Part shown: positions 1 to 17,521 of the stretch, in pieces | How the letters are laid out: each line of letters starts with the position of its first letter | How positions within the stretch are numbered: position 1 is the stretch's first letter | NCBI GenBank assembly: GCA_044346595.1 | Contig: JBIIYX010000179.1 | Coordinates: 1-17,521, forward strand | Length of the DNA: 17,521 nt | Direction of reading: 5' to 3' | From: Polyangiales bacterium | Lineage (GTDB): Bacteria > Myxococcota_A > Polyangia > Polyangiales > Ga0077539 | Made by a program: the position numbers and the translations under genes | Notes under the pieces: model-generated | Seen by the model: the letters and a program-made list of their open reading frames with translations, nothing else | Databases searched by the model: none | What the model was told of the DNA's origin: nothing

Positions 1-746
1 GCGCACAGCGGGGCAAGCGGATCGCGAACGTCCGGGGCGGCGTCGGATCCAGCGTCGGTCGCCGCGTCCATGGAAGCCTCGACAGAAGCGTCGAAGCGGT
101 CGCTGCTCGAGGCGTCGCGCAGCGGAGCGTCGATGGGCGCGACAGCGTCGTCGAGCGAGCCGTCGACGAGCGCGCCATCGAGCGGTGCGCCGGTCCGAGG
201 GTCGACGCGCACGACGCCGGGCGGACGGTCGATGGGGATGCAACGCGCTCCCTCGGCGCAGGTGAAGTCCGAGGGGCAGATCACGCCTTCGCAGTCGCGC
301 GCGAGAAACATTGGCAGGCGCAGGGTCTGCCCTTGCGCGAAGGCCATCCTCGCCGAGCGCGAGACGAGCACCGCGCCGGTGAGCGCGTCGGTGCCGGCGA
401 TCCCTTCGACCCGCAGCTCGACGGGCGCGTCGACGGGACGGTTGGCGCTGGGGACCAAGAGCACCGAGAGCGGGATGCAATATCGTGCGCCGTCGGGCGC
501 GTCCGAACAGCCGCTGGCGCTCGCGCCTTTGAGCTCGATCGGCTGCACGATCGGGCTTCGGTCGCGCGGGTCAGTCACGACGACGCGCACCGAGCCCATG
601 TGCGACGGGACGGCGAAGTCCGTGTCGACCAGCACGACGATCTGCGTGCGCTCTGCCCGACACGCAGACGCCCCGCCGACCAACGCGAACACGGCAACCT
701 GCGCGAGAGAGCGAAAGATCCAGCTGGTCGTTTTGGGGGAAGGCAT
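1..746 (-). CDS. Secreted protein, probable lipoprotein (signal peptide MPSPKTTSWIFRSLAQVAVFALVGGASAC...). N-terminus is in the window and the C-terminus runs off the window start. Function unknown.
   Basis: The minus-strand frame has no stop codon from position 1 up to the ATG at 746..744. An in-frame stop lies upstream at 771..773, and GTG at 761 is an alternative start. The track omits it because it is open at the window edge. It has a hydrophobic N-terminal signal with a Cys in lipobox-like context, strong GC3 bias and balanced D/V/A/L composition. The opposing + ORF 70..852 is Ser/Thr/Ala/Arg-rich, typical of an antisense artefact. Confidence 0.55.
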   Translation of the reverse strand, partial: MPSPKTTSWIFRSLAQVAVFALVGGASACRAERTQIVVLVDTDFAVPSHMGSVRVVVTDPRDRSPIVQPIELKGASASGCSDAPDGARYCIPLSVLLVPSANRPVDAPVELRVEGIAGTDALTGAVLVSRSARMAFAQGQTLRLPMFLARDCEGVICPSDFTCAEGARCIPIDRPPGVVRVDPRTGAPLDGALVDGSLDDAVAPIDAPLRDASSSDRFDASVEASMDAATDAGSDAAPDVRDPLAPLC

Positions 747-899
747 GACGCGGCAACGCACGGTTGGCTGTCAAACATTCACGAAGGGTGCCGCGCGCCG
801 ACCGTTCGGTGATTCATCATACGAAACGCCGCCGCCCTGCGCGAGCGATTGATGTAAGGTGTGAGTGTTCGGCACAAGTCGAGCAAGCACTCTCGCGCC

Positions 900-2474
900 A
901 TGCCAATCCTCACCGACGAAGAACGCATCGGGACGACGCTGTCGGGCAAGTACGTGCTCGACTCGGTCATCGGTCGCGGCGGCATGGGCACCGTCTTCGC
1001 TGGGTACCATGCGCTCTCGAGCCGCGGCGTGGCGGTGAAGGTGTTGCATCCGCAGCACGTGCGAGACCCCGTCGCGGTGCGGAGGTTTCTCAACGAGGCG
1101 CGCACAGCGGCTGCGTTTCGCCACGCAAACGTGGTCGACGTGCTCGACGTCGACGTGCTCGAAGACGGCACGGTCTTTCTCGTGCTCGAGCTGCTCGAGG
1201 GCGAGACGCTCGGAGAGCTGCTCAACCGGGTGGGACGGCTGCCTGTCGCCGAGACGTTGTCGATCGTCGTTCCGGTGCTGCGCGCGTTGGCGCACGCGCA
1301 TCGGATCAACATCGTTCACCGCGACCTGAAGCCGGACAACATTTTTCTCACGCCCGGCGCAAAGTGCGCGTTTCCGATCATCCTCGACTTCGGCATCGCC
1401 AAGATGCTCGACGCGCCCGAGCAGAGCATCGAGACCGTCACCGGCACCATCATCGGCACGCCGCAGTACATGGCGCCCGAGCAAGCGCTGGGCAGCAGCG
1501 AAAACACCGCGCAGCTCGACGTCTACGCGATGGGCGTCGTGTTGTTCGAGTGCCTCGCCGGCGTTCGCCCCATCGACGGAAACAACCCCGCCACCGTGCT
1601 CGCCAAGCTCGTCACGGGGCAGGTCCCGACGTTGATTTCGGTCGCGCCCGACGTCTCGCCGGGCATGTCCGAGATCACCGCGAAGGCCCTCTCGACCGCG
1701 GCGCGCGATCGTTTTGTCACATGTGACGATTTCGCCGACGCGCTGCTCGCCGAGGCCAGCGCGCTCGGCGTCGCCGTCCCCATGCCGCAGCCAGGAGACA
1801 AGCTCTCGGGCGGCGAAGGCGCGCGCACCCAGCGGCTCCGCGCGATCACCGACGGCTCCGCGCGCCGCGCGATCGGCAAGCGCCGCTCCGAGCCTCCCAC
1901 GCCCACGCTGGGCGAGCACGAGCTCGCCGAGGCGCGCGCGAGCATCGCCAACTCGACCCCGTACGACGGCGTCTCCCGGCCGAACAGCACGCAGAGCACC
2001 ATGGCGCCCACGACCGCGCAGCGCGCGGTGCGCACGACGCCAGCGTCGCTGCTCGGCGCGGTGCTCGCGTTCGTCGTGGTCGGCGTCGCTGGCGTCGCCA
2101 CCATGCGACGCGAGCCAGAGCCGCAGCAGAGCGTTCGCTCGCCCACGCTGCTCGCCTCGAGCGCCGCGACCAACACCGCCGCGCGCACCAACGCGCCTGC
2201 GGTCTCCGACACGGTCGCTGCGCAAGCGACGGCAGCGCCGCAAGCGACCGTCGATGCGGGCGCGCCGTCGACGCCCACGGCAAACGCGCGGCGCCCAGGA
2301 CGGCAGCCCTCCACGAACGCGCTGTCCGCCAACGGCAGCCCGGTCGCCGCAGCACAAGCGGCCACCGCGCCCACGGTGACCTCTGCTCCGTCGACGCCCG
2401 TTGCGCAGCCCTCGACGCCGACTCGCGCGAGCAGCGGCCAGCAACGCCCCCCTGAAGTGACCAATGTCTGGTAG
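900..2474 (+). CDS. Hanks-type Ser/Thr protein kinase with a single TM helix and an Ala/Pro/Thr/Ser-rich low-complexity extracytoplasmic tail.
   Basis: Kinase motifs are present: GRGGMGTVF (Gly loop), AVK (VAIK-type Lys), HRDLKPDNIFL (catalytic loop), DFGIAK (DFG), GTPQYMAPE (APE). A TM segment ASLLGAVLAFVVVGVAGVATM follows the kinase domain, then a long A/T/P/S-rich tail. The track start is GTG 861. I prefer ATG 900 because codons 861-899 contain rare A/T-ending codons (agt, gtt, tct) unlike the body. Confidence 0.9.
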   Translation: MPILTDEERIGTTLSGKYVLDSVIGRGGMGTVFAGYHALSSRGVAVKVLHPQHVRDPVAVRRFLNEARTAAAFRHANVVDVLDVDVLEDGTVFLVLELLEGETLGELLNRVGRLPVAETLSIVVPVLRALAHAHRINIVHRDLKPDNIFLTPGAKCAFPIILDFGIAKMLDAPEQSIETVTGTIIGTPQYMAPEQALGSSENTAQLDVYAMGVVLFECLAGVRPIDGNNPATVLAKLVTGQVPTLISVAPDVSPGMSEITAKALSTAARDRFVTCDDFADALLAEASALGVAVPMPQPGDKLSGGEGARTQRLRAITDGSARRAIGKRRSEPPTPTLGEHELAEARASIANSTPYDGVSRPNSTQSTMAPTTAQRAVRTTPASLLGAVLAFVVVGVAGVATMRREPEPQQSVRSPTLLASSAATNTAARTNAPAVSDTVAAQATAAPQATVDAGAPSTPTANARRPGRQPSTNALSANGSPVAAAQAATAPTVTSAPSTPVAQPSTPTRASSGQQRPPEVTNVW

Positions 2475-3486
2475 CCCGACTCGCCCGCGCGCGCGCCTCG
2501 TGACGGCGCTCGGCGCGCTCTTGTTCGTGACGCTCTCCACGCGCGGCGCGCACGCTCAACAATCTCCCGATGCGTCGCGCACCAGCGCCGCCGCTGCGCA
2601 GTCGAGCGCCCCCGTCGATCCGACGGTGCGCGAGGCGCGCGCTGCGTTCGAGCGCGGCATCGAAATGTCCCAGCAAGAGCGTTGGGGCGAGGCGCTGGAC
2701 GCGTTTCGACGGTCGTTCGAGCTCGTCCCGCGGCCGAGCACCGCGTTCAACATGGCCTCGACGCTCGTGCGGCTCGGCCGTCACGTCGAAGCCGTCGCCG
2801 CGTACGAACACTACCTTCGCCTCGCCAACCCGACCGCCGAAGGAGCTCGCTTCACCGACGCGCAGACGCAGCTCGCCGCCGAGCGCGCGATGGTCGCGAC
2901 GCTCGAGCTCTCGATCGCGCCCGAGGGCGCCGAGCTTCGTCTCGACGGTCGACGGGTCGAAGGCCCCCTCGCCCAGCGCGCGCTCTCGGTCGACCCCGGC
3001 TCGCACACGATCGAAGTGAGCGCCGCGCGCCACCGGGCGTTCTCGACCACCGTGCGCGTCGCGAGCGGCGAGCGAAGCCCCGTGCGCGTGAGCCTCGAGG
3101 CCATCACGACCGCGCGGCTCGAAGTGCAGTGCACGGTGCCTGGCGCGGTCGTCACCGTCGACGGCGCGCCCTTCGCGCTCGGAGGCCGCGAGGTCGGAGC
3201 GGGCGCACACGAAATCAACGTCACCGCCGCGGGCTACGAGCCCTTTCGACGGCGCGTGACGCTCGCGCCCGAGTCCACGCTGCGCGTCGACGCCTCGCTC
3301 ACGCGGGTCGTGGTCGTGCGTCCGCTGCACGCCAACCCGCTGTTCTGGGTGGCGATCGCCGGCGGAACCGCGGTCATCGCGACGAGCGTCGTGCTCGGCG
3401 TGGTGTTGAGCGGGCAAGCGCCAGAGTTCGCGACGTCCACGGGCATCACGATTCAAGCGCTCAGCGGCGGGGCTGCGCGGTTCTGA
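2464..3486 (+). CDS. Signal-peptide protein with a TPR-like helical region, two PEGA domains and a C-terminal TM anchor; partner of the upstream kinase.
   Basis: N-terminal signal MSGSPTRPRARLVTALGALLFVTLSTRGAHAQQ. TPR-like repeats (WGEALDAFRRSFELVP...HVEAVAAYEHYLRLANP). First PEGA motif 'IAPEGAELRLDGRRVEG', second 'VPGAVVTVDGAPFALGG...AHEINVTAAGYEPF'. C-terminal hydrophobic helix LFWVAIAGGTAVIATSVVLGVVL. The ATG at 2464 overlaps the kinase stop (2472..2474) by 11 nt, indicating translational coupling. Confidence 0.8.
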   Translation: MSGSPTRPRARLVTALGALLFVTLSTRGAHAQQSPDASRTSAAAAQSSAPVDPTVREARAAFERGIEMSQQERWGEALDAFRRSFELVPRPSTAFNMASTLVRLGRHVEAVAAYEHYLRLANPTAEGARFTDAQTQLAAERAMVATLELSIAPEGAELRLDGRRVEGPLAQRALSVDPGSHTIEVSAARHRAFSTTVRVASGERSPVRVSLEAITTARLEVQCTVPGAVVTVDGAPFALGGREVGAGAHEINVTAAGYEPFRRRVTLAPESTLRVDASLTRVVVVRPLHANPLFWVAIAGGTAVIATSVVLGVVLSGQAPEFATSTGITIQALSGGAARF

Positions 3487-3662
3487 GCGCGCTCAGAGGG
3501 TGTTGAATTGGAGATGACTCGCGGACTGCCAAGAGACGCGAGTCGGACAAGTAATGTCCGCGCAGCAATACTGGAGGTATTGCAAGCGGGCATGACGCAG
3601 GCCGGCGACGCGGATCTGCCGCAGGCCGCAGTCAGATCCAGTTCAACACCCTCTCAGCGCTC
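3484..3662. repeat. Lower-GC structured inverted-repeat element (MITE-like, sRNA, or bidirectional terminator module) between convergent genes.
   Basis: 24-nt arms 3489..3512 (gcgctcagagggtgttgaattgga) and 3637..3660 (tccagttcaacaccctctcagcgc) are 22/24 complementary. They enclose ~125 nt containing three clean hairpins: 3516-3523/3537-3544 (8 bp), 3544-3549/3555-3560 (6 bp) and 3565-3571/3577-3583 (7 bp). A 12-nt perfect palindrome tgagcgcgctca at 3484..3495 overlaps the + gene stop. The right arm overlaps the stop codon (3654..3656) of the minus gene. GC is clearly lower than the flanks. Confidence 0.5.
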
Positions 3663-5417
3663 GCCGGTGCGGGCGCGGACGCGGGCGACCTCTCGCGAGA
3701 AGATCCTGCGCAAGATGGCGGACGCGCAGCCGTAGGTGCTCTCGACGCCGAAGTAGCTCAGCGATTTGGACAGGAGCTCCTGCCGTCGCGAGTACGGCGT
3801 ATCCGAGGCGTAGTGCACGATCCCGAGCTCGAACGGGACCGAGTTGGACAAGTGCACGATCGTGTCTGCCGGGTGGCGATCGGGAAACGCCATCTCGAAG
3901 ACGGCGCTCAAGTACGGCCCGGCTTCCATCTCGAGCACGGTGTATCCGTCGCGGTAGTACCGGCCCATGTAGTCGCGGTTCTGCAAGAACGCGCTGCGCA
4001 CGGTGAGCGCCTTCTGGCCGTCGAGCACGGTCCCGCGGCGCATGAAGGGCTCGAGGTCCGACGCGGTGAACGCGTTGCGAAACAGATAGCGGTTTCCCGA
4101 GTGCTCATCGAAGACCGTGTCCGAGAGCATCACGTCGCCGACGCGCCCGTTGAGGGTCGCGGCCTTGCCCATCACGTACACGCCGAGCAGCTCGCTCGCG
4201 CCTTGCGTGAGGCGGGTGAGCAAGTGATACGCGGCCATTCCGAGGGGATAATCGATGTTGAGCACGACGGCGTCGCTCTGCGCGAGCAGCTCGACGCCCG
4301 GGACGCGCACGCGCGGATCGAGCCGGTCGGGGCGCAGCTTCGCGAGGTCGACGAGCTGCGCGCTGACGTCCACTTTGCCTGGGCTCGGAACGGTGCGCAC
4401 GCCCGACTCGGCGTCGAACTGCTGCACCTGCAGCAAGAGCTCTTTGGTGTCGACGTCCGCCTCGTGAAGCCACGCGCGCAAGAGGTAGTACGAGAGGTTC
4501 GAGAGCGTGTCCTCGTCGCCGCCCTCGAGCGCTTGCTCGACGACCTCCGCGAGGCGCTCGGGGTTCTTGCGACGCACGAACTCGACGATCGAGTCGCGGT
4601 GCGCCCGCGCGTAGCCGCCGACGAGGTTGAGCACCGAGTGCGTGTTGGACGAGACGAAGTAGATCGGCGGGCGCTTCGGCGTGCTCTCGCGCACGTATGC
4701 GGGCTCGATGCCGCTGAACCACCGGTGCGCCGCGCGCTGATAGCCCGTGTACGTGGTCGACAGCACGCGGAGCTTCAAGTCGCTCTCTCTCGCGACGATC
4801 GCGCGCAGGCCAGCGTCGAGCTGATCGCCGAGCGCGGCGCGGATGGTCGCGATTCCGCTGGCGTCGAGCCCGAGCAGCGCAGAGAGCTCGGCGTCGTCGA
4901 TGTCGAGCGGGTCCTCGGCAGGAGCGCGCGCGATGGCGCGGCCGAGGGCGCTGTGCGCGAGGCGGTCGTGGAGCTTGTTCCACTCGATCTGGTAGGCGGT
5001 CACGATCGGGATGAGGTCGTCGAGGTCGCTGGTGCTCGTGAGAAACACCGCGAGCATGTCCGCGCCGTTGTGCCGCAAGGGTCTCCTGCGGCCGCGCGTG
5101 CGGACCTCGGCCCAGTCGCGCACCTCGAGTCCGATGGCCTCGAACTGCTCGTGCGACTGCCCGAGCACGATGCGCCCGATCGCCGGCATGCACGCGGGCA
5201 AGCGCGCCGCCGCGTACGCAAACGCGGCCACGTCCGGGACGCTGTCCCGCGCGCCGAGGTGCAGCGTCGAGTCGCTGAACGCGTGCGTCTCTTCGAAGGC
5301 GCGAACACGCACCTCGCCGGTGCTGCGCAAGAGCGAGTAGTACGTTCGGATGTAGAGCTCGACGCCGTCGCTCGCGGCTTCGAGCGGCGCGTTGGTGTTC
5401 GTGGGTCGGTCCGTCAT
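3654..5417 (-). CDS. Hypothetical two-domain protein: unknown ~330-aa N-terminal region plus a C-terminal nucleoside phosphorylase family-1 (PNP/UDP/MTAN-like) domain, possibly a nucleosidase.
   Basis: The C-terminal part carries the three hallmark PNP_UDP_1 motifs. 'VVLNIDYPLGMA' corresponds to VVLMPGDPLRA of DeoD. 'GKAATLNGRVGDVMLSDTVFDEHSG' corresponds to GSAGGL...VGDIVVSDEARYHD of Pfs. 'VLEMEAGPYLSA' corresponds to VEMEAAA. The track ORF starts at 5471, but the first 18 codons have poor GC3 (gga, cct, cgt, cca, tca), so the ATG at 5417 (MTDRPTNT...) is preferred. The domain assignment is by motif memory, not a search. Confidence 0.7.
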   Translation of the reverse strand: MTDRPTNTNAPLEAASDGVELYIRTYYSLLRSTGEVRVRAFEETHAFSDSTLHLGARDSVPDVAAFAYAAARLPACMPAIGRIVLGQSHEQFEAIGLEVRDWAEVRTRGRRRPLRHNGADMLAVFLTSTSDLDDLIPIVTAYQIEWNKLHDRLAHSALGRAIARAPAEDPLDIDDAELSALLGLDASGIATIRAALGDQLDAGLRAIVARESDLKLRVLSTTYTGYQRAAHRWFSGIEPAYVRESTPKRPPIYFVSSNTHSVLNLVGGYARAHRDSIVEFVRRKNPERLAEVVEQALEGGDEDTLSNLSYYLLRAWLHEADVDTKELLLQVQQFDAESGVRTVPSPGKVDVSAQLVDLAKLRPDRLDPRVRVPGVELLAQSDAVVLNIDYPLGMAAYHLLTRLTQGASELLGVYVMGKAATLNGRVGDVMLSDTVFDEHSGNRYLFRNAFTASDLEPFMRRGTVLDGQKALTVRSAFLQNRDYMGRYYRDGYTVLEMEAGPYLSAVFEMAFPDRHPADTIVHLSNSVPFELGIVHYASDTPYSRRQELLSKSLSYFGVESTYGCASAILRRIFSREVARVRARTGER

Positions 5418-5590
5418 CGTGTGTGATGGACGAGGGTCGCAGACCGTGGCGAGCGCGGCCAACTTTCCCATCGCCCCGAAAGGACCGAAAATCGAACTGC
5501 TGAGCGCTCTGCAATCGTGATACGCAAAGACGTCGGTCGGCAGGTCGAGCGAGTCTGTGCCGCGCGGCAGAAACAGGGCAGGCAGTCACG

Positions 5591-6118
5591 ATGGGTTTCG
5601 ATCCGAATGGTGGGCAAGGCGGACAAGGCGGCCAAGGCGGCGGATGGCCTTCACCCCCACAGCAGGGCGGCGCGTGGGGACAACCGCAACCACAGCAAGG
5701 CATCGCGCCGTACCAGCAGCAACAGGGCTACCCACAGCAACAGGGCTACCCACAGCAGCAGGGCTACGCACAGCAGCAGGGCTACCCGCAGCAAGGGCAG
5801 TTTGGTCAGCCGCAGCAGCAGTGGGGCGCGCCGCCGCCGATCAACATCATCGTTCAGAACACCAACCAGAACACCAACGTCGCGATGGGCGGCGGCGGGT
5901 TCGCGTACCCGCCAAAGTCCAAGACGACCGCGCTGCTGCTCGCGATCGTGCCGGGGCTCTTCGGGCTGTGCGGATTTCACAGCTTCTATGCAGGCAAGCC
6001 GATGACCGGGTTGCTGCAGCTGTTTACGCTGGGCGGCTGCGGCGTCTGGCATCTCATCGACGTCGTGACGCTGTCGATCGGCAGCTATCGAGACAGCAAC
6101 GGTCAGCCGTTGGTGTGA
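5591..6118 (+). CDS. TM2-domain membrane protein with an N-terminal Gly/Gln/Pro-rich low-complexity (prion-like) region containing (QQQGYP)x4.
   Basis: The C-terminal 'LLLAIVPGLFGLCGFHSFYAGKPMTGLLQLFTLGGCGVWHLIDVVTL' matches the TM2 domain pattern: two TM helices, a G-[HD]-[RS]-F-Y-[LA]-G motif and a G-[IV]-W-x-[LI]-[IL]-D motif. The N-terminus MGFDPNGGQGG is shared with the downstream paralogue. Confidence 0.85.
   Translation: MGFDPNGGQGGQGGQGGGWPSPPQQGGAWGQPQPQQGIAPYQQQQGYPQQQGYPQQQGYAQQQGYPQQGQFGQPQQQWGAPPPINIIVQNTNQNTNVAMGGGGFAYPPKSKTTALLLAIVPGLFGLCGFHSFYAGKPMTGLLQLFTLGGCGVWHLIDVVTLSIGSYRDSNGQPLV
5717..5788 (+). repeat. Four tandem in-frame 18-nt repeats (cagcaacagggctaccca and variants) encoding QQQGYP.
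   Basis: Units at 5717-5734, 5735-5752, 5753-5770 and 5771-5788. The first two are identical and the others differ by 1-2 nt. Confidence 0.8.
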
Positions 6119-6408
6119 TCGCTGATCGAGCGACGCGCGCAAGGCCGCCGACGCTCGATGTGGGGCGCCATCGATCCGTCGAGAACTTTTCGAATCGCCG
6201 CGAACTGAGGCACGGTGCGGGTCCGTCGTCGTCGCCGCTTCGAGCCGATCGCTGTTGGTCGTCGCGAGCGCGCCGTCGACCGACGTGAACGAGAGACGTG
6301 CGCGCATTGGCGCGGGAGCTCCCGAGAGATTCGCGCGCGTCAGATCGACACGTGTGCGATGCTCTTTCGCGAGCAGTCGCACAGTTTCGTGCAGGAGGAA
6401 GTAGACAG

Positions 6409-7257
6409 ATGGGATTCGATCCGAACGGTGGTCAGGGTGGCGGAGGCTGGCCGCCTGGCGGTGGTGGCGGCGGTGGACAGGGAGGATGGCCTCCCCCCGG
6501 TGGCGCTCCGCCCGCGCAGGGTGGTGGCTTCAATCCGACGCCGCCCGCGCAGGGTGGCTTCGGTGCGCCTCCGCCCGCACAGGGTGGCTTCGGCGCTCCT
6601 CCGCAGGGGGGTGGTTTCGGTGCGCCTCCGCCCGCGCAGGGCGGCTTCGGTGCGCCTCCGCAGGGCGGCGCGTTCGGCGCTCCGCAGCAGGGTGGCTTCG
6701 GCGCTCCTGCGGCCGCTCCGCAGGGCGGCTTCGGCGCGCCCGGCGGCTTCGGCGCGGCGCCCGGCGGCATGGGCATGGTCCCCGCGGGCGGCGGCTTCGG
6801 CGCGCCCGGCGCGATGTCGCCCGGCGGCGTGAGCGACAAGGACCAGGCCACGGCGTTCTTGCTCGCGGCGTTCTTGGGGACGATGGGCGCGGACCGCTTC
6901 TATCTCGGTCAGACCAACCTCGGCATCGCCAAGCTCCTCACCGGTGGAGGCTGCGGCATCTGGGCGATCTACGACCTCGTCATGATCGGCATGGGCAAGA
7001 TGCGCGACGCGCAGGGACGCGCGCTTCGCACCGAGCCCATCGTCGGGACGCCCACGCGCCAGCAGTCGACGGCGTTCTTGCTCTCGTGGCTCGGCGGCTT
7101 CTTCGGTGCCGACCGCTTCTACCTCGGCCAGACAGGGCTCGGCATCGCCAAGCTCCTCACTGGTGGAGGCTGCGGCATCTGGTTCTTGATCGACTACATC
7201 ATGATCGGCATGGGCAAGATGAAGGACGCCCAGGGCAACTCGCTCCTCCCGGAGTGA
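6409..7257 (+). CDS. Paralogous protein with two tandem TM2 domains and an N-terminal Gly/Pro/Ala-rich low-complexity region ((PPAQGGFGAP)n).
   Basis: Two TM2 units: 'ATAFLLAAFLGTMGADRFYLGQTNLGIAKLLTGGGCGIWAIYDLVMIGMGKM' and 'STAFLLSWLGGFFGADRFYLGQTGLGIAKLLTGGGCGIWFLIDYIMIGMGKM'. I take the start as ATG 6409 rather than track start 6298. The encoded N-terminus MGFDPNGGQGG is identical to the upstream paralogue's, and the DNA is near-identical. A strong SD 'aggagga' (6393..6399) lies 9 nt upstream. Confidence 0.85.
   Translation: MGFDPNGGQGGGGWPPGGGGGGGQGGWPPPGGAPPAQGGGFNPTPPAQGGFGAPPPAQGGFGAPPQGGGFGAPPPAQGGFGAPPQGGAFGAPQQGGFGAPAAAPQGGFGAPGGFGAAPGGMGMVPAGGGFGAPGAMSPGGVSDKDQATAFLLAAFLGTMGADRFYLGQTNLGIAKLLTGGGCGIWAIYDLVMIGMGKMRDAQGRALRTEPIVGTPTRQQSTAFLLSWLGGFFGADRFYLGQTGLGIAKLLTGGGCGIWFLIDYIMIGMGKMKDAQGNSLLPE
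6541..6690 (+). repeat. Tandem ~30-nt (27-30) in-frame repeats ccgcccgcgcagggtggcttcggtgcgcct encoding PPAQGGFGAP. A degenerate continuation runs to about 6800.
   Basis: Units at 6541-6570, 6571-6600, 6601-6627 and 6628-6657, then increasingly diverged copies (GGFGAP repeated about 10 times at protein level). Confidence 0.8.
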
Positions 7258-7264
7258 GCGCGCG

Positions 7265-7750
7265 ATGAGCGCCTTCAGCGAGGCCGTCGACCGAGTCCAA
7301 CGATCACCGCGCGCGCGTGCGGCGATCGTGCTCGTCGTCGGCCTCGCTGCATTTTCCGCGGCGTACAGCGGGCTCGCGACGAGCGGCCCGGCCCTCTGCC
7401 CTTCGCGGCTCGTCTTCGACACGCCGTGCGCGACCTGCGGAATGACCCGCGCCTTCGCAGGCCTTCTTCACGCCGACCTCGAGTACGCGCTGCGCGCCAA
7501 CGCGGGCTCTCCGCTGGCGTTCGCGATCGTGCTCGCGCACGGGCTCGCGTACCTCGCGCAGCTCTTCACCGGGCGCACGCTCGTGCGTGATTTCTGGGCG
7601 AACCGCCGAAGCAAACGCGTCGCAGGCGCGCTGCTGCTCTCGCTCGTGCTCTTCTCGGCCGTGAGCAATTTCGTTCGGCACCGAGAGGGACGCGGGCCCT
7701 TGCACCTCGCGCCGTGGAGCGCCGCTCAGTTGCGCCCTGCGACGCACTGA
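7265..7750 (+). CDS. DUF2752-family small membrane protein (CPx..CxxCGxTRA motif).
   Basis: N-terminal TM 'AAIVLVVGLAAFSAAYSGL' is followed by 'CPSRLVFDTPCATCGMTRAFAGLLHADLEYALRANAGSPLAF', which matches the DUF2752 signature (CP...C..CG.TRA...LL.GD...A...NP) as I recall it. There are further TM helices. It starts 8 nt after the TM2x2 gene stop, so it is likely co-transcribed. Confidence 0.75.
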   Translation: MSAFSEAVDRVQRSPRARAAIVLVVGLAAFSAAYSGLATSGPALCPSRLVFDTPCATCGMTRAFAGLLHADLEYALRANAGSPLAFAIVLAHGLAYLAQLFTGRTLVRDFWANRRSKRVAGALLLSLVLFSAVSNFVRHREGRGPLHLAPWSAAQLRPATH

Positions 7751-9687
7751 CAGAGCTGCCTGCGCAAGAGCATCGCGCACTGCCCCGCGCGCAGCCGCTC
7801 GATGTCCGCGCCCGCGGGCGTCGCTGCGAGCGTCGCGCGCTGCGCCATCACGCTCTGCAGCTCGTCGCAGCGATCGCTCGTTCGAAGCACCACCCTCGCC
7901 CGGCTCGCGGCGTCGAGCAACGCGAGCCGCTCGCGCGCGAGGCGCCCCGCCCGGCGTCGCGCGTCCTGTGAGCGGCCGAACACGGTCTCTTCTGCGAGCA
8001 CGCGCGCCGCGGTGCGAGAGCGGGCGAGCGCTCCGACGCGCAAGAGCGTCTCGGCGCTGCTGCCCGCGCCAGGGTCGTCGAGCAGACGCAGCAGCGTGCG
8101 CACGAGCGCCTCGTCCTCGGCGAGCTGAGGGTCGCGCGAGGTGGCGTTGGCGAACGCGCCGACCGCAGCGACCCCTTGTCGATCCGCGGCGTAGAGCATG
8201 GCGAGCTGCATCGAGACGAGCGCGTCGTCCTCGGCGTTGGGGTGCGCGATTTTGCGGGCGACGAGCGCATCAATGGCCGAGCGAACGTCGCCGTGCGCGG
8301 CGCGCGAGAGCGCCGAGGAGACGTCGGATTGCGCCCGAAGCGCCGCGATACGCTCGCTCGTGCTCGACGCTCGGGCGACGCGCGCGCGGCGGCCGGACGT
8401 GGACGCGAGCGACCACGAGAGGTTCACCACGACGCTGAGCGCGACGATCAGCACGACGACGACCGGAACTTCACCGAGCCGCCCCATGCGGATCACCGGC
8501 AGCCCGAGGATCTTCGGCGGCGCGGTCGCACCAGCGGGCGCGAGCGCGCTCGGAGCGGTCGTTTGCAGGTGATCTTGAATCGTGGGGGCAGTATTCGAGA
8601 CGGTGGGCGCGTCGATGGCGCCCTGCGCTGCGTACAGGGTCTTCTCGTGCGCGACGACGCTGCTGGTGGCGGGCTGCGTCGCGGCGAAGCCGAGCTGCGC
8701 GGTCGCCGTCGCGAGCGTGGGCGCGAGGCACTCGTCGATGGCGTCCATCGCGTCGGAGACCGAGGCGAAGCGCTCGATCGGGCTCTTGGCGAGGAGGCGA
8801 TCGAAGACGCCGTCGATCGCCGCTGGCAGATCGGGCGCCGCGGAGCTCGCGCGCGGGACCGCCCCGTTGACTTGCAGATCGAGCAGCTCGAGGAGGTTCT
8901 TGTGGTCGAAGGGCTTTCGCCCGGTGAGCAGCTCGAACGCGAGGACGCCGAACGCGTACTGATCGGCGGCGGCGTCGACGCGGCGGCCCATGGCCTGCTC
9001 GGGGGACATGTAGTGCGGCGTTCCGAAGATGACGCCGGTTTGCGTGAGGGGCTTGTCGCTCTCGCTCGCGCCGGTGAAGCGCGCGATCCCGAAGTCGATG
9101 ATCTTCACGAGCTCTTCGCCCGCGGCGCGCGGAACGACCAGGATGTTCTCGGGCTTGAGGTCTCGGTGGACGATCTCGAGCGAGTGCGCTCTGCCGAGCG
9201 CCGAGGCGATCTGTCGCAAGAGCTTGAGCGCGCGCAGCGTCGCGGGCCGCGGCGTCTCACCGAGCAGCTCTCTGAGCGAGCGCCCCTCGATGAACTCCAT
9301 CGCGAGAAAAAACGCTCCGTCGTCGAGCTGACCGAAGTCCGACGCCGACGCGATGTTCTCGTGCTCGAGCCGCGCCATGGCCATCGCCTCGCGCTCGAAG
9401 CGCGCGCGCACCTCGGCGTTCGAGTGCATGTCCGCGTGCAGGATCTTGATCGCGACCTTCTTGCCGAGCGCGGTGTGCTCGGCGAGGTAGACGGCGCCCA
9501 TCCCGCCCTCGCCGATGCGCTCGATCACGCGAAAGCGCGAGGCGACCAGCGCGCCCACGAGCGGGTCGCTCGGCGCAGACGCGCGCGGCGCATCCTCGGG
9601 CTGAGACGGCGCTGGCGCGCTCGCGGCGGCCGTCGAACGCGGCCCCATTGTGGGCGCGTCACGGTCGGTGATCGACGGGTTGCTCAA
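7726..9687 (-). CDS. Membrane Ser/Thr protein kinase with a C-terminal helical (Ala/Arg/Leu-rich, TPR-like) extracytoplasmic domain.
   Basis: Kinase motifs: GEGGMGAVYLAEH, VAIKILH, HRDLKPENILV, DFGIARF, GTPHYMSPEQ. TM segment VPVVVVLIVALSVVVNLSWSLA. It starts 9 nt after the upstream secreted-protein gene. Its 3' end overlaps the convergent DUF2752 gene by 25 nt. Confidence 0.9.
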   Translation of the reverse strand: MSNPSITDRDAPTMGPRSTAAASAPAPSQPEDAPRASAPSDPLVGALVASRFRVIERIGEGGMGAVYLAEHTALGKKVAIKILHADMHSNAEVRARFEREAMAMARLEHENIASASDFGQLDDGAFFLAMEFIEGRSLRELLGETPRPATLRALKLLRQIASALGRAHSLEIVHRDLKPENILVVPRAAGEELVKIIDFGIARFTGASESDKPLTQTGVIFGTPHYMSPEQAMGRRVDAAADQYAFGVLAFELLTGRKPFDHKNLLELLDLQVNGAVPRASSAAPDLPAAIDGVFDRLLAKSPIERFASVSDAMDAIDECLAPTLATATAQLGFAATQPATSSVVAHEKTLYAAQGAIDAPTVSNTAPTIQDHLQTTAPSALAPAGATAPPKILGLPVIRMGRLGEVPVVVVLIVALSVVVNLSWSLASTSGRRARVARASSTSERIAALRAQSDVSSALSRAAHGDVRSAIDALVARKIAHPNAEDDALVSMQLAMLYAADRQGVAAVGAFANATSRDPQLAEDEALVRTLLRLLDDPGAGSSAETLLRVGALARSRTAARVLAEETVFGRSQDARRRAGRLARERLALLDAASRARVVLRTSDRCDELQSVMAQRATLAATPAGADIERLRAGQCAMLLRRQLCQCVAGRN

Positions 9688-9696
9688 CGCGATTCC

Positions 9697-10446
9697 TCAG
9701 TGAAATACCCCGAAGAACACGCCGCGTCCCCGCCCGTGCCCGTGTCCGCGCCCGCGGTGACGGCCGCGATGCCGACCGCGGTGATGGTCATCGTCATCGT
9801 CGTCGTGATCACCCACGACCACCACGCCCGGAAGCATTGGCGCCACGACGACGCCCGGCGTCTGCACGGTGATCGACGGTCCAACGACAGCGACGCCCGG
9901 CTGCTGTACGACCATCTGCGGCTGTTGCACGACGACCTGCGGCCGCTGCACTTCGACCACGGGCGCGGCCAGCGCGACGGAGGGCGCTTGAACCACGGCG
10001 GTCGGACCCGCGACGGCGACCACGGTGATGGGCGCAGCGACGACCTCGACGGGCTGCGCGGTGGGCGTCGCTTGCACGGTGACTTGCACGGGGTAGCTGC
10101 CCGCGGTCACGCCGGTGACGTGGCCCACGTAGCGGTGGTGCGGCTCGTCGTAGGTCATCACGACGGGCAGCGGGTCTTCGTCGGGCCTGCGAATCTCCAC
10201 GGTGATCGCGTGCGCGCGCACGGGCTCGCCCGCTGGGTCCCGCACTTCGGCGACGAGCGTCCCGTCGGGCTGCGACGAGACGCTGGTGGTGAGCGCCGCA
10301 GAGACGCCGACGCTGTTGGTCGTGCCCGCAGGGACCTGCTCGGTTCGCGGCGCTTCTTGAACGTTGGGCGTCCTCGGCGACTCACCACACACGCGCAGCG
10401 AGAGACCGACCATCACCAGCATCGTGGCGAGCTTCATGCGCCACAC
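9697..10446 (-). CDS. Secreted repeat protein (signal peptide; Val/Gln/Pro-rich repeats) with a C-terminal acidic-His/Arg-Gly tail DHDDDDDDHHRGRHRGRHRGRGHGHGRGRG.
   Basis: N-terminus MWRMKLATMLVMVGLSLRVCGES is a signal peptide with a possible lipobox Cys. The central region is VVAAPITVVAVAGPTAVVQAPSVALAAPVVEVQRPQVVVQQPQMVVQQPGVAVVGPSITVQTPGVVVAP. The unusual C-terminal tail suggests metal or polyanion binding. Confidence 0.65.
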   Translation of the reverse strand: MWRMKLATMLVMVGLSLRVCGESPRTPNVQEAPRTEQVPAGTTNSVGVSAALTTSVSSQPDGTLVAEVRDPAGEPVRAHAITVEIRRPDEDPLPVVMTYDEPHHRYVGHVTGVTAGSYPVQVTVQATPTAQPVEVVAAPITVVAVAGPTAVVQAPSVALAAPVVEVQRPQVVVQQPQMVVQQPGVAVVGPSITVQTPGVVVAPMLPGVVVVGDHDDDDDDHHRGRHRGRHRGRGHGHGRGRGVFFGVFH

Positions 10447-10473
10447 TCTAGCGCACTGCTCGCCGCGGCGTCG

Positions 10474-12021
10474 TCACTCGCCAGCGCACCACGCGAGCAT
10501 CGCGACGCACGGCGCGCTCGTCGGTCGACCGAACTGCCAGTCGAGCGGCAGAAACGCAGCTCCGCCGATATCGAGGTGAACGTACGGAAGCCCGCTGCCC
10601 TTCAGCCCGCTCGCGGCGTCGAGAAATGCGAACGGTCCCTGGTGGCCGCGCATGGTGTCCACGCTCGCAAGTCGATTACTGGACACCAAATCTTCTGCGT
10701 TGGTCTTCGCCGCGCAAAACGCGTAGTCCTCGCGGCGGACGCGGGTCCACTCGAAGGGCTCACCCCAGCGCTCTCCGCAGTCGACGAGCTGCGCGATGAT
10801 CCCTCGATCGCGGGAAGCTTTGTTCTCGATCGCGCCCACGTACGGGCCGAACGCGCGGATCACATGGCCCGTCAGTGTGGCCAGCGATGCGATCACGCTC
10901 TCTCCACCGTCGGCCTTGGCGCGGGCGCGCAGGTCCGAGAGGAGATCCGCGAGCACGAGCCTCCCTTCGGCGTCGGTGTTGCCGATGCGCACGCGCACGC
11001 CAGCGTGAGAGGTGATCACCTCGTCGCTGACGAACGACTCTTCGCCGATCGAGTTGCGCACCATGCCGAGCAGCGCGACGACGCGCGTGCCCTTCAGCTT
11101 CGCCGCGGCGCAGGCGCGGACGAACGCAGCGACGGCGCCAGCGCCGCCCTTGTCGCGGGACATGCCGGCCATCGCGCCGTTGACCTTCAAGTCCGCGCCG
11201 CCGGTGTCGTAGGTGAGCCCCTTTCCTGCGAGGTAGAGCGTGCGAGAGAAGGTCCCGTCTTCGGGCGTGTACTCGAGCTCGATGACGCACGGGCGGTGGC
11301 GCTCGACGACGTTGGACGCGCGCGCGACGGCGCTGAGCAACGGGTACGCGCTGGTGTCGGTCTGGATCTTCACGCGCACGCCGGTGCCCGCAAACGAAGC
11401 CTCGCAGAGCTGCGCTGCGCGCATGGGGGCCATGCGTTCGGGCTCGGTTCCGGTGATGTCTCGGCCGAGCGCGCGGCCGAGCTCGACGCCGCGGAGGTAC
11501 GTGGCGCGCGCGGGGTCGAGCCCGACGATGGCGACGCCCGTCGCGGGGTCCGCTGCCTTCTTCGCCTCGCGCGCTTCGAGCGCGTGCCACTGCGAGCCGA
11601 GCGCAGCCAGCGCGGCGACGTCGAGCGCGCGGTGGTACTTGCTGTCATCGGGCGTCGCGACGGTGATCATGGGCCTGCGCGCGCCCGCGGCGACGGCGCG
11701 GTTCATCGCGGCGGTGACCGTCTCGGCGACGAGGCGCACGTCGTCGGTGTCATCGCCCATCGCGTTGCACGTCGCGAGCACGAGCCTGCCGCCCGGAACG
11801 CCCGCCGAAGGCAGCACCACCGGACCCTGCGCGCCGCGCGCGAAGGCGCGATCTGCGCCGAGCACGGACTCGATCACCGCCCGCGCGTCCCCAGGCAGCG
11901 CGAGCTTGTCGAGGTAGTCCCCCAGCGGCGATGCGCTCACCACGATGAGCGCGTCGAACGCGGTGGCTTCGTGAGAGAGCGAGTCCTTCGAGACGGCGAT
12001 CAGTTCGGGAATGCTGTGCAT
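10474..12021 (-). CDS. pepA: M17-family leucyl aminopeptidase (cytosol aminopeptidase).
   Basis: Carries the M17 signature NTDAEGRL. The active-site region 'AGKGLTYDTGGADLKVNGAMAGMSRDKGGAGAV' matches the M17 consensus (VGKGxTFDSGG...MxxDMxGAA). Confidence 0.88.
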   Translation of the reverse strand: MHSIPELIAVSKDSLSHEATAFDALIVVSASPLGDYLDKLALPGDARAVIESVLGADRAFARGAQGPVVLPSAGVPGGRLVLATCNAMGDDTDDVRLVAETVTAAMNRAVAAGARRPMITVATPDDSKYHRALDVAALAALGSQWHALEAREAKKAADPATGVAIVGLDPARATYLRGVELGRALGRDITGTEPERMAPMRAAQLCEASFAGTGVRVKIQTDTSAYPLLSAVARASNVVERHRPCVIELEYTPEDGTFSRTLYLAGKGLTYDTGGADLKVNGAMAGMSRDKGGAGAVAAFVRACAAAKLKGTRVVALLGMVRNSIGEESFVSDEVITSHAGVRVRIGNTDAEGRLVLADLLSDLRARAKADGGESVIASLATLTGHVIRAFGPYVGAIENKASRDRGIIAQLVDCGERWGEPFEWTRVRREDYAFCAAKTNAEDLVSSNRLASVDTMRGHQGPFAFLDAASGLKGSGLPYVHLDIGGAAFLPLDWQFGRPTSAPCVAMLAWCAGE

Positions 12022-12064
12022 GTCGCCGCGGAGCGTAGCAACGCGCGCGAGCCGAGTGTGACGA

Positions 12065-13978
12065 CTACGCGAGGAAGTGCGTGACGCTCATGAGCGAGAT
12101 CACGACGCCGAGCAGCGACTCGCCGGCGATGATCCCGGACGCGACCGGGATCGTGTACATCTCGGCGTTCTTCTCGTTGACGCGCGCGTAGGCGTACGCG
12201 AGCAGCGCGCCGATGAACATGCTGATGGAGTTGAACGCGGGGATGACCAGCGCGAGGCCGACGCCCATCGCGCTCGGGAGGTACTTCTTGTACTTCGGCA
12301 GCGCGAGCTCGAGCAGCGGCAGGATGATCCCGATGATGCCGCCGATGAGCATGCCCCAGCGGGCCGTGGGATGCAGCGAGTGCACGCCGTGCGAGAGCGC
12401 CTCGGCGACGCCCTTCCACACCTGCGCGGCGGGCGCAGGAAACTTGTCGCCGCCCAGCGTCGCCGGCGTCGGCACCAGCACGTAGAACAGCGGAACGATC
12501 ACCAGCGTCCCGACGAACGTCCCCGCGAACTGCGCCAGAAACTGCTTGCGAGGGTTGGCGCCGAGCAGGTAGCCCGACTTCAAATCCGTCAGCAAATCTG
12601 CAGCGCTTCCCGCGGCTCCCGCGGTGATGCTCGCGGTCATCAGGTTGGTCGTCACGTTCGCCGGGGCGAGCACGCCGTAGGTGAGCTGCGTGATCTTTCC
12701 CATCGCGCCGACCGGCGTCGTGTCGGTCTCGCCCGTCGCGCGACACGCCACGATCGCGAGCACAAACGAGAGCAGCACAGCGATCACCGAGAGCCACGGC
12801 GCGATGCCGAAGCCCAGCCAGCCGACGATCACCAGCCCCGCCGTCGCGAAGAGCATCCCCGTGGCGAACCAACGATTGGGCACCTCGATGGCGGCCATCT
12901 GATCCTTAACGGTCACCTCTTGGCCTTCGCGATACGGCGCGCCCTCGCCCGCCTTCTGCTTCTTGCCGCCCAACCCGCTAAACGCCCGCAGGATCGTCCG
13001 CCACTGAAGCGCGAACGTCAGCAGCCCCGAGGTCACCATCAGCGCCGCGCCGGGCCAGAGCGACCACGAGACGATTCCGCGGTACGAAATGCGGGTGATC
13101 CCGCCCATCGCGTGGATCTTCGGCGCGAGCACTCCGTAGTTGATCAGCGCCGCGACGAGCATCGACGCGGTCGTGCGAAGCCCCATCATCGCGCCCGCGG
13201 CGACCATGATGAGCGAGCCCTCGAAGCCGATCGTCCACGAGAGCGCGGGCTGACCTGCGATCGTGAGCTTCGGAATCCCGAATTGCGCAGGGATCTTCGA
13301 GAACTTCGTGAGGATCGCCAGGACGCCCGTGGCGCTCGTGGCGTGCGCGTCGCGCAGCCACGAGACGATCGCGCCCAACCCCATGGCGCCGAAGAGCGAG
13401 CGAGCCTTCTTCGCGGACTCTTCGCCCGCAGAATAGAGCGAGCGAAGCGTCTCTGCCGCGGCCGTTCCGCTCGGAAACTGCAGCTGCTCGACGTTGATCA
13501 TCTGCCGCTTCATCGGGATGGCCATCACCGTCCCGAGCACCGCGAGCAAGAACGTCCACGCCATCAGCAACGGCCACGGCATGTGCGAGCCCTTCACGAG
13601 CAGATACGCGCACATCGCAGAGACCATCGTCCCGCCCGTCGAGTACCCCGCGGACGACGCCGTCGACGCCATCGCGTTGTTCTCGAGCAGCGAGAGGTTC
13701 GTCGAGAACACGCCGATCGCTTGCAGCACTCTGCCGAGCGCAAACGACAAGATGCACGCGGTGATCGCGACGCCCAAGCCCCACCCGGTCTTCAGCCCCA
13801 CGTACAAGTTCGACGCGGACATCACCACGCCGATCGCCGACCCCATCACGAACGAGCGCAGCGTAAACTGCGGCATCGTGTCGCCCTGGTAGACGGTCTT
13901 GTACCAATGGAGCTCGGGGTCGACGCCGTCCGGAGCCTTCGTCGGCGCGCTCGGTGTAGCCGTGGGTTCTGCGTGCAT
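12065..13978 (-). CDS. OPT-superfamily oligopeptide transporter.
   Basis: 'NLYVGLKTGWGLGVAITACILSFA' is the OPT-family N-terminal motif, and the protein has many TM helices. The track ORF begins at TTG 14014; the in-frame ATG at 13978 (MHAEPTATPS...) is preferred. The gene ends 43 nt upstream of pepA. Confidence 0.88.
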   Translation of the reverse strand: MHAEPTATPSAPTKAPDGVDPELHWYKTVYQGDTMPQFTLRSFVMGSAIGVVMSASNLYVGLKTGWGLGVAITACILSFALGRVLQAIGVFSTNLSLLENNAMASTASSAGYSTGGTMVSAMCAYLLVKGSHMPWPLLMAWTFLLAVLGTVMAIPMKRQMINVEQLQFPSGTAAAETLRSLYSAGEESAKKARSLFGAMGLGAIVSWLRDAHATSATGVLAILTKFSKIPAQFGIPKLTIAGQPALSWTIGFEGSLIMVAAGAMMGLRTTASMLVAALINYGVLAPKIHAMGGITRISYRGIVSWSLWPGAALMVTSGLLTFALQWRTILRAFSGLGGKKQKAGEGAPYREGQEVTVKDQMAAIEVPNRWFATGMLFATAGLVIVGWLGFGIAPWLSVIAVLLSFVLAIVACRATGETDTTPVGAMGKITQLTYGVLAPANVTTNLMTASITAGAAGSAADLLTDLKSGYLLGANPRKQFLAQFAGTFVGTLVIVPLFYVLVPTPATLGGDKFPAPAAQVWKGVAEALSHGVHSLHPTARWGMLIGGIIGIILPLLELALPKYKKYLPSAMGVGLALVIPAFNSISMFIGALLAYAYARVNEKNAEMYTIPVASGIIAGESLLGVVISLMSVTHFLA

Positions 13979-14024
13979 CAGGGGCGCGAGGGTAGCAAAC
14001 CGTCGGAGAAACAATGGGCCCGTG

Positions 14025-14075
14025 TTGACTTAGTATCACTCAGCAACTAAGTCTTGTTTCGCTCAGTCACTGAGC
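14025..14075. promoter_or_regulatory. Divergent promoter/operator region between the OPT operon (-) and the MVP gene (+), with a -35-like TTGACT and two perfect palindromes.
   Basis: TTGACT at 14025..14030. Palindrome 1: gacttagt (14027-14034)-N11-actaagtc (14046-14053). Palindrome 2: gctcagt-c-actgagc (14061-14075). The region is locally AT-richer. SD ggagga (14079-14084) lies 9 nt before the MVP ATG. Confidence 0.45.
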
Positions 14076-14093
14076 ATCGGAGGACGGCACGTC

Positions 14094-17521: not shown

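Follow-up and report, generated by a model that had tools for sequence, protein, structure and literature searches.

The 17,521-bp window analysed here, a contig of a Polyangiales bacterium (JBIIYX010000179.1), carries a 158-bp element (3496–3653) that we identify, with a probability of about 0.9, as a MITE recently inserted onto a stop codon between two convergent genes. MITEs measure 50–500 bp, carry direct repeats as well as terminal inverted repeats (TIRs), exceed their host in AT content, fold into stable stem-loops, and are mobilised in trans (PMC10969869). The element has the corresponding size and no transposase, possesses TIRs, is flanked by a target-site duplication (TSD) recognizable against an empty site, and has dispersed copies with unrelated flanks. 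A MITE-like insertion was one of three origins put forward in the original prediction, and it is borne out by these copies, by the TSD, and by precise empty sites in near-identical relatives.

Insertion Site and Extent of the Element

A gene encoding a TPR/PEGA-domain protein (2464–3486, plus strand) ends 6 nt before the insertion point. On the other side, the minus strand carries a gene (3654–5417) for a DUF6909 protein of 587 aa as called, within an ORF extending to 5471 (Pfam DUF6909, E = 1e-203). Three related loci, L189, L190, and L191, in which the TPR/PEGA gene is also called, lack exactly 161 bp, i.e., the element together with one TSD copy, with 6 bp separating the two stop codons. 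Over approximately 5.5 kb, L189, a contig of another assembly, is 99.2–99.8% identical to the window, while the identity is 95–96% for L190 and 89–94% for L191, and the alignment of all three with the window breaks exactly at 3496/3653. Read on the minus strand, the empty sites have the sequence ...GGCGAGCG CTGAG CGCGCTCAGAACC, and the filled site reads ...GGCGAGCG CTGAG AGGGTG...CACCCT CTGAG CGCGCTCAGAACC, the stretch from AGGGTG to the second CTGAG being the addition. Because a 99% identical strain is devoid of the element, the insertion in the window must be recent.

The motif C-TCA-G is single in the empty sites and present in duplicate in the window, with the left TCA at 3493–3495 and the right TCA at 3654–3656; target-site duplications had been proposed as something to look for, and these two copies are their counterpart. 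On the minus strand, the right copy is the TGA stop codon of the DUF6909 gene, which was the insertion target. A pre-existing C-TCA-G between the closely spaced convergent stops thus received the element, and its central TCA was duplicated. Since the DUF6909 stop TGA reads TCA on the plus strand, the duplication regenerated it and neither protein was altered; the 587-aa DUF6909 protein (P0001) is 100% identical between the filled and the empty site. The element itself is of an ordinary kind, and the locus offers an unusually clean natural before/after pair for a stop-codon insertion in which the stop is regenerated.

The comparison with the empty sites also redefines the limits of the structure. 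The original prediction had delimited an element of 175 bp, and the true element comprises the 158 bp from 3496 to 3653, GAGGGTGTTGAA...TTCAACACCCTC. The 12-nt palindrome TGAGCGCGCTCA reported over the stop codon of the plus-strand gene does exist at 3484–3495, although it lies outside the element and belongs to the host, as the element-free relatives demonstrate: it consists of the TGA stop of the TPR/PEGA gene, GCGCGC, and the complement of the original DUF6909 TGA, and is unaltered in the L189 and L190 empty sites, with one substitution in L191. Likewise, the arms at 3489–3512 (GCGCTCAGAGGGTGTTGAATTGGA) and 3637–3660 (TCCAGTTCAACACCCTCTCAGCGC) are complementary at 22 of 24 positions, as had been stated, but they are not wholly part of the element. 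In each arm, the outermost 7 nt (GCGC plus TCA) derive from the host target and the TSD, and one of the two mismatches is the middle base of the TCA direct repeat. A repeat search lengthened the arms to 31 nt at 87% (3489–3519/3630–3660), and the arm core was present at two places in the window, both of them arms, where shuffled sequences predict zero matches. The left TIR of the element proper is GAGGGTGTTGAATTGGAGATGACT (3496–3519, plus strand), with a 21/24 match to the reverse complement of 3630–3653, and the right TIR (3630–3653, minus strand) has the reverse complement GAGGGTGTTGAACTGGATCTGACT; the left repeat is identical in all four family copies, and the right one is invariant across the four as well. 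The predicted dip in GC content was recovered (0.60 for the element versus 0.69 for the rest of the window). The 158 bp have no coding capacity and are too short for any transposase.

Dispersed Copies and Target Preference

Copies were sought with an exact 18-nt TIR in 185,579 species genomes, so that the count refers to copies with a conserved TIR and divergent ones fall outside it. Four loci displayed two inverted matches 142 bp apart, as in the window; L022 and L039 are a single locus assembled twice and were counted once. Dispersed copies, which had been named in advance as the sign of a MITE or repeat family, were accordingly found at three loci besides the window, with unrelated flanks, in two Polyangiales/Myxococcales MAGs. 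These copies are 89–99% identical to the window element, and the similarity between copies ends at the TIR ends. With the exact 18-nt TIR, there are four independent insertions in three assemblies and at most two per assembly. The element belongs to a small family, whose insertions occur both in the species of the window and in one further Polyangiales MAG.

The flanking repeats are TCA/TCA in the window, TGA/TGA in L056, TGA/TGA in L032, and TGA/TGC in L022. All four insertions used a C-TNA-G target in which TGA is the stop codon of the adjacent gene, these genes being supported by Pfam or gene calls, and at every one of the four loci the element is situated exactly between convergent stops. 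The L032 locus is a second polymorphic one, as its copy is missing from the relatives L214, L215, and L216 (92–94% identical), where C-TCA-G is single. L217 (98.6% identical) carries the copy, and its contig ends 23 nt into the element, an example of how the family breaks assemblies.

Single TIR matches in 64 other genomes of the exact-TIR scan corresponded approximately to the number expected by chance. Among those extending furthest, which proved coding or unrelated, the match in L004 lies within a 462-aa coding ORF (2559–3947, plus strand), and that in L008 has no partner arm. Solo intergenic TIR-like 18–21-mers in Archangium (L016 and L045) lack the second arm and neighbour genes for a kinase, a helicase, and an A2M protein, with no transposases. 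A strict 23-nt TIR pattern gave no matches in metagenome contigs, where the window family is absent or rare.

Like the prokaryotic MITEs described so far (Correia/NEMIS of Neisseria, RUP of S. pneumoniae, ERIC, Chunjie of Geobacter, and QMITEs of Coxiella), the element is small and non-coding, with TIRs and a short TSD, and it shares with them a GC content below that of the host, an intergenic location, a stable predicted hairpin, dispersal, and presence/absence polymorphism (PMC10969869). It differs from them in belonging to another sequence family and in the low copy number seen. The 2024 MITE review lists nothing for Polyangiales/Myxococcota (PMC10969869), and the hosts of the element are uncultured members of these groups; for annotation, the result is a defined repeat family for Polyangiales-like Myxococcota, in which MITEs are apparently undescribed. 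The finding leaves general principles unchanged. The IS630-derived Correia, RUP, and Nezha elements have a TA duplication. In contrast, the duplication of our element is TNA, of 3 bp; a TA dinucleotide duplication was absent from the empty/filled comparison, in which 3 (or 5) bp are duplicated and the flanks are TCA/TGA.

Candidate Transposase

According to the ISfinder family tables, members of the IS1031 group of the IS5 family have ends starting with GA or GAG, and the ends of the element, GAGGGTG...CACCCTC, are of this type. The element also has the TNA target with an exclusive 3-bp repeat stated for the group (PMC12016507). Taken together, the GAG ends and the 3-bp duplication of a TNA target indicate that the mobilising transposase most likely belongs to the IS5 family, IS1031 group; as the collections searched yielded no autonomous partner, we infer this assignment. 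A DDE transposase acting in trans would bind the terminal repeats beginning with GAGGGTGTTGAA and introduce 3-nt staggered cuts at TNA.

The searches for this partner covered several collections. Among 72,556 plasmids, BLAST with the window element and with a 141-bp relative returned short chance matches only, the viral contigs scanned gave 21 single chance matches and no autonomous element, and neither did TIR pairs at IS-like spacing in approximately 1.2 Mb of collected loci reveal one. In tblastn, E. coli IS5 InsH matched nothing below E = 1 in the collected loci. Several candidates for a full-length IS were rejected by their contents, namely histidine kinase and regulator genes in L061, rod-shape-type genes by translation with no transposase-like ORF in L172, only short ORFs between the two matches in the AT-rich viral contig L210, phage coding sequence in L199 and L209, and, in L165, a 477-aa ORF that presumably resembles histidinol dehydrogenase.

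When compared to members of the IS1031 group (IS1031, ISLrh), the element is similar in its TNA target, 3-bp direct repeat, and ends starting with GA(G), and it differs in carrying no transposase gene and in that a full-length partner was not found. ISLrh has been reported at a TGA with a preceding C, and its TIR GAACCTGTCTAGTATCT, starting with GAAC, is different from GAGGGTGTTGAA (PMC12016507). The likeness of the element TIR to the ends of E. coli IS5 (GGAAGGTGCGAAYAAG) is short, weak, and loose. Tourist MITEs of plants, derived from the IS5 relatives PIF/Harbinger, show a 3-bp TNA-type duplication within an extended palindromic target whose core is C-T-N-A-G; being eukaryotic and unrelated in sequence, they would provide an analogy in target choice only.

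Elements Sharing the Terminal Core

The 11-nt TIR core AGGGTGTTGAA was detected in at least 31 clusters of similar elements on at least 120 metagenome contigs with GC contents of 36–73%, and a literature text search with this core retrieved nothing beyond primers and a CRISPR repeat of Synechocystis. In a sister cluster that shares the GAGGGTGTTGAA end, 3-bp repeats lie outside the terminal G/C bases (TAA in L088, ATA in L096). In a 145-bp cluster, 4-bp AGCC/GGCT repeats lie outside the G...C bases, which places these bases within the element. The largest cluster with the core, among the matches listed, carries 4-bp CTAG/CTAA/TTAA repeats of the YTAR type, and such 4-bp duplications are reported for IS5 proper (PMC10379815). 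The finding points to a far larger set of MITEs with one TIR core and differing duplication lengths, which could help to trace the evolution of target choice within the IS5 family.

A broader reading, which we regard as speculative and rather doubtful, is that AGGGTGTTGAA marks an extensive superfamily of IS5-like MITEs, cross-phylum and so far uncatalogued, of which the window family would be a 'stop-codon-homing' subfamily, with a transposase possibly representing a new IS5-related lineage. Its subfamilies would then show duplications of either 3 or 4 bp, and their autonomous partner would be as yet unrecognised. The window subfamily would target C-TGA-G at gene ends in GC-rich genomes and regenerate the stop, which could permit harmless spread into near-zero-length spacers between convergent genes. 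Across the superfamily, stop-codon sites accounted for 39 of 127 elements among the matches listed, compared to 16% in controls; as this enrichment is just two-fold, we claim stop-codon targeting for the window family only (4/4).

It is unlikely that the MITE was moved by a transposase outside IS5, from the IS30 or IS3 family or an undescribed one, in which case a 5-bp CTNAG duplication around a 156-bp element AGGGTG...CACCCT is conceivable. Duplications in the IS30 and IS3 families measure 2–5 bp, the window locus fits a 3-bp TNA and a 5-bp CTNAG duplication alike, as do all five CTNAG-flanked copies, and a parent IS was absent from the plasmids, the viral contigs, and the approximately 1.2 Mb of collected loci. 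The 5-bp model, however, conflicts with the sister clusters, since it does not fit L088 or L096 and the 145-bp cluster assigns the G...C bases to the element. Moreover, the ends are not TG...CA, contrary to an IS3 origin, the IS1031 group is characterised by TNA targets that give exclusively a 3-bp repeat (PMC12016507), and the largest of the listed clusters with the TIR core bears IS5-like repeats (PMC10379815).

Folding and Possible Functions in RNA

Folding of both strands, suggested along with the initial description, yielded predicted energies of −112 kcal/mol for the plus strand (z = −10.3 versus shuffles) and −97 kcal/mol for the minus strand (z = −7.8). The consensus fold of the family is a single long imperfect hairpin of 58 pairs, the element being near-palindromic, and at its tip lies a central 7-bp hairpin, GCAATAC-TGGAG-GTATTGC (3565–3583, stem 3565–3571/3577–3583), within a 26-nt stretch unchanged in every copy. 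Three independent stem-loops had been described within the arms. The stems of 8 bp (3516–3523/3537–3544), 6 bp (3544–3549/3555–3560), and 7 bp are all present in the sequence and in the minus-strand minimum free energy structure, where they are local; in the plus-strand and consensus folds, the first two (3516–3560) yield to competing long-range pairs with the right half of the element. The strong hairpin is probably a by-product of an element built of two inverted ends.

The element could possibly serve as a transcript-end structure for the convergent gene pair. Co-option of the MITE as a bidirectional terminator or 3′-end stabiliser for both of them seems improbable to us, even though the long hairpin is highly stable on both strands, the element sits exactly between convergent stops at four of four loci, and a terminator role has been proposed for MITE transcripts (PMC10969869). 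Such a position is expected without any function, because insertions are least harmful between convergent genes. The insertion is polymorphic among 99% identical strains, leaving no time for selection to act on it; it is missing in relatives, and no sign of selection was seen. The element resembles intrinsic (Rho-independent) terminators as a GC-rich hairpin between two convergent stops, but its 158 nt contrast with the usual 20–40 nt, it is mobile, and it has no T/U run. No terminator-like site (hairpin plus T-run) was found in 3300–3850 on either strand. Together with the 99% identical strains devoid of the element, this speaks against the shared bidirectional terminator that had been considered as its origin.

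That the element encodes a structured small RNA or riboregulator, the remaining origin offered at the outset, is very improbable. Apart from the strong predicted structure, this reading is favoured by one or two compensatory changes between two lineages: the 8-bp stem shows a single C-G to T-A replacement, and the long-range helix a single change from G-C to A-U. These events number only one or two, and pairing is the trivial outcome of inverted ends. The Rfam 15 covariance models produced no match at the gathering score in the window or in nine related loci, and within 3400–3750 a threshold of E ≤ 1 likewise gave nothing; no promoter-like site was found at the element. A target duplication flanks it, and near-identical strains exist without it. 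As a MITE, the element is fully accounted for in its odd structure and can be removed from the list of candidate riboregulators.

REPINs consist of two short REP hairpins and generate no target duplication, so that a REP/REPIN-type palindrome spread by a RAYT (Y1) transposase, or else a terminator module evolved by the host, can practically be dismissed: the element is intergenic, palindromic, and repeated, as these would be, but it has a clean TNA duplication, its terminal inverted repeats span 24 nt, and its empty sites are precise.

Structure and boundaries of the insertion

The 158-bp element at 3496-3653 is a textbook MITE, and its proof is unusually complete: target duplication on insertion, occurrence at several loci and presence/absence polymorphism were all shown. 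The element lies between a TPR/PEGA protein gene (2464-3486, plus strand) and a DUF6909 protein gene (minus strand, stop at 3654-3656, E = 1e-203), with a Ser/Thr kinase gene upstream. This set of genes, together with a GC content of 69%, is suggestive of Myxococcota. The DUF6909 protein had one 100% identical database entry and two relatives at 99%. The contigs that encode these three proteins have empty sites: L189, from another JGI assembly (99.2-99.8% identity with the window across 5.5 kb), L190 (JAAFIF010000082.1; 95-96%), located elsewhere in the MAG that carries the copy L032, and L191 (89-94%). In all three, the convergent genes are separated by 6 bp, and the alignments with the window break at 3496/3653. 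The empty sites read ...GGCGAGCG CTGAG CGCGCTCAGAACC..., while the aligned minus strand of the window reads ...GGCGAGCG CTGAG [AGGGTG...CACCCT CTGAG] CGCGCTCAGAACC..., a surplus of exactly 161 bp with a short target duplicated. Since near-identical relatives lack exactly these 161 bp, the window insertion is evidently recent and polymorphic.

Because the outer bases of CTNAG are palindromic, the locus is equally compatible with a 158-bp element (GAGGG...CCCTC) that duplicated 3 bp (TCA) and with a 156-bp element that duplicated 5 bp (CTCAG). We prefer the 3-bp duplication, judging from the outer G...C bases, which are clearly the element's own in sister clusters that share this end, and from the combination of TNA with an exclusive 3-bp repeat, a trait described for one known group of IS elements. 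L088 (TAA) and L096 (ATA), both from the GAGGGTGTTGAAGATATTC sister cluster, are compatible with 3 bp and not with 5 bp. A target-site duplication, which the original prediction had proposed to look for, is present in the window (TCA/TCA), and the target is single in L189, L190 and L191; the copies show TGA/TGA (L056 and L032) and TGA/TGC (L022).

The predicted arms (3489-3512 and 3637-3660) are indeed complementary at 22 of 24 positions, and a repeat search lengthened them to 31 nt (87%); the arm core occurs at only two sites in the window, with 0.00 expected from shuffles. As ends of the element, however, only their inner part stands, as the outer 7 nt are host GCGC plus the duplication, and one of the two mismatches is the middle base of the direct repeat. 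Likewise, the 12-nt palindrome TGAGCGCGCTCA exists at 3484-3495 but is host sequence rather than part of the element: two TGA stops in convergent orientation enclose GCGCGC, and the empty sites already have this palindrome. The dip in GC content was also confirmed (~0.60 vs 0.69 in the rest of the window).

All three local stems described earlier (8, 6 and 7 bp) are in the sequence. Folding of 3480-3665 as single-stranded RNA gave strong structure on the plus (-112 kcal/mol, z = -10.3) and minus (-97 kcal/mol, z = -7.8) strands, although in the plus-strand fold long-range pairs supplant the first two local stems, forming one long imperfect hairpin with the 7-bp central stem at its tip. The consensus fold of four copies is a single hairpin of 58 pairs with compensatory changes in 2 pairs, and the alternative local 8-bp stem shows 1 further change (C-G to T-A). 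Because only two lineages are involved, these changes represent one or two events and do not demonstrate that an RNA has been under selection. An element built from two inverted ends is expected to be nearly palindromic, and stable hairpins and lower GC are among the typical features of MITEs (PMC10969869).

Of the three readings originally offered, the MITE-like insertion is the one borne out by target duplication, dispersed copies and empty sites, and the hairpin could possibly have a secondary effect on the 3' ends of both genes. A shared terminator module evolved by the host is unsupported, because strains 99% identical lack the element, and no stem followed by a T-run was detected in 3300-3850. 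The same strains argue against a dedicated small RNA or riboregulator gene, with no Rfam family in the window or nine related loci (none at E<=1 in 3400-3750) and no sigma-70-like promoter in 3300-3850.

Dispersed copies in other genomes

An exact scan with AGAGGGTGTTGAAYTGGA of one genome per species (185,579 species, 596 Gb) yielded 68 loci. Single matches accounted for 64 of them, approximately the chance level when 17 bases are specified in a search space of this size, while the remaining four carried two inverted matches exactly 142 bp apart, the spacing found in the window. Three of these (L022, L039 and L056) belong to the MAG Polyangiales STL-MYX10 and one (L032) to the MAG Myxococcales bin23 (JAAFIF01). 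Across the full length of the window element, these copies share 89-99% identity with it. The likeness does not extend past the inverted repeats, and each copy has unrelated flanks, so the dispersed copies sought by the original prediction do exist. L022 and L039 are two assemblies of a single locus (99.7% identity across 7 kb); therefore, there are four independent insertions, window included.

The L032 copy, in opposite orientation, has an asparaginase II gene on one side and a gene encoding 241 aa on the other. In three relatives with 92-94% identity (L214, L215 and L216), C-TCA-G occurs once, at the position of TCA-[158 bp]-TCA in L032. A further locus, L217 (98.6% identical), is filled, and its contig stops 23 nt inside the element (3470-3499 is the end of a Logan SRR27420602 contig), as commonly happens when a repeat disrupts an assembly. 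Short-read assemblies apparently break at the element, and copy numbers in MAGs are therefore probably underestimated. Solo TIR matches of 18-21 nt were observed in two other myxobacteria, an Archangium sp. MAG (L016, 2641-2661), where the match takes in CTGAG, and A. violaceum (L045, 6514-6531). Both are in intergenic, lower-GC DNA, and neither has a clear second arm or a transposase in its vicinity; by their sequence, these matches may represent decayed relatives.

Target choice and regeneration of stop codons

All four independent copies, as well as L185, a metagenome element that forms a cluster by itself, occupy a C-T(G/C)-A-G target. The flanking C and G are not due to chance, because CT(G/C)AG is scarce among T(G/C)A sites (18 vs 336 in the window, two of the 18 being the duplication). 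At each of the four independent loci, the TGA that was duplicated serves as stop codon for the neighbouring gene. This gene encodes the DUF6909 protein in the window, a CDP-alcohol phosphatidyltransferase in L056, a deoxynucleoside kinase in L022, and the 241-aa product, called in three other assemblies, in L032. The duplication restores the stop codon, and filled and empty sites both encode the identical 587-aa DUF6909 protein (P0001). The stop of a convergent gene is 4-6 nt away at three of the four loci. There, TGA-GCGC(GC)-TCA ends both genes as a short GC-rich palindrome with an intergenic gap of 4-6 bp (window 3484-3495, L032 3326-3335, L056 2151-2160); such a context could be favoured as a target, or the arrangement could simply be common at gene ends in these genomes.

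Beyond the DUF6909 gene, the window contains repetitive DNA (5711-5800, 6515-6761 and 6844-7254), comprising 18-nt tandem units TACCCACAGCAACAGGGC (translated YPQQQG), 27-30-nt units with many Pro/Gly/Ala codons, and two 192-nt copies with 76% identity, adjoining genes called TM2 and DUF2752 proteins in relatives.

Putative transposase source and related elements

A DDE transposase acting in trans would recognise the GAGGGTGTTGAA... ends and mobilise the element. The IS1031 group (IS5 family) is the best candidate for its source, and a fairly probable one. Ends in this group start with GAG. A TNA target with an exclusive 3-bp repeat has been described for the IS1031 group, and an ISLrh insertion at GC-TGA was reported (PMC12016507); the reported IS5 duplication is CTAG (PMC10379815). 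Resemblance between the E. coli IS5 ends GGAAGGTGCGAAYAAG and the TIR of the element is limited to a loose GGTG..GAA pattern. No autonomous partner was found in plasmids, viral contigs or ~1.2 Mb of compared loci.

The strict TIR had no match in JGI metagenomes, while the gapped core pattern AGGGTGTTGAA-N(119-149)-TTCAACACCCT, run on metagenome contigs, matched at least 120 contigs, with a few expected by chance (a rough estimate). Together, the genome copies and the metagenome matches listed comprise at least 128 elements of 137-168 bp in at least 31 clusters, on contigs with 36-73% GC, and the window family forms a separate cluster. In this superfamily, the association with ORF ends is about two-fold among the matches listed (39/127 elements vs 16% of control sites), part of which must reflect survival bias, since an insertion that falls within a gene is lost; stop-codon targeting is claimed for the window family only.

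The largest related cluster among the matches listed (65 of 128 elements, L069-L188; contigs with 42-73% GC) consists of 141-bp inverted-repeat elements with CAGGGTGTTGAAAAAC ends and no Rfam match. Several contigs carry two copies, such as L110 (3513-3649 and 5096-5236) and L136 (1515-1655 and 3194-3334). Identical 4-bp repeats, mostly TTAA, CTAA, CTAG and TTAG, flank them in 32/77 cases among the matches listed, and direct CTAA/CTAA pairs exceed the pattern predicted by a model of TA plus a longer TIR. To judge from these sequences, the family looks like a very widespread IS5-type MITE of unusually broad host range. A 144-145-bp cluster of 10 among the matches listed (L078, L094, L099, L123, L139, L141 and others), with the GAGGGTGTTGAAGAA end, has 4-bp AGCC/GGCT direct repeats outside the G...C end bases instead of TNA; one TIR core goes with different duplication lengths and targets.

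A 2024 review of prokaryotic MITEs did not mention myxobacteria (PMC10969869), and a literature text search combining MITEs and myxobacteria returned nothing relevant. Of some interest are the C-TNA-G target with stop-codon regeneration and the many MITE families with one TIR core, differing duplication lengths and no known parent. The TTCAACACCCT string also occurs in publications about the type III-D CRISPR system of Synechocystis, in which the CRISPR2 repeat begins with it; this is taken as a coincidence.

Follow-up and report, generated by a model that had tools for sequence, protein, structure and literature searches.

TM2-domain proteins paired with DUF2752 in a Polyangiales bacterium and across phyla: a possible cysteine-linked membrane module

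Do two TM2-domain proteins and a DUF2752 protein that are encoded side by side in the genome of a soil myxobacterium (Polyangiales) function together, and which features could connect them? Both TM2 and DUF2752 are catalogued as large families, but no function is known for either; DUF2752 has ~26,000 representatives at 50% identity, and a literature search returned no paper naming it. The window, i.e. the whole analyzed stretch of 17,521 nucleotides, contains the genes in the following arrangement:

3654–5471, minus strand: DUF6909 gene, divergent (Pfam, E = 1.1e-203; synteny)
5464–6312, no strand assigned: 849-nt segment with gene 1 and flanking DNA (BLASTN plus global alignments to L002 and L001)
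5591–6118, plus strand: gene 1, single-TM2 protein of 175 aa (Pfam TM2)
5915–6109, plus strand: TM2 domain of gene 1, aa 109–173 (local TM2 HMM alignment, Pfam)
6313–6408, plus strand: conserved leader of gene 2 with AGGAGGA ribosome-binding site (alignment to relatives)
6409–7257, plus strand: gene 2, double-TM2 protein of 282 aa (two Pfam TM2 domains, ortholog alignment)
6838–7020, plus strand: TM2 domain 1 of gene 2, aa 144–204, with DRF and GGGCGIW (local HMM alignment)
7057–7239, plus strand: TM2 domain 2 of gene 2, aa 217–277, with DRF and GGGCGIW (local HMM alignment)
7265–7750, plus strand: gene 3, DUF2752 protein of 161 aa with three predicted TM helices (Pfam; AF2 model, pLDDT 85.9; positive-inside counts)
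7397–7453, plus strand: motif C45-x9-C55-x2-C58-G-M-T-R-A of gene 3, right after TM1 (43-sequence alignment, topology inference)
7726–9687, minus strand: Ser/Thr protein kinase gene, convergent (Pfam Pkinase, E = 3.6e-43; synteny)

The original prediction of a single-TM2, a double-TM2 and a DUF2752 gene was borne out, as all three proteins scored well above the Pfam cut-offs. Gene 1 matched PF05154 at aa 108–159 (E = 9.6e-16, 58.2 bits, cut-off 27.9), gene 2 matched the same family with two domains (E = 3.5e-36, 123.6 bits, cut-off 27.9), and gene 3 matched PF10825 (E = 3.6e-12, 46.6 bits, cut-off 27). NCBIfam gave no matches, nor did PDB sequence searches with TM2, DUF2752 and DUF6909. Hydropathy shows the TM2 helices, as does a DSSP assignment for a structure model of low confidence; the AF2 model of gene 2 (pLDDT 36.8) is usable for helix positions only. 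Gene 1 is composed of an uncharged Q/G/P/Y-rich tail (aa 1–108), the juxtamembrane motif INIIVQNTNQNTN and the TM2 domain, and it ends in RDSNGQPLV. According to the alignment, gene 1 and its orthologs read HSFYAG, so that HSF replaces DRF and the Arg is lost, while both TM2 domains of gene 2 read ADRFYLG. The mechanical open reading frame of gene 2 spans 6298–7257. We placed its start at the ATG at 6409, because the orthologs all begin with MGFDP and AGGAGGA lies just upstream. In gene 2, a conserved N-terminal stretch of 29 aa (MGFDPNGGQGGGGWPPG...QGGWPPP) is followed by a variable GFGAP repeat array and by two TM2 hairpins, which a conserved basic linker connects, before the terminal KDAQGNSLLPE. 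In a cross-comparison with the relative L013, the two domain copies were ~84% identical at the DNA level over 134 nt.

The leader of gene 2 is 94% identical to that of L002 and 79% identical to those of L001 and L007, with no alignment farther upstream. It had no Rfam match and no convincing covariation. A promoter scan and an Rfam search over positions 5300–7900 found nothing, and the sole terminator-like hairpin (5366–5389, within the DUF6909 gene) was no better than shuffled sequences. A 7-nt spacer (7258–7264) separates the gene 2 stop from the gene 3 ATG, which thus begins 8 nt past the stop, as had been predicted. The 3′ end of gene 3 overlaps the 3′ end of the kinase gene by 25 nt.

Genes 1 and 2 share the N-terminus MGFDPNGGQGG, and the predicted identity of these 11 residues is exact. 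The additional claim of nearly identical 5′ DNA is correct for 27 of 33 nt in the coding frame, with all six differences being synonymous third positions, but it was overstated, since it applies to these 33 nt only and no DNA similarity between the two genes was found outside them. A lineage-specific duplication, as proposed originally, does not agree with the data: the TM2 domains of the two genes are 38% identical, and each subtype has orthologs in other lineages. Gene 1 is an ortholog (51% identity) of the single-TM2 subtype in L024, where it stands alone in the syntenic slot, and in L025, where it is in tandem with a double-TM2 gene. The gene 1 orthologs P0121–P0124 are 51–57% identical and all carry the N-terminus MGFDPNGGQG. 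In the 92–94% identical relative L002, an unrelated 138-nt intergenic stretch replaces the 849-nt segment with gene 1. A misassembly of the tandem was considered and rejected: the same arrangement exists independently in L025, and just 33 nt of DNA are shared. Judged by these alignments, genes 1 and 2 are old TM2 subtypes, of which a relative may have either or both at this syntenic slot.

Gene order was then compared across relatives and metagenomes. TM2 precedes DUF2752 in the relatives L001, L002, L007, L015 and L024, i.e. in five of five Polyangiales-type relatives with a readable upstream gene. This adjacency is little informative by itself, because the whole block is syntenic among these organisms; it is of a housekeeping type and persists down to 45% DUF2752 identity. 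In the window, the neighboring genes encode DUF6909, Ser/Thr kinases, an M17 peptidase and an OPT transporter. The DUF6909 gene is a syntenic neighbor in all Polyangiales-type relatives, and the convergent kinase gene is a syntenic neighbor as well. A profile search of genome contigs with an alignment of close homologs yielded two loci only, and the neighborhood statistics were taken from a metagenome scan, for which DUF2752 loci were picked via the motif [TG]CGMTRAF and ordered by their resemblance to the DUF2752 protein of the window. In this sample of diverse loci, the gene directly upstream on the same strand encoded TM2 in 19 of 71 cases and DUF4234 in 22 of 71, and ~40% of the loci had neither. 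The order TM2–DUF2752 also occurs in a Verrucomicrobia metagenome-assembled genome (L016) and on viral contigs, where DUF2752 is very rare (three loci, encoding the same DUF2752 and TM2 proteins) and a 69-aa TM2 gene overlaps the DUF2752 start. These observations agree with the TM2–DUF2752 neighborhood stated in the original prediction.

Could the adjacency reflect nothing but inherited synteny, with the tails of the TM2 proteins being products of neutral slippage in a GC-rich genome? The syntenic block of the Polyangiales-type relatives would suit this explanation. However, TM2–DUF2752 adjacency recurs in unrelated contexts with GC contents from 23% to 70%, the stop and start codons of DUF2752 and its upstream gene overlap in many loci, and the tails keep zero Lys/Arg and a conserved N-terminal motif despite diverged repeats. 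The absence of functional coupling is already disfavored, and we consider it very improbable.

The pairing is not exclusive. The order TM2–DUF2752 recurs across phyla, but DUF4234, DUF4190 and Yip1 also partner DUF2752, a wider set than the original prediction had named. DUF4190 is found upstream in L017 and L018 and Yip1 in L019–L022, with overlapping or abutting stop and start codons, while at least one DUF2752 locus (Rhodococcus) has no same-strand upstream partner. A 258-aa gene without a Pfam record lies upstream of DUF2752 on contig P0008. TM2, DUF4234 and Yip1 partners have N-terminal zinc ribbons, and the DUF4234 partners have two invariant TCG motifs. That all partners belong to one superfamily was rejected, as a profile–profile comparison (hhalign) of TM2 and DUF4234 revealed no homology outside the zinc ribbon and hence none in the membrane part.

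A single residue distinguishes the TM2 domains that accompany DUF2752. A Cys in helix b (GGCGIW) was present in 29 of 31 DUF2752-linked TM2 domains versus 2 of 29 unlinked ones, the latter comprising 2 of 23 viral TM2 domains, which had been chosen by a Cys-independent pattern, and 0 of 6 plasmid or chromid TM2 proteins without a nearby DUF2752. In its place, the unlinked domains that were sampled show F, L, or a different residue. The difference between linked and viral domains is significant if phylogeny is ignored (Fisher p = 1e-10); the controls are viral and plasmid/chromid sequences, with no chromosomal ones, and the linked domains could be one clade that inherited the Cys. In the window, the Cys occurs twice in gene 2 (GGGCGIW) and once in gene 1 (LGGCGVW). 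By our definition, the pair consists of DUF2752 and an immediately preceding same-strand TM2 gene that encodes the helix-b Cys, and the window has all of these features.

DUF2752 itself has three invariant cysteines. C45, C55, C58, G59, M60, T61, R62 and A63 are invariant columns in 43 sequences, although the choice of search words favored M60; together with the Pfam match, this alignment supports the predicted family and its CxxC/CGxTRA motif. The N-terminal side has a net charge of +1.8 and the TM2–TM3 loop one of +2.1, whereas charge density is low in the Cys region; these counts place the motif at the periplasmic leaflet in our predicted topology. Longer DUF2752 matches are internal DUF2752–DUF2752 tandem duplications; fusions of TM2 with DUF2752 were therefore rejected as an explanation of their length. 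The duplications suggest, from sequence, that DUF2752 may work as a dimer.

Based on these results, we tentatively propose, with confidence somewhat short of even, that TM2 hairpin proteins and an obligate DUF2752 partner constitute a conserved inner-membrane module, a complex joined via thiols or a metal. DUF2752 would span the membrane with three TM helices in an N-in orientation, which has the Cys3 motif at the periplasmic leaflet. An N-in orientation is likewise proposed for the TM2 proteins, and their helix-b Cys would consequently reside in the outer-leaflet half of the membrane, so that the two proteins could make contact via these cysteines, either through a shared 3+1 thiolate metal site or through a mixed or relayed disulfide. 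DUF2752 might thereby assemble, lock or redox-gate an oligomer of TM2 hairpins. The single (HSF) and double (DRF) TM2 subtypes probably form a mixed complex with DUF2752, and the conserved head MGFDPNGGQGG..WPP, which both subtypes have, may serve as a short binding motif. All topologies used here were derived from charge counts and domain-fusion logic alone, and metazoan TM2D proteins are drawn in the opposite orientation, N-out with the DRF loop inside (PMC8714088).

Alternatively, DUF2752 may be a dedicated membrane thiol-disulfide oxidoreductase or another Cys-modifying enzyme that acts once on freshly inserted TM2, DUF4234 or DUF4190 hairpin proteins and then releases them, for example by forming covalent hairpin dimers via the intramembrane Cys. 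The CxxC lies at the N-terminus of a helix in the AF2 model and at the predicted periplasmic face, a single small protein is combined with several partner families that are unrelated and have nothing but a TM Cys in common, and YidD or TatC genes adjoin some DUF2752 loci, all of which would be compatible with an enzyme. Yet DUF2752 has no fold similarity to DsbB, VKOR or CcdA and no evident redox cofactor site, and the tight translational coupling suggests a 1:1 stoichiometry, which fits a subunit better than a catalyst. On this evidence an enzymatic function is unlikely.

The tails of the TM2 proteins contain two repeat arrays:

5717–5794, plus strand: 18-nt tandem repeat, 4.3 copies, encoding (QQQGYP)4 (Tandem Repeats Finder, 91% matches, score 128)
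6498–6708, plus strand: imperfect 27/30/57-nt tandem repeats encoding (PPAQGGFGAP)n (Tandem Repeats Finder)

In the second array, a 30-nt unit repeated 5.5 times spans 6498–6661, and related periods reach 6708 (Tandem Repeats Finder). The tails of genes 1 and 2 have no Lys/Arg and one to two Asp/Glu in 108 and 143 residues, respectively, compared with 21.5% charged residues in neighboring proteins; hence this composition is not due to chance. Across orthologs, tails of 73–172 residues contain no Lys/Arg and one to three Asp/Glu each, and most have an aromatic residue every 8–11 positions. With their uncharged, Q/N/G-rich sequence and spaced aromatics, the tails of genes 1 and 2 and of the orthologs are prion-like or FG-type, a resemblance in composition only. 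Gene 2 differs in length among strains (282 aa in the window, 290 aa in P0128, and 311 aa in L002) by whole-repeat insertions or deletions, which confirms the suspected strain variation in repeat copy number. These differences occur between 92–100% identical strains, and the N-terminal motif and composition are conserved across orthologs with diverged repeats.

On which side of the membrane are the tails located? The original prediction suggested adaptive variation, for example in a surface or phage-receptor role; the tails would then be periplasmic or surface-exposed and act as a phage receptor or adhesin. This would be in line with the variable repeat number among closely related strains, the outside location of the N-terminal region in metazoan TM2D (PMC8714088), and the only modest charge bias flanking the TM2 helices of genes 1 and 2. 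However, an N-terminal tail of 108–143 residues would have to cross the membrane without a signal peptide, as neither protein has a signal peptide or an N-terminal hydrophobic segment. Moreover, the equivalent N-termini of homologous DUF2752 partners are zinc ribbons, which point to the cytoplasm, and only the repeat count varies while composition and N-terminal motif are conserved, with no diversifying sequence change. A surface or phage-receptor role is thus improbable, and the low-complexity tails are probably cytoplasmic. Within the proposed complex, tails of 100–170 residues with F, Y or W approximately every 10 residues in a G/Q/P matrix could be multivalent tethers that self-associate or bind partners, and repeat slippage would tune their length. 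We regard as rather unlikely the full version of this model, in which DUF2752 is a new kind of small membrane protein whose periplasm-side Cys3-Thr-Arg motif engages the intramembrane Cys of TM2, DUF4234 or DUF4190, by a shared metal site or a dedicated disulfide or thiol chemistry, and controls the oligomeric state, and the FG/QY tails make up a membrane-tethered cohesive cytoplasmic layer.

A holin-like pore had also been suggested. In such a scenario, the genes would be a toxin–immunity or phage-exclusion/defense pair, in which a TM2 lesion is held in check by DUF2752. TM2 domains matched several PHROGs families of phage proteins, all of unknown function, and the pair is present on viral contigs. 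A tblastn search of TM2 against phages retrieved just two hypothetical proteins. Against such a role, DUF2752 is very rare on viral contigs, PADLOC had no match for genes 1–3 and DUF6909, no endolysin, integrase, or other lysis, phage, defense or mobile-element domain was found in the neighboring ORFs scanned, and the locus is embedded in the stable core-genome synteny described above. We thus judge a holin-like or defense role quite improbable.

Our results show a recurrent operon partnering of DUF2752 with several small hairpin membrane proteins. A single Cys of TM2 tracks the presence of DUF2752, providing a concrete hypothesis for the pair that is testable by mutagenesis. Metazoan TM2D proteins affect Notch and gamma-secretase signaling and Alzheimer risk by an unknown mechanism (PMC8714088), and a bacterial model could therefore be useful. 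If DUF2752 indeed engages the Cys, bacteria would be a tractable system to study TM2 function with regard to the Alzheimer- and Notch-linked TM2D proteins.

Among known systems, metazoan TM2D1–3 (BBP; Drosophila biscotti, amaretto and almondex), whose molecular function is unknown (PMC8714088), have in common with the window proteins the Pfam TM2 domain, a family described by two helices, a short loop and D-R-F; DRF is found in both domains of gene 2, whereas gene 1 has HSF. Unlike TM2D proteins, which have an N-terminal signal sequence and an extracellular N-terminal region (PMC8714088), the window proteins lack a signal peptide, their low-complexity tail is predicted to be cytoplasmic, the TM2 domain is doubled in tandem in gene 2, and the genes are in an operon with DUF2752. 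FG-nucleoporins and prion-like domains resemble the tails in their uncharged G/Q/P matrix with regular aromatics (GFGAP, QQQGYP), a sticker–spacer arrangement, but the tails are bacterial, membrane-tethered and short, and the likeness is one of composition only. DsbB and VKOR oxidoreductases resemble DUF2752 in being small, all-helical proteins of the inner membrane whose CxxC lies close to the periplasmic face, but the analogy is purely functional. The combination of a four-helix bundle, two Cys pairs and a quinone site that defines these enzymes was not found in DUF2752. The bacterial and phage "NINE protein"/YozV family (COG2314) has the same TM2 domain and small size as the window proteins, and its N-terminus is often a zinc ribbon or of low complexity, with D-x-x-G-x-P-L in the tail; the window proteins differ from the sampled unlinked members by the helix-b Cys and the downstream DUF2752. 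The instance in the window is an ordinary member of the TM2–DUF2752 pair; specific to its lineage are the uncharged repeat tails and the joint presence of both TM2 subtypes. DUF4234 is a different family from TM2 in its membrane domain, with homology in the zinc ribbon only, but this small helical domain with an invariant TM Cys (TCGIY) parallels the TM2 layout, and DUF4234–DUF2752 loci are organized like the window, with a cytoplasmic zinc ribbon and/or a G/P/Q/Y-rich tail, followed by DUF2752.

The window, with a GC content of about 70%, stems from a Myxococcota (Polyangiales-type) metagenome-assembled genome, and a contig of “Myxococcales bacterium bin23”, 97% identical to it in DNA sequence, encodes a DUF2752 protein that is 100% identical. 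The domain calls of the original prediction, namely one TM2 domain, two TM2 domains and a DUF2752 domain in three consecutive genes (referred to as genes 1, 2 and 3), were correct and scored well over the Pfam cut-offs. The features listed here with coordinates were assigned by Pfam.

861-2471, + strand: Ser/Thr kinase
2464-3483, + strand: TPR/PEGA protein
3654-5471, - strand: DUF6909 protein, 605 aa (E = 1e-203)
5591-6118, + strand: gene 1, 175 aa, one TM2 domain
6409-7257, + strand: gene 2, 282 aa (start ATG at 6409), two TM2 domains
7265-7750, + strand: gene 3, DUF2752 protein, 161 aa
7726-9687, - strand: Ser/Thr kinase
Beyond this kinase, in order: a hypothetical gene, an M17 aminopeptidase, an OPT transporter and a major vault protein homolog
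14094-16616, + strand: the same homolog, 840 aa, related to the major vault protein of eukaryotes (MVP_shoulder, 5.5e-25; Vault_3, 6e-8)

The DUF2752 gene starts 8 nt past the stop of gene 2, which confirms the spacing noted earlier. Its 3′ end overlaps that of the convergent kinase gene by 25 nt (window 7726-7750), and the Polyangiales-type relatives L001, L002 and L007 show the same overlap. The major vault protein homolog keeps its position in L001 and in the contig encoding protein P0008. A PDB search with the DUF6909 protein returned no sequence homolog.

The expectation that TM2 and DUF2752 are linked in other genomes was borne out. All Polyangiales-type relatives whose contigs reach the upstream region (6/6) have the DUF6909 gene in divergent orientation to the TM2 genes, and a TM2 gene lay directly before DUF2752 in five of these six contigs; in the sixth, which encodes P0008, the upstream gene had no Pfam record. 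A Verrucomicrobia MAG carries a double-TM2 gene ending in KDAQGNSLKFG directly 5′ of DUF2752, and in the only viral-contig DUF2752 loci found, a 69-aa TM2 gene overlaps the DUF2752 start. In L105 the pair is minimal, with TM2 and DUF2752 proteins of 69 and 98 aa. From 80 diverse metagenomic DUF2752 loci, the nearest same-strand upstream ORF of 71 was scanned against Pfam. The partners were DUF4234 (22 loci), TM2 (19), RnfB-like (3), TatC (2) and DUF7544 (2) proteins, and 7-9 of the upstream partners matched zinc-ribbon models. The membrane parts of TM2 and DUF4234 showed no detectable homology. The TM2-DUF2752 link is real and wider than TM2. Other lineages showed the gene orders DUF4190, DUF2752, YidD and zinc-ribbon/PG-rich Yip1, DUF2752, PlsY. 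The related contigs L017 (2705-3720) and L018 (2696-3718) encode a PP-rich MmsF-like protein followed by DUF4190, DUF2752, YidD and SspB, and TatC is located just 5′ of DUF2752 in the loci L070 and L071. YidD is a membrane-insertion factor, and the YidD and TatC neighbours may hint at a link to membrane-protein biogenesis.

With an E-value limit of 1e-3 and at 50% identity, the DUF2752 family comprises 26,184 representatives. In the searched literature, DUF2752 was named in no paper, and no paper assigned a function to bacterial TM2, DUF4234 or DUF4190 proteins. The window locus represents an ordinary case of a gene pair that is widespread and catalogued yet unstudied; lineage-specific in this instance are the low-complexity tails and the co-presence of both TM2 subtypes.

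Both TM2 proteins begin with MGFDPNGGQGG, and the identical N-terminus that had been reported was an exact match. The 33 nt encoding this peptide are the only stretch in which the DNA of genes 1 and 2 aligns, with six differences that are all synonymous, and the head is a conserved peptide, not recently copied DNA. The lineage-specific duplication suggested earlier did not hold, because the TM2 domains of the two genes are only 38% identical and the single subtype occurs alone in a Myxococcales MAG (L024). There, the gene for P0123 (147 aa, single TM2, 51% identical to gene 1 over the full length) fills exactly the slot of genes 1 and 2, in the order DUF6909, TM2, DUF2752, kinase, ..., M17, OPT. 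In the relatives L001, L002 and L015 this slot holds the double-TM2 gene alone, and L025 has single and double TM2 genes in the order of the window. By these comparisons, the two genes represent old subtypes and did not arise through a fresh duplication. The single subtype has HSFYAG at the usual TM2 (D/H)RFYLG position. Its juxtamembrane motif resembles INIIVQNTNQNTN and its tail reads RD(S/A)NGQPL; these two features recur in low-GC homologs, among them L104 and L068. The INIIVQNTNQNTN segment directly before TM2 (window 5855-5878; gene 1 aa 84-97) has an amyloid-like Asn/Gln/Ile sequence pattern and is kept in the distant low-GC single-TM2 homologs L104, L068 and P0125.

L002, which shares 92-94% DNA identity with the window, lacks gene 1 and has 138 nt of unrelated intergenic DNA in place of window 5464-6312. 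Since this intergenic stretch recurs in the more distant L001, the state of the window looks derived, through replacement or recombination; alternatively, differential loss from a two-gene ancestor may explain the presence and absence of gene 1. A leader of ~100 nt before the double-TM2 gene (window 6313-6408, + strand) is conserved in L002, L001 and L007, and the DNA just upstream of it is not; the leader had no Rfam match, and its predicted hairpins lacked convincing covariation.

Tandem Repeats Finder recovered the QQQGYP and PPAQGGFGAP repeats described originally, as an 18-nt and a ~30-nt array. In all examined orthologs of either subtype, the tail before the first TM2 domain spans 73-172 aa. 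It contains no Lys or Arg in 15/16 proteins (one residue in the remaining protein) and 0-3 Asp or Glu, which in MGFDP-type tails are the Asp of MGFDP and one or two residues beside the membrane; charged residues make up 21.5% of the local proteome. In most orthologs an aromatic residue occurs every 8-11 tail residues. Double-subtype proteins hardly vary in their first 29 residues, in the two TM2 domains, in the basic linker joining these domains and in the C-terminal KDAQGNSLLPE, and their GFGAP array varies through whole-repeat indels: the gene 2 protein (282 aa) and its homolog P0128 (290 aa) are 100% identical save one 8-residue repeat, and the double-TM2 protein of L002 has 311 aa. The tail units are QQQGFGAP in L015, and the tail is degenerate in L025. 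Close-relative assemblies (L003-L006, L013) break repeatedly inside the double-TM2 gene (window about 6679-7004). The breaks fall within the repeat array or between the segments encoding the TM2 domains, for which a cross-comparison with L013 gave a DNA identity of ~84% over 134 nt.

The tails are most likely cytoplasmic, because the gene 1 and 2 proteins have no N-terminal hydrophobic segment, a zinc ribbon takes the corresponding N-terminal place in many DUF2752-linked TM2, DUF4234 and Yip1 proteins, and the inter-domain linker of the gene 2 protein is net positive. The surface or holin role proposed earlier found no support.

The AlphaFold2 model of the DUF2752 protein was confident (pLDDT 85.9) and has a long transmembrane helix, a 45-residue segment containing short helices and the Cys motif, and two more transmembrane helices. 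Lys/Arg counts place the Cys segment on the outer side of the membrane, with the N-terminus and the loop between the second and third transmembrane helices on the inner side. Among 43 diverse members, C45, C55, C58, G59, M60, T61, R62 and A63 were invariant, the invariance of M60 being partly an artefact of the word-based search, and HG(D/E) follows this motif. Some members (P0181, P0194, P0260, P0297) are duplicated internally in tandem and contain the C-x9-C-x2-C-G-M-T motif twice, which suggests that the family works as a dimer.

The partners also carry conserved cysteines. In 29/31 DUF2752-linked TM2 domains, the residue of G-G-C-G-I-W in the second TM2 helix (helix b) is Cys; the exceptions are L075, whose Cys lies three residues further N-terminal, and domain 2 of the Verrucomicrobia locus L016, which is preceded by a domain 1 bearing the Cys. 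In contrast, only 2/23 TM2 domains from viral contigs without a DUF2752 motif nearby, picked by a DNA pattern for GxHRFYLG(K/N) independent of the helix-b position, had this Cys (Fisher's exact p = 1e-10, shared ancestry ignored). At this position, six plasmid/chromid TM2 proteins without DUF2752 nearby had F, L or A. Two invariant T-C-G motifs occur in the DUF4234 partners, and a C-C-G in the DUF4190 partners. Given the topologies inferred for both proteins, the Cys of the partner and the three cysteines of DUF2752 would all lie toward the periplasmic leaflet.

We propose that TM2 and DUF2752 associate physically as a membrane complex, where DUF2752 would engage the TM2 hairpin via these cysteines, through a 3+1 thiolate metal site or disulfide exchange; the main rival is that the pair is a catalytic enzyme-substrate system. 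In the proposed complex, the tails would act as cytoplasmic multivalent tethers whose length drifts through slippage under strong compositional constraint, and the MGFDPNGG..WPP head may be a short motif common to both TM2 subtypes. Readings as a holin, a defence system, a surface receptor or “mere synteny” were each contradicted by at least one result. The value of the locus lies in a testable hypothesis on two large uncharacterised families, TM2 and DUF2752. The topology drawn for the metazoan TM2D proteins is opposite to the one inferred here for the TM2 proteins of the window.
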